A stretch of DNA of 64,000 nt. It comes from Alphaproteobacteria bacterium (GTDB lineage Bacteria; Pseudomonadota; Alphaproteobacteria; UBA828). This document shows, piece after piece, positions 1 to 64,000 of this stretch. The stretch spans positions 1,472,001 to 1,536,000 of the forward strand of contig OZ243972.1 of assembly GCA_965214705.1 (NCBI GenBank), given 5' to 3'. Below the pieces are notes generated by a model. It was not told where the DNA came from. It ran no database searches and worked only from the letters and a program-made list of their open reading frames with translations. The translations under genes and the position numbers were made by a program. The stretch's first letter is position 1. Each line of letters opens with the position of its first letter.

Positions 1-133
1 CGAGAGCGCGACGAAGGTGGGCAATCACGACGCGATCGTGCCGAGCATCGAGGGGTGGGCGCGAGTCACCGGGCTCAACACCATCTTCGTGGACGAAGCC
101 GATCCCTTCGCCCACGGTTTCCAGGTGACCTAG
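1..133 (+). CDS. C-terminal end of proline racemase / 4-hydroxyproline epimerase family protein (partial)
   Basis: Frame from base 2 reads ...AIVPSIEGWARVTGLNTIFVDEADPFAHGFQVT*, matching the typical C-terminus of this family; TAG at 131-133. Confidence 0.8.
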   Translation, partial: ESATKVGNHDAIVPSIEGWARVTGLNTIFVDEADPFAHGFQVT

Positions 134-317
134 ACCGGTTCGGCCAAAACATAAGGAAAAGTTATATCAATATAAGCAATCAATATTGGGCGGTATACGC
201 CCAGCCGGGCAGTGTCGGGCCGTTTGGCTGGGTGCCGCAATGGAATGCAGCCCGGCCTTGGCAGATGGAGCATGTCGGTAGAGCGTGGACGACGCGCGTT
301 CGGGGAGACAAGAAAAC

Positions 318-1103
318 ATGACCAGTTCCGCCATTCACAAGCCGTATCCCGCTCTTCGCGCGCGCGCGCATCGCGCGTCCACGCGCGCGGTCAGGCGTTG
401 CCTCGCTCCGGTCTTCGCCGTCCTTCTCATGGGCACCCTCGGACTGGGGTGTGCGGCTTATGGCGATGCGTCGGACGACGTGTCGTCCGACCCGCAGGCA
501 AGCGATCCCGCCGCCGGCGCCTCGGCGACCTATACCGTCACGTACACGGGCACGTGGACCGCGGCTGCCACCCCTGGTGGTCTTCCCGACGGTGCGCACT
601 TCTCGCCGCTGATCGGCGGCGTTCACAATGCCGCCGTGGCGTTCCTGGAGGCTGGCGGCGTCGCCACGCCGGGCATTGAATCCATGGCGGAACGCGGGCG
701 CACCGCCACCTTGACGAAGGAAATCGAAGCAGCCGGGGCGAATGCGCGGAGTGTGCTGCGCAAGGACTCGGGCTCCGGCGCAACGGAGTCCTCGACATTC
801 GAGTCCGTCGTGCTCACCGCCGACCATCCCCGTATCACCCTGCTCTCGATGATCGCGCCGAGCCCGGATTGGTTCGTCGGCGTCTTCGGTCTCTCCCTGC
901 TCGATGCCGAGGGCGGCTGGGTCGAGGCGCTGACGGTGGACCTCCACCCGTACGATGCCGGGACCGAGGAGGGGGAGGAGTTCTCGTTCGACAACCCGGC
1001 CACCGTGCCACAGGGCACCATCGCCAGCCTCCAGGGCACAGGTAGGTTCTCGTCGGACGCGCCGATGGCGACGCTGACCTTCACTCTCCAGTCGGCCGAA
1101 TAG
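318..1103 (+). CDS. Spondin_N domain-containing secreted/lipoprotein
   Basis: YTVTYTGTW, HFSPLIGGVH, SMIAPSPDWFVG and YDAGTE motifs; hydrophobic leader ending LGLGC; start could also be 285. Confidence 0.85.
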   Translation: MTSSAIHKPYPALRARAHRASTRAVRRCLAPVFAVLLMGTLGLGCAAYGDASDDVSSDPQASDPAAGASATYTVTYTGTWTAAATPGGLPDGAHFSPLIGGVHNAAVAFLEAGGVATPGIESMAERGRTATLTKEIEAAGANARSVLRKDSGSGATESSTFESVVLTADHPRITLLSMIAPSPDWFVGVFGLSLLDAEGGWVEALTVDLHPYDAGTEEGEEFSFDNPATVPQGTIASLQGTGRFSSDAPMATLTFTLQSAE

Positions 1104-1104
1104 G

Positions 1105-1563
1105 GTGAGCGGAACCCCCGCAGCGGCAGTCCAGCATAGCGGCGCGACCGCCGCCGAGAATGCGCACAAGCACACCCTAAAGCGCCGCACGCCGCCGCTC
1201 GCCGCCCTGTTGTTCGCGATGGTTCTCGTCGCGGCGACGCTCGTGCAGGGTCCGCGCGCGGCTGCGGAGGAATACAGCGATGCCATGCTCGAAGCCTTCG
1301 CTTCCGCCGCCATCGAGGTCAGCAGAAGGATCGAGGCCTGGCGGCCACTCATCGAAAGCACGGCCGACGAAGACGAGCGCGCAGCCCTGATCGAAGACGC
1401 ACAGGCGGACCTCGCGCGCGCCATCGAAGAAACGGAAGGCATCGACGAGGACGAGTACTACGCCATCTACGAAGCCGCGCGGGAGGACCAGGCGCTGCGC
1501 AATCGAATAAACGAGATCTTCTCCGCCCTCCTGCAGCGCCCGCAAGTCCCTCGCGCCGAGTGA
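1105..1563 (+). CDS. DUF4168-like secreted helical protein
   Basis: Signal peptide, then YSDAMLEAFASA...GIDEDEYYAIYEAAREDQALRNRI pattern; start uncertain. Confidence 0.65.
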   Translation: MSGTPAAAVQHSGATAAENAHKHTLKRRTPPLAALLFAMVLVAATLVQGPRAAAEEYSDAMLEAFASAAIEVSRRIEAWRPLIESTADEDERAALIEDAQADLARAIEETEGIDEDEYYAIYEAAREDQALRNRINEIFSALLQRPQVPRAE

Positions 1564-1588
1564 CCGCCTATCGAGGAACAGAAGGCCG

Positions 1589-2755
1589 ATGAAGATCAGG
1601 AGCATCACGGCACGCTGGGTGCATGTGCCGATCCCCAAGGCGCAGCAGCACAAGAGCGACCTCGGCGTCGCCAACTTCTTCGATGCCACGATCGCGCGGG
1701 TCGAGACCGAGTGCGGCCTCGTGGGCTGGGGCGAGGCGAAGGCGTCGGTCGGCAGCATGGGCAACAACGCGGCGATGGCTGCGCTCATCAACCGCGACCT
1801 GGGCCCGGCGCTGATCGGCGAGGACCCGCGCAACCCGCGTCGGCTGTGGGAGATCGGCTACAACGGCAGCCGTGCCCACTTTGCGCTGACACGCGGCCAG
1901 GCCTTCCCTGCGCTGGACCGCCGTGGCAGCCGGATCAGCGCCATCGGCGCCATTGACATGGCCTGCTGGGATATCCTGGGCCGTTCCCTGGATGTGCCGG
2001 TTTGGCAGCTGCTCGGCGGCAAGTGCCGGGATGCCATGCCGGCCTACGCCTCCGGTGGCTGGGCGCCCGCCGAGGCCATCGGCGCACAACTGGAAGGCTA
2101 CATCGTGCGCGGCGGCTTCGGCGCGGTGAAGATGCGGGTCGGCGCCGGCGACGGCGACGTCATCACCTCCGTGCGCCGGGTTCGGGCCGCGCGCGCCCAT
2201 CTGGGCTGCGATATCCAGATCATGGTGGACTCCCACGGCACGTTTTCGGTCAAGGAGGCGCTCCGCTTTGTGCGGCTCGTCGAGGGCTGCGGCCTCGCCT
2301 GGTTCGAGGAGCCGGTGAATGTCGATGACCGGACCGGCATAGCAACCGTGCGGGCCGCGAGCGACATCCCCATCGCGGCCGGCGAGAGCGAGTTCACCCG
2401 CTTCGATTTCCGCGAACTGCTGGAGCATAAGGCCGTGGACTACTTCCAGCCCGACCTCGCCATCGCGGGCGGCATCACCGAGGCCATGCGGATCGCGGCT
2501 CTGGCCGAGAGCCACGGCGTCAAGCTCGCGCCCCACCTCTGGGGCGGCGCGCTCAACTTCGCCGCCGGGCTTCAGGTGATGGCCGCCTCGCCTGCGGCGG
2601 TCATCGCCGAATATTCTCTCGGCGCCAATCCGCTGCTCCACGATCTCGCCGAGGAGAGTTTTGAGGTGGTGGACGGCATGATCGCCATTCCCGACCGCCC
2701 CGGTCTCGGGGTGACCATCGACGAAGAGTTTCTCGCCGCCCACACGGTCGAATAG
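1589..2755 (+). CDS. Mandelate racemase/muconate lactonizing enzyme family (enolase superfamily)
   Basis: GLVGWGE, AIDMACWDILG, KMR, MVD, WFEEP, AAGE, PHLW and PGLG motifs. Confidence 0.92.
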   Translation: MKIRSITARWVHVPIPKAQQHKSDLGVANFFDATIARVETECGLVGWGEAKASVGSMGNNAAMAALINRDLGPALIGEDPRNPRRLWEIGYNGSRAHFALTRGQAFPALDRRGSRISAIGAIDMACWDILGRSLDVPVWQLLGGKCRDAMPAYASGGWAPAEAIGAQLEGYIVRGGFGAVKMRVGAGDGDVITSVRRVRAARAHLGCDIQIMVDSHGTFSVKEALRFVRLVEGCGLAWFEEPVNVDDRTGIATVRAASDIPIAAGESEFTRFDFRELLEHKAVDYFQPDLAIAGGITEAMRIAALAESHGVKLAPHLWGGALNFAAGLQVMAASPAAVIAEYSLGANPLLHDLAEESFEVVDGMIAIPDRPGLGVTIDEEFLAAHTVE

Positions 2756-2860
2756 TCTGCGCGACATCGTCGTCTTCTGGGATTCGGCGGCCGGGCGGCT
2801 ATGATGCGCGGCCGGCCGCGCCGGGCGCGGTCCCACCCGCCATTCAGGAGAGACGCCGCC

Positions 2861-3250
2861 ATGCCCAACGAGATGTACGAGAAAGGCCTGCAAATCCGGC
2901 GCGAGGTGCTGGGCTCGGAGTACGTGGACCGCGCCATCGGCAGCGCCGACGACTTCAACAAGGAATTCCAGGAGATCCTGACCGAGTACTGCTGGGGCGC
3001 GGTGTGGGGCCGGCCGGGGCTGAGCCGCAAGCAGCGCAGCCTCAACAACATCTGCATGCTCTCTGCGCTGGGCCGCAGTCACGAGCTGGAGCTGCACCTC
3101 AAGGGGGCGCTCACCAACGGTGTGACCGTCGACGAGATCAAGGAGACGCTGATCCAGGTCGCCGTCTACTGCGGCGCGCCGGCGGCAGTCGAGGGCTTCC
3201 GCATCGCGCGTCGCGTCGTCGACGAGCACCGCAAGGCGGAGGCGGGCTGA
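2861..3250 (+). CDS. Carboxymuconolactone decarboxylase family protein
   Basis: GLQIRREVLG, YCWGAVWGRPGL, ELELHLKGAL and YCGAPA motifs; AGGAG RBS upstream. Confidence 0.9.
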   Translation: MPNEMYEKGLQIRREVLGSEYVDRAIGSADDFNKEFQEILTEYCWGAVWGRPGLSRKQRSLNNICMLSALGRSHELELHLKGALTNGVTVDEIKETLIQVAVYCGAPAAVEGFRIARRVVDEHRKAEAG

Positions 3251-4110
3251 TGCCGACTTTAGGTTTCATCGGTCTCGGCAACATGGGCGGCCCCATGGCG
3301 CACAATCTGGCGGCCGCCGGCCATGAGGTGGTGTGCTTCGACACTGCGGGCACGGAAGCGCTGGCACCGCCGGGCGCGCCCACGGCCGCATCCGCGGCGG
3401 AGGTCGCGCAGCGGGCCCGTATCGTCTTCCTCTGCCTGCCCGACGGGCCCGTGGTGCTGCACGTGGCGCGGGAGATCGCCGACTGCCCCGACCGTGCGGT
3501 CAAGATCGTGGTGGACAGCACCACCGCCGGCATGCCGGACGCCCGGGCGGCCCACGACGTGCTGGCCGAGGCCGGCATCCGCTACGCCGATGCGCCGGTG
3601 AGCGGCGGCACGAAGGGCTCCAAGGCCGGCACGCTCGCCATGATGGTCGCCGCACCGGACGATCTCTACGCCGAAATCGAGCCCTACATCCGCCCGATGG
3701 CGGCGAACGCCCGCCATGTCGGCACCGAGCCCGGCCAGGGCATGGCGATGAAGCTGCTCAACAACTTTCTGTCGGCGACGGCGATGGCGGCGACCAGCGA
3801 GGCGGTGGCCTTCGGCGTCTCCCAGGGCCTCGACATGATGACGATTCTGGAGACGGTCAACGTCTCCACCGGGCGCAATACCGCGACCGAGGACAAGTTC
3901 CCCAACCGCATCGCCACCGGCGCCTTCGACGCCGGCTTCGCCACCAAGCTCATGGCCAAGGATCTCCGGCTCTACGAGGCGAGCGTCACGGCCACCGGCT
4001 CGCCGCGCCGCCTTGCCGGGCAGCTCCGCAAAATCTGGGACGGTCTGGAGGCCGCCCGCCCGGATTCCGACTTCACAGAGATCTACCAGTACGTGCGGGA
4101 CGGCCAGTAA
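3250..4110 (+). CDS. NAD(P)-dependent oxidoreductase, 3-hydroxyisobutyrate dehydrogenase family
   Basis: GFIGLGNMGGPMA, DAPVSGG and KLLNN motifs; TGATG overlap with the upstream gene. Confidence 0.92.
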   Translation: MPTLGFIGLGNMGGPMAHNLAAAGHEVVCFDTAGTEALAPPGAPTAASAAEVAQRARIVFLCLPDGPVVLHVAREIADCPDRAVKIVVDSTTAGMPDARAAHDVLAEAGIRYADAPVSGGTKGSKAGTLAMMVAAPDDLYAEIEPYIRPMAANARHVGTEPGQGMAMKLLNNFLSATAMAATSEAVAFGVSQGLDMMTILETVNVSTGRNTATEDKFPNRIATGAFDAGFATKLMAKDLRLYEASVTATGSPRRLAGQLRKIWDGLEAARPDSDFTEIYQYVRDGQ

Positions 4111-4131
4111 CCGCACCGGCCGACCGAACAA

Positions 4132-4246
4132 CCCCCACCTCACCCTGACCCTCTCCGCCCCCAGGGGCGGAGAGGGAACGCAGGCCGCGCCGCCTTCTCT
4201 CCCTCTCCTCCCCGCCGGGGAGGAGAGGGCTGGGGAGAGGAGGGGG
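4132..4246. repeat. REP/RIME-like alphaproteobacterial palindromic repeat
   Basis: Two internal hairpins (ccctctccgccc/gggcggagaggg at 4149-4176; ccctctcctcccc/ggggaggagaggg at 4201-4229) inside outer CCCCACCTCACCC...GGGGAGAGGAGGGGG arms. Confidence 0.75.
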
Positions 4247-4317
4247 ACTGCTTCCGTCCTTCATGTTGGTGGACGGACGACTTGCCGCACTCCGTCGGGG
4301 TGATTAGCCTCAAGCCT

Positions 4318-4611
4318 ATGGAAGACGGGGCGCCGACCCACTACGTGGTTGTCGAAGGGCTGGCGGGCGAGGACTCGACTTGGCGCGTCGTCCGGGCCGA
4401 GGAGCACGCGCGAGGACGCAGGCTCTATGCCTTCGTCGGGACGTGTCAGACCCGCCGCGCGGCGCTTTCCCTTGCTCGTGCGCTCAACGAGAAGCGTGCC
4501 GTCGACGAGGAAACGCTACGGGCCGCGGCCCTGCGAGGACAGGCTCTCGCTCCCGGCCGCGCCGACATCACGCCCGCACCCGACCCCTACAGGCTGAGGC
4601 CTTCCTGCTGA
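4318..4611 (+). CDS. Hypothetical protein
   Basis: Short ORF with plausible composition; no motif recognised. Confidence 0.4.
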   Translation: MEDGAPTHYVVVEGLAGEDSTWRVVRAEEHARGRRLYAFVGTCQTRRAALSLARALNEKRAVDEETLRAAALRGQALAPGRADITPAPDPYRLRPSC

Positions 4612-4745
4612 GACTCTTTGTCGCTCTCGGCAGCCGGCCTACGGCCGGCGCCTCCGCGCAGGCGCCGCATAAGCGGCGGGCCGCGGTCGCGGCCTGTCGC
4701 GGGTCCGTCAGAGACGGACTCGCTCAAAGGTCATCTACTCTTAAA

Positions 4746-6837
4746 CCGAACTTCCGTTAGCATCTGATTGCCGATCTGGCCGGATTTTGCCTGTTTCCGC
4801 CCTTTCTGCGCAGTTTAGCGCCCGGTTTGGCGCGAAATTCCCGAAATGATCGCCGAAACCGCCGCGATTCGGCGCTCCAGCGCTGGATCACGCCGTCCCG
4901 GCGCATCCACCAAAACCTGAATACTAGTCAGTAGATAGTTTTCTCGTTACGATAATTGCTCCGCATTCCCAAGCCTTTCCGATATGATTGCCGCGATTCG
5001 CTAGGCAGATCGATATGCACATCGAAACCACCCGGTCCGGAAACTCCCGCTGCCACCTCCTCAGACAGTCCTACTGGCAGGACGGAAAACCCAAGAAGCG
5101 CACCCTGTGCAACCTCTCCGCCCTCCCGGAACACGCCATCGAAGCCCTCAAACGCGCCCTCAAGCGCGGACCCGCCCTCAATCCCGACAGCGCCGACGTC
5201 GAACTGCGCGCCAGCCGGGCGCACGGCGCCGTCAGCGCCGTTCTCGGCACCCTTCGCGACATCGGCCTCGACCGCGTCATCTTCCACCGGCCCGATCGCC
5301 GCAGGGCCCTCGTCATCGCCATGATCGTCGCCCGCCTGATCCGGCCCGGCGCCAAGCTGCGCGTCGAGCGCGAACTGGGAGCGGCCGGCACAACCACCCT
5401 CGCCGCCCTGCTCGGCGTCGAAGGCGTCAGCGTCGACGAACTCTACGCCGCCATGGACTGGCTGGGCGCGCGACAGGGCGCGATCGAGCGCAAGCTCGCC
5501 CGGCGCCATCTCGGAGAGGACGATCTCGTCCTCTACGACGTGTCCTCGAGCTACATGGAGGGCAACGCCTGCCCCATGGCGAAGCGCGGCTATTCGAGGG
5601 ATCGCCGGGGCGACCGCCCGCAGATCGTCTACGGCCTCCTCTGCACCCGCGATGGCTGTCCGGTCTCGATCGAGGCCTTCGCCGGCAACACCGGCGACCC
5701 GATGACTCTGGCCAGCCAGGTGCGCAAGGTCCGCGACAGCTTCGGCATCCGGCGGGTGGTGTTGGTGGGGGACCGCGGCATGATCGCGCAGACCCGCATC
5801 GACCGCGACCTCGCGCCCAACGGCATCGACTGGATCACGGCGCTGCGCGCATCCTCGATCCGCAAGCTCGTCGACCGGGGGCATGTCACGCCCGGCCTGT
5901 TCGACACCTGGGGCCTCGCGCGGGTGACCACGCCGGACTATCCCGGCGAGAGGCTGATCGTCTGCTACAACCCGGTTCTGGCGGCCGAGCGCAAGCGCAA
6001 CCGCGACGGGCTGCTCAATGCGACCGAGACGGACGCGCGCGATTTCGCCGCGCGCCACGCCGCCGGCGACATCGACCGCGACGAGTTGAACCGTCGGCTG
6101 GGAACCTTGCGCCGCCGCAAGATGGCCAAGCACTTCCGCTTCGAATTCGACGAGGGCAGCGGCACCTTCAGTTGCGAACGCGACCGGGCGTCGATCGACG
6201 CCGAGGCCGCCCTCGACGGTCTCTACGTCATACGCACCAACGTGGACGAGGACGAGATCGAGGACGTCGAGGCGGTCCGCGTCTACAAGAGCCTGTCACG
6301 CGTCGAGCGCGCCTTCCGCTCGCTCAAGACGGTGTCGTTGCGGATCCGCCCGATCTTCCACTGGCGCGACGACCGAGTACGGGCGCATCTTCTGATCTGC
6401 ATGCTGGCTTGGTATGTCGAGTGGCACATGCGCCGCAGGCTGGCGCCGCTGCTGTTCGCCGAGGAGGACGGAGCGCCGCTGTCCGCGAACCCGGTGGCGC
6501 CGCCGGAACGCTCGGAAAAGGCCCGGCGCAAGGACAAGCGCCGAAAGACGGATGATGGACTTGCGGTGTGCGACTTCCGCGATCTCCTCGGCCATCTCGG
6601 CACGCTTGCTGCCACTGAGATCGCCACCGGAACCGACTTCGCCGTGCCCGCCCTGACCAAGCCGACCGAACTGCAGGAAAGGGCGTTCGCATTGCTCGGG
6701 CTGCGGCCCCATCCTGCGCCCGCGCTCACCGAAAAGGGGATGACCACCGCCAAACCTGTCCAGTAATCGTCGCTTCGAAACTCGCCGAAACCCCTGCCGC
6801 ACAACGGTTCTTTGACTATCCCACACTGGAAGTTCGG
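4746..6837 (+). mobile_element. IS1634-family insertion sequence (complete)
   Basis: Perfect 10-bp IR ccgaacttcc (4746-4755 / 6828-6837); 6-bp target duplication cttaaa (4740-4745, 6838-6843). Confidence 0.9.
5015..6766 (+). CDS. IS1634-family transposase
   Basis: YDVSSSY, GYSRD, VGDRGM, VERAFRSLK and IRPIFHW motifs. Confidence 0.93.
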   Translation: MHIETTRSGNSRCHLLRQSYWQDGKPKKRTLCNLSALPEHAIEALKRALKRGPALNPDSADVELRASRAHGAVSAVLGTLRDIGLDRVIFHRPDRRRALVIAMIVARLIRPGAKLRVERELGAAGTTTLAALLGVEGVSVDELYAAMDWLGARQGAIERKLARRHLGEDDLVLYDVSSSYMEGNACPMAKRGYSRDRRGDRPQIVYGLLCTRDGCPVSIEAFAGNTGDPMTLASQVRKVRDSFGIRRVVLVGDRGMIAQTRIDRDLAPNGIDWITALRASSIRKLVDRGHVTPGLFDTWGLARVTTPDYPGERLIVCYNPVLAAERKRNRDGLLNATETDARDFAARHAAGDIDRDELNRRLGTLRRRKMAKHFRFEFDEGSGTFSCERDRASIDAEAALDGLYVIRTNVDEDEIEDVEAVRVYKSLSRVERAFRSLKTVSLRIRPIFHWRDDRVRAHLLICMLAWYVEWHMRRRLAPLLFAEEDGAPLSANPVAPPERSEKARRKDKRRKTDDGLAVCDFRDLLGHLGTLAATEIATGTDFAVPALTKPTELQERAFALLGLRPHPAPALTEKGMTTAKPVQ

Positions 6838-6838
6838 C

Positions 6839-7474
6839 TTAAACGTTACGTTTCCTGATCTCGTCCAGATAGTCGAGCACCCGCTCGGACGAGACGATGT
6901 CGGCGTAGCGGCGTCCGACATCGCGCAGATTGTCCCGGTGCGGCCGCTCGTCGGCGTCGCCGACGCAGTCCTCCGGTACCATGGTGCGGTAGCCGTAAGA
7001 GAAGGAATCGATCACCGACGCACGGATGCAGCCGCTGGTCATGCAGCCCATGACGATGGTCGTGTCCACGCCGTGCTTGGTGAGGAAGGCGGTCACCGGG
7101 GTCTGGAAGAAGATCGAGGGGCCCGACTTGCGCAGGATGTAGTCGTAGTGGGCATCGGAGGTGCGGGGTTCCATCTCGGCGCAGGGGTCGCCCTCGAAAA
7201 AGCTCTCGCGCACGGGCGCGATCTTCCAGTAGGGCATGTCGCCCTCGGAGTGATAGGCGGTGTAGCAGTTGGCGACCGGCACCCGCGCCGCGCGCGCGGC
7301 CTCCAGCACCCGCGCGGTGTTCTCCACGGCGCGATGCACCAGCGGGCAGTTGCCGAGAGGAAATTCCGGCTGGGTGAAGCCGGTCTGGAAATCGACGACG
7401 AGGATACCCGGCCGCTCGCCGAAGCCGATCTCCATCGCGCCGTAGCCGATGTCCTGATAGGTGTCGTCGCTCAT
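6839..7474 (-). CDS. Isochorismatase family hydrolase (N-carbamoylsarcosine amidase/maleamate amidohydrolase-like)
   Basis: LVVDFQ, K-SGPSIFF and GCMTSGCIRASVID catalytic motifs. Confidence 0.9.
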   Translation of the reverse strand: MSDDTYQDIGYGAMEIGFGERPGILVVDFQTGFTQPEFPLGNCPLVHRAVENTARVLEAARAARVPVANCYTAYHSEGDMPYWKIAPVRESFFEGDPCAEMEPRTSDAHYDYILRKSGPSIFFQTPVTAFLTKHGVDTTIVMGCMTSGCIRASVIDSFSYGYRTMVPEDCVGDADERPHRDNLRDVGRRYADIVSSERVLDYLDEIRKRNV

Positions 7475-7500
7475 CGCCTTCCCCTCGCTCCTGCGGCCGC

Positions 7501-8301
7501 TCAGGCGATCGAACCGGCACCGATGCCGTAGGGTGCGGCCCAGTCCAGGCCCTCCAGCGTGCCGTCCTTGGGCCGGTATTCGCAGCCGATCCAGCCGTCG
7601 TATCCCGCCGCATCGAGCATCTCGAATAGGTAGGGATAGTTGATCTCGCCGACGTCGGGCTCGTGGCGGCCGGGCACGCCGGAGACCTGAATGTGAGAGA
7701 TGATCGCGCGATGCTGCGCGAAGCCCGCGGCCAAGCTGCCCTCCATGATCTGGCGGTGATAGAAGTCGTACTGGAGGAGGAGGTACTTGCTCCCCACCGT
7801 CTCGATCACCCGCTGCGCGTGGCCAGCGGTCGACAGCAGATAGCCCGGATTGTCGAACGTGTTCAGCGGCTCGATCAGCGCGCGGATGCCCTCGCGGCCG
7901 AACGCGTCCGCCGCATGGGCGAGGTTCCCGATATAGGTGTCCTCGTAAGCGCGCGCGTCGGCACCTTCCGGCACGATAGCGGCCAGCACATGAACCTGGC
8001 GGCAGCCTAGCGCATCAGCATAGCGGAGCGCGTTGTCGACCGAACGGCGGAAGTCGTCCTGCCTGCCCGGCAACGCGGTAATGCCCCGCTCCCCGGCCTC
8101 CCAGCTCCCCGGCGAGAGATTGAAGAGCGCTTGGCTCAGCCCGTTGTCGTTAAGTCGGGCCGCGATCTCCGCCGGCGGCGCCAAATCGTAGGGAAACAGG
8201 AATTCGACCGCCTGGAAGCCCGCACGCCGCGCCGCCTCGAAGCGGTCGAGAAAGTCGTGCTCCTGGAAGAGGAAGCTGAGATTGGCGGCGAACTTCGGCA
8301 T
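7501..8301 (-). CDS. Hydroxypyruvate isomerase / 2-oxo-tetronate isomerase family
   Basis: MPKFAANLSFLF, IEPLN, YDFYH, PGRHEP and GCEYRP motifs. Confidence 0.92.
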   Translation of the reverse strand: MPKFAANLSFLFQEHDFLDRFEAARRAGFQAVEFLFPYDLAPPAEIAARLNDNGLSQALFNLSPGSWEAGERGITALPGRQDDFRRSVDNALRYADALGCRQVHVLAAIVPEGADARAYEDTYIGNLAHAADAFGREGIRALIEPLNTFDNPGYLLSTAGHAQRVIETVGSKYLLLQYDFYHRQIMEGSLAAGFAQHRAIISHIQVSGVPGRHEPDVGEINYPYLFEMLDAAGYDGWIGCEYRPKDGTLEGLDWAAPYGIGAGSIA

Positions 8302-8340
8302 GGTCCATCCGGCGCCCGACGGCCCCGGCGAGGCTGAGCG

Positions 8341-8553
8341 TCAGAAGCAACCGAGCGCGGCGCCCGCACGCTCGATCCACATGACGAGATAGGAGTCGGT
8401 GACGCTTTGGTAGGCATCGGTGGCGAGCGCGTAGCAGGTGTCCGCGTGCGCTGCGACGAGGCCTGCGCCGAGTACTGCCGCCACCCCGATCAGGAGCCTG
8501 CGGCGTGCGCCACCCCGAAGTCTGCGTCGTTCGACCGTCACTGCCGACATCAC
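8341..8553 (-). CDS. Small hypothetical membrane protein
   Basis: 70-aa ORF with one hydrophobic helix, co-directional with neighbours. Confidence 0.45.
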   Translation of the reverse strand: MMSAVTVERRRLRGGARRRLLIGVAAVLGAGLVAAHADTCYALATDAYQSVTDSYLVMWIERAGAALGCF

Positions 8554-8690
8554 GACGCCATTATGCGTCCCCGCGGCGGCGAATCCTATCCCTCACGCGC
8601 CGGGCAGGGAGCAGCCGTGGTGGGAACTCCGGGTTGATGGGATGATGCGGCGGATGAGTGTCGAACCAGCGCCACGGAAGGGAGCAACGC

Positions 8691-9191
8691 ATGGGCACAC
8701 GCGAGTGGTTGATGAGCGAGCGCAATCTGGCCGACGAGCCGGTCGAGAACCTCGGCGACATGAGCGAGAGCGAGCGGGCCAATCTCGCGCTCCTGGTCAG
8801 ACAATGCCGGGGCTGGTCGAGCCAGAACATCGACGAGGTGGTGGCGGTCATGGCCGAGGACGGGGTCTATCACGACATCACCCTGCCGCCTGCGGTGGGC
8901 CATGACGCGATCCGCAAGTTCGGCGCCGGCTGGCTCGACGCGGTGCCCGACCTCTCGCTCTACATCGAGGCGTTCTGCGTCCAGGGCAATGTTGTCTGCG
9001 ATATGGGCTGGATGAGCGGCACCATCACGAAGGACTACTTCGGCCTGGCGGGCACCGGCCAGCGCTTCGACTGCCAGTTCTCCCAGATCTGCTTCGTCGA
9101 GGACGGCAGGATCAAGTACCTGCGCGGCCTCTGGAACGCGCCCGACATGTACAACCAGGTGGGGTGGGACTTGGCCGGCCTGAAACGCTAG
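8691..9191 (+). CDS. SnoaL-like / ester cyclase (NTF2 fold) protein
   Basis: EDGVYHD, GHDAIR, AVPDL, GT-T---FGLAGTG and EDGRI pattern; GGAG RBS. Confidence 0.8.
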   Translation: MGTREWLMSERNLADEPVENLGDMSESERANLALLVRQCRGWSSQNIDEVVAVMAEDGVYHDITLPPAVGHDAIRKFGAGWLDAVPDLSLYIEAFCVQGNVVCDMGWMSGTITKDYFGLAGTGQRFDCQFSQICFVEDGRIKYLRGLWNAPDMYNQVGWDLAGLKR

Positions 9192-10168
9192 GCGGTTTCT
9201 CCGGTCTGCGCCGCGTCATCCGAGCTGAAGGCGGGGTCCCAGCGGGAGAAATACCAGGAGCCGTCGATCGCGGGATCGAGCGGGTCGCCGTCGCCGCGAT
9301 TGACCCAGGCGTCGTATTTCTCCCGCTCCTCCCGTGCCCACGCCATCATGTCGGGGCGGAAGGCGGGGTCGTCGCCCTTTCGCATCCTGGGCCCGCGGAT
9401 CAGCACGCCCTCGAGCCCCGTGGGATCGCTCGGGCGCTGCCAGCGCACGTCGATTGCCCAGCGCACCTGGTTCGAGCGGTTCCAGAGCCCGCGGTGCGGC
9501 ATGTTCTCGTGGATGAACAGCACCGAGCCCTTGCGCATGGTGCAGGTCACCAGATCGCCGGGCGGCAGGTCGTCTTCGTCGATGTAGAGATACCAGGAGC
9601 GCGGATCGCCGATCACCTTCTCGACCTTGTGGCGGGCGTTGCCGCCAGGCCTGTGGCCGCCGCGCACCACCTGCAGGCAGCCGTTCTCCTCGCCCACGTC
9701 GAGCAGTGGGATCCAGCAGGCGGGCTGCACCGTGCCCTGCCCGTTCGCCGCGAGATAGCCGGAATCCTGGTGCCACGGCACCGTCATCAGCACGTTTTCC
9801 GGCACCTTGGGGCGCACGTTCCAGATCGCCCCGCCCTCGATGTCGGGGCCGATGATCGCGGCCACGATGTCGAGCAGGCGGTCCGACGACCAGAGCGCCG
9901 CGAGCGCCGGCCCCATGGGCGTCGAGATCTGCATGAGACCGGGCGCTTCGTCGTACTCGGCCGCGACCTTGGCCATGCGGGTGAAGAAGCTCTCGTCCGC
10001 ATAGGCGCTCGTGATCCGGCCCGCTTCGAACAGGCGCCCGGCGAGAGAGTCGACGGCCGCGGCGATCTCGTCAATCACCGGCTGGAGGTCGTCGTCCGAC
10101 AACAATCCCTCGACCAAGAGGAACCCGTCGCGCTGGTATAGCGCCAACTGTTCAGCACTGATCGTCAC
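9188..10168 (-). CDS. Phytanoyl-CoA dioxygenase (PhyH) family 2OG-Fe(II) oxygenase
   Basis: YQRDGFL, PWHQD, WIPL, NGCL, H-R---N-S--R motifs. Confidence 0.9.
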   Translation of the reverse strand: MTISAEQLALYQRDGFLLVEGLLSDDDLQPVIDEIAAAVDSLAGRLFEAGRITSAYADESFFTRMAKVAAEYDEAPGLMQISTPMGPALAALWSSDRLLDIVAAIIGPDIEGGAIWNVRPKVPENVLMTVPWHQDSGYLAANGQGTVQPACWIPLLDVGEENGCLQVVRGGHRPGGNARHKVEKVIGDPRSWYLYIDEDDLPPGDLVTCTMRKGSVLFIHENMPHRGLWNRSNQVRWAIDVRWQRPSDPTGLEGVLIRGPRMRKGDDPAFRPDMMAWAREEREKYDAWVNRGDGDPLDPAIDGSWYFSRWDPAFSSDDAAQTGETA

Positions 10169-10202
10169 TTCGCTCCCTCCCGCTCGGCGACGGGCGCCGG
10201 CA

Positions 10203-10952
10203 TCAGCGAACGCCCATCATGAGCTTGATGATCTCGTCCTGATCGGTCTCTCCGGTCTGCCGGATGCCCGCGAGCTGCCCCCGGTGCAGCACCATGATGC
10301 GGTCAGCCGTCGAGAAAATCTCCTGCAGATTATGACTCACGAATACCACGGCGACGCCGGTCTCGCGCAGGCGGCCGATCAGCTCCAGCACCTTGCCGAT
10401 CTCGACCACCGCGAGCGCAGCGGTCGGCTCGTCCATGAAGATGAGCCGCGCGTCCCAATAGAGCGCGCGGCTGATGGCGACCGCCTTCTTCTGCCCGCCC
10501 GAGAGATAGCCCACCTGCGCGGTCGGCGACAGCGAGCCGAGGCCGAGGCTCTCCAGCAACTCCGCCGCCTCGGCGATCATGCGCCGCCGGTCGATGGTCT
10601 TGACCCGTGTACGCAGCAGCCGGCCGAGGAAGACGTTCTCCCAAACCTCCAGCTCGTCCACCAGCGCCATGTCCTGGTAGATGACCTCGATGCCGCGCTC
10701 GCGCGAATCCCGCGGCGTCGCAAAGGCCACCTCCTGGTCGGCGAAGACGATCTCGCCTGCGTTGGGGCGGTGGACTCCCGAGACCAGCTTGATCAGCGTC
10801 GACTTGCCCGCTCCGTTGTCGCCGACGAGGCCCAGCACTTCGTTGCCGTGCGCCTCGAAGCTCACGCCATCCAGCGCCACGACATGGTCGAAGCGCTTGG
10901 AGAGCCCGCGCACCTTCAGGAGGGCTCCGTCGGCGCCGACGGCAGGCGTCAT
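10203..10952 (-). CDS. Sugar ABC transporter ATP-binding protein
   Basis: GDNGAGKST, LSGGQ and MDEPT motifs; ATGA overlap with the permease. Confidence 0.92.
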   Translation of the reverse strand: MTPAVGADGALLKVRGLSKRFDHVVALDGVSFEAHGNEVLGLVGDNGAGKSTLIKLVSGVHRPNAGEIVFADQEVAFATPRDSRERGIEVIYQDMALVDELEVWENVFLGRLLRTRVKTIDRRRMIAEAAELLESLGLGSLSPTAQVGYLSGGQKKAVAISRALYWDARLIFMDEPTAALAVVEIGKVLELIGRLRETGVAVVFVSHNLQEIFSTADRIMVLHRGQLAGIRQTGETDQDEIIKLMMGVR

Positions 10953-11926
10953 GGTGTGCCGGTCCGCCATCGTTCCTCGAAAATCTCGGTGACGCGCCAT
11001 AGCACGACGGCGGCGAGGATCAGCACCCCGCGCACGGCATCGACCCAGAAGCTGGAGATCGGCATGACGCTGAGCCCCGTCGTGATCACGCCCAAGAGCA
11101 GCACCCCGCCGAGCGGCCCCATCATGGTGCCCTTGCCGCCGGCGAGGCTCACCCCGCCGATCACCGCGGCGGCGAAGACCTCGAACACCATGCCCTGCCC
11201 GAGGTTGATGGTCACCGCCTGCAGCCGGCCGGCCAGCACCCAGGCCGCCAGCGCGCCCAGCATACCGGAAAGGATGAAGGCGGTGAGCGTGCGCCGGTCG
11301 ACCCGGATGCCGGCAGCGAATGCCGCTTCGCGGTTGCCGCCGATCGCGTAGAGGTCGCGGCCGAAGCTTGTGTAGCTGAGAACGAACTGGCTGACCACGA
11401 ACAGGCTGAGGAACAAGATCACCGACACCGGCAGGAGACCGCCGATGCTGTAGCCGCCAAGCGCGGCGAACGAGGGCGGCAGGTCGTACATCGTGTTGGC
11501 GTTGGTGAAGACGTAGGTGAAGCCCCGGAGCGCCAGCAGCATGGCGAGCGTCACGATGAAGGCGTTCACGCGGAGCTTGATGATGAAGAAGCTGTTGAGG
11601 CACCCGACCCCCGCCCCCATCCCCAGCATGAGGACGATGACCAGGGCCGGCGGTAGCTGCCAGCCCGAGCCGAAGAACGGGTTGGTGGACACCATCCATG
11701 CGCCGACGAGCGCGGTAAAACCCAGCGTCGATTCCGAGGACAGATCGAAGCGGCCGGCGAGCAGGCAGAAGATCATGCCGATCACCAGAATGCCGAGGAT
11801 CGACGAGTGCTCCAGCACGTTGATGAAGATCCGCACCGAAAGCAGGCGCGGCTCGACCGCGACGAACGCGATTGTCGTGAACAGGAGCACGATCCAGACC
11901 GCGTTCCTGAGGAGGAACCTGGTCAA
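10949..11926 (-). CDS. Sugar ABC transporter permease (RbsC-like)
   Basis: FDLS, GRDLYAIGGNREAA and AAAVIGGVSL motifs; multiple TM helices. Confidence 0.92.
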   Translation of the reverse strand: MTRFLLRNAVWIVLLFTTIAFVAVEPRLLSVRIFINVLEHSSILGILVIGMIFCLLAGRFDLSSESTLGFTALVGAWMVSTNPFFGSGWQLPPALVIVLMLGMGAGVGCLNSFFIIKLRVNAFIVTLAMLLALRGFTYVFTNANTMYDLPPSFAALGGYSIGGLLPVSVILFLSLFVVSQFVLSYTSFGRDLYAIGGNREAAFAAGIRVDRRTLTAFILSGMLGALAAWVLAGRLQAVTINLGQGMVFEVFAAAVIGGVSLAGGKGTMMGPLGGVLLLGVITTGLSVMPISSFWVDAVRGVLILAAVVLWRVTEIFEERWRTGTP

Positions 11927-12012
11927 TCCCGGTCGCCTCGCCGTGTGAAGCCGATAAGGGTCACAAGAGGCCGCGGCGTCTCGCCGTCAAGCCGCCGCGG
12001 CTCATCGCCGAC

Positions 12013-12045
12013 TGCAGGAATCGGGCGGCGCACCCGATTCCTGCA
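12013..12045 (-). terminator. Stem-loop after the substrate-binding gene (mRNA stabiliser or partial terminator)
   Basis: 13-bp perfect stem tgcaggaatcggg/cccgattcctgca with a 7-nt loop. Confidence 0.6.
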
Positions 12046-12061
12046 TGTTCGTCTCGCGGGT

Positions 12062-13123
12062 CTACTGGTACTTCTTGATCGCGTTACCCCAGAGGGTGGG
12101 GTCGGTGTAGTTCGATTTGTCCACCGGGCGGCTCGGCGTCTCGATTTGCCAACCCTCGGTGGCCTCGGACCAGCGCGCCTCGATTCCGTGATACGGCGCG
12201 CCCGGATTGTCGATGGGCCCGGCAGCGGTGATCCTGAAGCTGCCGTCGAGGTAGTGCTTGATGTAGTGGGCGAGGATCGTGCCGTAGCCCACCATGTCCT
12301 GCAGGGCGGAGGCATCCCACAGGTCGTTGCCGATCAGGTCGAGGATGCGCGGGTCGGCATCGATCCCGGTCACCACGATGTGGCCGGGCTCGCCGATCTT
12401 CTTGAGCTGACCGAGCGAATCCAGCGCGGCATCGACGCCCGGAATCACGTCGCTGCCCATGGTGATGCCGACCAGCTCGTTGGCGCTGGCGACCGACTTG
12501 GTGATGTCGAAGAACTCCTCCGGCGTCCAGTGCTGCAGCTTGCGGATCAGCTCGATCTTCGGGTGCTTCGCCAGCACCGCCTGGATCGCCTCCGACCGCT
12601 GGCGCGCGTTGACCTGGTCCATGGGGCCGTGCAGCTCGAGCACCTTGCCTGCGATCTCGCCACGCTGCTCCTCGATGCGCCTGACCAGCTCCTCGGCAGC
12701 GATCGTGCCGAGCGAGATGTTGTCGGCCCGCGCGATCAGCTCGACCTTGCCGCCCGCCGAGGTGCGGCCCAGCATGAAGACCGGAATGCCGGCCTCGTTG
12801 GCCTTCTTGACCGAAATCGTGGCGGCCAGGCTGTCCACCGGGCCGCCGACGATGGCGTCATAGCCAAGCGCGATCGCGGTCGCCCATTCGTCGGCCTCCC
12901 GCTTGGCGGAGATCTCCGCGTTCTTGATGACCGCATCCATGCCGAGGCTCTCGGAGACGTCCTGCCAGTTCCTGGCGATGACGATGTCGGCGGCGTTGTT
13001 GAGCTGTGGCGCGATGTAGATGACCTTGTAGCCCTCCGCACTCGCGCTCTGGCCGCCGACCGCGATGCCGAGCGCAAGCACTGCGGCGATCGCCGCGTGT
13101 CTCAGGATTCTCCCCGCCTGCAT
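12062..13123 (-). CDS. Sugar ABC transporter periplasmic substrate-binding protein (RbsB-like)
   Basis: Signal peptide ending ASA; KKANEAGIPV, ADN, GID and Q motifs of type I SBPs. Confidence 0.88.
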   Translation of the reverse strand: MQAGRILRHAAIAAVLALGIAVGGQSASAEGYKVIYIAPQLNNAADIVIARNWQDVSESLGMDAVIKNAEISAKREADEWATAIALGYDAIVGGPVDSLAATISVKKANEAGIPVFMLGRTSAGGKVELIARADNISLGTIAAEELVRRIEEQRGEIAGKVLELHGPMDQVNARQRSEAIQAVLAKHPKIELIRKLQHWTPEEFFDITKSVASANELVGITMGSDVIPGVDAALDSLGQLKKIGEPGHIVVTGIDADPRILDLIGNDLWDASALQDMVGYGTILAHYIKHYLDGSFRITAAGPIDNPGAPYHGIEARWSEATEGWQIETPSRPVDKSNYTDPTLWGNAIKKYQ

Positions 13124-13326
13124 GACTTCCTCTCCCTTGTGTCTCCCGGCGGCCGCCCCGGTTGCACTGGTTTGACGTGGTTGAAGGCGACCGTGAGCAC
13201 AGAATAGCGCGGCGCGGCCTGCCTCTGTCAAACAAGGCGGGCTGCGCGCCCCACGTCTGCTCCGCTGCGCGGCGATCCGGGGTAGGATGGGGCGGTCGGT
13301 GGACGAGTTCGGGAGCGGGACACGAC

Positions 13327-14559
13327 ATGGTGGCGGCCGAAGCTGGGGAACGGATCGAGGTCGATGTCGTCATCGCCGGCGGCGGTCTGGTCGGGCTTAC
13401 CCTCGGTGTCGCGCTCGCCGGCGCCGGCATCGAGACGGCGGTGGTCGACGGCACGCCGCCGGCTGCGATGAAGGATGCTACGTTCGACGGTAGGGTCTCG
13501 TCCATCGCGCTCGGCTCCAGGCGGGTGCTGGACGGCATCGGGCTCTGGCCCGCGCTCGCGGCCAATGCCCAGCCGATCCTGGAGATCCGCGTCTCCGACG
13601 GCGATGTGCCCCTCTTCCTGCACTACGACCACAAGGCCGTGGGTGACGACCCGCTCGGCTACATCGTCGAGAACCGAAACATCCGCGCTGCGTTGCTGGA
13701 GCGGGCGGGGCGGCTCGCCGCGCTCCGTCACCTCGCGCCGGCCTCGGTGGAGGCACTTGAGCCCGCCGCCGGCGGCATCGACGCCCGGCTTGCGGACGGC
13801 CGCTGCGTGCGCGCCCGCCTCGCGGTCGCCGCCGACGGCGCTAACTCGGTCCTGCGCGCAGCCGCCGGGATCGAGACCGTGCGCTGGTCCTACGAGCAGA
13901 CCGGGATCGTCTGCACGGTGCTGCACGAGCGCCCGCACCGGGGTATCGCACACGAGCGCTTCCTGCCGGCCGGGCCCTTCGCGATCCTGCCCATGACCGG
14001 CGACCGCTCCTCCCTGGTCTGGACCGAGCGGGCGGCGCTGGCGCCTGCTCTGATGGACGCGTCACCCGAGGTCTTCGCCAGGGAGCTTGGCGCGCGCTTC
14101 GGCGATTTCCTCGGCGCGCTGGAGCCGATCGGCCCGCGCTGGAGCTATCCGCTGCGGCTCACCCATGCGAAGCGCTATGTCGCGCCCCGCCTCGCGCTCG
14201 CGGGCGACGCGGCGCATGCGATCCATCCGCTGGCGGGCCAGGGCTTCAACCTCGGCATCCGCGACGCCGCGGTGCTGGCGGAGCTTGTGGTGGATCGTGC
14301 GCGCCTCGGCCTCGATATCGGGGGCGACGACGTGCTCGCGCATTATCAGCGCCGGCGGCGCTTCGACTCAGTGGTCCTGATCGGCGTGACCGACGGGCTC
14401 AACCGCCTCTTCTCGAACGACAATCAGGGCCTGCGTCTGGTCCGCGATGTCGGCCTCGCGGCGGTCAACGAAATGCCGCCGGTCAAGCGCTTCTTCATGC
14501 GCCACGCCATGGGGCTCGCCGGCGACCTGCCCCGCCTCGCCCGCGGCGAGCCACTCTAA
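13327..14559 (+). CDS. UbiH/UbiF/VisC/COQ6 family ubiquinone hydroxylase (UbiL-like)
   Basis: GGGLVG, AADGANS, ERFLPAGPFAILPM and GDAAHAIHPLAGQGFNLG motifs. Confidence 0.9.
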   Translation: MVAAEAGERIEVDVVIAGGGLVGLTLGVALAGAGIETAVVDGTPPAAMKDATFDGRVSSIALGSRRVLDGIGLWPALAANAQPILEIRVSDGDVPLFLHYDHKAVGDDPLGYIVENRNIRAALLERAGRLAALRHLAPASVEALEPAAGGIDARLADGRCVRARLAVAADGANSVLRAAAGIETVRWSYEQTGIVCTVLHERPHRGIAHERFLPAGPFAILPMTGDRSSLVWTERAALAPALMDASPEVFARELGARFGDFLGALEPIGPRWSYPLRLTHAKRYVAPRLALAGDAAHAIHPLAGQGFNLGIRDAAVLAELVVDRARLGLDIGGDDVLAHYQRRRRFDSVVLIGVTDGLNRLFSNDNQGLRLVRDVGLAAVNEMPPVKRFFMRHAMGLAGDLPRLARGEPL

Positions 14560-15902
14560 AGCCACTCCACGTAGCGCGCGCGCTCGGTTTCCGGCACCTG
14601 GCGGCGGAATTCGTCGTACTCGTAGCGCTTGATCAGGGCGTAGTTGCGGCAGAATTCCTCGCCAAACCAGTCCTTGGCCCAATCGGATGCCTCGAACCTC
14701 GCAAGCGCTTCGCCCCAGTCGTCGGGCAGCCGGGTCACGTCCTGCTCGTCGAGATCGCCCTCCGCCGGCGGGCCCGGATCGGTCTTGTTGGCGACACCGT
14801 CGAGGCCTGCTGCGAGATAGGCGGCCAAGGCGAGGTAGACGTTGACGTCGCCGCCGCAGACCCGGAGCTCCGGTCGTGTTGCGGCGGGAGCCTCGTTGAT
14901 CAGGCGGATCGCGGCGGTGCGGTTGTCCACGCCCCAGGCGAGCGAGATCGGGGCGAAGGCGCCGGGTACCAGCCTGCGGTAAGAATTGGAGTTGGGGAAG
15001 AAGACGGCGGTGAGCTCGGTCAAGCGGGCAAGCACACCGCCCATGAAGTGCCGGCAGGTGTCGTTGATGTGCTGCGGCTCGTCCGGCGCCGCGAAGGCGT
15101 TGTTGCCGTCGCCATCCACCAGCGACATGTGGATGTGGCAGGAGTTGCCGGTCATCTTGTCGAACGGCTTGGCCATGAAGGTGACGCGGCGGCCCATCTG
15201 CATCGCCGCCTCCTTCATGGTGGCGCGGAAAAGGTGCCCGTCGTCGCCCATTTCGCGCACCGGGCGGTGGCGAATGCTGACCTCGTACTGGCCGGGCCCC
15301 CACTCATAGTGGCTGCATTCGAGCTCGCCGTGGGCGGCGACCGCGTCGAGCAGCGAGTATTCCTCGGCGAGGAACTGGGTGCGCTTCTGCATCGAGTAGC
15401 ACTGCAGCCCGGAATCGAGCCTCTCGTGCTCTTCATCGAGGAGGAAGAACTCGAACTCGGGCGCGCAGCGGGCGCCGTAGCCCATTGCCTCCATGCGATC
15501 GGCGACGCGGTGCAGCACGTTGCGGGGCTCGCCTTCCACCAGCCGCCCGTCAGGCCACACCATCTTGCCCATCACCAGCGCCGTGTCAGGCTCATGACGC
15601 AGAATGCGCATGCTGGAGAGGTCGGGCACGGCGATGAAATCGGCGTAGCCGATGTTCTCGCCGTAGTCGGTGCCGAGGACCACGTTGGCGCCGATGTCGA
15701 AGGCCATGACCGTGGCACAGAAGGCGATGCCGTGGTGCATCGTGCGCTCGAAGTGGGCGATGTCCATCGCCTTGCCGCGGGAAACGCCGCCATAGTCGCA
15801 ATACTCGACGCGGACGCGCTGGACGCCGTTGGCGCGCAGCCAGTCGATGACCTGATCGCTCGTGCCCGTGAAGCGCACAGGGCCCGTTGCCGCCTCGCTC
15901 AT
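14556..15902 (-). CDS. Glutamine synthetase family protein (gamma-glutamylamine synthetase-like)
   Basis: RGK, EFEFF, E-GPGQYE, FMAKP, HIHMS, WGVDNRT and ELR motifs. Confidence 0.9.
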   Translation of the reverse strand: MSEAATGPVRFTGTSDQVIDWLRANGVQRVRVEYCDYGGVSRGKAMDIAHFERTMHHGIAFCATVMAFDIGANVVLGTDYGENIGYADFIAVPDLSSMRILRHEPDTALVMGKMVWPDGRLVEGEPRNVLHRVADRMEAMGYGARCAPEFEFFLLDEEHERLDSGLQCYSMQKRTQFLAEEYSLLDAVAAHGELECSHYEWGPGQYEVSIRHRPVREMGDDGHLFRATMKEAAMQMGRRVTFMAKPFDKMTGNSCHIHMSLVDGDGNNAFAAPDEPQHINDTCRHFMGGVLARLTELTAVFFPNSNSYRRLVPGAFAPISLAWGVDNRTAAIRLINEAPAATRPELRVCGGDVNVYLALAAYLAAGLDGVANKTDPGPPAEGDLDEQDVTRLPDDWGEALARFEASDWAKDWFGEEFCRNYALIKRYEYDEFRRQVPETERARYVEWL

Positions 15903-16206
15903 TCCTCGACGCTCCCGTTGGTCGGCTCGCGGGGCCGTACCATACCGGCAGAGCTGCGGGCGCTCAAAGCGGGGGCTCGTTATCATCTCCCTCAAGCGCC
16001 GGGCGCTCGCTCCGCTCGCTTGGCTACGCGCCTATCGGTGCTATTCTTGAGCTTGGTTTATGATATGGCATTAGTCAGTAAAGTCATTACATTACAGATT
16101 ATAGCCTCTCCACATGTAGCATTTTACACTACATTGCAAACACCGAGTCAACACATGCGTCGGACTCTGTGCGGCCGGGTGTGAGAAGGGTCGTGGCCGG
16201 GTAGGA

Positions 16207-16703
16207 GTAACCGTTCCGCCGCCTAGGGATTGCAGCGCCGGCAGCGGTTTTGACCTTCCCAGAGTAGCCTACGGCGGCGCGATGCGCTGGTAACTGTTCC
16301 GAGCATGCGCTAGCGTCGGGCGCATGTCGATGCGCGACGAGGATTTAGGCACGGCCCTGACGCTGGCCGAGGACGAGGCCGGGATTTGGTCGCCGTCGCA
16401 GACGCCGCCGGCGCGTGCGCCTCGCGACCATCGATCACCATATGAGCAGGAGCGCGCTCGGGCCGATGCGGCCGAAGCGCGTTGCGAGGAGTTGCGCCGG
16501 TCGGAGATGGCCTCTCGCTCCCGGGCGGGGTCTCTGAAGTCGCAGCTCGACGCCAGCCGGACCAAGCTGAAGGCGGCAGAGGACGAGATCGAGGAAGTCC
16601 GCCGCGCGTCGAAGAACGCCCTCGCCTTGCAGGCCGAAGTGACGCGGCTGGAGAGGCTGCTTTCGGGAGCCGGCGTTGAGTCGAGCAAGCGCAGCACGGT
16701 CAT
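16207..16703 (+). mobile_element. Left end of an IS66-family element, truncated
   Basis: IS66-type GTAACCGTTCC end at 16207; coiled-coil ORF from 16324 (YEQERARADAAEARCEEL) cut at the IS1634 IR. Confidence 0.6.
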
Positions 16704-18863
16704 CCCAAGTTGGCACTTTTTCCGACCAGCCGAGCCTGTTCGAGCTAGTTTTGCGGCGCTGAACCACTAGATGTTGGGGTTGGAGGACACCTGAGACCCA
16801 CATTTGCCATTCGTGGTCCTGGAAGCCAATTGTGGGGCCAGGACTTTGGAGTTGAGTCGATATCCCTCTTGCCAGATGCCGCGAACGCCGTGTATGCGAA
16901 ACAGGCATCGCAGAAACGGCGCCGCCATGTACATCAAGGCAACCAGGACACACACCGACAAGGCCGGCCAGCCGGTCCGAAGCCATCGCCTCGTGCTCGC
17001 CCAGCGCGTCGGCGACAAGGTGCGCCACAGGACGCTGCTCAATCTCGGCACCGACTATCCGGTGCCGCGCGAGAAGTGGAAGGCCGTCACCGAACTCGCC
17101 GAGGCGCTGCTTCACGGCAAGCCGCCGCTGTTCGAGGGCGAGGCGGATGTGCGGGCCGCAGCCGAGGACATCGTCGCCAAGCTCAGGGCCAGGGGGTTCC
17201 GCGTCGAGGCGATGCAGGAAGAGGCGCGCAAGCCCGACATCGCCACCGTCGACCTCGATACCCTGGAGCACGAGAACCCGCGCACGGTCGGCTGCGAGCG
17301 CCTGTGCCTCAAGGCCCTCGACGCCCTCGGCTTCGCCGAAATCCTCCACGGCCTCGACATCAAGGGCCGCGACGGGCGCATCGCCAGCGCGCTGATCGTC
17401 GCCAGGATGGTCCATCCCGCCAGCGAGCGTGATACCAGCCGCTGGCTCCGCCACGACAGCGCGGCCGCCGAGCTCCTGGGCCTGGAGGGCGACCGCAAGG
17501 CGCTGCGGCGCAAGACGCTCTACCGCATCGGCGACCTGCTCTGGCGCCACCGCGCCGCCATCCAGCGGGAGCTGTTCAACCGTGAGCGCGCACTGCTCGA
17601 CCTGCCCGAGACGATCGCCTTCTACGATCTCACCAACGTCCACTACCACGGCCACACGGGCGGCGAGCTTCCCAGGTTCGGGCGCTCCAAGCAGAAGCGC
17701 GACGACTGTCCCCTCATCACGCTGGCGCTGGCGCTCGACGGCGCGGGCTTCCCGCGCAGTTGCGAGATCCTGCCGGGCAACGTGAGCGAGCCGGGCACGC
17801 TGCACGAGGCGCTGGCGCGGCTCGAGGCGGTGTGCGGCGGCACGGCGCCGAAGCCCACGGTGGTCATGGACGCGGGCATCGCCACCGAGGAGAACATCGT
17901 CTGGCTGGGCGAGCAGGGCTACGACTGGATCGCGGTCAGCCGCGGTGCCAGGCCTGCGCCGCCCGAGGGCGGACCCGAGGCCCTGCTGATCACCAGCGCG
18001 CGCCACGAGGTGCGGGCCTGGCGGCTTGCCAGCGAGGACGGCGAGGCGCGGCTCTACGTCGTCAGCGAGGGCAAGAAGAAGGCCGAGAACGCGATCATCG
18101 GCCTGAGGCGGAACCGCTTCGAGGCGGCGCTGGAAAGGCTCCACGGCGGCCTCCCGGTCAAGGGCCGCCTCAAGCGCTACGACAAGGTGCTGGAGAGCAT
18201 AGGCCGCCTCAAGCAGCGCTTCTCCGCCGTCGCCAGGCACTACGAGATCACGGTCGAGAGGGCGAAAACCGGCCCCAATGCCACCGCCGTGCGCTTCAAG
18301 CGCAGGCCGCGATACGACGAGGCCGATGAGGGCGCCGGTGCCTATGTGCTGCGCACCAGCCACGTCGACTGGGACATCGAGACGGTCCTGCGGACGTACT
18401 GGCGGATCACGGATATCGAGGCGACATTCCGGAGCCTGAAATCCGAGCTCGGCCTTCGCCCGATCTGGCACCAGCTCGACCGGCGCATCGCGGCCCACCT
18501 GCTGATCGCCGTGCTGGCCTACCACGCCGTGCATCTGATCCGTACCCGGCTGGCCGCGCGCGGCATCCACAAGTGCTGGGCGTCGATCCGCGAGAGCATG
18601 CGGACCTGGGTGCGGATCACCACGCGCCTGCGCCAGACCGACGGCACCTTGATCGTCAACCGCCAGGACACGCGCCCGGCCGCCGAGGTTGCCGCAATCT
18701 CCTCGGCGGCGGGCGTGGACCCCGCCATCCACCGCACGAGGACCCGTCTGATGAGCTGACAGAATCTCACAAAATGTGGGGCCATGTTGGAATCGACCGA
18801 GAAAAATATCGCGTTGAATCAAACCAATAGGGAACACAGGCAGCGGAAAAGTGCCAACTTGGG
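16704..18863 (+). mobile_element. IS1634-family insertion sequence, no target duplication
   Basis: 17-bp perfect IR cccaagttggcactttt (16704-16720 / 18847-18863); the two flanks differ. Confidence 0.88.
16927..18759 (+). CDS. IS1634-family transposase
   Basis: YDLTN, GRSKQKR, VMDAG and IEATFRSLKSELGLRPIWH motifs. Confidence 0.92.
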   Translation: MYIKATRTHTDKAGQPVRSHRLVLAQRVGDKVRHRTLLNLGTDYPVPREKWKAVTELAEALLHGKPPLFEGEADVRAAAEDIVAKLRARGFRVEAMQEEARKPDIATVDLDTLEHENPRTVGCERLCLKALDALGFAEILHGLDIKGRDGRIASALIVARMVHPASERDTSRWLRHDSAAAELLGLEGDRKALRRKTLYRIGDLLWRHRAAIQRELFNRERALLDLPETIAFYDLTNVHYHGHTGGELPRFGRSKQKRDDCPLITLALALDGAGFPRSCEILPGNVSEPGTLHEALARLEAVCGGTAPKPTVVMDAGIATEENIVWLGEQGYDWIAVSRGARPAPPEGGPEALLITSARHEVRAWRLASEDGEARLYVVSEGKKKAENAIIGLRRNRFEAALERLHGGLPVKGRLKRYDKVLESIGRLKQRFSAVARHYEITVERAKTGPNATAVRFKRRPRYDEADEGAGAYVLRTSHVDWDIETVLRTYWRITDIEATFRSLKSELGLRPIWHQLDRRIAAHLLIAVLAYHAVHLIRTRLAARGIHKCWASIRESMRTWVRITTRLRQTDGTLIVNRQDTRPAAEVAAISSAAGVDPAIHRTRTRLMS

Positions 18864-19475
18864 TCAAGGGTTTCGGCGTAAGGGTCCTGCCCTCGGGCGC
18901 CAGGCGCTACTTCATCCACAGCCAGCACAACGGGCGCCGGTTCTGGAAGATCGTCGGCCAGGCCGGGGACATCGGCCTGGACGAAGCACGCAGCCGGGCC
19001 AGGACCCTGCTGGCCGCGATCCGCAACGGAAGCGGCGACGAGACCGCAGCACCCGCGGACGCCGCCTTCGAGACGGTCGCCGAAGAAGTCTTCCGCCGCT
19101 ACGCCCGGAACTGGAAGCCGTCCACGCTCAAGGTCAACCGGGGCTACTACAAGAACCAGATCCTGCCCTGGTTCGAGGGGCGTCCCATCGCAGACATCGC
19201 CGCGAGCGACGTCAGGCAATGGTTCGCCTCCCTGCACGAGACCCCGGTGGCGGCCGACCGCTCGGCTCCGGTCCTCTCGGTCATCTTGAGCCAGGCCGAG
19301 GTCTACGGCTACCGGCCCGAGGGCACCAACCCGTGCGCCGGCATCAAGCGCTACCGCCGCCAGAGCCGCGAGCGCTTCCTGTCTACCGCCGACATGCGCC
19401 GGCTGGGCGAAGTGCTGACGCGCCATGAGGCCGATAATCCGCAGGCCGTAGCGATCATACGGCTGCTGCTGCTCA
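18864..19475 (+). pseudogene. Phage-type tyrosine integrase fragment (arm-binding and core-binding domains, no catalytic domain)
   Basis: GFGVRVLPSG...EAR, NPCAGIKRY and RERFLS motifs; stops at IIRLLLL just before the catalytic TG-R. Confidence 0.85.
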
Positions 19476-20120
19476 GCACCTGCGCCAGCGACCGCAACGA
19501 GTTGGTGGCGGACATCGCGGCGATCGCGGCCGAGGTGGGCCGGCCCGAGACGGTGCTGGCGGACAACGGCTATGCCAACGGAGCGGAGGTGGCGGCGCTT
19601 GAAGCGCGCGGCATCGAGGCTCTGGTGGCGACGGCTTCGGAAGACCGGCGGCGGCGCCACGACTTCCGCCCGGCCGGGGCCGGGACGGCGGTGAAGGAAG
19701 CCAAGGCCGCCTGGCTGCGGGAGATGGCGATCAAGCTCGACAGCGAGGAGGGCCGGGCGCTATACAGGCTGCGTCGGCAAACCGTCGAGCCGGTGTTCGG
19801 CGTCATCAAGGCGGTCCTCGGCTTCACCCGCTTCTCGCTGCGCGGCCTCGACAAGGTGGCCGGCGAGTGGGACCTGGTGGCGCTGGCCCACAACTGCAAG
19901 CGCCTGCACAAGCTGACGCTGTCCATGGCGTCGTGACGGCGTTCCTGGCCCGACTCCTCGACGCAACCAAGTCGACACAGCCCAGCAGTACCCGAAATCG
20001 ACGTTCCGGCGATCGCCCCAACCCCATCTCCGTCGTCTCATCCAACCTCGATCGTACCGCCGGCAGACAACGGCCAGATCACTCATAATCGCAAGCCCAC
20101 CCCAAAGTCCGACAGACTGC
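19476..20120 (+). mobile_element. IS1182-family relic: transposase C-terminus (stop 19936) and right end
   Basis: LADNGY, YRLRRQTVEPVFG, FSLRGLDKV and AHN motifs; end-like gtccgacagactgc at 20107-20120. Confidence 0.8.
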
Positions 20121-20421
20121 CAGGGCGCGAGCAGCACCAGCACCTCTTCGTCCGCCTCGGTGAACCCGCCCGCCTTGGTGCCAAGGAAGAAGCTGCCCAC
20201 GTGGACGCCCCGGTGGCGCATCGGCGTGCCTTGGAACGCGCCGCAGTCGATCGGGCAGGGCGTAGGGATCAGCGCGTTCACGAAGTCCGCGAGAATCACC
20301 AGCCGGAGCGGTGCGGCGAGGCCGGCGAGATGAGCGAACAGGCCCGGCCCGTCGGACCAGCCCTCCAGCGCCCGGTGCTCGTCCTCCGTCAATCCGGAGG
20401 TGACGAAGTCGCCGGGGCGTC
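20121..20421 (-). pseudogene. GAF-domain sensor fragment
   Basis: DFVTSGLTEDEHR...FQGTPMRHRG...GGFTEADEEVLVLLA; truncated at both ends. Confidence 0.7.
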
Positions 20422-20809
20422 CGGCGGCATCGACTGCGGATGTGGGTCATAAGTTACTATCAGGATACTTTAAGACGTAATTTAGCGATACACAAGAGAT
20501 GTTATTCTACACTTGTCGGCTTTAATATCTCCCTGACTCATCCTTTGCGCAACGTCTTCCGCGACGGTCTTGTCATGCGTTACTATGCGAGTATGATGCG
20601 CGGCTTAGATTAAGGAAGAGAACAAGTTCACGGGGGGTTGGGCGATGCGAACGAGTTGGCCTGGACTACTGGGCGAGGCGCGGGCGGCCGGTGCGGACAG
20701 TGAGCGGTTGCCCCTGCAGGACTTCGTGATTCGTGAGTGCAATGAAGCGCCAATGCGCCATACTTGCGTGTTCAGCCATGAGGGCGCTCCGTCGGGCCGC
20801 GGCGGCGCC
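20422..20809 (+). repeat. 388-bp inverted repeat, copy 1
   Basis: Reverse complement of 35616-36003; two mismatches found by eye (20523, 20787). Confidence 0.95.
20570..20597 (+). promoter_or_regulatory. Putative sigma70 promoter inside the repeat (mirrored at 35828-35855 on the minus strand)
   Basis: TTGTCA-N16-TATGAT in AT-rich DNA upstream of the Calx-beta ORF. Confidence 0.5.
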
Positions 20810-21608
20810 CTCATTCTCCGGCCGCTCCCGTTTCCCACGCCGGGACCGCGCCTCTGAGCCAAGCCCTTCCGGTTCGCGCCGCCCACCGCGCGGCGAGGCC
20901 GCTTCCCGCTCTTCCTCCCGTGCCGTCCCTGGACGCCGGTCCGGCTCCGCGCGCGTCCTTGCCGGAGCGTTCGTGCTGCTCGCCCTCGGCGTGCTCGCCG
21001 CTCCCCTGGCCGAGGCGCAGACTCTGCCTGACGTCGTCGTTCCTAAGGGGTCCCCGTACCCTGCCACGGAGGGGACCACAGTGGTGTACACCGTGGCGCT
21101 GTCTCCCGCCGGTACTCTGGCGCCCGCAGGCGGGGCAACGGTCAACCTGACCGTGTCCGACGCGACGACCGGCGGCGATTTCCTGGCGTCGGCGACCGAG
21201 GGCGCGAAGACGGTGACCATCGCCGCGGGTCAGACGTCCACCACGTACAGCGTCCCCACCGTCGACGATAATCAGGACGAGCCGGGCGGCAGTATCGCCC
21301 TAAAGATCGAGCCTGGCACGGGTTACAACAAGACGACCTTTGCGCACGAAAATTTGGTACTTGTGCGCGACAACGACCACCCGCCCGCGTCGCAGAGGCC
21401 TCGCGCGAAGGTCAAGGCGGGAACCTCGCCGGTGACGGAGGGAACGGCGGCGACCTTCACGGTGACGCTGACGCAAGCGGCGCCCACGGAAGGATTGCGC
21501 ATAGGTTTGCTTGTTCGCGAAGCCGAGGGCACCGATTTCGTGGCGGAGAAAAACCAGGGCGCCGGCAAGTCGGAGACGGTTGCGGCAGGGCAGAAGACCG
21601 CTCACTGA
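20778..21608 (+). pseudogene. Calx-beta repeat surface protein, 3'-truncated
   Basis: Signal peptide ending AEA-QT; TEGT..YTV and TVTIAAGQTS...TVDD..DE repeat; second repeat breaks off at TVAAGQKTAH*. Confidence 0.78.
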
Positions 21609-21852
21609 ATTGCGGCCCGTCTTTTGCCACCTTTCAGCGGGTCGCGAGGCCGGCGGGGAGTGCGAGAGCCCCCGCCGGCCGAACTCGCAGTGCGGTAAAC
21701 GACAAAGTGTGTCGCAAGCCGAGGGGCGTATATACAGTTGGCAAACGATGCGACGTATATGCACGCCCCTGAATAGAATTCTGTCGCCATTCTCCGCTCT
21801 TGTCCTCACAACAGCGACAAGCGGGTGCGGGAACGATCCGAGGGCCGAAGCC

Positions 21853-22245
21853 ATGGACTTCGATCAGTCAGATTTGTTGCGGGTTCTGGCCTTCATCGTC
21901 GTGGGCGGAGTTATCTATCTCGTGTTGCGGGCAGTCCCCAACGTCGCAAAGGAGATAGAAACCCCGGCACCCGTTCCGGGAGAAACAGCGCGGCAGCGCG
22001 ATCCACCGCCGTCAAATCACGTCGGATTCGCCGTCAAATGTCGCCAGAATCTCCGTCAAGTACGCCAGAATAAGCAGTGGGGAGAACGGCTCGGTCCTGC
22101 CGCAATTGAACACCTTAAGGAAGTCGTCCAGTCGAATAAGGTCTTCTCTGACCAAGGTCAGGCGGTCAGACCGCACGCAGAGCCAAGTGCAATGCCGCAG
22201 CGACGCCGATCTGCAAGGATGGTGCTGCGTCCCATGATCCACTAA
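21853..22245 (+). CDS. Hypothetical protein with N-terminal TM helix
   Basis: VLAFIVVGGVIYLVL helix. Confidence 0.45.
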   Translation: MDFDQSDLLRVLAFIVVGGVIYLVLRAVPNVAKEIETPAPVPGETARQRDPPPSNHVGFAVKCRQNLRQVRQNKQWGERLGPAAIEHLKEVVQSNKVFSDQGQAVRPHAEPSAMPQRRRSARMVLRPMIH

Positions 22246-22265
22246 GCATCGAGGAACCGTAATTC

Positions 22266-22616
22266 ATGACCAGAGACAGCATGGAGCGCAACCCGGCTGC
22301 ACTCACGGCCGCCCGTCACCTTAGGGAGTTCGGATACACGGGCTGGCACCTGAGGCGGCGCAAGCATGATCCCAAGCCTCCCAGCGAGGTCGTGGACGGA
22401 ACAGATCGTGTAGAGCGACAGTTAGTCCAGGCCGATCATCACGCTGCCGAGCAGTTCCCGGAGCGGGATGGCTCCGCAGTGTTCCTCATGATGGGCCGCC
22501 CGCGTCCTGAAGCCGGTGACGGGCTGATCGCACTCACGCGCTACTGGCTCATCGAGGAGGTCAACGTCATGCACGATGACAAGCACGCTCCAATCTACGC
22601 CGTGCTCTGCGCATGA
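22266..22616 (+). CDS. Hypothetical protein, possible phage head-closure-like relic
   Basis: GAGG RBS; TAARHLREFG...LRRR..DP...PEAGDGLI...WLIEEV...IY pattern. Confidence 0.45.
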   Translation: MTRDSMERNPAALTAARHLREFGYTGWHLRRRKHDPKPPSEVVDGTDRVERQLVQADHHAAEQFPERDGSAVFLMMGRPRPEAGDGLIALTRYWLIEEVNVMHDDKHAPIYAVLCA

Positions 22617-23783
22617 GTCGACGGCAATGAAGGGATAGCCCGAGTGAGCCAAGAAGGGACTCTTCTCAGGCAGGATTTTCCCATCAGGGAGGCAATGAAC
22701 GGAGCTACTCATTTGCACATCGGGCGCTTTCCGCAATTCAGTACTCAATGTTGGAGAGCGTTTCCAAGACACCTGGCTAAAGCTATTCCTCTGTCGCATT
22801 TGCAAATACAGCAACTCCATTGTCCTATCGAGTCCGACGACGTTGAAGTCGGGGTCACCCATTGATTGAACTTGAACTGAAAGTAGGAAGTCTTGTCCCG
22901 CTGACTCGCGAGAGATATGCGTTCGAGCAGGATGATGACGCGCGGTGCAGCGTGGCCGTGCAGCGCCGCTATAGCAGGCGTCGCTATGTGTGTCTGCGTG
23001 CTTACCATGTAGGCTGCAGCTTCCCCCGCACTTGACCGCCCAATCCGATTCCAATTGATCGCGATCTCTCTCAGTCTCAGTTTCCATTTTCTCATGCTAT
23101 CGATCCGTTTGATTATCCATTGAGGGCTTTCTACTCGATTTATGAGAAATAATCGCTTGCCTTACGAACTTAAATCTCCTATTGATTGCTCAAATCAATA
23201 AACAAATGAAATGGGAGGATAGCGTGCTGGTTATAACAATCGGCAATGGCAAGCGGGAATCGCAATTCACGCACTGCCAGTCCGTCTCGGGCAGCTCACA
23301 CAATGATGCCAGCCTCGCCAGACTCCACACGGTCGCTGCGGCAGGCCACTTACCCACAGCTACCACCGGAAGCTTCAGCTCCTACACCACGCGTGGGAAC
23401 ACAACCCCTGTTGCCGGCAACAAATATCCGGTGCTTGCCGGCGTTGACCGTGGCACCGTCGGCAATCGTCGCCGGTGACGGTCGGCTGCAATAGCTTGTC
23501 GGGTATCTCGCTAGCCGGAGACGCACACACCTGATGTTGATGACAGGATTTCCCGAGAGAGCAGGAAAAGTAACTTCCGGCTGAGCGTCTGCGCTTAGGA
23601 TCGGTGGTGGCACTGACACCGAGCGGGACGTGCGCCGGTTATGCTGAGCGGTTACGCCCGCTGGACTGCGTGGTACGGCTGCTCGAAAGCGGACGACTTA
23701 GCGAGTGAACTCTCTAGTATCTAGAATCATTCTGGCAAGTTAGAAACAGAGACTTTCCTTGCAATAGAAACAGGCCATTAGAA

Positions 23784-24689
23784 GTGAATTACACCCCATC
23801 TCTCAACGCCCTCCGCGCCTTTGAAGTCGTTGTGCGTAGGGGCTCCATGTCAGCCGCGGCCGCAGAACTATGCATCACAGTTAGCGCGATAAGCCGCCAT
23901 GTCAGAATTCTCGAAAAGCACCTCGGCACGGAACTTCTCTTGCGTGATCGCCGCGGCATACGTCCAACAGAGACGGGTTGCCGACTCCAACAAGGCCTGG
24001 AGGCGGCCTTTACCGACATCACGACTTGCGTGGAGATTGCAACCCTCCAGCGGTTGAGAAATCAGATCAACATTTTCGCTCCTCCGATGTTCGCAGCCTA
24101 TTGGTTGATCCCGCGTCTAGACCGTTTCGAACAACTGTGTCCGGAGACCAGCATCTCCATTGAAGATAAGTGGACTTGTTCTCATGTAATTCCACCTGGT
24201 GCCGACTTGATTATCGAATACGGACGTCGGCCCGGCGATCGCGAGGATCATATTTCTGAGAGACTGACCGTCGAGGAGATCTTTCCCGTGTGTGACGTTG
24301 CTATGGGCCGGCGGGTTGCGGAGAACAGTGGTCTGTCGGGGATCACGTTGTTGCACCGCAGGGGCATCCCTCGTTCTGCCAACTGGCCAAGCTGGGTTGG
24401 TTTCGCCAAGGCCACTGGTCTCAACGGCATCGATGGCAGCCGGAGTTCTCGCTATTCTACGGCGCTGATTATGGAGGCCACTCGCGCGGGTCGGGGCCTG
24501 CTACTCACTAACACTACCGTGGCCCATGACGATCTCGCGGCCGGACGTCTGGTTCGCCCCATTGCCCAGAGCATGAGCAATGATTGTGGTTACTGGTTGC
24601 TGGCGGCGAGGGCCCAACTGAACATGCCAAGAGTTGTCTCATTCCGTGCTTGGCTGCTAGATGAACTTGCGGCTTGTTCTAGAGAATGA
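23784..24689 (+). CDS. LysR-family regulator (GcvA-like)
   Basis: PSLNALRAFE, AAAELCITVSAISRHVRILE, WLIPRL and GRLVRP motifs. Confidence 0.92.
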   Translation: MNYTPSLNALRAFEVVVRRGSMSAAAAELCITVSAISRHVRILEKHLGTELLLRDRRGIRPTETGCRLQQGLEAAFTDITTCVEIATLQRLRNQINIFAPPMFAAYWLIPRLDRFEQLCPETSISIEDKWTCSHVIPPGADLIIEYGRRPGDREDHISERLTVEEIFPVCDVAMGRRVAENSGLSGITLLHRRGIPRSANWPSWVGFAKATGLNGIDGSRSSRYSTALIMEATRAGRGLLLTNTTVAHDDLAAGRLVRPIAQSMSNDCGYWLLAARAQLNMPRVVSFRAWLLDELAACSRE

Positions 24690-25269
24690 GGTGACCACCA
24701 GCGATCCACGATGAGACGTTTCATCTCGTCGTCCTTTCCCACAACGGGCGTCTCCGTACGGGAAAGCCACTTGGGCGAGGGTAGCATCAAGTAGCTGTAG
24801 AATATACGTGATAGATTTCAACCTACATGTACAGGAGTTTTGTGAGTTCGCTTAGCGAGTTCAGTGGAGACAGCCTGCCCTTCTGATTGACTCGACTTGA
24901 ACGGCGAATTTGGATGGAACGAGCGGGCTTTCGAAAAACCCCTTGTGCGGATTCCTACGGACTTGCCGGCGGATCGGCCGAGTCGCCAAAAGCCCGCTAT
25001 CTTCTGCAGCTGATCGCTCCGGCCTGAGCAAGACATCAGCGCACATTACACATACCCCGATGCCCGTACTCGTGGCCCGCACCTTCGTTCAAACCAGATT
25101 GACCAGGCTCTCGCGAGCCCGCTCAATCCTTAAGATTTCCTATTTTATTTGACCGCGAATCCTGGCGATTTGACCGCCGGGGCGGTGCCGGTTGTCAGTC
25201 TCTCCCGGGTGTTGCCGTAGGGTTTCTCCGTTGCTGGTTGGGGGCCGGCCGGAGGCCAGCCCGGTGCCA

Positions 25270-26427
25270 TCAGTCCTGAGGAAGGGCCGCAGTGTCGAGG
25301 ACACGATCGAGCACTTGCCGCACGGCGTTGCGGTAAGCTCGGCTCGGCGATCTCGATTTTCCCTCAGTGGCGGACGCATGAATGGCGGAATCAAAGGGAA
25401 CTGCGACGTCGGGCTTCCGATCGCCGAGCGCATAGCGGATATGGGCCGACGTCAGTGCGCTTCGGGGCGTTCTAGGCAGACACTGCACCAGCGTCGCGGG
25501 GCGGTTTGTGCCCAGTAGCGCTAGACAGCGCACCGCCGCGCTCAGACTGGAGAGAGTGGGCTCATAGAGCAGCACACGGGCGTCAGTGTGTTGCATGACT
25601 TCCAGTTGCATCACAGGATCCGGAAAACCCGTCACCAGCACCAGATGCGTTCGGTTGGCGAGTTGCTCGAGTAGGCTGAGCACGGTAGTCGACGATGGCG
25701 ATGCCGAAAGCGAAAGCGCGGCCTGGGGGGTGTAGGCGATCAGCGTTACATGCGTACCGGCCGGAGTGCATATGCCGTCGATCTGATCGGTGGCAGCGCT
25801 TCTCTCGGGATTGATAGACTCACCGGCGCCGAGGGCGGCAAGAAACGCGGGAAGACCGTCGGCGGGCTCGACGCCGAACAACCCCGGGAGGCGTCCTGCG
25901 ACCGGATCCAGATCGACGACCGATATCGTGCGTCCGTCGGCCGCAATGGCGCGGGCTACCGCGGCGAGGAGGGTGGAGGTGCCGCTTCCGGCGCTGCCCG
26001 CGAACGCGATCACCCGTCCCGCGTAGGACCGCTCGGTCTGGTCGTCGGTTAGCGCTGCGCATGCCTCTCGGACTAGAGAGGCTGATATGGGTTTGAGCAG
26101 ATAGTCGGATATGCCGTGCTGAAAAAGATTCCGCGTGCACTGCGCCGTGTCGGTCGAGCCGATGGCGATCACGTCGGTCTCAAAGGCGCACACCGCAGTC
26201 AGCTCCCTAGCCGCCCGGCCCGGCTCAGCGACGCCATCGAGGTCGACGAACAGGACTCTGGAAGCTGGTTCGCTTGCCAGGGTTCGCAGCGCCGCTTTGA
26301 AGCGCCCTCGCTGTATCCTGACCTTGCGGCCCGCAAGCCCCGCGCGAAGGGCGCGTAGGGTCCTGGCGTCGGCGGCGAACGCACGGGCGTAAAGGCTGTC
26401 GGGTGTCAGAGCCATGGTGGCGCTCAT
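25270..26427 (-). CDS. CpaE/TadZ-like protein (pseudo-receiver plus degenerate ParA/MinD P-loop)
   Basis: VLFVDLDG, GISDYLLKP, GRVIAFAGSAGSGTSTL and VVDLD motifs. Confidence 0.75.
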   Translation of the reverse strand: MSATMALTPDSLYARAFAADARTLRALRAGLAGRKVRIQRGRFKAALRTLASEPASRVLFVDLDGVAEPGRAARELTAVCAFETDVIAIGSTDTAQCTRNLFQHGISDYLLKPISASLVREACAALTDDQTERSYAGRVIAFAGSAGSGTSTLLAAVARAIAADGRTISVVDLDPVAGRLPGLFGVEPADGLPAFLAALGAGESINPERSAATDQIDGICTPAGTHVTLIAYTPQAALSLSASPSSTTVLSLLEQLANRTHLVLVTGFPDPVMQLEVMQHTDARVLLYEPTLSSLSAAVRCLALLGTNRPATLVQCLPRTPRSALTSAHIRYALGDRKPDVAVPFDSAIHASATEGKSRSPSRAYRNAVRQVLDRVLDTAALPQD

Positions 26428-26461
26428 GGACGGCTAAGGGGCCCAATCCCACTTGCCGGGA

Positions 26462-27001
26462 TCATGAGCCGCCACCGATCGAGGAGGCGGTCTCGGACGG
26501 TTTCGGCAGGGGGCGAACCCGGTCTTCGACCCATCGCCGGTAGCTGTTCAATGGGCCGCCATGCGCAGCGTGCGTTACTGTCGACGAGGTGCACAATTGC
26601 GATTGCGCTTCCTGACCCTGGGTCAATGCCGGCCTAGCGGTGTTCAAAGTGATGTCGCTCGGGGATGCGACATCCTGGGTTCTCTCGGTGCATCGAAGTC
26701 GAGCGGCCTGCAGGGCGCGGTGATAGCTCACCAAGTACTCCGCTTCCGAATCGGGGGAAGCACTCGAGCCACGCAGGGGCACAAAGTAGGCGTCTCTCTG
26801 AGCAAGTCGTTCTTGGCACCCGGCGGCTGCAAGCATAACGACCAGCATACCTACGACGATCCGAAAAAGGGAGGGCAGGAATTCCGTGTTTGTCACAGCT
26901 TGATCCCGTGCATCAAACATCGCACCATGGCTTGCTCCTTGCAGAGAGTGGGTGACTCGAGTTTTGCGAGACTGCGTCTGCCAAACGGACTTAGCGCTCA
27001 T
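26462..27001 (-). CDS. Hypothetical lipoprotein (true start probably internal)
   Basis: Hydrophobic stretch ending in lipobox LAAAG-C. Confidence 0.55.
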   Translation of the reverse strand: MSAKSVWQTQSRKTRVTHSLQGASHGAMFDARDQAVTNTEFLPSLFRIVVGMLVVMLAAAGCQERLAQRDAYFVPLRGSSASPDSEAEYLVSYHRALQAARLRCTERTQDVASPSDITLNTARPALTQGQEAQSQLCTSSTVTHAAHGGPLNSYRRWVEDRVRPLPKPSETASSIGGGS

Positions 27002-27091
27002 GACATAACTACTCCAATTCTAGATCAGCAAGATTTTGACTGAACTCTGAGACCAGGCCTACGCAGAATTCCCCAAGCGGAATTCATCGCG

Positions 27092-28354
27092 CTAGCTCGC
27101 GTCTTCTGCAGCCTTGCTCATGATATCCAGATTCCTGATGATCAGAAGAACCCGCGCAAACACATCCGCTGCTGACTTGTCTTTGGCTTGGCGTGACCCG
27201 CTGGCTGACAACTGAACATCGAGATGAACCTTGATTCTCGCGATTTCCCCAAGCAGGAAGTTCGTTGCATCGAGTACATCCGCCGGTGTTACCCCTTCAA
27301 GTGAAAAACTCGGTGCTCTGGATGCATCCATGCCCAATTTTGATTGCAGATTGATTACCTTGTTTGCCGCCCTCACGACTTGTTGCGCCACTGCCACGGA
27401 CTCTTTCCCGCTTCCCAAAGCTGGAAGATCAAGGTCCAGCGAAACTCCGAGCGCTTCTGCAACCAGCAGCATTTCATCGTGAACCCGCAGCATGTGAAGA
27501 TAGAGGTCGTTGGGAGTAGCAGGACGGCCCACGAGACCGTCCAGCAGAAGAGAGGCATGGGCAAGATTGTGGTACGTGAACGTTGATGTTTTTCCGCCGA
27601 TAAAGGGAGCAGGTTCGATTGTCTCATTGACGACTACTTGCCGCTTGACCCTGCGTAGCTCCTCGATAATGATCTGGATTCTTTGAAGTAGGTCGTCCTG
27701 AGAGACGAAGTCAACTGGGATGTGACCAACCTCTACAGGAATCATGCCAAGCCGCTTCTGGAAACGGGCCGTTTTCTCCATAACTTCTAAAGACTTGGCA
27801 AAGACATGAATCGGGTCTCTATGTTTCAGAAGTGGGGCCTTACCCGGACTATCGTTGACGTGCATGGCCTTCCGCAAAATATCGATTTCCGAAACGAGAT
27901 CCGCCGTCACTTGATATACGTGGCTGGGCGTAATGTAACCCCTATCAGCTTGGTCTCGCGGAAGATTGCGGCGCCCGAGTGGTTTTTTCGATGCGACATC
28001 GGCCCTGCTGGCCGCCAATTCCCGGATCTGTGCGTCTTCTGCGGCTGTATCCTGTGCCCGATCATGCCTCTCGGAGACACCTATCTCCTCTTTTTCCTTC
28101 GAGTCCCGACCTTCGTCCGTCTCGGTTTCCGCGGAATCGCCTCCAAAGAAGCCCACTATGGATGACACGAGACCGCCCCAGAAGCCCTCCTCATCGTCAT
28201 GTGCATGGTGCTGGGTTGCGTTCCGGAAGACACGCCGACATGGTGCACGCTTCCGGGTCGGACACGCCGGAAGGCGACCGAGCTGATGGTCCGGCTTCCC
28301 TGCGCGCCTTCGCGCATCAGCCTCGGTGCAGAACGCGCACCCAACCGAAGGCAC
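27092..28354 (-). CDS. Hypothetical helical-repeat protein
   Basis: Eight units of up to ~38 aa starting T/K-P/S-x-D/H-V; start uncertain. Confidence 0.7.
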   Translation of the reverse strand: MPSVGCAFCTEADARRRAGKPDHQLGRLPACPTRKRAPCRRVFRNATQHHAHDDEEGFWGGLVSSIVGFFGGDSAETETDEGRDSKEKEEIGVSERHDRAQDTAAEDAQIRELAASRADVASKKPLGRRNLPRDQADRGYITPSHVYQVTADLVSEIDILRKAMHVNDSPGKAPLLKHRDPIHVFAKSLEVMEKTARFQKRLGMIPVEVGHIPVDFVSQDDLLQRIQIIIEELRRVKRQVVVNETIEPAPFIGGKTSTFTYHNLAHASLLLDGLVGRPATPNDLYLHMLRVHDEMLLVAEALGVSLDLDLPALGSGKESVAVAQQVVRAANKVINLQSKLGMDASRAPSFSLEGVTPADVLDATNFLLGEIARIKVHLDVQLSASGSRQAKDKSAADVFARVLLIIRNLDIMSKAAEDAS

Positions 28355-28356
28355 AC

Positions 28357-29570
28357 TTAGTCCGATTGACGCACAGCGGGAAGTGTCACCGTCATCTCGG
28401 CGTACTCGCGTGGTACGGATTCGGAGGTGATCGTTCCTCCGTGTCCGCGAACGATATCGTGAGAGAGGCTCATTCCCAGTCCGGTTCCCTGATCGGCTGC
28501 CTTGGTGCTGAAGAACGGCGTAAACATCTTCGCCATCACGTCCGGGGTCATGCCGATTCCGTTGTCCCGAATGCTGATCTCGACGGCGTCATCCGTCCGC
28601 GCGGTCTTCAGGCGCAGGGCGGGCGCGAAGCCTTCGCCCTGCTTTCTCTTCTCCTCGATCGCCTGGCAGGCATTGCTCACCAAGTTGATGAAAACCCGCC
28701 CTAGGTCCTCAGGCACGGCGCTGATGTCGCCCGCGTCCGGGTCGAGCTCCTTCTGGATCTTCATGTTGAAGCCCGGGTTCTGGGCACGGACGGCGTGGAA
28801 GGCCAGCATGGTCTACTCGACTAGCAGTTGGTTGATATCCACCGGTCGGAATTCTCGCTGACCGTCGCCGCGCCTGAAGTCCAGCATGTCGGTCACGATG
28901 CGATTGGCACGCCCGCTGTGGTGGGTGATGCGGGTCATGTTTTCGGTCAGGTCGGCGGCGAGATCCGCAACTTCCGCCTGGATTTCCTCGCTGTTCAGCT
29001 TGTCAGTCTTGCCGGAGATCTCGGCCAGTTCTTCTACAATCATTACAGACGACTCAGCGAAGTTCTTGATGAATTGAAGTGGGTTGCGAATCTCGTGTGC
29101 GACCCCGGCCGACACCTCTCCCAGTTCGGCCAGCTTTTGCTGGCTGATGATCTGGTCCTGTGTCGTCCTGAGCTGATCCAGCGTGGACTTCAGGGTCTCG
29201 TTGCCCTTTCGAAGCTCCTCCGATAGTTCCTTCTGCGCGGTCTCGAGCTGCCGCGATCGGATTAATGCTTGGCGCAGCGCTTCGAGGACTCGCCCATACA
29301 TCGAAATTTCGTCGCTGCCGGGCGTGTCTACGTGGAAATCCAGATCACCGGCGACCACCGCTTCACCCACTGTTGGAGAAACAATCCCCGTACCTGGATG
29401 ACGGCCTGCAGGAGCGTGTGAGCGAGATCGATGACCAGTGCCGCGAGCGCGAGCGCCAGCAGCGTCGTGCTGCCGTAAAAGCCCGCGTAAACGGACAGCG
29501 CGATTAGCAAGCCGGATCGGCCCACGAGGAAGAAGACACTCTTTCCGCTGTAGGTGCGAAGGCTCAGCAT
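28357..29570 (-). pseudogene. Sensor histidine kinase (TM-HAMP-HisKA-HATPase), disrupted
   Basis: AHEIRNPL, NLVSNA, DNGIG, PFFSTK and GTGLG motifs; in-frame TAG at 28813-28815; frameshift near 29400 separating the TM segment. Confidence 0.85.
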
Positions 29571-29633
29571 GTTGGGCCATGCACGCGCTCACGACCGAAA
29601 ACATCTTGCAATCGTAAGAGGGGCAAATCCTGG

Positions 29634-29925
29634 GAGCGCCAGCCTAACTTTGTCGTGGACAGCCGGTGAAAGTCCGGTGAAGGGAAGGACTGACGCCCCA
29701 TCCTTGCCTTGAGCCGTGCGTCGGCCTTCGCGAGGAGGCAGGCGAAGCGTCGGTAGAGGTGCGCGTGGGCAGGACATCGAGCACCGAAAATGCCGTCATT
29801 CGGAGTGCCGAGGCCATCCAGAAGGTCGAAGGCAACACCGGCCGCCCGTTTTCGTGAGGGCGGCGGGGCTCCGCGGTGTCCGAGACCCCAGGCACGCGCG
29901 TACGTCCACACAGGGGACCTGGTGA
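29634..29925 (+). ncRNA. Group II intron domain I relic (class E-like), no RT and no recognisable domain V
   Basis: Ordered motifs GAGCGCCAGCCTAAC (GTGCG-like 5' end), CCGGTGAAAGTCCGG, GAGCCGTGCG..CGCGAGG..GGCGAAGCGTCGGTAG, GTGCCGA..GAAGGCAACAC, GAGACCCC; recognised from memory, not by covariance model. Confidence 0.72.
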
Positions 29926-30169
29926 GCGCGCGCAGCTGGTGTGATGTCGCTTGGGGGTCCCTGTTACGCCCGGCGCTGACGGTAGTCCTTGGTGATAGGC
30001 ATCGGGCCACCTTCGGCGTTTCCTGGCCATCGCGCTTCCAGTTCCGGGTGCAGCGGCCATGGGCCCGGCCATGTGACGCGACCGCGTTGCCGATCCGGAT
30101 CAGGGGGTTGAGCGCGCATTTTTCGCTGGACTTCGCGCGCTTTACGGACAGCCTGCGCGCGGAGGGTCC

Positions 30170-31837
30170 ATGGTCGATTCGCTTCAAACCCAAGCTCGGT
30201 TGATCGAGGAACTGCGGGCGACGAACGCCGCGCAGGCGGAAACGATCCTTGAGTTGCGTGCCGAGAACGAGCGTCTCAAGGAGACGGTCGCAGTGCACAC
30301 CGAGACAATCGAGATGCTCAAGGCCGAGATCCGCCAACTCAAGAGGTTGCCCGGCAAGCCGGATATCAAACCGGGCGCGGGCGACGGAGACGGCAAGGGC
30401 TCGGGCGGCAAGGGCCTGGAGGGAGGCCGGCGCTCTTCGGGCGCCTCGAAGAAGCGGCGAGGCCCCAAGCAGGGCCGCAAGGACGCGAAGCGCGTGGTCG
30501 TCTGCGTAGAGGACGCGCCCGAGGGCTCGGTCCACAAAGATTACCAGGACTATCACGCCCAACTGCTGGAACTCGAAGTCCACAACGTCGTCTTTCAGCG
30601 CGAGCGCGTGGTGACGCCGGATGGGCGCATCATCGTCGCTGAGCTGCCCGACGGCGTGATCGGCGGCTTCAACCTTGAGCTGCATCGCTTCGTGCTGATG
30701 CTCTACCACCAGGGCCAGAGCACGATCCCGCGCATCACTGCCCTGCTCGATGGGATCGGCCTCGACATCTCGGAGCGTCAGGTGCGGCGCCTGCTGACCG
30801 GGAACAGGGAACCGTTCGTCGGCGAGGCGGCGGAGATACTGAAGGCGGGTCTTGAAGGGGCGGCCTGGATCTCGGTCGACGACACTGGCGCGCGCCATCA
30901 AGGGCGCAACGGCTATTGCATCTCGATCGGCAACGATTGCTTCGGCTGGTTCGGAACGACGGGGTCGAAGAGCCGGCTGAGCTTCCTCGACACGATGTGC
31001 GGCGCCCTCGACGAGTACGTGCTGAACGATGAAGCGTTCCGGCACATGGAGAGCCACAGCATGCCGCGTCGGGCGCTTGACGCGTTGAGGGGGCATGCCG
31101 GTGGTCGGTTTGACGGGCCTGACCTGTGGATGGCGTTCCTCGACGGGCTCGGGATCGACGCCCCCAGGGCCCGGCTCCTCGCCACCGAGGGCGCCCGGCT
31201 CGGCTGTCTGTTCGCCCATGGCCTGCTGCGCGAGGACAGCGCCATCCTGAGCGACGACGCCGGCCAGTTCGACCTCGGCCTGCACCAGTTCCTGTGCTGG
31301 ATCCATGCCGAGAGGCTCTATCGCACGTTGCCGGTCTGGAGCGACGCCAGCCGTGCGGCCGTCGATGAGGTGCGCGGCGGCATCTGGCGGACGTACCGGC
31401 TGCTTGGCGCCTATTGCCGCCAGCCAAGTCCGCGCAGACGCGCCGTCGTCGAGCGCAGCTTCGCGCGCACCTTCCGGACCGGCACCGGCTACCGCCTGCT
31501 CGACGAGCAGATCGGGCGCACCCTAGCCAACCGCGACAAGCTGCTCGCCGTGCTCGACCGTCCCGACGTGCCGGCCCACACCAACGGTACCGAGAACGAC
31601 CTTCGCGTCTGTGTCGTCCGCCGCAAGGTCTCGGGCGGAACCCGCTCGGATAAAGGCCGTGCCTGCCGCGACGCCTTCCTCACCCACATGAAGACCTGTG
31701 CCCGCCACGGCATCTCATTCTGGAACTACCTCGGTGACCGCCTGGGCATCCCAGGTGCCGAAAGTGTCCCCTGGCTCCCCGACCTCGCGCGCCAGCGACC
31801 GACCGCTGGTCCAGTGCTCGCTCCGCAGGCCATCTGA
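30170..31837 (+). CDS. IS66-family transposase TnpC
   Basis: Leucine-zipper N-terminus; VDDTG, SDDAGQF, CWIHAER and TNGTENDLR motifs. Confidence 0.92.
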   Translation: MVDSLQTQARLIEELRATNAAQAETILELRAENERLKETVAVHTETIEMLKAEIRQLKRLPGKPDIKPGAGDGDGKGSGGKGLEGGRRSSGASKKRRGPKQGRKDAKRVVVCVEDAPEGSVHKDYQDYHAQLLELEVHNVVFQRERVVTPDGRIIVAELPDGVIGGFNLELHRFVLMLYHQGQSTIPRITALLDGIGLDISERQVRRLLTGNREPFVGEAAEILKAGLEGAAWISVDDTGARHQGRNGYCISIGNDCFGWFGTTGSKSRLSFLDTMCGALDEYVLNDEAFRHMESHSMPRRALDALRGHAGGRFDGPDLWMAFLDGLGIDAPRARLLATEGARLGCLFAHGLLREDSAILSDDAGQFDLGLHQFLCWIHAERLYRTLPVWSDASRAAVDEVRGGIWRTYRLLGAYCRQPSPRRRAVVERSFARTFRTGTGYRLLDEQIGRTLANRDKLLAVLDRPDVPAHTNGTENDLRVCVVRRKVSGGTRSDKGRACRDAFLTHMKTCARHGISFWNYLGDRLGIPGAESVPWLPDLARQRPTAGPVLAPQAI

Positions 31838-31869
31838 GGTCCTGCCCAAACCGGACCTCAAAGCCGGAA

Positions 31870-32775
31870 TCACGCCGCTTCATCCCAGGATTTGCCCCTC
31901 TTACTTGCAATCTCCCCCTTTATCCAAATTCGGAATGCCACCACCTCCGGCCGGTTGAGTTCAGTTCTGGGTATCAACAACCAAAAGGAGTCATCGACCG
32001 ACATACTCTGGACGATAGGGCGCACGAGCCGACCTGAAGCTAGTTCGTCATGGGCCACGGTGGTGCTAATAAGTAAGACCCCCTTGCCCTGACGCACGGC
32101 GTCCAGGAGCAGCCCCGCAGCCAGGTGGGGACCGTCCACAGTATCGGCAGCGTCGAGGCCGATGACCTTCAAGAAAGTAGACCAATCCGGCCACTTCCAA
32201 GCGTTCTCGATGTTCTCGCGGTGCAGCAGAGTGGCGCCGGCAAGATTGTCATCCTGGCAGACTTCCCGCCGGCACACGGGGAATATCTTCTCGGAGTCGG
32301 TCAGTCGCTCGGCGACCGTCATCGCGTCGTCCTCGTAACGCCCCCAGCCGATGACCATATCGGCGTTCTTCGCAACCCTTACTCGCTCTGCCTTGTCGAT
32401 GAGAATCACGTCGATTCCCGGGTGCCCCGCGCTGAAGTTGTCGAGGCGGGGAATGAGCCATGAAGACGCGAACATCGGCGGCACAAGGATCCGCAACTTG
32501 TCGTAATGCGACGTCTGACGAAGCCGATCGACGGCGGAGGCGATCTGGGCGAATGCATCCTCAAGGCCGTTTGCCAGGCGATGGCCGTCAACTGTGAGAC
32601 GCACGTGGCGGCCGCTCCTGGTCAGAAGGGGGACGCCCAAGGCTTCTTCGAGGTTGCTGATTTGACGGCTTACCGCGCTGGGTGTGACGACCAACTCGGT
32701 AGCAGCAGCCGCCACCGAACTCAGACGCGCCACAGCATCGAATGCGCGCAGGGCATTGAGGGAGGGTTCATCCAT
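31870..32775 (-). CDS. LysR-family regulator (GcvA-like); last residues replaced by IS66 sequence
   Basis: PSLNALRAFD, TPSAVSRQI and WLIPRL motifs; removing the IS66 restores the end ...EIARCFRS*. Confidence 0.9.
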   Translation of the reverse strand: MDEPSLNALRAFDAVARLSSVAAAATELVVTPSAVSRQISNLEEALGVPLLTRSGRHVRLTVDGHRLANGLEDAFAQIASAVDRLRQTSHYDKLRILVPPMFASSWLIPRLDNFSAGHPGIDVILIDKAERVRVAKNADMVIGWGRYEDDAMTVAERLTDSEKIFPVCRREVCQDDNLAGATLLHRENIENAWKWPDWSTFLKVIGLDAADTVDGPHLAAGLLLDAVRQGKGVLLISTTVAHDELASGRLVRPIVQSMSVDDSFWLLIPRTELNRPEVVAFRIWIKGEIASKRGKSWDEAA

Positions 32776-33165
32776 CACGTTACATTCGTGCAATTATGGA
32801 ACCATTTCGTAGCAATTTCTCCACAACTGAGCACACTCGGGAGCACGTATTGCCTTGCGACCAAGTGTCGAGCAGATTTTGAACTGACCGGCTTATGTGC
32901 CAGATGAGTTGACCGCTTCGGTTGGTGTTGTTGGGCCTTGTGGATAAGCGCTCCACGCCTGTCCACTTGTCCACAAGGCCCTCGACCGGTCGCGTCGAAG
33001 CGTCTCACGTGGCCCGACGGGTTGGGGTGTCGGTGGGCTCGTCCGTGGCTCGGTAGCGGATTAGGCAGCGAGGGTCGTATGAAGACGGCCAACATTCCCT
33101 AATACTAGTGCACCTGACCGTGGCCTTGACGTAGTGGCGGCGATGACGCTCAGCGGGGAGTCGGT

Positions 33166-33187
33166 GTGTTGTGTTGTGTTGTGTTGT
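33166..33187. repeat. (GTGTT)4 microsatellite
   Basis: Read directly from the sequence. Confidence 0.9.
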
Positions 33188-33292
33188 CCGGTTGCAGTTG
33201 GTGCGGTCCTCCTGGATGCAGAGGATGTCGTCGAACGCGCCGGCGAAGCGGACGAAGGCTGAGCCTTCGGCTTCGGGGAGGGGGTACCCGAG

Positions 33293-35495
33293 CAGGGCGA
33301 ATTTGTCCAAGCCTGATTTTTGAGTTCTGCGCTACGAGTTGACCTTGGGTCTGGTCAGCGCGCGCCAACCCTGCTATGGATTGAGGCGACTGGATTCGCG
33401 GTGTTCTGCTGCGGATCGGCTTCGAGCAGGGGGACGGTTTCTACGGTGGATCTTTCCGAGGTCGATGTCGCTGCTGTCCGGCCGGAGGACGAGGCCCGGT
33501 TCCGCGCGCTGATGGAGGGGCATCACTACCTGGGTGCGTCTGCGAAGGTGGGGGCGACGGCGTGGTACGTCGCCCATCGGCGCGGCGAGTGGCTGGCGCT
33601 GGCCGTGTTTTCGGCTGCGGCGCGCAAGTGCCGGGCGCGGGACGAGTGGATCGGCTGGGACTTCCGCACGCAGCACGGGCGGCTGCATCTGATCGCGAAC
33701 AACGCGCGCTTCCTGATCCTGCCGGGACGGGGTGTTCCGAACCTCGGCTCGCGGGTGCTGGGGCTTTGCGCGCGGCGCTTGGCGCGCGACTGGCCGGCCC
33801 GCTTCGGCCACCCCGTGCTGATGCTGGAAACATTCGTGGACGCGGCGAGGTTCCGGGGCACGGTCTACCGGGCGGCTGGATGGCTGGCGGTCGGCCAGAC
33901 CCGCGGCTTCCGGCGCCACCGCTCGGGCTATGTCGCCGGCTCGACGCCGAAGCTTGTGCTGCTGCGCCCCCTGGTTCCCGACGCCTGCCGCCGGCTGTCC
34001 GCTGCCGGGCTGGATCGGGAGTTGTGGAAGAAAGGAGTTCCGAGAACCATGATCAGCGCCGCTCAGCAAGAGTCGCTCTACGCCTACTTCAAGGACATCG
34101 ACGACCCCCGCACGCGCAAGGGACGGCGGCATTCGCTGCCCAGCGTGCTCGCGCTTGCGAGTGGCGCGACGCTCTGCGGCATGCGAGGCTGGAAGGCCAT
34201 GTCCGAGTGGGTCGACGATCTCGGCGAGAAGGCGCTGGCCCGCTTCGGCGTGCGGCTGCGCGACGGGGTGCGCCGGCCGCCTTCGATGTCGACCATCCGC
34301 AATGTGGTGATCCGGGTGGACCCGGACCAGTTGGACGAGGCGTTGCGCAAGTGGCAGGAGGCCCACGGCTCAGGCGACGCGGCGCTTGCCATCGACGGCA
34401 AGACCCTGAGGGGGGCCATCGACGAGGACGGGACCCAGGCTCATGTCATGAGCGCGGTCGGGCACGAGACCAAGGCCACGCTCGCCCAAAAAAACTTCTC
34501 CTGAAAGTCGGGGCCGACGAGGAGACAAAGCGCACCAACGAGATCGGCACCGTGACGGCGCTGGTGGACCTGATCCCGAACATCGCGGGCAAGACGGTCA
34601 CGACGGACGCGCTGCTAACCCAGCGCAAGTTCGCCCGCTACCTGCTCGACCGGGGCGCGCACTTCATGTTCATCGTGAAAGGGAACCAGAAGACCATGCG
34701 GGACGATGTGACGCTGCTCTTCGAAGAGGCGCCGGAGCGTGAGCCCGACTTCGAGGAGGAGGCCGCGCTGTCGCACGGACGCATCGAGCAGCGGGCAATC
34801 TGGACGAGCACGGAGTTGAACGGCTTTCTCGACTTCCCGGGCGTCGGCCAGGTCTTCATGATCGAGCGCTCCCGCCAGGACAAGAAGACCGGCGAGACCG
34901 GCACCGAGACCGCCTACGGGATCTCCAGCCACACGCCCGGCACGGCCAACGCGCAGAGCCTGCTCGCCCTCAACCGCGGCCACTGGTGCATCGAGAACAG
35001 CTCGCACCACTGCCTCGACTGGACCTGGGACGAGGACCGCAGCCGCATACGCACAGGCTTCGGCCCCGAGAACATGACCCGCCTGCGGCGCTTCGCCATC
35101 GGCCTGATCAAGGGCCGGGGGCTCGAGGTCGCCTCGACCGTGCGCAGGCTCGCCCGCAACGTCCGCGCCGTCCTCGACTTCCTGAAAATGACCGGGAACA
35201 CCCAGCCGAGGACCGCAAAGCGCGCCGCGCCGGCCTGAACCCCGGCGCCCGGCAAGCCGGGCGCAAAGATCGTACCTGCCCTCGCTCCCGACCACGCCGG
35301 TGGCGCGATCCATCATGTCGGGGCACCGCCAAATCGCGACGGCACCGCCCGCACCGCCCACACGGTAATGCCAGAACCGTCTGACCGAACCGGATGCTCG
35401 GCCAGACCCCGCCGCAAACCCCGCAACAAAGCCGATCCGCACAACCCGTGGCCAGAACTCAACTGCCTACCAGCCGCTTGGACAAATTTGCCCTG
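33293..35495 (+). mobile_element. ISAs1-family element with DUF4338 domain (complete)
   Basis: 20-bp IR cagggc(g/a)aatttgtccaagc; 10-bp TSD ggtacccgag (33283-33292, 35496-35505). Confidence 0.93.
33446..35238 (+). CDS. DUF4338-ISAs1 transposase fusion, expressed through a -1 frameshift
   Basis: HHYLG, NNARFLILP, LETFVD and GTVYRAAGW (DUF4338); DPR..G.RH, IDGKTLRG, NEI, DAL and HWCIEN..H..LD (ISAs1); slippery A AAA AAC at 34489-34495; start uncertain. Confidence 0.85.
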
Positions 35496-35615
35496 GGTAC
35501 CCGAGAAGTGGGCGTTGTGCTGGGGCAGATAGACCTCCTTAGAGGAAGCGTGGAGGATCGCCCCAGTCATCATGGGGTTCAGGTCAGCCGGCTTCTGTAT
35601 TGTGCAGCCTTTGCT

Positions 35616-36003
35616 GGCGCCGCCGCGGCCCGACGGAACGCCCTCATGGCTGAACACGCAAGTATGGCGCATTGGCGCTTCATTGCACTCACGAATCACG
35701 AAGTCCTGCAGGGGCAACCGCTCACTGTCCGCACCGGCCGCCCGCGCCTCGCCCAGTAGTCCAGGCCAACTCGTTCGCATCGCCCAACCCCCCGTGAACT
35801 TGTTCTCTTCCTTAATCTAAGCCGCGCATCATACTCGCATAGTAACGCATGACAAGACCGTCGCGGAAGACGTTGCGCAAAGGATGAGTCAGGGAGATAT
35901 TCAAGCCGACAAGTGTAGAATAACATCTCTTGTGTATCGCTAAATTACGTCTTAAAGTATCCTGATAGTAACTTATGACCCACATCCGCAGTCGATGCCG
36001 CCG
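35616..36003 (-). repeat. 388-bp inverted repeat, copy 2
   Basis: Reverse complement of 20422-20809. Confidence 0.95.
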
Positions 36004-36205
36004 TTGCCCGAGAGGACGGGGCCTTGACGGAACGCGACGAAACGGCACGGGAAGCGGTCCCGGACCTGCCGTTGCCGGCTTTCCTGCGGCGCGCGAGCTT
36101 CCTCGACATGACTGCCGGTATCGTCGCCTGGCACGACCACCCGCTGTTCGCCGGAACCGTCACCCCGGAGGACCTTGCCCGCTACCCGTGGATCGACTTC
36201 GACTA
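36004..36205 (+). pseudogene. LysR substrate-binding domain fragment
   Basis: GIVAWHDHPL...PEDLARYPWIDF. Confidence 0.55.
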
Positions 36206-36452
36206 CCGTATTGGCCATCTTGGGCCTCGCCGACCGTCTCGCTCAGGCGACCGACCGCCGCGACGATTCCCTCGGACTGGACATCGACGAGGATCGACTG
36301 CCCAGGAAGGTGCAACCGCACACCACCAGGAGCAGAGGCCAGCCCGAATCCAGTGCGCTCACGCATAGCCCGGACCTTTCCGAGCGCATCCACACCACGT
36401 TTCCCGTGCTACACTCTTACCTTTCGGCCCACGATCACAGAAAGGTACGACC

Positions 36453-36611
36453 ATGTCAGACGTCGCCACTCTCTCATCCAAGTACCAAATCTCGATTCCG
36501 AAGAAAATTCGGGAAGCTCAGAACTGGATACCCGGCCAGAAATTCGCGTTCCTTCCCCAAGGACACCACGTACTGCTTGTTCCAGTCCCCAAAGCCGAAG
36601 ATCTACGGTAA
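36453..36611 (+). pseudogene. AbrB/MazE/SpoVT-family antitoxin truncated by IS66 (52 aa; not in the ORF track)
   Basis: MSDVATLSSKYQISIPKKIRE...PGQKF...LLVP; AAGG RBS; stop TAA supplied by the IS IR. Confidence 0.8.
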
Positions 36612-36711
36612 GCATCCGGCGTGGGCCATTGTTTCCGGTCGCGCGGGTTTCGGCCGGGTGGTAGCTTGGCTCCCTGGACCTTGAGTGTTCGTGGCGGTCA
36701 CGGATTACGAC

Positions 36712-36933
36712 ATGCTGGCACAGCAGATATCGTTGCTTCTCGAGTCCACCATTACTTGTCCGGCGTGCGGCCACTCCAAGGCCGAGACGATGCCGACGGA
36801 CGCCCGTCAGTGGTTCTACGATTGCCGTCATTGCGGAGCAGTTCTCAAGCCTAAACCCGGGGATTGCTGCGTGTACTGCTCTTACGCCACGGTGCCCTGT
36901 CCGCCGGTGCAACGGGGTGCCTGCGAACGATAA
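36712..36933 (+). CDS. GDCCVxC domain-containing small Cys-rich protein
   Basis: STITCPACG...MPTD...C--C...LKPKPGDCCVYCSY..VPCPPVQ. Confidence 0.88.
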   Translation: MLAQQISLLLESTITCPACGHSKAETMPTDARQWFYDCRHCGAVLKPKPGDCCVYCSYATVPCPPVQRGACER

Positions 36934-36943
36934 GAGCCGCAGG

Positions 36944-38530
36944 CTACGCGGCGATTGCCTGCTGTCGTCGGGCCTCCCAATGCCAGGGGAGGAGTTCGTG
37001 CAGGCGGGTCTGCGGCAGCCCGGCGATGCAATCGAGGACGTCGGCAAGCCAGGCCTGCGGGTCGACGTCGTTGAGCTTGGCCGTGCCGATGAGGGTGTAC
37101 ATCACCGCCGCCCGCTCGCCGCCGCGATCGGAGCCGCAGAACAGCCATGATTTGCGTCCGAGACAGATGCCGCGCAGCGCCCTCTCTGCGGCGTTGTTGG
37201 TCAGGCAGATGCGGCCATCGTCGAGGAAGCGGGTGAAGCCGTCCCAGCGCTTCAACATGTAATCCATCGCCTTGGCCACGGCGGCGTGGCGCGAGAGCCC
37301 AGCGCGCTCCGTGCGCATCCAGTCCTCGAGCGCGGCGACAAGCGGCGCACTCCGCTCCCGGCGCACGGCAAGACGCCACTCGGCACTCTCGCCGTTGATC
37401 GCACGCTCGATATCGAAAATCGCGTCGATCCGCGTCACCGCCTCCAGCGCCAGCGGCGAGATCGGCGGCGCGCTCTTGCCGCGCCTCTTGCCGGCCGCGA
37501 TGTCGGCGAGCTCATAGAACTTGCGCCGGCCATGGCTCCAGCAGAGCGCCTCGGACACGGATCCAGGAGAACGGCTGGGCTCGTAGAGCCGACGGTAGCC
37601 GGCATAGGCGTCGGCCTGCAGAATCCCGGCGAAGGTCCGGAGGTGCTCGACCGGGTGATCGCCCGAGCGATCCCGGGAATAGCGGAACAGCGCCGCCGGC
37701 GGGTCTGGACCGGCGAACGGCTTATCGTCGCGCACATAGACCCAGGCTCGCGCCGTGTCCGTCTTGCCCTTGGCCAGCACCGGCACAGGCGTGTCGTCTC
37801 CGTGCAGGCGTTTTGCCGCCAGCACGTGGGCCTCGATCAGGTCGTGCAACGGCTTCAGCGCCACGGCACACGCACCCACCTGGTCAGCCAGCGTCGAGGT
37901 GCTCAGATCGATCCCTTCGCGGGCGTAGCGATCTCTTTGCCGGTTCAGAGGCTGATGCTGCCCGTACTTCTCGAAGAGGATCGTCGCCAGAAGGTTGGGA
38001 CCCGCCCAGCCGCGCGGCGTCGCATGGAACGGCGCCGGCGGCTGGGAGATCTTCTCGCACTCCCGACACGTGAACTTCTCCCGCACCGTCTGGATCACCT
38101 TCCACCGGCGCGGGATCACCTCCAGCGTCTCCGTCACGTCCTCGCCAATCTTCGACAGCCGCTCCGATCCACAGCAGGAGCAGGCCGTCGGCCCCGGCAC
38201 CACCACCCGTTCGCGCGGCAGATGCTCGGGGAAGGGCTTGCGCGAAGGCTTGCGGCGGGCGAACGCCTTCACCTCGGTGGTCTGCGACGCCGCCTTCTCG
38301 GCCGCGAGATCGTCCTCTGTCGCGCTCGCTGTGAGCTCGTCCAGGGCAAGCTCAAGCTGGTCGAGCAGGCGCTCCTTGCGCTCGGACCGCTGCCCGTAGA
38401 GTGCGCGGCGCAGCTTCTCGATCATCAGCGTCAGGGAAGCGATCTGCGCCTCGGCCGCCGTCGCCCGCGCCTGCGACGCCGCAAGCGCGGCCTCAAGGGC
38501 TGCAATGTTACGTCGGGCCGTTCCGGTCAT
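36944..38530 (-). CDS. tnpC: IS66-family transposase TnpC
   Basis: CxxC zinc finger; HGDDT, QADAY, CWSH, NNAAERALR and ELLPWHW motifs. Confidence 0.93.
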   Translation of the reverse strand: MTGTARRNIAALEAALAASQARATAAEAQIASLTLMIEKLRRALYGQRSERKERLLDQLELALDELTASATEDDLAAEKAASQTTEVKAFARRKPSRKPFPEHLPRERVVVPGPTACSCCGSERLSKIGEDVTETLEVIPRRWKVIQTVREKFTCRECEKISQPPAPFHATPRGWAGPNLLATILFEKYGQHQPLNRQRDRYAREGIDLSTSTLADQVGACAVALKPLHDLIEAHVLAAKRLHGDDTPVPVLAKGKTDTARAWVYVRDDKPFAGPDPPAALFRYSRDRSGDHPVEHLRTFAGILQADAYAGYRRLYEPSRSPGSVSEALCWSHGRRKFYELADIAAGKRRGKSAPPISPLALEAVTRIDAIFDIERAINGESAEWRLAVRRERSAPLVAALEDWMRTERAGLSRHAAVAKAMDYMLKRWDGFTRFLDDGRICLTNNAAERALRGICLGRKSWLFCGSDRGGERAAVMYTLIGTAKLNDVDPQAWLADVLDCIAGLPQTRLHELLPWHWEARRQQAIAA

Positions 38531-39226
38531 GGCGCGGGGAGCGAATCAGATTCGCCCGCTCCACCACGTATCGGATCCAAATGTTGGGCATCTGCCGCGG
38601 AATTTGGGTTGTTGAAGCGCACAGGGGGCAGATCTGCAAGACCCAGGACCGCTTCGGGGCGAATGATCTCACAATGCCCATCGACAACGACCAAGAATGC
38701 ACGGAGAATGACGTGGTGATCGGCATGTTCGTGGGGAATGGATTGCGGGAAAGAGGTGCCCGGATGAGGTGAGCGCGGGAATGAGGGGCACGCCCGCGGG
38801 AATCGTGTTCTCGACGTGCGTGATCGTGCCGGGCCAATCGGCCTCGTCGAGACGTGCGCGAACTACAATGAGCTGATCTCGGGGAACGATGCGTGAGAGT
38901 AGAATCGTCATCGCCTGGCTGTCCTCGTTGCCCGAGGAGTTGATTGCGGCCAGGGCACTGTCACCAATCTGCTGCCGGCACTTTCAGGTTGATTCTCAGA
39001 GAGTCTTCCCGACGAAGTTTCTTGGGAAGGAATGAGCACACGGACGTTTGGTCGCTGGTCTTCGAAGGGCTGACGCAATATTGCGCGCCATACCGCCAAC
39101 ATTGCAGATGCCGACTCTGACTCCAGTGCCAGAATATTCGGCGACGTTTGCGGGTGGCGTTTCGTCGTCTCTTTGATGTAAGAACGCCCTAATTCGGATC
39201 GGACGGCAGCTTGGGGGAGAAAATTC

Positions 39227-39514
39227 ATGGCCACGGCATCTTCGATCCATATCGATGAAAGCGCGCTTACCAAGGGGCAGCGTCGCAAGCTCAACGCCCT
39301 CCGAAAATCAGTGGGCAATGAGGTCGGCGAGAGAGCCTTCTCCGAGTGGCTGGCGCAACAGGATGCGGGGAAAGGGCAGTTGGACGCGAACGCGGCGCTG
39401 ATCGTGGATACCCTCTGGCCACTGGTGCAACAGGGCACGCTCTCCATCCCGCGGGGCGGCTACCTGCTCCGGCGTGGGCGCGGACGCATTATCGTCGAGC
39501 CGGCACGGTCGTAG
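39227..39514 (+). CDS. Small hypothetical protein
   Basis: GGAG RBS; 95 aa with plausible composition. Confidence 0.6.
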   Translation: MATASSIHIDESALTKGQRRKLNALRKSVGNEVGERAFSEWLAQQDAGKGQLDANAALIVDTLWPLVQQGTLSIPRGGYLLRRGRGRIIVEPARS

Positions 39515-39868
39515 CCTCGGACGACGCGCCGCGATCCCCGGCGCCGGCCGCGGCACGGTCCGGATAGGGCGGAGCCCGCTTCAGTCGGCGCTGCTCCGAC
39601 CCCGCGCTCCTCCCAGCCCGAGGATCGGGAACTCCCTGAAGACGATACGCCGGTCATCGTTCCGGCATTCGTGCCGTTGGATGGTGCCGCTCAGGCCCCC
39701 CGAGCTGTAGCCAGGTGTCCCCCGTCGAGCGTTGCCGGACATCGCGCCTGCCGTGCCCGATCCCAACGAGGGTCAGTTCGTTGGTGAGCATCCGGTGAAG
39801 GCCGCGCTGCATTCGGCATGGTTTTGCCGGCGCTGGACGCCCAGTCGGTCTCGAGTGGAGAGCGCCGG

Positions 39869-41455
39869 CTACGCGGCCAGGGCCTGCTGACGGTCGGCCT
39901 TCCAGTGCCAAGGGAGGAGTTCCGGCAGACGGGTCTGCGGCATCTCGGCGATGCGATCGAGGACGTCGGCGAGCCAGGCCTGCGGGTCGACGTCGTTGAG
40001 CTTGGCGGTGCCGATCAGGGTGTACATCACAGCGGCCCGCGCGCCGCCACGATCGGAGCCGGCGAAGAGCCATGACCTGCGTCCGAGACAGAGCGGCCTG
40101 AGCGCCCGCTCTGCGGCGTTATTGGTGAGGCAGATGCGGCCATCATCGAGGAAGCGGGCGAAGCCGTCCCAGCGCTTCAACATGTAATCCATCGCCTTGG
40201 CCACGGCGGCGTGGCGCGAGAGCCCGGCACGCTCGGTGCGCATCCAGTCTTCGAGCTCCGCGACGAGCGGCGCGCTCCGTTCCCGGCGCACGGCCAGGCG
40301 CCGCTCGGCACTCTCGCCGTTGATCGCACGCTCGATATCGAAGATCGCGTCGATGCGCTTCACAGCCTCCAAAGCCAGCGGCGAGATCGGCGGCGCCCGC
40401 TTGCCGCGCCTCTTGCCGGCCGCGATGTCGGCGAGCTCATAGAACTTGCGCCGGCCATGGCTCCAGCAGAGCGCCTCGGTCACGGGTCCAGGAGAACGGC
40501 TGGGCTCGTAGAGCCGGCGGTAGCCGGCATAGGCGTCGGCCTGCAGGATCCCGGCGAAGGTCCGGAGGTGCTCGACCGGGTGATCGCCCGAGCGATCCCG
40601 GGAATAGCGGAACAGCGCCGCCGGCGGGTCCCGACCGGCGAACGGCTTGTCATCACGCACATAGACCCAGGCTCGCGCCGTGTCCGTCTTGCCCTTGGCC
40701 AGCACCGGCACAGGGGTATCGTCGCCGTGCAGGCGTTTTGCCGCCAGCACGTGGGCCTCGATCAGGTCATGCAGCGGCTTCAGCGCCACGGCACACGCGC
40801 CCACCTGGTCGGCCAGCGTCGAGGTGCTGAGATCGATCCCTTCGCGGGCGTAGCGATCTCTTTGCCGGTTCAGAGGCTGATGCTGCCCGTACTTCTCGAA
40901 GAGGATTGTCGCCAGCAGGTTGGGCCCCGCCCAGCCGCGCGGCGTCGCGTGGAACGGCGCCGGCGGTTGGGAGATCTTCTCGCAATCCCGGCAGCTGAAC
41001 TTCTCGCGCACCGTCTGGATCACCTTCCACCGGCGCGGGATCACCTCCAGCGTCTCGGTCACGTCCTCGCCCACCTTCGACAGCCGCTCCGACCCGCAAC
41101 ACGTGCAGGACGTGGGCCCCGGCACCACCACGCGCTCGCGCGGCAGATGATCGGGGAAGGGCTTGCGCGAAGGCTTGCGGCGGACGAAGCCCTTCACCTC
41201 AGTGGTCTGCGACGCAGCCTTCTCGGCCGCGAGATCGTCCTCGCTGGCGTCGGCCGTGAGATCGTCGAGGGCGAGCTCAAGCTGATTGAGAAGACGCTCC
41301 TTGCGCTCGGACCGCTGCCCGTAGAGTGCGCGGCGCAGCTTCTCGATCATTAGCTTCAGAGAAGCGATCTGCGCCTCGGCCGCCGACACCCGCGCCTGCG
41401 ATGCCGCAAGGGCTGCTTCGAGGGCTTCAAAGTCGCAGCGGGCCGTACCGGTCAT
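39869..41455 (-). CDS. tnpC: IS66-family transposase TnpC
   Basis: Close paralogue of 36944-38530. Confidence 0.93.
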   Translation of the reverse strand: MTGTARCDFEALEAALAASQARVSAAEAQIASLKLMIEKLRRALYGQRSERKERLLNQLELALDDLTADASEDDLAAEKAASQTTEVKGFVRRKPSRKPFPDHLPRERVVVPGPTSCTCCGSERLSKVGEDVTETLEVIPRRWKVIQTVREKFSCRDCEKISQPPAPFHATPRGWAGPNLLATILFEKYGQHQPLNRQRDRYAREGIDLSTSTLADQVGACAVALKPLHDLIEAHVLAAKRLHGDDTPVPVLAKGKTDTARAWVYVRDDKPFAGRDPPAALFRYSRDRSGDHPVEHLRTFAGILQADAYAGYRRLYEPSRSPGPVTEALCWSHGRRKFYELADIAAGKRRGKRAPPISPLALEAVKRIDAIFDIERAINGESAERRLAVRRERSAPLVAELEDWMRTERAGLSRHAAVAKAMDYMLKRWDGFARFLDDGRICLTNNAAERALRPLCLGRRSWLFAGSDRGGARAAVMYTLIGTAKLNDVDPQAWLADVLDRIAEMPQTRLPELLPWHWKADRQQALAA

Positions 41456-41534
41456 GGGGCGCGGAGCGAATCAGATTCGCTGACCCTTGGCAATTGCTAA
41501 TCGCGATGGACCATCCAGATCGTGTTGCCGGGGC

Positions 41535-41882
41535 TCAGCCCGCCCGCGACGGCCGCCAGGTCCGCACCGGATTGCGCCAATCGATCCCCTCCAACAGGTA
41601 GCCGAGCTGCGCCGCGCTAATCGATACCGCGCCGCCAGCTGTCGACGGCCAGGGGAACCGTCCCCGCTCCAGACGCTTGGTGTAGAGCGAGGTGCCGACG
41701 CCGTCGTGCCACAAAATTTTGACGAGGTCGCCTCTGCGTCCGCGGAAGACATAGAGATCCCCCACATGGGGATCGCGTCCGAGGTCCTGCTGGACCTGCA
41801 GAGCCAGCGTGTTCATGCCGCGCCGCATGTCTGTCACGCCGGTCGCAAGCCACACCCGCACACCGCTCGGAACCGGGATCAT
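41535..41882 (-). CDS. tnpB: IS66 accessory protein TnpB
   Basis: TDMRRG, KILWHD, KRLERGRF and LLEGIDW motifs. Confidence 0.93.
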   Translation of the reverse strand: MIPVPSGVRVWLATGVTDMRRGMNTLALQVQQDLGRDPHVGDLYVFRGRRGDLVKILWHDGVGTSLYTKRLERGRFPWPSTAGGAVSISAAQLGYLLEGIDWRNPVRTWRPSRAG

Positions 41883-42307
41883 CGCCGCTCCAGCACCGCG
41901 ATCACACGCGCCAGTGCCGAGGCGTCGACCGCCCGATCGACGATCACCCGGCGATCGCCCGAAAGCACGATCTCCATTCGCCCAGAAGCCGGCGCTCCCT
42001 CCGCGACGTCATCGTCGGACTGCGGGCTCATCGCCGCAGCTCCCGCCTCATGGCTTGGTGCCCCCTCGACGACGACCGGGACAAACCGGGCGACCCCGCC
42101 GACGCGTTCAGCCTCGCGAAACAGACGCCGCCACCTGAAAATCTGATTAGCGTTGAGGTTGTAGCGCTGGGCCACCATCGGCACCGAAACTCCAGGCTCG
42201 TGGGTCTCCGCCACGATCTGCCGCTTCTGTGCCTCGCTCCACCGCCGACGACGGCGACCAACCGATCCGACGCCAGCCTCGCCCGCCTTCTCCTCGCCAA
42301 CTGACAT
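41879..42307 (-). CDS. tnpA: IS66 accessory protein TnpA
   Basis: RRRWSEAQKRQIV...NQIFRWRR HTH. Confidence 0.9.
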   Translation of the reverse strand: MSVGEEKAGEAGVGSVGRRRRRWSEAQKRQIVAETHEPGVSVPMVAQRYNLNANQIFRWRRLFREAERVGGVARFVPVVVEGAPSHEAGAAAMSPQSDDDVAEGAPASGRMEIVLSGDRRVIVDRAVDASALARVIAVLERR

Positions 42308-42420
42308 CAGCTAAGCGTCCAACTAAATCGAAGTGGACACTTACGAAGCACCCACTACCCGAGCGCTCAGCCTGCCAAAACTCCCCCGTTTCAAACAGAC
42401 GGCCTACGCCGAATGGTTAC

Positions 42421-42577
42421 GGAGCTCCGTCGCTTGGGCGAGGAACTCACACACCATGAGGCCAGCAGTCGCCAAGCCTTGGCAATCATACGGCTGCTGC
42501 TGCTCACCTGATGCCGAAAGAGCGCGGTACTCACGCTGAAAGGACGCTCTTACCAGGAAGGCAAGCTGTCTCTGCCG
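42421..42577 (+). pseudogene. Second relic of the phage-type tyrosine integrase family
   Basis: ELRRLGEEL...IIRLLLLT*CRKS; 22 bp identical to 19454-19475 at 42485-42506. Confidence 0.75.
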
Positions 42578-42676
42578 TCATCCACAGACCTCGAAGAATC
42601 GCATGACGAAACGATCCATCCGTGCCGCCATGCAGACGCCAACAACATTTTCCAGCGCTTTGCATCATCTGTACAA

Positions 42677-44114
42677 TCAGTCGCTCCTGGAAATTGGCCC
42701 GCTCTTCTTACTTCGTCGGGATAGATCACTAGGCCGTGCAAGACCACCTTCAATCCTCAAATGAATTATTGGTATCGATGCATTGCCAATCTGTTTCAAT
42801 ATAATTCGCGTGCTACTCGCAGGTGGTTGTGGAGCGGTTGTTTTCCGCTTGCTATCCAATATGCATAGTACACCGACCCTTTTACCACTTGATACCACAT
42901 ACTGCGCCGTCTGATCAGCGAATTTTTCAATTGTCTTACTGTCAACTTCTCCTGATGGTATCGCTTTTAGCTCTACCCTTATCCGATGAAATGACAAATC
43001 ACAAATGCCACGACCGGTCTGAGGATGTTTCTCTAGATCCTCTCCTATACTTGGCCATCTCCGTAATGATTTCACGGCCTCAGACTGAAATACATCCTCT
43101 CTTGTGCCTTCTGGGAACAAAGCATCCGACAACGCTTGGCCCGCCAAGTTGCCGAGGCATGCACACACTTCTAGCGCATTTGCCAAGTCAGCATCAGGAA
43201 GACCCGGAACAGCGCGCAACTCACTTCTAATGTCAAGTATCTTCTCATCAAACTCCGCATACCCACTAACCCGACCACTCCTATGATCCACGCTTTCGAT
43301 CCGTAAAGTTCTCTGTCCTACAATATCCAACGCCTGTTCCGATCTGTCCGGTTCGAAGACACCCCGATATTTGAACTCAAAGGGTCGTGCGCCCAACGCC
43401 GCGCTAACTTTCAGTCGCAACCGTCCTACTCGGCGAAAGATAAACGGGCCCTTACCCTCAGGCGCATTCGGAGGAGTGATTGAAAACGTCGGCAAATCAT
43501 AGCTATCCTCTGGTTCCATCGATACCGGCACAACAATGAGCCGCTTGGCATCGTTAGGCCATCTAGAGACTCTCAAGTCCAGGCCTACATCGTACGCCAC
43601 GTTAGTACGAAGCGTGTTTATGTCCTTAGCCGCACATCCATTGATTTCGAATTTGATGAAAGCAATCTCAAGCCGCTTCTTCGATTTGCTTTGGGAATCG
43701 TCGACAGTTTCACCGGACGGGAAAACGTTCTGCGCCACCATACCGAAGAGCATTGCGGTTCTTAGCGTTCGTATCTTTAACTCCGCCACCTCACTTGGTT
43801 GTTGAAGCTCAGCCAATCCCCGCAACACATCTTGTAGCGCACACGCTTCTTCTTCCGATTGCTGCGCAAGTGATTCCTGCGCGCGTAGCCTACAAGCGTC
43901 TCGGAATCTGTGCGAATCTGCTTCGGCCGTACGAATCGCTCCAATCCAGCGCTGCGCCATGGCTAGACAATGAAGCGTGGTCGAAAACGCGCTCAGCTCG
44001 CTGCCGGGATGCAGTTTACCGAAATCGTCACCAATAAGCTTGATTTCAGCCGCTGACCGCTCAATGGCAACAGCATTACCTAGCTCTACTGCTGCTAGTG
44101 CAGAAAGTCTACTC
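42677..44114 (-). pseudogene. Putative PD-(D/E)XK nuclease effector, separated from its first 12 codons (45614-45650) by an IS
   Basis: C-terminal E-DVFQ...GRGICDL...IRVELK...QTAQY; removing the IS restores MKGNLFDRSFSSRLS..., 489 aa. Confidence 0.72.
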
Positions 44115-45613
44115 GAGCCGCTTGCAAAACTCTGATCGACTCGGAGCGGCGCAAGAACACCCAAGCTAGCAGCGACGTCGGCGCACGGCAATTGGCGCGA
44201 TTTTGATCGCGACCATGGTCGGATCAGCGTTGGCGCTGCCTCCGATTCGGTATTTTCGCCGAACTCCAGGCGCGTTTGGCCGCTCCGCCTCTCAGGAAGT
44301 GCGGCTGCGGTGATGGCGAAGGAGAGGAGCCGGACTAGATCGGCGGAACGATAAGGCGCATCAGCTGGCTGGCCGTCAGCACGGTCATGCCGAACATGAG
44401 GTGGGCGAGAACCTTGTCGTACCCGCGCACGCGGACATGGCGGCCGCCGAACTCATCCTTGAGCCGCCCATTGATCCGCTCGGACCCCGAGCGCACGACG
44501 TAACGACGCTCCTCGGGAAAGACGAGGCCGAGCGTGCGCCGCGCCTTCTTCTCCTGCTTCAACGCCTCTTGCATTTCGACCGAGCGGCGGGGGTTCACGT
44601 CGATGATCGGCTTGTGGCCCAGCAAGATGCTGTGCGCCCAGATCTCGATGGAATCATAGGCCGCGTCCATAAGGTCGTAGAGGTTCTCGACCCGCCCGGC
44701 CGTCAGGGTTCCCAACGGAATCGCCACCTGGGAGTCATGCGTCGACGCAGACGTCATGATGCAGCTGATGGGGATCCCGCCATCGGCGGTATCGACGTGC
44801 AGCTTGTACCCGATCCAGGAGGTGGTATGGCCCTTGGCGTTGCGCTTGCTGCCGACATCGCAGGCCCTCGGCAGGTCTGCCAGCATCTGCGGAAGGCTCA
44901 TCGTCAGTTGCCGTTCCAGCCGGCTCGGCTCCTTCGCCCGCGCCTCTCCCTTGCGTGGCCGCCCCCGCTTGCGCCGCTTCGGCTTCGCTGCCTTCGGCTT
45001 CGGCTTCTCCCGCGCCTCGATCGCCGTCGCATCCCGCGAGATGTGCTCGACAAGATGGCCATCCATCGTCCGCGCAATCAACGTCTCATGCAGACGGTTC
45101 GCAAGACGGCTCTCGGCAAACTCGGAAAAGGCCCGCGAAAACGTCGCCTCGCTCGGAAGCCGGCCGGCACCGCTCCAGCCGCACAGCCGGCATAGCCTGC
45201 CGTCAACCTCAAGACGCTCGATCAGGCCGCGCGTCGTCGGAACGTCGAACACGGCCTTGGCGATGAAGGCGCGCGCCAGCGCCGCGCGGTCCTCCTCCGG
45301 CCGCCCTACCTGGCCGCGGAAGTAGGGCAGAAGAGCCTCGACCCGCACCAGTTCCAGAACCGCGACGAACAGCTCGTAGCGCTCGCCCATCGGGCCAAGC
45401 TCGCTCTCGAGCCTCGGGAATAACTCTTGTTGAAAGGCGTACCAGTAATCCGATAGCATCTCGCGCAGGGACACGGCTCCACTCCTCCGTGGTCATCATG
45501 CGGTGTTTTGCGCTAGCGCAGCACATGATACTCACGAGGGTGGGCCGGTCCCACCGCAAAGGCCTTCACTCAGGCAGAAGAGCAACTCGACTCAGCTATT
45601 TTGCAAGAGGCTC
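44115..45613 (-). mobile_element. IS5/IS1182-clan insertion sequence (complete)
   Basis: IR gagcc(g/t)cttgcaaaa; 5-bp TSD tactc (44110-44114, 45614-45618). Confidence 0.9.
44335..45474 (-). CDS. DDE transposase (DUF772 + DDE_Tnp_1 type)
   Basis: PSEATFSRAF, SRDAT, GYKLH, HDSQ, MDAAYD and ERING motifs. Confidence 0.9.
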   Translation of the reverse strand: MSLREMLSDYWYAFQQELFPRLESELGPMGERYELFVAVLELVRVEALLPYFRGQVGRPEEDRAALARAFIAKAVFDVPTTRGLIERLEVDGRLCRLCGWSGAGRLPSEATFSRAFSEFAESRLANRLHETLIARTMDGHLVEHISRDATAIEAREKPKPKAAKPKRRKRGRPRKGEARAKEPSRLERQLTMSLPQMLADLPRACDVGSKRNAKGHTTSWIGYKLHVDTADGGIPISCIMTSASTHDSQVAIPLGTLTAGRVENLYDLMDAAYDSIEIWAHSILLGHKPIIDVNPRRSVEMQEALKQEKKARRTLGLVFPEERRYVVRSGSERINGRLKDEFGGRHVRVRGYDKVLAHLMFGMTVLTASQLMRLIVPPI

Positions 45614-48195
45614 TACTCGAAAAAGAACGGTCGAAAAGATTGCCTTTCATTCCGTTCCGCCTCTTCATCCGCCGTGCGCTTTTGCAACGATGACCAGTTC
45701 ATTCTTGCCTCAGCAACCGAAATTCCTTCTGAAGCACGCTTCAACTCGAACTCACACACCTGCCGAAGACCTTCGTAATGGTATTTCAACATACGTTGCC
45801 TCCGCGTATTGGGAATTTGGGAGAGTATTCGTACGCAAACATCAGTTGCCTCTTGCCAACATCCTACCTTAGCCAGAAGCGTGATAAGCGAGTTTGCAAT
45901 GTATGGATGTGTTGTAGCGAATGCTAGCGCGGAATCAGCAATATCTTCTGAATTCGACTCTAGACTTTTCACAGGCACTTCGTCCAAGAGTTGTAATACT
46001 TGATCTCGTCCATTGTAGTCTACCATGCCATGACCGAGCGTTTTGATACAGAGTGGTACGATTCCCGGCGCATTCACTAGAGAGCCACCAAGGGAGTCCA
46101 ATGCCTCCCGTGCATGGAGGCTGTCCATTTGATCAATCACAGAAACCACAAACTCTCCATGGCTTTCCGCTAGCTGCGTATCCGTTAGGCAGCCGTATAC
46201 ATACTTTCGAAGAAGATCAACCACAAAATCCGGGTCATCTTGAGTGCGTCGGTAGACTCGAATTAGAACAAGCAACGATAAGGCCACATCAACCTTAAGT
46301 CTCTCTGGAAAATCATAAATCTTCAAGGAGCGTGCGGCCGCCTTGTGGACATATACGTTAGGATCACTTAGAAGCACCAAATACACTTCGAACATGAGAT
46401 CAGGCAGATCTCGCCTCACTTCATGAGACATTTCACCAACCGCGCGCGCAGCGTTACCCCGAATAAGTGCTTCTGGATCAGTCATCGCTCGGTAAAGGTG
46501 AGGAATAACGTCGCTGTAATGCGAAGAACTCTTCATCAAGACGGACAAGTGCTTAACTACATTGGCCCGCATCTCGACTTCCGTCTCCGGAAGTGCTTCG
46601 TAAAATGACAACGCCCGTTTGGTACTATGTATCCCCTCTTGGTCGCTTGCTTGGAATGCCCAGGCTATTAGGTTGCTTTGCAAGAGGTATATAGTGTTGC
46701 GTTTCCGGCTTCGCTCTAAATCTTCGAGACCCGTTCTCTCCGCCGCGTCTACCTTCGGTGGTTCGTGTCCACTCAGCTTGCTTGACAGTGTCGCCGCGGC
46801 GCCGAGTATGCCGTCAACGTGCTTCGCGGCTATAGGCAAAAGATCGGAACGGACATACGAAAAGAAGTGAGTAGCGGTATTATTAAACGAATCATATGGA
46901 TTATCAACTGCCATCCAAAGGATTCTAGTAAACGCTCGTTCTTCCGCTTCTCCGGGAGTGATGGTTGACCTGCTCCATTCTCCTCTCAATACTCCTGAGT
47001 ATATCAGTGCCGCTTCAGATCGAGCGGTTTCGCTGGCTCCCTCCAGCAGGAGCTGAAGAAGGGAATCTGCTTGCTCTGGAAAACAACGGAACAATCCTAC
47101 CACGGTGCTTCGCAATACCTGCAGCCAATCAACTGTGCTGTCTTGCCCATACTCTGGAAGCAAATGATTTCGTCGTAACAACTTAGCTAGAACATCCCGC
47201 AAGAGCGGTTCTACAATGTCTGGGTGTGACTCTGTCACGACTGAAATGGCACGGAAGGCCGCGTCGATTAGCCCCGATTGCCCAGACTGCAGGCAGCTAT
47301 TGAGAACATGTGTAGTATCTTCAGGATGACAGGCCGCGATAGCCAACAGTGGGCCTGAGTCGGTCTTACGTTCAAAATGTGGAAAGCTGGAGTATGGACG
47401 AGCAAGAAGAGCCAAATTGGGGAGTATGGCTGTGATTTCTTCTTGAGACAGGCGATGGGAGGATTCCTTCAAGTAGTTCGCGGCAACTTCATCAGTATTC
47501 TGGTTGGAGGCATTTCGCACAGCAAAATATTTCTTAATCTCATCTTCGACCGGAAGCTGCAATATTGTACGCAGAGCCGGGATCTCTAACTTGGCATTTT
47601 TGCTTTCCAGTTTCTCTTTTAGAAAGTCAATAATTTCAGTGGAAAATGTTTCTGGCGCAAGACATGCCAGCTCCACTAGCATGGCATGGTTCTTGGCATC
47701 ATCTTGCTGTACAATGGAGACCAGCAAATCAACTATCTGATTTGTAAATTCATCTCCAGGAACACGTAGCCGTTCCAACTCTGCTAGTTCTTCGTCCTGT
47801 CGACGGGCTTCGTAGACTCTTTGTTTTGATTCGCGCTCACTACGCTCTTTCTCCCGTTCCTTGTACGCTTGAATCAATGGCTCAATGCTTTGACCCGTTC
47901 CAGGTGAACGCTTGTCGCAAGACTCGCAATGGGCGAGACAAAAGTTGATGGCTGCATCCTCGAGGTCCCAGCAATGCATGCCGGTATCGGGAGCATGGTC
48001 ACACTCAATTCCCATGAGCCCTATGGGCACGCCCGCAATTTGCTCCACCAAGCCAATGCCGCCTGAGCGAGCAATTCGCGCATTCTTACACCAATTGGCG
48101 ACTTGTCGAGCGATTCGTTCGTTTTTTTGGCCCTGCAGTACTAGCTCTTGAATTCGCTCTTCGCTTGAGTCTTCCATGTCTAGGGAGCGCCCCAT
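45613..48195 (-). CDS. Large HEAT/ARM-repeat protein with N-terminal Cys/His motif
   Basis: WC...CDH...CESC, charged coiled coil, HEAT-like AMTDPEALIRGNAARAVG and LLSDPNVYVHKAAARSL; visibly lower GC; start may be 48177. Confidence 0.78.
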   Translation of the reverse strand: MGRSLDMEDSSEERIQELVLQGQKNERIARQVANWCKNARIARSGGIGLVEQIAGVPIGLMGIECDHAPDTGMHCWDLEDAAINFCLAHCESCDKRSPGTGQSIEPLIQAYKEREKERSERESKQRVYEARRQDEELAELERLRVPGDEFTNQIVDLLVSIVQQDDAKNHAMLVELACLAPETFSTEIIDFLKEKLESKNAKLEIPALRTILQLPVEDEIKKYFAVRNASNQNTDEVAANYLKESSHRLSQEEITAILPNLALLARPYSSFPHFERKTDSGPLLAIAACHPEDTTHVLNSCLQSGQSGLIDAAFRAISVVTESHPDIVEPLLRDVLAKLLRRNHLLPEYGQDSTVDWLQVLRSTVVGLFRCFPEQADSLLQLLLEGASETARSEAALIYSGVLRGEWSRSTITPGEAEERAFTRILWMAVDNPYDSFNNTATHFFSYVRSDLLPIAAKHVDGILGAAATLSSKLSGHEPPKVDAAERTGLEDLERSRKRNTIYLLQSNLIAWAFQASDQEGIHSTKRALSFYEALPETEVEMRANVVKHLSVLMKSSSHYSDVIPHLYRAMTDPEALIRGNAARAVGEMSHEVRRDLPDLMFEVYLVLLSDPNVYVHKAAARSLKIYDFPERLKVDVALSLLVLIRVYRRTQDDPDFVVDLLRKYVYGCLTDTQLAESHGEFVVSVIDQMDSLHAREALDSLGGSLVNAPGIVPLCIKTLGHGMVDYNGRDQVLQLLDEVPVKSLESNSEDIADSALAFATTHPYIANSLITLLAKVGCWQEATDVCVRILSQIPNTRRQRMLKYHYEGLRQVCEFELKRASEGISVAEARMNWSSLQKRTADEEAERNERQSFRPFFFE

Positions 48196-49824
48196 TACCT
48201 GCTAACGCTCATATTGCAGTAGCGGTGCGTTACGCTTGAACAGTAATTGGCCGGCGTCGCGATCCGAGTTACACGATCAGCTTCGGTTTCGACAGTGACG
48301 TAAGGATCGGCGGCACTCGCATCGTGCGACGTCCATATAGAAGATTGGGTCAAGGCTGCCGGCAAACGTGGTTCCTTCAACTCAAACCGTCCAGTCTTAG
48401 TCGATTCTATCGGATCCCATCGGGCTCCGCACATAGCCCGAGAGCGTTTCGCTTTCCACGTACCGTTACAATTGTTTTGTCTGCCCCGATGATGGGATCT
48501 TGGAAGTGGGGATCGACACCGCCTCTCCGTACGCGAAGTAATCTGAGTGGATGCGGTCAGGCTCTTCGTCTCGGATATCCCGAGCCCGGCGGTTCGGACG
48601 GCCTCTTTCGCGGTTGATTCCACGGCGATTAACTTGAGCACGGCGTCGACCGCATCTTCGCGAGGTACGTCCCTAGCGCAATGCTCGAGAAGCCGACTGC
48701 CCTTCCCTTGTTGTCTCCTCTCGGATTCCGACCGAACTCGCGCTGAACAGCGCCCAATTCTTGAAGGGAATCTGCAACCAATTCGGAAGCGGCACCGTTC
48801 CCACCCCTCGCATCGCTGTCGTTCTTGACTTCAAGACGCGTACTGGCCCCGCCGCTCTTCGCGTCGCCGGCGGACACCGCTCTACGGCTCTGCACAAACT
48901 CGCTTCGTCGAGATGTGCGTGGCTGTCGGCGGCAACCACGCATCGATGTCCGAGCAGTCTTCCCCCATGTTCAAATTCTCGCCGCTCATGATCGCATGAG
49001 AAGCATGGCTATGTCTCAGATCGTGAAGCAGCGCATCGCAAAGCTCCGTGTCTGATGACATTGGCCACGGGCCGTGGCCCGAAATGCGTTCGAAACCGAG
49101 TCCCTGGAGGGTGCAATATATGGCCGGGTATCAGCTGTTGGCCAGCCAGCTTGACGTGACGATCCTCTCGGTCGCCGGCGGCCGTCCGGCCCGGAAATGG
49201 GCAACGCAGGTCCCGACCGGAACGGTCGAGGGACGAGTCCGGGACTGAGCCGGGACCAGTCTCCGGTCTTCGTGCAGCAGTCGCGCCATGCCATCATCGC
49301 CGACTGCCGCGTGTCTGTGGCTACCACCTTGCGGGACCCCTCAAGCCTTCGCCATGCCGATGTGCGATCTCATTCAGGCCTGTCTCACCGAACTCGACGC
49401 TTCAGACGACATGCGCGGACTTTGGCACGCCGCCAAGGCACGCGCCACGGCGCTGCTCGACACCCCTGGCGTCCCGTCCGCGCTCATTGCCGCCTTGCTC
49501 GACAGCATCAGCGCGGACCGGCACCGCCCCACCTTGAATTGTTCGAAGTCCTCGTGAGACAGGCGCATCTGGACGCCGAGAGCCGGGACCGCCTCGGCGA
49601 GCGGTTCCTGAAGCAGTCCGGCACCACGATAGAGGCAATCATCATCACCGGCGTCCTCGACCACGATACGGGGAACGACCTCACGCTCGCCTATGCCCGC
49701 GCCCGAGTCCGCCCGCCCGAGAGTCTCGTCGCCCTCGTCATGCCTCAGGTGACAGCGTTGGCGGACAGCGGGCGGTATACGGTAGTCCTTCCGGGCGATC
49801 CTTCTAGCCGGCCAGCAGCGGGCT

Positions 49825-52800
49825 TCATGCCGCAGGCCGGGTTACAGGCCGACGCGAGAGAGAACCCGATTGCGCCGGTCCGAACAGCGCATCGATATCG
49901 TCGTCCGTCAGCCCCAGCGGTCCCCGGCCCGTGCCTTCGAACAGCGCGTCCGCCAGGGCCTGCTTGCGCGCCTGCATCCGCTGGATCGCGGCCTCAACGG
50001 TATTCTCGGCAATCAGCCGGTGCACGAACACCGGCTTGTCCTGGCCGATCCGATGCGCCCTGTCCATGGCCTGCCGTTCCGTAGCCGGGTTCCACCAGGG
50101 ATCGTAGACGATCACCGTGTCGGCGGCCGTGAGGTTGAGGCCCGTGCCGCCGGCCTTCAGGCTCGCCAGGAACAGCGGGAGATCGCCGGACTGGAAGGCC
50201 GCGACCTGGGCGTCGCGGTCCTTCGTCGCCCCGTGCAGCATGGCGTAGCCCCAACCTTGCGCGGCGATGTCCCGCTCGATCAGCTTCAGCATTTCCACGA
50301 ACTGGGAGAAGACCAGCACCTTGCGCCCCTCGGCCACCAGCTCCTCCAGCAGCGCGAGAAGGCGCGCCCGCTTGGCGCTCGCGGTTACCTTGCGCGCGGC
50401 GTCGAGCTTCACCAGGCTTGGGTCGCAGCACACTTGGCGCAGCCTGAGCAGCGCCTCGAATATCGCCATCTGCGATGCCGCCAGGCCTTGCGCGGCGATC
50501 GCCTCACGGACCTGCCTGTCCATTGTCGTCCGGATGCCTTCGTAGAGCGCAGCCTGGGCGCCTTCCAGTGGGATCGTTTCGTCTATCACCGTCCTTTCCG
50601 GCAGCTCGGGGGCGACCTCTTCCTTGGTGCGACGCATCAGGAAGGGCTTCACCCGGGCCGCGAGCAGCCGTTGCCGGGCGAGGTCGCCGCGCTTCTCGAT
50701 GGGGGTCCGGAAGTCGGCGGTAAACTTCTTGCGGTTGCCGAGCAGGCCCGGCACGAGCCAGTCGTAGAGCGCCCACAGCTCCTGGAGGCTGTTCTCCAGC
50801 GGCGTCCCGGTCAGCGCCAGGCGCTGGCGCGCGCGAATCTCCCGGATGCGCTTCGAGACCGCCGAGGCAGGATTCTTCACCGCCTGCGCCTCGTCCAGCA
50901 CCGCGATCTCGAAGTCCCGGTCGAACAGCGCCTCGTGGTCCCGGTTGAGCAACGGATAGGTCGTGACGATGAGGTGGTGATCGGGGATTACCGGGAAATG
51001 CCGCCGCCGGTCGGGGCCGTGCAGCACCAACAGCTTCAGATCGGGCACGAAGCGCGCGGCCTCGCGGCGCCAGTTGCCGACCAGGCTGGTCGGCACCACC
51101 AGCAGGCTCGGCCGCTCCACTTTCTCCTCCAGATGCCGGTGCGCCAGCAGCGCCAGCGTCTGTACGGTCTTGCCGAGCCCCATGTCGTCGGCCAGTACCC
51201 CGCCGAAGCCGCTCTCCGAAAGCGCCTTCAGCCAGCCGTAGCCGGTGCGCTGGTAGGGACGCAGTTCGCCCCGAAGCGTGGCGGGTGGAGCCAGCTCCGG
51301 CGCCTCGGCAAGCGCCCGCAGCCGCGCTCCGAGATCGAGGATCTCCCGCCCGCCGGTCCAGGGCGCGCCGCAGCCTTCCAGCGCCTCCGCCAGCGCGAAC
51401 AGGCGGCCCGTATCGGCCCTGTGGAATTCCAGAAGCCCGTGCACCTCCAGGAACGCCTCCGCGAACCGCGCGAAGCGGGAACCGTCCAGGGCGACCCAAC
51501 TGCCGTCATCGAGCCGTGTGTGAAAAGTCCGGCCGGCCAGATGGCTCTCGATGTCGAAGCCTTCCTCCAGCCGGCCCCATTCGTCGACCGGTAGCTCCTC
51601 GACGATCTGGAGCACGATCGGTCCGATGTCGTACTTCCGGCCGTCCGCCTCCAGCGAGAGGCGAAGCGAGAACCAGTCCGTCTCGTCGGCTTCCAGCGAA
51701 GTCGAGAACGCGACCGGCCCTTCGTGCAGCCGGAACGGCCATGAGTCGTCGGCCTCGATGCGCCAGCCCCGGGCCCGCAGTCCCGGAACCGCCCGAACCG
51801 CAAACCCCAGGCCAGCCCCAGCCCCGTCATCCCGCCCGTCGCCGATCGGCGGGAACACCACTTCGGCGTCCCTCAGCTCCGGCGGCAGGTTCCGGTGGTA
51901 ACGCAGCAGCTCGCGGTTTTCCCAGGCATGGGGCGTTGCCGCTTCCCGCAGGATTTCCAGGAGCTCCTCCTCGCGCGCGCGGTCGCGCCGGATGACCGCA
52001 AAGCCCTCGCTCCCCTCCGCCGCCAAGTCATCTCCCCGTCCGGCGCGCACCCGGTTCCCGGCGCCCGGGTAGGCGATCTCGAGCCGGGCACACGGATAGA
52101 CCAGGACATCGCTGCCGCTCACCTCCACAATCCGCCTGCCGTCGTAGGCATGCCGCACCGCCCTGTGCTCGCAGCCGAAGAGCCCGAGCACCGGCTCCGG
52201 CATGACATCGCTGCGCTCCTCGACCCGGTGAAGCTGCGGCACGCGAGCGTGCTGGCCGGCACGGGACAGTCTCGCGGCGACCGCATCGATCGACCCGCGC
52301 TCGACCGGCGGTGCGGCCGCGAGCCAGGACGCCAGCCCCGCCGGCAGCCCGGTTTCAGCGACGCCGATCTCGCCGCTTTGCGGATCCATGAACATCGGCG
52401 TGGGGAAAGGCAGCAGCGTCAGCGGCGAACCCGCATCGTCATGCGCCGCGACCTGCTGCCGGCCCGCCTCGCCGACCTCCCAGGCGAGCACGCAGCGCCG
52501 CGGCTCCGACCACGAAAGCGCCATGCCCCGGATGTCGTCGGCCCGTGCGCGGCCGGTTTCGACGATGCCGCGAACCAGGCCGGTCAGCTCCTCGCCCTCG
52601 GGCCAGTCGTGGCGCCGGGGCCAGATGTCCCCCTGGTAATAGCCGAGCCTGCCGATCAGCGCGGCGTCTTCCGGGGTCAGGAACTTGCGCTGCGCGGACG
52701 CCGTCCCCTCGCGATACTCGCGGAAGTTCGTGCCGATCATGCCGTCCTTCTTCAGATAGGCCCGGTAGGGATCGATGCGCATGCCGCCCGTCGTATCGCG

Positions 52801-53250
52801 GTGGATGACGTAGAACAGATGGTTCCGGCCGGGCTCGGGCGGACCGCTTGGCCGGTCCTCCTGTCTTGCCGCAGCCGACCGGGGCCAGTCGTCCAGCCAG
52901 CGCCGCACGTCCCGGGACACGCCCCCGCGGGCGGAGACGGCAGCGCCGTCGACCGCTTCCGGTGAGACATGGCGGGCGGCGAGCAGGACGGCGGCCGTGT
53001 GCTTGCAGTTGTGGCCGACCGGGCAGGAGCAATGCCCCTCGACCGGAACCAGTGCTCCGTCCGCTCCGGACTCGTACTTGACCACGACTGCATAGGGTTT
53101 GGGCCGGCTACCCGAGACCTCCCCGAAGAGCCGGCCGTGCGGCCCGAAACTGACCGAACGCACCATGCCACGCTGGAAATAATCCAACCCTCGCAGGTAG
53201 GCGTCTTCCCCGACCACGTGCTCGATGTCGTACGTTTCGAAAGTCGCCAA
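49825..53250 (-). CDS. SWIM zinc finger - SNF2 family helicase
   Basis: CSCPVGHNCKH, LADDMGLGKT, DEAQ, TGTPLEN and QAMDRAHRIGQ motifs; probable TTG start at 53250. Confidence 0.92.
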   Translation of the reverse strand: MATFETYDIEHVVGEDAYLRGLDYFQRGMVRSVSFGPHGRLFGEVSGSRPKPYAVVVKYESGADGALVPVEGHCSCPVGHNCKHTAAVLLAARHVSPEAVDGAAVSARGGVSRDVRRWLDDWPRSAAARQEDRPSGPPEPGRNHLFYVIHRDTTGGMRIDPYRAYLKKDGMIGTNFREYREGTASAQRKFLTPEDAALIGRLGYYQGDIWPRRHDWPEGEELTGLVRGIVETGRARADDIRGMALSWSEPRRCVLAWEVGEAGRQQVAAHDDAGSPLTLLPFPTPMFMDPQSGEIGVAETGLPAGLASWLAAAPPVERGSIDAVAARLSRAGQHARVPQLHRVEERSDVMPEPVLGLFGCEHRAVRHAYDGRRIVEVSGSDVLVYPCARLEIAYPGAGNRVRAGRGDDLAAEGSEGFAVIRRDRAREEELLEILREAATPHAWENRELLRYHRNLPPELRDAEVVFPPIGDGRDDGAGAGLGFAVRAVPGLRARGWRIEADDSWPFRLHEGPVAFSTSLEADETDWFSLRLSLEADGRKYDIGPIVLQIVEELPVDEWGRLEEGFDIESHLAGRTFHTRLDDGSWVALDGSRFARFAEAFLEVHGLLEFHRADTGRLFALAEALEGCGAPWTGGREILDLGARLRALAEAPELAPPATLRGELRPYQRTGYGWLKALSESGFGGVLADDMGLGKTVQTLALLAHRHLEEKVERPSLLVVPTSLVGNWRREAARFVPDLKLLVLHGPDRRRHFPVIPDHHLIVTTYPLLNRDHEALFDRDFEIAVLDEAQAVKNPASAVSKRIREIRARQRLALTGTPLENSLQELWALYDWLVPGLLGNRKKFTADFRTPIEKRGDLARQRLLAARVKPFLMRRTKEEVAPELPERTVIDETIPLEGAQAALYEGIRTTMDRQVREAIAAQGLAASQMAIFEALLRLRQVCCDPSLVKLDAARKVTASAKRARLLALLEELVAEGRKVLVFSQFVEMLKLIERDIAAQGWGYAMLHGATKDRDAQVAAFQSGDLPLFLASLKAGGTGLNLTAADTVIVYDPWWNPATERQAMDRAHRIGQDKPVFVHRLIAENTVEAAIQRMQARKQALADALFEGTGRGPLGLTDDDIDALFGPAQSGSLSRRPVTRPAA

Positions 53251-53813
53251 GCCGGTCCGTCCGCCTTCCTTGCCCCGAATCCGCCGCCGGGACATCCGCT
53301 GTCCCGGGCGGGCGCGTCGACCGCCAACGCCCTGTCCGGGACTGCGACGGACCCTGCGCCGCCGGCTCCCGGCGCGCAAGCCCCGTGCCGTGCCGGGCAT
53401 GCTTCTCGAGCATTCCGGTTGCAGTCGGAAAGCAGTATCGATCCCGCGACCGGAGCGTCGAGCGACAGGTCGGCCGCGAGCGCCCTCGGCGCCTCTATCG
53501 GGAGCCGGCAGAAGCCGCATGCGGTGGCTCTTTTGTCTGCGCCTTTGTCGGCGCCGATCCAGTGTCACACGCTCTCGGCTCCCGTCACGCCAGACCATCC
53601 CGCCTGGAGCCCGTGGCGTGAGGACTTCGCCCAGGTCGCCGTCGTGGCCAGCGCCGGCCCCTCGACATCCCCCGTTCGCCGCGGCGCAGTCGCATCTCTT
53701 GGCCGGCTCCGGTCCCACGCCGGCCCGAGTGAGCGGATGGCGTCCGGGTTCTCGATCCGGACCGGGGCTCGAGGAGTCCCGCGCCGCGGCACCTCACCCT
53801 TCGGAGCCCGCCA

Positions 53814-54461
53814 ATGCACGATCCCGACACGATCTCCGCCGACTACACGCTGCGGCCCAGCGAGCTCGCCGCCACCCTCAAGATCCTTGTCGAAGCCAGA
53901 CAGCCAGTCATGGTCTGGGGTGGTCCCGGAATCGGCAAGAGCGAGGTCGCGCAGCAGGTCGCCGCCGAGGGCGGCCGCACCTACTATGACGTCCGTGCCC
54001 TGCTGCTTGACCCCGTCGACCTGCGTGGCATCCCCTGGCGCGACGACGACAACCGCACTCGCTGGGCTCCACCCGACTTCCTGCCGCCCACCGACAGCGC
54101 CGACCTCTACCTCGTCAACCTGGAGGAGCTTCCCTCCGGCGTGCCCATGGTGCAGGCGGCGCTCTTCCAGCTCGTCCGCGACCGCAAGTGCGGCGAGTAC
54201 GAGCTCCCCGAAGGCGCCTCGCTCATGGCCTGCGGCAACCGCGAGGGCGACCGCGGCGTCACCCACCGCATGCCGACCCCGCTGGCCTCGCGCTTCGTCC
54301 ATCTCGAGATCAAGGTCGACCCATCGGACTGGTTGGAATGGGGAGCCGCGAACGGGATCGCGCCAGAGACTCTCTTTTTCATCCAGCTCAGGCCGGAGCT
54401 CTTGAATGTGTTCGATCCACAGTCGCGCGAGGCGGCTTTCGCGTGTCCCCGCACGTGGGAG
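53814..54461 (+). pseudogene. MoxR-like AAA+ ATPase, N-terminal part
   Basis: GGPGIGKS, DPVDLRGIP, NLEEL, ACGN, LASRF and CPRTWE motifs; continues at 62289. Confidence 0.88.
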
Positions 54462-54487
54462 CTATGTTGAGCTCAACATAGCTCCCA
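54456..54487. repeat. 32-bp perfect palindrome
   Basis: tgggagctatgttgagctcaacatagctccca. Confidence 0.95.
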
Positions 54488-54707
54488 TTGAACTGAGCCG
54501 CGTTCCGCGGCGGGGCGCCTCGGCCGCCGGGTGCCCAGAGTGATCTCCTTGCCGCGCGTAAGTTGAGTGTGGCCGTTCGCTCCAGCGTCTGGGCGCAGGG
54601 TCGAATCCTGTTTCTCCCTCGTTGATCGATGGTCGTCGACCGCCAAGCCGGCGAGCAAGAGCATGGGCGTGTCTTCGTGACAGACCAAACCCAGAGGGAG
54701 ACGCCCC

Positions 54708-55562
54708 ATGACGGCACTTCGCCAGCGCATGATCAACGACATGACGGTTCGCGGCTTCGCCGAGAACACCAGGAAGTCCTACCTCAACTCGGTCTCCGGG
54801 CTCGCGGTTCACTACGGTCGCAGCCCCGAGCACATCTCAGCGGAGGAAGTCCAGGAGTACCTCATCTTTCTTCACGAAGAGCGGGGGCTGGCTTGGCAGA
54901 GCTGCAACAGCGCTCGCCAAGGGATCCGCTTCCTCTATCGCATCACGCTGGGCTTGCCCGAGCCGCACTTCTATCTGCCCTTCGCCAAGACGCCTTCCAC
55001 CCTGCCCGTACTGCTCAACCAAGACGAACTGGTGCGGCTGTTCAGCGTCACCATCAACCGCAAGCACCGCGCCTTGCTGATGACGGCCTATGCAGCGGGG
55101 CTTCGGGCGAGCGAGCTCGGCCGGTTGCAGATCAGCGATATCGACTCACAGCGGATGTGCCTGCGCGTCGATCAGGGCAAGGGCAACAAGGACCGCTACG
55201 TCCCGCTCTCGCCCCGGCTGCTCGACGAGCTGCGCGAGTACTGGCAGCGGGTACGGCCCGAGCACTGGCTGTTCCCCGGTCGGATTCCCGGCCGGCCGAT
55301 GACGCGCCATGGGCCAGCACACGTTTACGATCGAGCCAAGGACAAAGCCGGGATCGCCAAGCCCGGCGGGATCCACACGCTGCGCCATTGCTACGCCACC
55401 GGGCTCCTCGAGGCCGGCGTCGAGCTGCATGTCATCCAACGCCGCCTCGGGCACACCTCAATCCGCTCGACCATGCGCTACCTTCACCTTGCTCACGACA
55501 AGACGTCCGCCACGCCGTCGCCCCTGGACCTGCTGGAGTTTCCGCGTCCTGCCCAGGCCTGA
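54708..55562 (+). CDS. Tyrosine recombinase associated with the IS91-type transposase
   Basis: MTALRQRMINDM, GLRASE, GKGNKDR, HTLRH, LGH and T--Y motifs. Confidence 0.92.
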   Translation: MTALRQRMINDMTVRGFAENTRKSYLNSVSGLAVHYGRSPEHISAEEVQEYLIFLHEERGLAWQSCNSARQGIRFLYRITLGLPEPHFYLPFAKTPSTLPVLLNQDELVRLFSVTINRKHRALLMTAYAAGLRASELGRLQISDIDSQRMCLRVDQGKGNKDRYVPLSPRLLDELREYWQRVRPEHWLFPGRIPGRPMTRHGPAHVYDRAKDKAGIAKPGGIHTLRHCYATGLLEAGVELHVIQRRLGHTSIRSTMRYLHLAHDKTSATPSPLDLLEFPRPAQA

Positions 55563-55565
55563 CCG

Positions 55566-56786
55566 GTGGCTCATGTCGGCCACGCGGCGCCAGCCACACG
55601 GCCGGCGCTGGAGGTCGCGGACATCCTGCGCGAGCGCGGCGACGCCTATGGCGAGACACATCTGCTCTCGGCCCAGCAGCAGAGGGTCGTCGACGCGCTG
55701 GTGAACTGCCGCACCGCTGTGCTCGGCGGGTTCAAGGCAGAATGCGATCACTGCGGGGCGGTGACGATCCAGTACGCCTCGTGCCGGAACCGTCATTGCC
55801 CCAAGTGCCAGACCCTCTCGCAGACCAGGTGGGTTGAGCGTCAGTGCGCCGATCTGCTCGACATCGACTACTGGCATGTCGTGTTCACCCTGCCCCACGA
55901 GCTCAACCCCGTGGCCCAGGGCAATGCCGCGCTCATCTACAGGCTGCTCTTCAAGGCCGCCTCCCAGACCCTGCTCGAGTTCGGCCGCAATCCCCGCTGG
56001 CTCGGCGGCGAGCTCGGCATCACCATGGTGCTGCACACTTGGGGGCAGAATCTGGGACAGCACATCCATGTCCACTGTATCGTCACCGACGGCGGTCTGA
56101 GCCCGGACAGAGAGCGCTGGCTCACTCCCGCGCGCAAGGGCTTCCTGTTCCCCACGGTCGCGCTCTCGAAGGTCTTCCGCGGCAAGTATCTCGACTTCCT
56201 CGGCGCCGCGCACCGCGACGGCGAACTCCGGCTCAAGGTCGTCGGCGGTGGTGACGACAGCCGCGAGTTCGAGTGTCTGAAGACCGCGCTGCGGTCGAAC
56301 GACTGGGTGGTCTACACCAAGGCCCCGTTCGCCGGCGCCGGGCACGTTCTGGCCTATCTCGGGCGCTACACCCACAAGGCTGCCATCGCCAATCATCGCC
56401 TCGTCGACTTCGACGGCGAGCACGTTCGCTTCCGTTGGCGCGACTACGCTGACGGCAACAAGGTCAAGGTGATGCGTCTCGACGTCGACGAGTTCATCCG
56501 CCGCTTCCTCCTGCACGTCCTCCCGCGCGGCTTCACCCGCCTGCGCCACTACGGCTTGCTCGCCAATCGCTGCCGGGCTCGCAAGCTCGCCCGCTGCCGA
56601 GACCTGCTCGGCCAGCCTGCCCCTGAACCGCGGGAGCCGGAAACGACGCAGCAGATGATGCTGCGACTGACGGGGATCGACATCACCGTGTGCCGCCAGT
56701 GCGGCGAGGCAACGCTGCGGCAAACCGTCATTCTTGAGCCGCAGCCCCAAGCAGCCATGCGGGCGACGAATACCCGACCGCCGTGA
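55566..56786 (+). CDS. IS91-family rolling-circle transposase (zinc-binding + Y2 HUH)
   Basis: SCRNRHCPKC, HVVFTLP, LHTWG...HIHVH, YLGRY and RHYG motifs. Confidence 0.92.
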   Translation: MAHVGHAAPATRPALEVADILRERGDAYGETHLLSAQQQRVVDALVNCRTAVLGGFKAECDHCGAVTIQYASCRNRHCPKCQTLSQTRWVERQCADLLDIDYWHVVFTLPHELNPVAQGNAALIYRLLFKAASQTLLEFGRNPRWLGGELGITMVLHTWGQNLGQHIHVHCIVTDGGLSPDRERWLTPARKGFLFPTVALSKVFRGKYLDFLGAAHRDGELRLKVVGGGDDSREFECLKTALRSNDWVVYTKAPFAGAGHVLAYLGRYTHKAAIANHRLVDFDGEHVRFRWRDYADGNKVKVMRLDVDEFIRRFLLHVLPRGFTRLRHYGLLANRCRARKLARCRDLLGQPAPEPREPETTQQMMLRLTGIDITVCRQCGEATLRQTVILEPQPQAAMRATNTRPP

Positions 56787-57225
56787 CGATGCGTCAGAAC
56801 CGACAAGGTCCGACAACAGTCCCCCCGGCCGCCGCGCCGCGACCGCTCCTGCGCCCGCTTCGTGCTGCCCGGCGGCGAAACATCGTCGCGAGCCCCTGCA
56901 CAGCCGCGTCGCAACCTGATAAGTGGAGATTCAGAGTGCCGGCGCCGCCAGCGACACCAACAGGTTGCACCGCTTCGGCCTAATCGGCTCCCACCCAGCG
57001 GTTACTTTCCCCATAGCCCGGCACTACGGCCGTGCAGCGCGGCTCAGCTCAATGCCTGTATCGGTCCTGCTGCGCACGACCGATACAGGCCAATTCAATA
57101 TCGCGACCTCGCAGATATGGCGAGGACGGGGCGACAGCCCCCGGAGCGCCTCCTCTGGCGGCTGGATCGCTCAACATATTTCTGGCCTCCTCTCTTGGCT
57201 TCGCCAAGACAAGAGGAGAGCCATC

Positions 57226-58782
57226 ATGTCATCAACAGCAACGCGCCTGTCCGGGTCTCAGCTCACGCCTGAACCGCATCCCGAGGTATTCGACGAGTAT
57301 CGCGATCACCTGAGGGGCCTCGGATTCACGGAAACGAGCGTCCGGGACCACGGTCGTTTCGTGCGGCATTTCCTGATCTGGCTGGATGCGGACGGCATTG
57401 CACTGGATTCGATCGACGGCAATGTTGTGTCGAGCTTTTTCGGTCACGATTGTGGCTGCGATCTACCCTTCTCCAAGGCAATCCCGTCCGACTCCGGATA
57501 TTCGGTAGGGCCAGTCACTCGGTTTGTGCGCTTTCTTGAGGAGACCGGGCGAACCTTCCATCTCGAGGAACTGGACCAAAACCTCGGTCTACTGGATCAG
57601 TTTCTACAGCAGTCCCGAGAAAACGGATACAGCCACAGGGCACTTAACGTCTTTCGGTCGACAAGCCGCCACTTCATCGTCTGGCTGCACCATTTCCGTA
57701 TCCCGCTCGGGCAGCTGGACAGTTCTACTCTGGAGTGCTTTTTCGAACACGACTGCTATTGCGGTCTCCCGGGAATATACACCGGTTGGCGCAAGAAGGA
57801 ACGTGCCGTCTACCAACCGTCAGGCCTCACTCGGTTTATCGAGTTCTTGATTGACCGCGGCGAGGTCTCGGACGTCTTTCCATCGCCCACGGTAGCCGAC
57901 GACGGCCTTGACGAGTTTCGTTCCTGGCTCCGGCAAAACCGCAACATTGGTGAGAAGACCATACGGCACTACACCGGAACAATAACCTCTCTCCGCCCAG
58001 ACCTTGCAGAGAATCCCGATCAGTTTGACGTAACACAGATCCGGAACGCTCTAATGGACAAGCTCGAGAGCGCCTCTATCCGCCAAGCGAAACGAGTAAC
58101 GTCCACGCTGCGCATGTACCTGCGGTTTATGGCCTCCACAGGTCGCTGCTCCGCGAGACTGGTGGGTGCTGTTCCGACCGTCGCAGAATGGAGTCAAACC
58201 ACACTGCCTCGTTACTTGGCGCCTGAGATAATTGAACGGGCGATAGATTCTTGCGACCGAGCAACAGCGAAGGGGGTGCGCAACCGAGCAATAGTGCTCT
58301 TGCTCGCCAGGCTGGGCCTGCGTGCCGGAGAAGTTTCTCGCTTACGGTTGTGCGATATCGACTGGGAGAACGCACAGCTCCGGATCTGTGGAAAATCGGA
58401 CAAGGAAACGGCCATTCCACTTCCGCAGGAGGTTGGAGATGCGTTGCTTGACTATATCACCAATGCCCGACCTCGCGCAGATGAGGAAAGGGTCTTTCTG
58501 ACGGTGCTGGCACCGCACCGGCCGTTCAAGGAATCAAGCGGGATCACCTACGTCGCGCGCGTTGCGCTCGAACGCGCCGGTGTCGATCGCGCCAAGTTCC
58601 GGGGCGCACATGTCTTTCGACACAGCGCGGCTACCAATCTGCTGCGATCCGGCGCATCTCTCCGCTTCGTCGGCTCCTTGCTTCGGCACGAGTCCCTGAA
58701 GACCACCGCGCTATACGCAAAAGTCGATGCGCAGATGCTTCAAGAACTCGCGCAACCATGGATCGGGGGGAATACGAAATGA
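57226..58782 (+). CDS. RIT tyrosine recombinase A
   Basis: LPRYL, GLRAGE, HVFRHS, LRH and YAKVD...L.ELAQPW motifs; GAGGAG RBS. Confidence 0.9.
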   Translation: MSSTATRLSGSQLTPEPHPEVFDEYRDHLRGLGFTETSVRDHGRFVRHFLIWLDADGIALDSIDGNVVSSFFGHDCGCDLPFSKAIPSDSGYSVGPVTRFVRFLEETGRTFHLEELDQNLGLLDQFLQQSRENGYSHRALNVFRSTSRHFIVWLHHFRIPLGQLDSSTLECFFEHDCYCGLPGIYTGWRKKERAVYQPSGLTRFIEFLIDRGEVSDVFPSPTVADDGLDEFRSWLRQNRNIGEKTIRHYTGTITSLRPDLAENPDQFDVTQIRNALMDKLESASIRQAKRVTSTLRMYLRFMASTGRCSARLVGAVPTVAEWSQTTLPRYLAPEIIERAIDSCDRATAKGVRNRAIVLLLARLGLRAGEVSRLRLCDIDWENAQLRICGKSDKETAIPLPQEVGDALLDYITNARPRADEERVFLTVLAPHRPFKESSGITYVARVALERAGVDRAKFRGAHVFRHSAATNLLRSGASLRFVGSLLRHESLKTTALYAKVDAQMLQELAQPWIGGNTK

Positions 58783-59696
58783 CCCTCAAGACGCATGTGG
58801 AACGCTACATCGAACTCAAACGGCGCCTTGGCTACAAGTACGACGAAGCGGAAAAGCTGCTGCTCGACTACGCGAACTTTGCAGCGAAACGGAACGAGGA
58901 CCTCATGCGGGTCGGAACAATGGTCGATTGGGCGGCCAAAGCGAGTTCACGCAACAGGTCGTGCACCAAGTTGGACGTCGTTCGCATTTTTGCGACGTTC
59001 CTACACGGAGAAGACCAACGTCATGAGGTTCCGCCGCGCGATGTCTTCGGAAGGAAGACAAAGACAAGACCCCGACCGCATCTGCTGAGTGAAGGTGAGA
59101 TTCGGCTCGTGATGGACGCCGCGTTGACACTGCGGCCGTTGGGATCGATCACGCCGCACACTTGGCACTACATGATCGGGCTGATCGCCGTGACGGGTCT
59201 ACGGGCGTCGGAGGCCCTAAACCTGCGACTTGCCGATGTTGCTGCGTACAGCCTAACCGTGCAGCAGACAAAGTTCGGGAAGAGCCGGAAGGTTCCGCTG
59301 CATGAGGAGACTCGTGCAGCGCTCGACAACTATCTCGACATGAGAAAACGACTAGGAGGAGTGTACGATCATCTCTTCGTACGGGCGGACGGCAAGCCGC
59401 CGACGTATGCCGTCGCGCGCTATGTGTTCCTCAAACTTCTTCGTCAAACCGGTCTTCGCGCTGGTGGCAACGTGCCGGGCCCGAGCTTGCACAGCTTGCG
59501 CCATTCCTTCGCCGTGAGATCGCTCGAAAACATACCTGATGGCGCCGATCATAGCAGGCACATGCTTGCCCTTTCGGTCTCCCTTGGTCATGCCCAGGTG
59601 ACCCACACCTACTGGTACATGGAGGCAACTCCGACCCTGCTCAATCAGATCGCGGAAAAAACAGAAAGTGGATACATAGGGAGGATGCAAAAATGA
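58779..59696 (+). CDS. RIT tyrosine recombinase B
   Basis: Y...KRRLGYK, GLRASE, TKFGKSR, HSLRHSFAV, LGH and TYWY motifs; ATGA overlap. Confidence 0.92.
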   Translation: MTLKTHVERYIELKRRLGYKYDEAEKLLLDYANFAAKRNEDLMRVGTMVDWAAKASSRNRSCTKLDVVRIFATFLHGEDQRHEVPPRDVFGRKTKTRPRPHLLSEGEIRLVMDAALTLRPLGSITPHTWHYMIGLIAVTGLRASEALNLRLADVAAYSLTVQQTKFGKSRKVPLHEETRAALDNYLDMRKRLGGVYDHLFVRADGKPPTYAVARYVFLKLLRQTGLRAGGNVPGPSLHSLRHSFAVRSLENIPDGADHSRHMLALSVSLGHAQVTHTYWYMEATPTLLNQIAEKTESGYIGRMQK

Positions 59697-60688
59697 CAGC
59701 GCTGGCGACACATCTGAGTGAGTTTTTGCACCAGCACTTACCGAGAGACAGGCGGGCAAGCAAACATACAGCATCAAGCTATACCGCCACCTTCCGGCTA
59801 CTAAACAGGTACATTAAGGACCAACTCGACGAGGAGGCCTGCTTAGTAGAAATCGAGCAACTTAGCCCGCAAACTATCCTGGAGTTCCTTGACTTCCTCG
59901 AGCAAGAACGGGGAAGTGGAGTACGCACGCGCAATGCAAGGCTCGTCGCTATCAAGTCATTCTTCCGCTACCTGGAATACAAGGCTCCAGCCTGTCTGGA
60001 GCAATGCCGGCAGGTTCGTGCAATTCCCGAAAAGCGCGCTGACGAGAAGCTGATAGATTGGTTGACCGGTGAAGAAATGGAGGTGCTTCTCGCGGTGCCG
60101 GACGTCAATACAATCTCTGGGCTTCGCGATCGAGCGATGTTGCTACTTGCGTATACGGCTGGCCTGCGCGTCTCTGAGCTCGTGTCGCTAAGGCTCGATG
60201 ATCTCGATCAGCCTGATCTTGACACCGTGCATGTGATGGGAAAGGGACGTCGTGAGCGGATTCTTCCACTCTGGAAGATTACCAAAGAAGCCTTGGCCAG
60301 CTGGCTCGACGTCCGAGAGACCGGTAAAACCAATCACGTTTTTATCAATGCTCGTGGTCGCCCGATAACCCGCCACGGCTTCGCTCATCGCCTGGCGGTA
60401 CATACCAAGACTGCTCAGCAGCGGATGCCGTCGATAGGGAGAAAAAACGTAACTCCGCACTCGCTTCGGCACAGTTGCGCGGTCCTCATACTCGAGGAGA
60501 CGGACAATATCGGCTTTGTGTCGCTCTGGCTGGGTCATGCCAGCGCACAGAGCACAGCTATCTATCTGCGAGTGAATCCCAAGAAGGCGTTCAATGGGGT
60601 GGCAGGAGACTTGCCGTCAGAGATCAGGAAGGGCTCGTTCAAGGGCGCTCGCGATCAACTGGAGCAGATTCTCAAGCACGTACCCTGA
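59693..60688 (+). CDS. RIT tyrosine recombinase C
   Basis: RNARLVAIKSFFRY, GLRVSE, GKGRRER, PHSLRH and LWLGHA motifs; stop supplied by the IS end (original ...VPCP*). Confidence 0.92.
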   Translation: MTALATHLSEFLHQHLPRDRRASKHTASSYTATFRLLNRYIKDQLDEEACLVEIEQLSPQTILEFLDFLEQERGSGVRTRNARLVAIKSFFRYLEYKAPACLEQCRQVRAIPEKRADEKLIDWLTGEEMEVLLAVPDVNTISGLRDRAMLLLAYTAGLRVSELVSLRLDDLDQPDLDTVHVMGKGRRERILPLWKITKEALASWLDVRETGKTNHVFINARGRPITRHGFAHRLAVHTKTAQQRMPSIGRKNVTPHSLRHSCAVLILEETDNIGFVSLWLGHASAQSTAIYLRVNPKKAFNGVAGDLPSEIRKGSFKGARDQLEQILKHVP

Positions 60689-62188
60689 GCCACTTGCAAA
60701 ACTCCCAGGCGCGGTCTGCTTTTCCCGAGAGCCCGGCGTGAGGACATTGACGGTCGGAACGTAACATGAACTTCGGGACGAGCGGACGTCGCTGGCTGCC
60801 GCCGGGGCGCCGATTCGCCGCAAACCGATGCCCATGCGGGCGCATTTTGGACCCGCCGTCGCGATGCGGACATGGCTTTTTGCGCCTCCGCGGAGGGAGG
60901 CGTGCCGGCGTGACAGCGACGGAGGCGCCGCTCAGGCCAGGAGGCGCATCAGCTGGTCGACCGTCAGCACCAGGATGCCGAACATCAGGTGGCAATGAAC
61001 CTTGGCATGGCCGCACACGCGGACATGGCGGCCCCCGCAGTTGTCCTTCAGCCCACCGTTGATGCGCTCGATGTTCGAGCGCTCGTTGTAGCGCTCGTCC
61101 GCCGGGTGGCGGTGACCGACGCCTCTCTGCGCCCTGGCCTCGCGCGCCAGCTCCTCCTTGTACTCCTTGTCGCGAGGGTTGACGTCGATGATCGGGACGT
61201 GGCCCAGCAGGTAGCTGTGCCAGCCGATCTCGGGCGCGTCATAGGCTGAGTCCATGAGGTCGTACAGATTGGTGACGCGGTCGGCGGTCATACTCGCCAG
61301 CGGGATCGCGGCCTGGCTGTCGTGCAGCGAGGCGGACGTCAGGATGCAACTGATCGGAATGCCGCCATCGGCGGCGTCGATGTGCAGCTTGTAACCGATC
61401 CACGATGTGGTATGGCCCCTGGCGTTGCGCTTGGTGCCGACGTCGCAGGCTTTCGGCAGGTCGTCGAGCATCTGGGGCAAGCTCATCGTGAGCTGGCGTT
61501 TCACGCGGCGCTCCTCCTTGGGCCGCTCCTCGCCCTTGCGCGGGCGGCCGCGCTTGCGCTTCGGCTTCTCCGCCTTGGGCTTGGGCTGAGGCTTCTCGCG
61601 CGCCTCGATCGCCGTCGAGTCGCGCGAGACGTGCCCGACCAGATGGTCTCCGAGGGTCTGCTTGATCAGCGCCTCATGCACGCGAGCGGGCAACGCACTC
61701 TCGGAGAACTCCGCAAACGCCCGCGAAAACGTCGCCTCGCTCGGGATCTCTGCGGCATAGGTCCAGCCGCAGAGACGGCGTAGCGTCTTGTCGTTCTCAA
61801 GGCGCTCGATCAGGGCGCGCGTCGTGGGTACGTCGAACACCGCCTTGGCGATGAAGGCGCGGGCCAAGGCCGCCCGATCCTCGACCGGCCGACCGGGCAG
61901 GCCATGGAAATGGGGAAGGAAGCTCTCGACCCGCGCAAGCTCAAGCACGGTGACGAAGCGCCGGTACCTCTCGCCGAGCGGCCCGAGCTCCTCCTCAAGC
62001 CACGGGAAAAGATCCGCTTGAATGTGATGCCAGAATCCGGATAGTGTCTGTCCCAGCGACATGGGGCCGCCCTCTCCGTCGACGTTGTCCGAAACCCGAC
62101 AGGAACAGAGAGCGGTCCCGATTTCCAGGACAATCTGACCGCCACGGCGGCAAAATCCCGCTCAAATGCGGAATTTTGCAAGTGGCTC
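60687..62188 (-). mobile_element. IS5/IS1182-clan insertion sequence (complete), relative of 44115-45613
   Basis: 15-bp perfect IR gagccacttgcaaaa; 4-bp TSD ccct (60683-60686, 62189-62192). Confidence 0.9.
60932..62062 (-). CDS. DDE transposase (DUF772 + DDE_Tnp_1 type)
   Basis: Same motifs as 44335-45474. Confidence 0.9.
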   Translation of the reverse strand: MSLGQTLSGFWHHIQADLFPWLEEELGPLGERYRRFVTVLELARVESFLPHFHGLPGRPVEDRAALARAFIAKAVFDVPTTRALIERLENDKTLRRLCGWTYAAEIPSEATFSRAFAEFSESALPARVHEALIKQTLGDHLVGHVSRDSTAIEAREKPQPKPKAEKPKRKRGRPRKGEERPKEERRVKRQLTMSLPQMLDDLPKACDVGTKRNARGHTTSWIGYKLHIDAADGGIPISCILTSASLHDSQAAIPLASMTADRVTNLYDLMDSAYDAPEIGWHSYLLGHVPIIDVNPRDKEYKEELAREARAQRGVGHRHPADERYNERSNIERINGGLKDNCGGRHVRVCGHAKVHCHLMFGILVLTVDQLMRLLA

Positions 62189-62288
62189 CCCTGTCCCTGA
62201 ATATGTTGAGCGATTCAGCCTCCGGAGCAGGCGCTCCGGGGGCCGTCGCCTCGGCCTCGCCATATCTGCGAGGTCGCGATATTGGGAG

Positions 62289-62666
62289 TTCGTCTCAAAC
62301 GTGGTGAACCAGCGCAGCAGCCTCGACCTGGCCGCGGAGCGGGCGCTGTTCCGGGGCGCGGTCGGCGAGGCGGCGGCGGTCGAGTTCTCGGCCTTCCTCA
62401 AGGTCTGGCGCGAGCTGCCCCACCCGAGGGCCGTCATCGACGATCCCGAGAACGCGGACGTGCCCCAGAACGCGAGCGCGCTGATCGCCCTCTGCGGCTC
62501 GCTCTACCGCATGGCCGACGACGTCAACCTCGGCTCAATCGTCAGCTACGCCATGAGGCTGAGACGGGAGGTGGGCGAGTTCCTCGTGGGCTCGTGCGTC
62601 CGCCGCGAGCCCGCGCTCCAGCACACCGACGCCTTCATCCGCTGGGCCGCCGCACGGACCCAGTGA
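62289..62666 (+). pseudogene. MoxR-like AAA+ ATPase, C-terminal part
   Basis: FVSNVV...GAVGEAAAVEF.AF; joins 53814-54461 in frame to give 341 aa. Confidence 0.88.
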
Positions 62667-62694
62667 ACCCCAGCCCATCGGGAGAACACCGACC

Positions 62695-63591
62695 ATGAAC
62701 CTCACCCACGACGCCATGCTGGTCAGCTTGCGCATCACCGCCTGGTCCGGCCGGCTCTACGACCGCCAGGCCTCCAACCACGTCGCCGCCCAGCACGACG
62801 CCTCCGCCAGCGCCGGGCGCTACAACAAGCGCCTCTTGCCCAAGGCCGCCTTCGCCGCGCTCACCGCGACCGTGAGCGACGCACGCAGTTCACATTACGC
62901 CAACTCCCTTCCCTGGGACGACCAGGGCTCGCGGCTGCTCACCGTGGCCAACTACGAGGCCTACACCGAGCTCATGGACGGACTGCGCGAGCGCATGGTG
63001 CGCGAGCGCGCCCGCTTCATCGAGGACTACGACGACAACATCGACCGCGCCCGGCTCGACCTCGGCAAGCTCTTCCGCATCGGGGACTACCCGTCCAAGG
63101 AGGCGCTGCAGGGCAAGTTCGGGATCCGCTACCGCATCGTGCCGGTGCCGGACGCCGACCACTTCATGGCGAAGCTCGCGTCCCACGACACCGAGCGGGT
63201 CAAGCGCGGCATCGAGCGCGAGATCGAGGAGCGGCTGCACGACGCCGTCGCCGATCTCTACCGGCGGCTCGGTGAGGCAGTGGAGCGGGTCTCGGAGCGC
63301 CTCTCCGAGGACGGCGAGGGCAAGCCGCTCGTCTTCCGCGACACGATGATCTCCAACGTCCGCGACCTGGTCGACGTCGTGCCCCGCCTCAACATTTTCG
63401 GGGACGACCGGCTCGCCAGCCTCTGCCAGGAGGTGAAGGACAGGATCGCCCACGCCGATCCGGCGACGCTGCGCCCGTCGCCCAACTTCAACCCGAACGT
63501 GCGGCACCAGGTGAAGCGCGACGCCGATGCGCTGGCGGAGAAGTTCGCGGGGTACTTCGGCACCCCGGCCGTCGACCGGGAGGCCGCGTGA
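62695..63591 (+). CDS. DUF3150-like phage/ICE protein
   Basis: AMLVSLRI..WSGR..D, G.YNKRLL, SLPW.D.GSRLL, YPS and LNI..D motifs; GGAG RBS. Confidence 0.6.
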   Translation: MNLTHDAMLVSLRITAWSGRLYDRQASNHVAAQHDASASAGRYNKRLLPKAAFAALTATVSDARSSHYANSLPWDDQGSRLLTVANYEAYTELMDGLRERMVRERARFIEDYDDNIDRARLDLGKLFRIGDYPSKEALQGKFGIRYRIVPVPDADHFMAKLASHDTERVKRGIEREIEERLHDAVADLYRRLGEAVERVSERLSEDGEGKPLVFRDTMISNVRDLVDVVPRLNIFGDDRLASLCQEVKDRIAHADPATLRPSPNFNPNVRHQVKRDADALAEKFAGYFGTPAVDREAA

Positions 63592-64000
63592 TGGCCTCCC
63601 GCGCCCGCCGGGAGTCGGCCAGCCGCGTCAGCGACTGCATCACCGCGCTGCTCCGTGACCAGCCGTTCTTCGGCAGCCTCGCGCTTCGCCTGCCGATCCG
63701 CCCCGACGCGGCGCGCGAGACCCTGGCCAGCGACGGCCGCGAGATCCGCTATTCCCCCGAGTGGGTCGCGCAGACCGATGCCGATCTCATCAAGACCGCG
63801 ATCGGGCGTGTGGTGCTGGCCTGCGCGCTCAAGCACCACACGCGCCGGGGCGTGCGCGAGCCCGGTCGCTGGCAGCACGCCTCGCAGCTCGTCACCCACG
63901 GGCTCTTGCGCGACGCGGGCTTCAAGCTTCCGCCGGACGCCGAAGCCTGGGACGGGATCAGCGTAGAGCAGGCCTACGATCGGCTGCCCGAGCCGCAGGA
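63591..64000 (+). CDS. DUF2201 N-terminal (metallopeptidase-like; usually followed by VWA) protein, partial
   Basis: QPFFGSLALRL, TLASDG..IRY.PEW, LKHHTRR and S.EQ.YD.L motifs; runs off the window; not in the ORF track. Confidence 0.8.
   Translation, partial: MASRARRESASRVSDCITALLRDQPFFGSLALRLPIRPDAARETLASDGREIRYSPEWVAQTDADLIKTAIGRVVLACALKHHTRRGVREPGRWQHASQLVTHGLLRDAGFKLPPDAEAWDGISVEQAYDRLPEPQ

Follow-up and report, generated by a model that had tools for sequence, protein, structure and literature searches.

Organization of the Locus

The window (the whole stretch of 64,000 nucleotides that was analyzed) contains a gene for a MoxR-type AAA ATPase, interrupted by a RIT (recombinase in trio) element carrying ritABC. 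The 5' part of this target gene (codons 1-216; 53814-54461, plus strand) and its 3' part (codons 217-341; 62289-62666, plus strand) are 97% and 96% identical, respectively, to residues 1-216 and 217-341 of P0001, an uninterrupted homologue of 341 residues. The same length is found in 97 of the best 120 ATPase homologues. Neither half is named by Pfam or NCBIfam profile searches; some of the homologues are annotated as MoxR family ATPases.

On the 5' side of the ATPase gene, the element consists of a 6-bp core (T1), a 20-bp palindrome (P), an inverted 6-bp core (T2) and an inverted repeat (IR); the opposite side ends with an IR followed by a third 6-bp core (T3). T1 (54456-54461, plus strand) forms the final two codons of the 5' part and, by the comparative rule given below, would have been brought by the element. 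P (54462-54481) is a perfect palindrome and the putative hairpin tip of a circle junction, and T2 (54482-54487, minus strand) is the putative crossover core for the next integration. The IRs, each 83 bp and on the plus strand, lie on the ritA side at 57098-57180 and on the ritC side at 62200-62282, with a P-like 10-mer in each (57169-57178 and 62202-62211). T3 occupies 62283-62288 on the plus strand.

Three adjacent genes on the plus strand encode tyrosine recombinases, all with PF00589: ritA (57226-58782, 518 aa, start read from the sequence), which has a long N-terminal part and SAM-like domains, ritB (58779-59696, 305 aa) and ritC (59693-60688, 331 aa). They overlap by 4 bp at 58779-58782 and again at 59693-59696, within the 4-8 bp expected of a RIT. 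Putative catalytic motifs of the R-H-x-x-R-H-Y type can be read by eye in all three translations. Uninterrupted copies of this family, with its 83-bp IRs, measure 3679 bp from IR to IR, compared with ~3.5 kb in the definition of RITs. The element shares with known RITs the three overlapping recombinase genes, here in putative A-B-C order, the size of about 3.7 kb and the terminal IRs.

Two inserts interrupt the element. The first, called Int-IS91 (54488-57097, plus strand, 2610 bp), lies exactly between T2 and the IR and contains a tyrosine recombinase (54708-55562), an IS91 transposase (55566-56786), a hairpin (57055-57089) and imperfect terminal IRs. When it is removed, the left end mirrors the right end, as an earlier note on this DNA had proposed, by joining 54485-54487 to 57096-57098 with a 2-bp ambiguity. 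This uninterrupted end exists in nature: the copy L004, which lacks the insert, lies at the same site in the same orientation and has the same left end. The second, a DDE-type IS absent from the earlier note (60687-62188, minus strand; transposase at 60932-62062), has 15-bp IRs and a 4-bp duplication (60683-60686 and 62189-62192). It removes the final two codons of ritC, leaving the product 2 residues shorter than in uninterrupted copies. Int-IS91 is absent from L002-L006, and the DDE-type IS from L001-L006. No Rfam match was obtained in 53000-64000.

The Palindrome and Its Distribution

T1, P and T2 together form a perfect palindrome of 32 bp (6+20+6; 54456-54487), while the next-longest perfect palindrome of the window has 16 bp. 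The 10-mer said to occur four times does so exactly four times in the 64 kb, at 54463, 54471 (reverse complement), 57169 (reverse complement) and 62202. For the junction of an excised circle, arms of 89 bp had been claimed around P; P is indeed perfect, but the arms are not, being 92% complementary over 85 nt. Their length is not exceptional either, as the earlier note had implied by calling described IRs shorter: across 11 P types, the IRs measured 35-122 bp.

P belongs to the RIT itself, since all five close copies with both ends have it without Int-IS91, which also rules out P as a piece of that insert. The palindrome is no assembly artefact: the 32-bp form is also present in five copies belonging to two other assemblies, and P occurs in many finished plasmids. 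An origin of P in the host target was discarded as well, P being missing from two intact target homologues and identical across dissimilar flanks.

The anatomy is general. Among 43 ritC-like genes in the fetched loci, 36 sit in an element of the T1-P-T2-IR...IR-T3 type, and no element with two intact ends lacks P. P adjoins the ritC end in 19 of these 36 elements and the ritA end in 17. Both ends have an internal P-like half site (0-4 mismatches in 10) at 81-84 bp in 28 of the 36, and at least one end has it in 35; this recurrence is consistent with the 10-mers being recombinase binding sites, as had been suggested. Asymmetric variants of P turn round together with the element. In two of the three imperfect P types, the deviations are confined to the loop bases in the centre, and one variant has a double change that is symmetric. 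Neither a need for perfect symmetry over 32 bp nor a step that creates it is tenable, as T1 differs from T2 in most other RITs.

At the DNA level, the plasmid set contained nothing close to the window RIT. The central 16 bp of P are shared with a RIT from a sphingomonad, in which RitC has 52% identity. L002-L004, located at three sites of one assembly, showed no differences in a comparison of their first 3300 bp.

Origin of the Three Hexamers

Pairs of copies with near-identical flanks (no more than 4 of 48 flank bases different; n = 13) agree at T3 in 11 cases, at T1 in two and at T2 in none; the two pairs that disagree at T3 count against the model. At L008, an intact homologue of the target has T3-type codons. 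The off-target copy L002 sits in an unrelated gene, on the antisense strand, and there T3 encodes the residue of 112 of the 114 scorable homologues, the T1 residue occurring in none. By these sequence comparisons, T3 is the target's own hexamer, whereas earlier targets left behind T1 and T2.

The model of the earlier note, taken as classical two-strand excision across a direct repeat, would restore the gene and release a double-stranded circle that contains a long palindrome and may form a cruciform; integration would be the reverse, at either core. The geometry fits, and both element orientations occur. In the window, fusion at the 6-bp direct repeat yields a 341-residue frame through T-W-E-F-V because T1 and T3 are the same here, so this part of the claim holds; actual repair of the gene remains a prediction, and SE elements, the closest strand-biased system, leave no empty site in the account of PMC10214605. 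Two-strand excision predicts a target-derived T1 about as often as a target-derived T3, against the counts above, and same-orientation hops in about half of the cases, against the pairs described below. Ordinary excision with a duplex cruciform is not borne out, as the hexamers are variable coupling sequences with strand-biased inheritance rather than a fixed direct repeat; judged from sequence, this model seems improbable and is already disfavoured. Two other parts of the proposal, the order IR-hexamer-P-hexamer-IR at the junction and a crossover placed off-centre in a 6-bp core, do agree with the hexamers of related RITs.

Copies Within One Strain

When identical elements of the same strain are compared, the new T1 equals the old T2, the new T2 equals the old T3, and the genes are flipped. 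This shift-and-flip was seen in all seven informative pairs: L017>L016, L032>L020 (two RITs), L029>L026, L031>L030 and L034>L035 (two RITs). Six of the seven are from sphingomonads and none from the window's own family or the short-IR RITs. Among cross-strain pairs, the shift rule fits two of 150. Seven flips against no reuse in the same orientation has p = 0.008 if both cores are equal. Furthermore, the T2 hexamer of L029 was predicted from L009/L026 ahead of retrieval of the sequence, and matched. The RITs at L029/L026 moved despite an imperfect P.

Five of the 12 same-genome pairs were uninformative or unfit for one hop. In the pairs among L002/L003/L004, the hexamers are nearly all alike and hence uninformative; L005/L006, with 11 differences and the same orientation, fit no one-step rule; L014/L033 share their flanks and are a duplicate. 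The comparison in B. barranii yielded a duplicate. No second RIT copy was found in a 50-kb region of B. elkanii. L021>L008, a cross-strain pair that a second rule also fits, was scored as background, and so was L024>L023 despite its fit to the shift rule, because the elements differ at 527 positions.

The patterns could also stem from in-place inversion by way of the IRs, or from gene conversion and homologous recombination among paralogous targets. The targets are indeed paralogues located on several plasmids, inversion could make use of long IRs, and L014/L033 shows that duplicates happen. Inversion between IRs, however, would keep all three hexamers in place, whereas in the seven pairs identical elements have hexamers moved by one slot and flanks with 4 to 17 differences in 48 bases; L002, moreover, lies antisense in an unrelated gene. 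Such an origin is very improbable. The one-strand shift-and-flip rule, taken alone, is very likely correct.

A Folded Circle as Putative Intermediate

On balance, we lean towards a target-specific RIT transposon that would move via a folded single-stranded circle. The transposing unit would be P, T2 and IR-ritABC-IR, with one DNA strand exchanged per step. In a first step, the strand opposite the sense strand of the target gene would be cut at the 5' edges of T1 and T3; P would be joined to T3, and a circle of that strand released with the junction IR-T2-P-T3-IR. Next, the IRs would pair, T2 and T3 would pair with mismatches, and P would form the hairpin tip, so that the whole junction would be one recombination site. 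Finally, one cut 5' of T2 in the circle strand and another 5' of the target hexamer in the target's top strand would allow these strands to be exchanged, and the resulting junction would be resolved by replication, as in integron attC x attI recombination. The product of such a hop would have the old T2 as T1, the old T3 as T2 and the target hexamer as T3, with genes and P reversed, which is the pattern seen in the genomes. The element would therefore be a two-slot record of its previous targets that flips at each hop and keeps P on a constant side of the target.

Folding in silico gave a single hairpin with mismatches in the hexamer for all 11 P types. For the L004 junction, the computed folding energy is about -118 kcal/mol, versus -40 +/- 4 for shuffled sequences; these energies are no proof of single-stranded DNA, because any inverted repeat folds in silico. 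The earlier note stated too strongly that RITs are reported to circularise: a single mobilome study observed raised exonuclease-resistant coverage, from which circles could not be determined, in the part of PMC5737581 concerned. Hairpin intermediates of RITs are suggested there from unresolved mobilome reads (PMC5737581). Folded attC sites are processed by single-strand exchange and replicative resolution, according to the relevant part of PMC3458562. Against the model, host 3' flanks are unlike P (1.9 of 10 matches vs. 2.4 for random), and host 5' flanks are only modestly like the IR end (8.4 of 24 vs. 5.9 +/- 2.2), so the model does not account for how the T3 side is recognised.

The main rival is a copy-out mechanism whose product would be a nicked double-stranded circle, the route suggested for SE (strand-biased circularizing integrative elements) and Tn554; P would then be two back-to-back binding half-sites, one serving circularisation and the other integration. 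At the fresh T3 junction, a nick or a recombinase still bound there would block that core, so that the old T2 is used and the element flips. This reading is a real possibility: it accounts for the same shift-and-flip data and for movement with an imperfect P, and SE circles, as described in PMC10214605, are double-stranded and open-circular with one flank hexamer carried. SE elements thus show the same one-strand carry-over of 6 bp with double-stranded circles, which speaks against a single-stranded intermediate (PMC10214605). The nicked circle nevertheless requires an extra asymmetry barring the second core. Alone, it leaves without explanation the near-identity of the IRs over 35-122 bp, the tolerated asymmetry at the two central bases of P and the RIT circles that paired reads could not resolve in the mobilome passage of PMC5737581.

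Hairpin ends made by a protelomerase-like reaction were ruled out by reasoning, because T2 would pair with itself and T3 would not be brought in.

Comparison With Other Systems

A palindrome near the ends of RITs has already been mentioned (PMC3414803, section 11), and two Dinoroseobacter shibae copies listed in that paper very probably correspond to L016/L017. The RIT passages of PMC3414803 and PMC10214605 give no role for the palindrome, 6-bp coupling cores, strand bias or flip rule, and Table 1 of the latter enters RIT movement and the empty site as not tested.

SE and Tn554 share with RITs the tyrosine recombinases and, in the passages of PMC10214605, target specificity, one-strand exchange and the onward transfer of 6 bp derived from the donor's target. 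In RITs related to the window element, this carry-over was seen in the seven informative pairs; the window's own family is uninformative. SE and Tn554, however, carry one hexamer and RITs two. They also need the accessory proteins Tfp/Srap or TnpC plus two recombinases, while the window RIT has three recombinases and no further gene between its IRs. Those passages of PMC10214605 describe neither a terminal palindrome nor a forced flip for SE and Tn554, and SE circles are double-stranded there, unlike the circle proposed for RITs.

The folded single-strand site, one-strand exchange and replicative resolution proposed for RITs are shared with integron attC x attI recombination (PMC3458562, in part). 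attC, however, is one chromosomal site, whereas the proposed RIT site would arise only once two ends join, and a RIT encodes its own three recombinases. CTXphi-type integration belongs, with attC x attI recombination, to the systems comparable in this way. In profile searches, Xer models give the Rit proteins their best scores, and the integron-integrase scores fall far short of the cut-off; the window RIT does not have the IntI integrase plus attC array of an integron cassette system. Tn916-type elements have variable 6-bp overlaps derived from the flanks, like the RIT hexamers. They differ in two-strand excision, a heteroduplex joint and an empty site, with no palindrome or second stored hexamer.

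Passenger Elements and Implications

Int-IS91 elements occupy the predicted RIT cut site in three unrelated RITs, and no literature on this group was found under the element names. The most complete proposal can be offered only tentatively from the sequences at hand: RITs may be self-folding single-stranded DNA circles, in which the IRs, two stored hexamers and palindromic tip make one hairpin site, that flip at each hop and leave a two-step target history readable from genomes, and the Int-IS91 group, which combines an integron-like integrase with IS91, may parasitise them by insertion at the bond cut for RIT integration.

RITs are widespread, yet their movement still awaited reproduction in 2023, and the RIT entries of PMC10214605 give their mode, target specificity and empty site as untested. 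The analysis supplies exact limits of the element, predicts exactly where and on which strand it is cut, and makes a sharp prediction for each hop. A construct made from IR to IR would lack P and one hexamer, because both lie outside the IR. The order in which RITs spread between plasmids becomes readable from sequence, and a mismatch-tolerant, sequence-specific integrator with a compact end could serve as a tool. Comparison by shift and flip makes the mechanism of RITs directly testable.

Architecture of the Interrupted ATPase Gene

The MoxR-type ATPase gene in the window houses a nest of three elements. Its codons 1-216 are followed by a 32-bp perfect palindrome (54456-54487), twice the length of any other palindrome in the window, and by an Int-IS91 element (54488-57097). 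Then come an 83-bp inverted repeat (IR), the genes ritA, ritB and ritC of a recombinase-in-trio (RIT) element, a DDE-type IS (60687-62188) overlooked in the earlier note, the second IR, a copy of the 6-bp core and, finally, codons 217-341. The ATPase halves align end to end with an intact 341-aa homologue (97% and 96% identity), and two further database proteins share the exact end of the RIT-truncated ATPase. Joining the halves restores the 341-aa frame, as the earlier note had proposed, and its four positions for a repeated 10-mer are correct on sequence check. The DDE-type IS, with 15-bp IRs and a 4-bp duplication, falls short of the IS1182 and IS5 model cut-offs and has removed the last two codons of ritC. 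The GC content of the RIT genes is 57%, versus 64% for the window. The target gene adjoins a SWIM-SNF2 helicase gene, with an unnamed 298-aa gene and a DUF2201 metallopeptidase downstream (flanking regions 49825-53718 and 62695-64000).

A single RitC scan of genome contigs returned six loci with close copies (93-99%); the Int-IS91 element and the DDE-type IS are absent from all six. One of them begins at the element edge and is uninformative on the 20-bp palindrome (P). The other five all contain P without either insert, so P belongs to the RIT and not to the Int-IS91 element. In L004, with site and orientation identical to those of the window, the left end is unbroken; hence, the mirror-image ends reconstructed in the earlier note correspond to a natural sequence. 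In three copies (L003, L005 and L006), the genes are reversed, yet P still lies towards the 5' part of the ATPase. The copy in L002 occupies the antisense strand of an unrelated host gene, at a site similar in DNA to the ATPase target, showing that targeting follows the DNA sequence. The 6-bp cores differ among the close copies. The window RIT is a real, ordinary member of its family.

General Anatomy of RIT Ends

From 1873 plasmid records matched by RitC and follow-up searches, 30 stretches were fetched. As the choice was weighted to best matches and same-strain pairs, the sample is alphaproteobacterial except for one Paraburkholderia. Among the 43 ritC-like genes of all stored loci, 36 show the form host 5'-T1 (6)-P (20)-inverted T2 (6)-IR-genes-IR-T3 (6)-host 3', where T1 to T3 are the hexameric cores. 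The remaining seven comprise one at a contig edge, two whose far end lies beyond the stretch (L029 supplies it for one), two whose ends are destroyed and two with an Int-IS91 element between P and IR. P is perfect in 29 of the 36 elements and varies in sequence from family to family; 19 elements have it next to the ritC end, the other 17 next to the ritA end. The IR measures 35-122 bp. In 28/36, each end has a P-like half site 81-84 bp further in, some of them weak matches with 3-4 mismatches in 10. Ricker et al. 2013 reportedly noted target genes as well as palindromes close to RIT ends, so this anatomy may be partly in print already. In one study, the ends are described as a 28-9 bp IR with an overlapping palindrome, judged unlike the usual sites (PMC3414803).

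Long palindromes also occur near, yet outside, RIT ends (L007 1062-1097, 36 bp, perfect; L011 9708-9740, 33 bp with a 3-base loop). Cargo between ritC and the IR consists of a 1.3-kb gene (L007, L008, L018, L021, L022, L025) or a DEAD/DEAH helicase (L016, L017), and in the D. shibae RIT, the repeated end extends over ~150 bp, taking in the start of ritA. One RIT (L010 2770-8802) sits within the ritB of another, on the antisense strand, where the catalytic H-x-x-R motif is encoded. A strawberry-notch helicase/methylase gene hosts two RIT families ~300-400 bp apart, each at its own fixed site (L009, L020, L025, L026, L032, L034, L035).

Origin of the Hexamers and Probable Rule of Movement

In 13 insertion pairs with near-identical flanks (one duplicate pair excluded), agreement was found for T3 in 11, for T1 in two and for T2 in none. 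T3-type codons are present in an intact homologue of the L008 target. For the host gene of L002, 120 homologues were examined, of which 114 could be scored; 112 of these share the residue encoded by T3, and none has that encoded by T1. Together, these sequence comparisons indicate that T3 is the target's own hexamer and that T1 and T2 are carried in. The values of T1 and T2 match T3 values at other insertions.

Twelve same-genome pairs of near-identical elements were available, seven of them informative: D. shibae, S. xenophagum (two RITs), Sphingobium CAP-1, R. wittichii and S. amiense (two RITs). All seven fit a single rule, in which the new T1 equals the old T2, the new T2 equals the old T3 and the orientation is reversed; the background is 2/150 cross-strain pairs. 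The donor T2 of CAP-1 was predicted from partial data, and the sequence fetched afterwards agreed. Asymmetric P variants flip together with the genes. The three pairs among L002, L003 and L004 are compatible with the rule and uninformative, L014/L033 is a duplicate, and L005/L006 differ at 11 positions, with no one-step rule fitting. The direction of the hop rests on T3 being native; otherwise, the same relation read in reverse fits too. The donor is still present beside the new copy, and pairs are detectable only where it remains, hence they are silent on empty sites. RIT hops very probably follow this one-strand shift and flip. The two-strand excision through a duplex cruciform put forward in the earlier note predicts an absence of bias, at odds with the seven pairs, and is disfavoured as very unlikely. 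As T1 equals T3 in the window copy, any empty site there would be seamless.

Possible Mechanism

The cleavage point of tyrosine recombinases on each strand is the spacer's 5' edge. Bringing T3 beside P would require exchange of the bottom strand only. For T2 to end up next to the new host 5' flank with the target hexamer staying at the far end, the exchange in the target would have to be confined to its top strand. The strand entering the target would be the one earlier circularised. A single-stranded circle would cover all the hexamer movements, and the balance tips slightly towards such a folded intermediate. In this circle, IR would pair with IR and T2 with T3, P capping the stem; the sole bond in cutting position would lie 5' of T2, so the flip would be forced. 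The predicted junctions of 11/11 P types adopt this fold in computation, as any inverted repeat would. Integron insertion offers a precedent, in which a folded strand undergoes a single exchange that replication then resolves (PMC3458562). Hairpin intermediates have been suggested for RITs, whose circles could not be determined, in PMC5737581. The main rival is a nicked duplex circle of the SE type with the fresh junction blocked; it has a known counterpart in PMC10214605, where RIT movement is classed as untested, and is a tentative option of roughly one chance in three. Returning to the folded strand, no likeness to P was found in host 3' flanks by flank comparison, and the 5' flanks show only a modest likeness to the IR end. 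In an intact target gene of L028 (~670-700), the sequence directly 5' of the hexamer matches a sphingomonad RIT IR end (12 bases exact; 7/10 residues in translation). The IR end may have arisen from coding sequence of the target, or it may represent a footprint.

Int-IS91 Elements at RIT Ends

Three Int-IS91 elements were found: in the window, in Mesorhizobium (L010 6150-8776) and in Bradyrhizobium (L036 10272-12905). Their proteins are 44-48% identical, their lengths are 2610-2634 bp, and each terminates in a hairpin-forming stretch. All three are placed exactly between T2 and IR, in three unrelated RITs, at the bond where integration is predicted to cut. The window RIT is probably crippled in cis, since the insert splits its predicted integration site. 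The top-scoring model for the integrase is an integron integrase, with a score under its cut-off. A plasmid search with the L036 element end matched 24 further records, and in 13 of them the match runs on into the RIT IR portion of the query by 13 bases or more; as search matches, these are only suggestive of further insertions at RIT IRs. The group is possibly a RIT-targeting parasite.

A literature search, with sources including PMC8138268 and with supplements and Ricker et al. 2013 outside its scope, turned up no account of RITs that describes coupling hexamers, strand bias or flipping. Traced through its relatives, the end structure of the RIT yields a precise rule of movement that is apparently undescribed.
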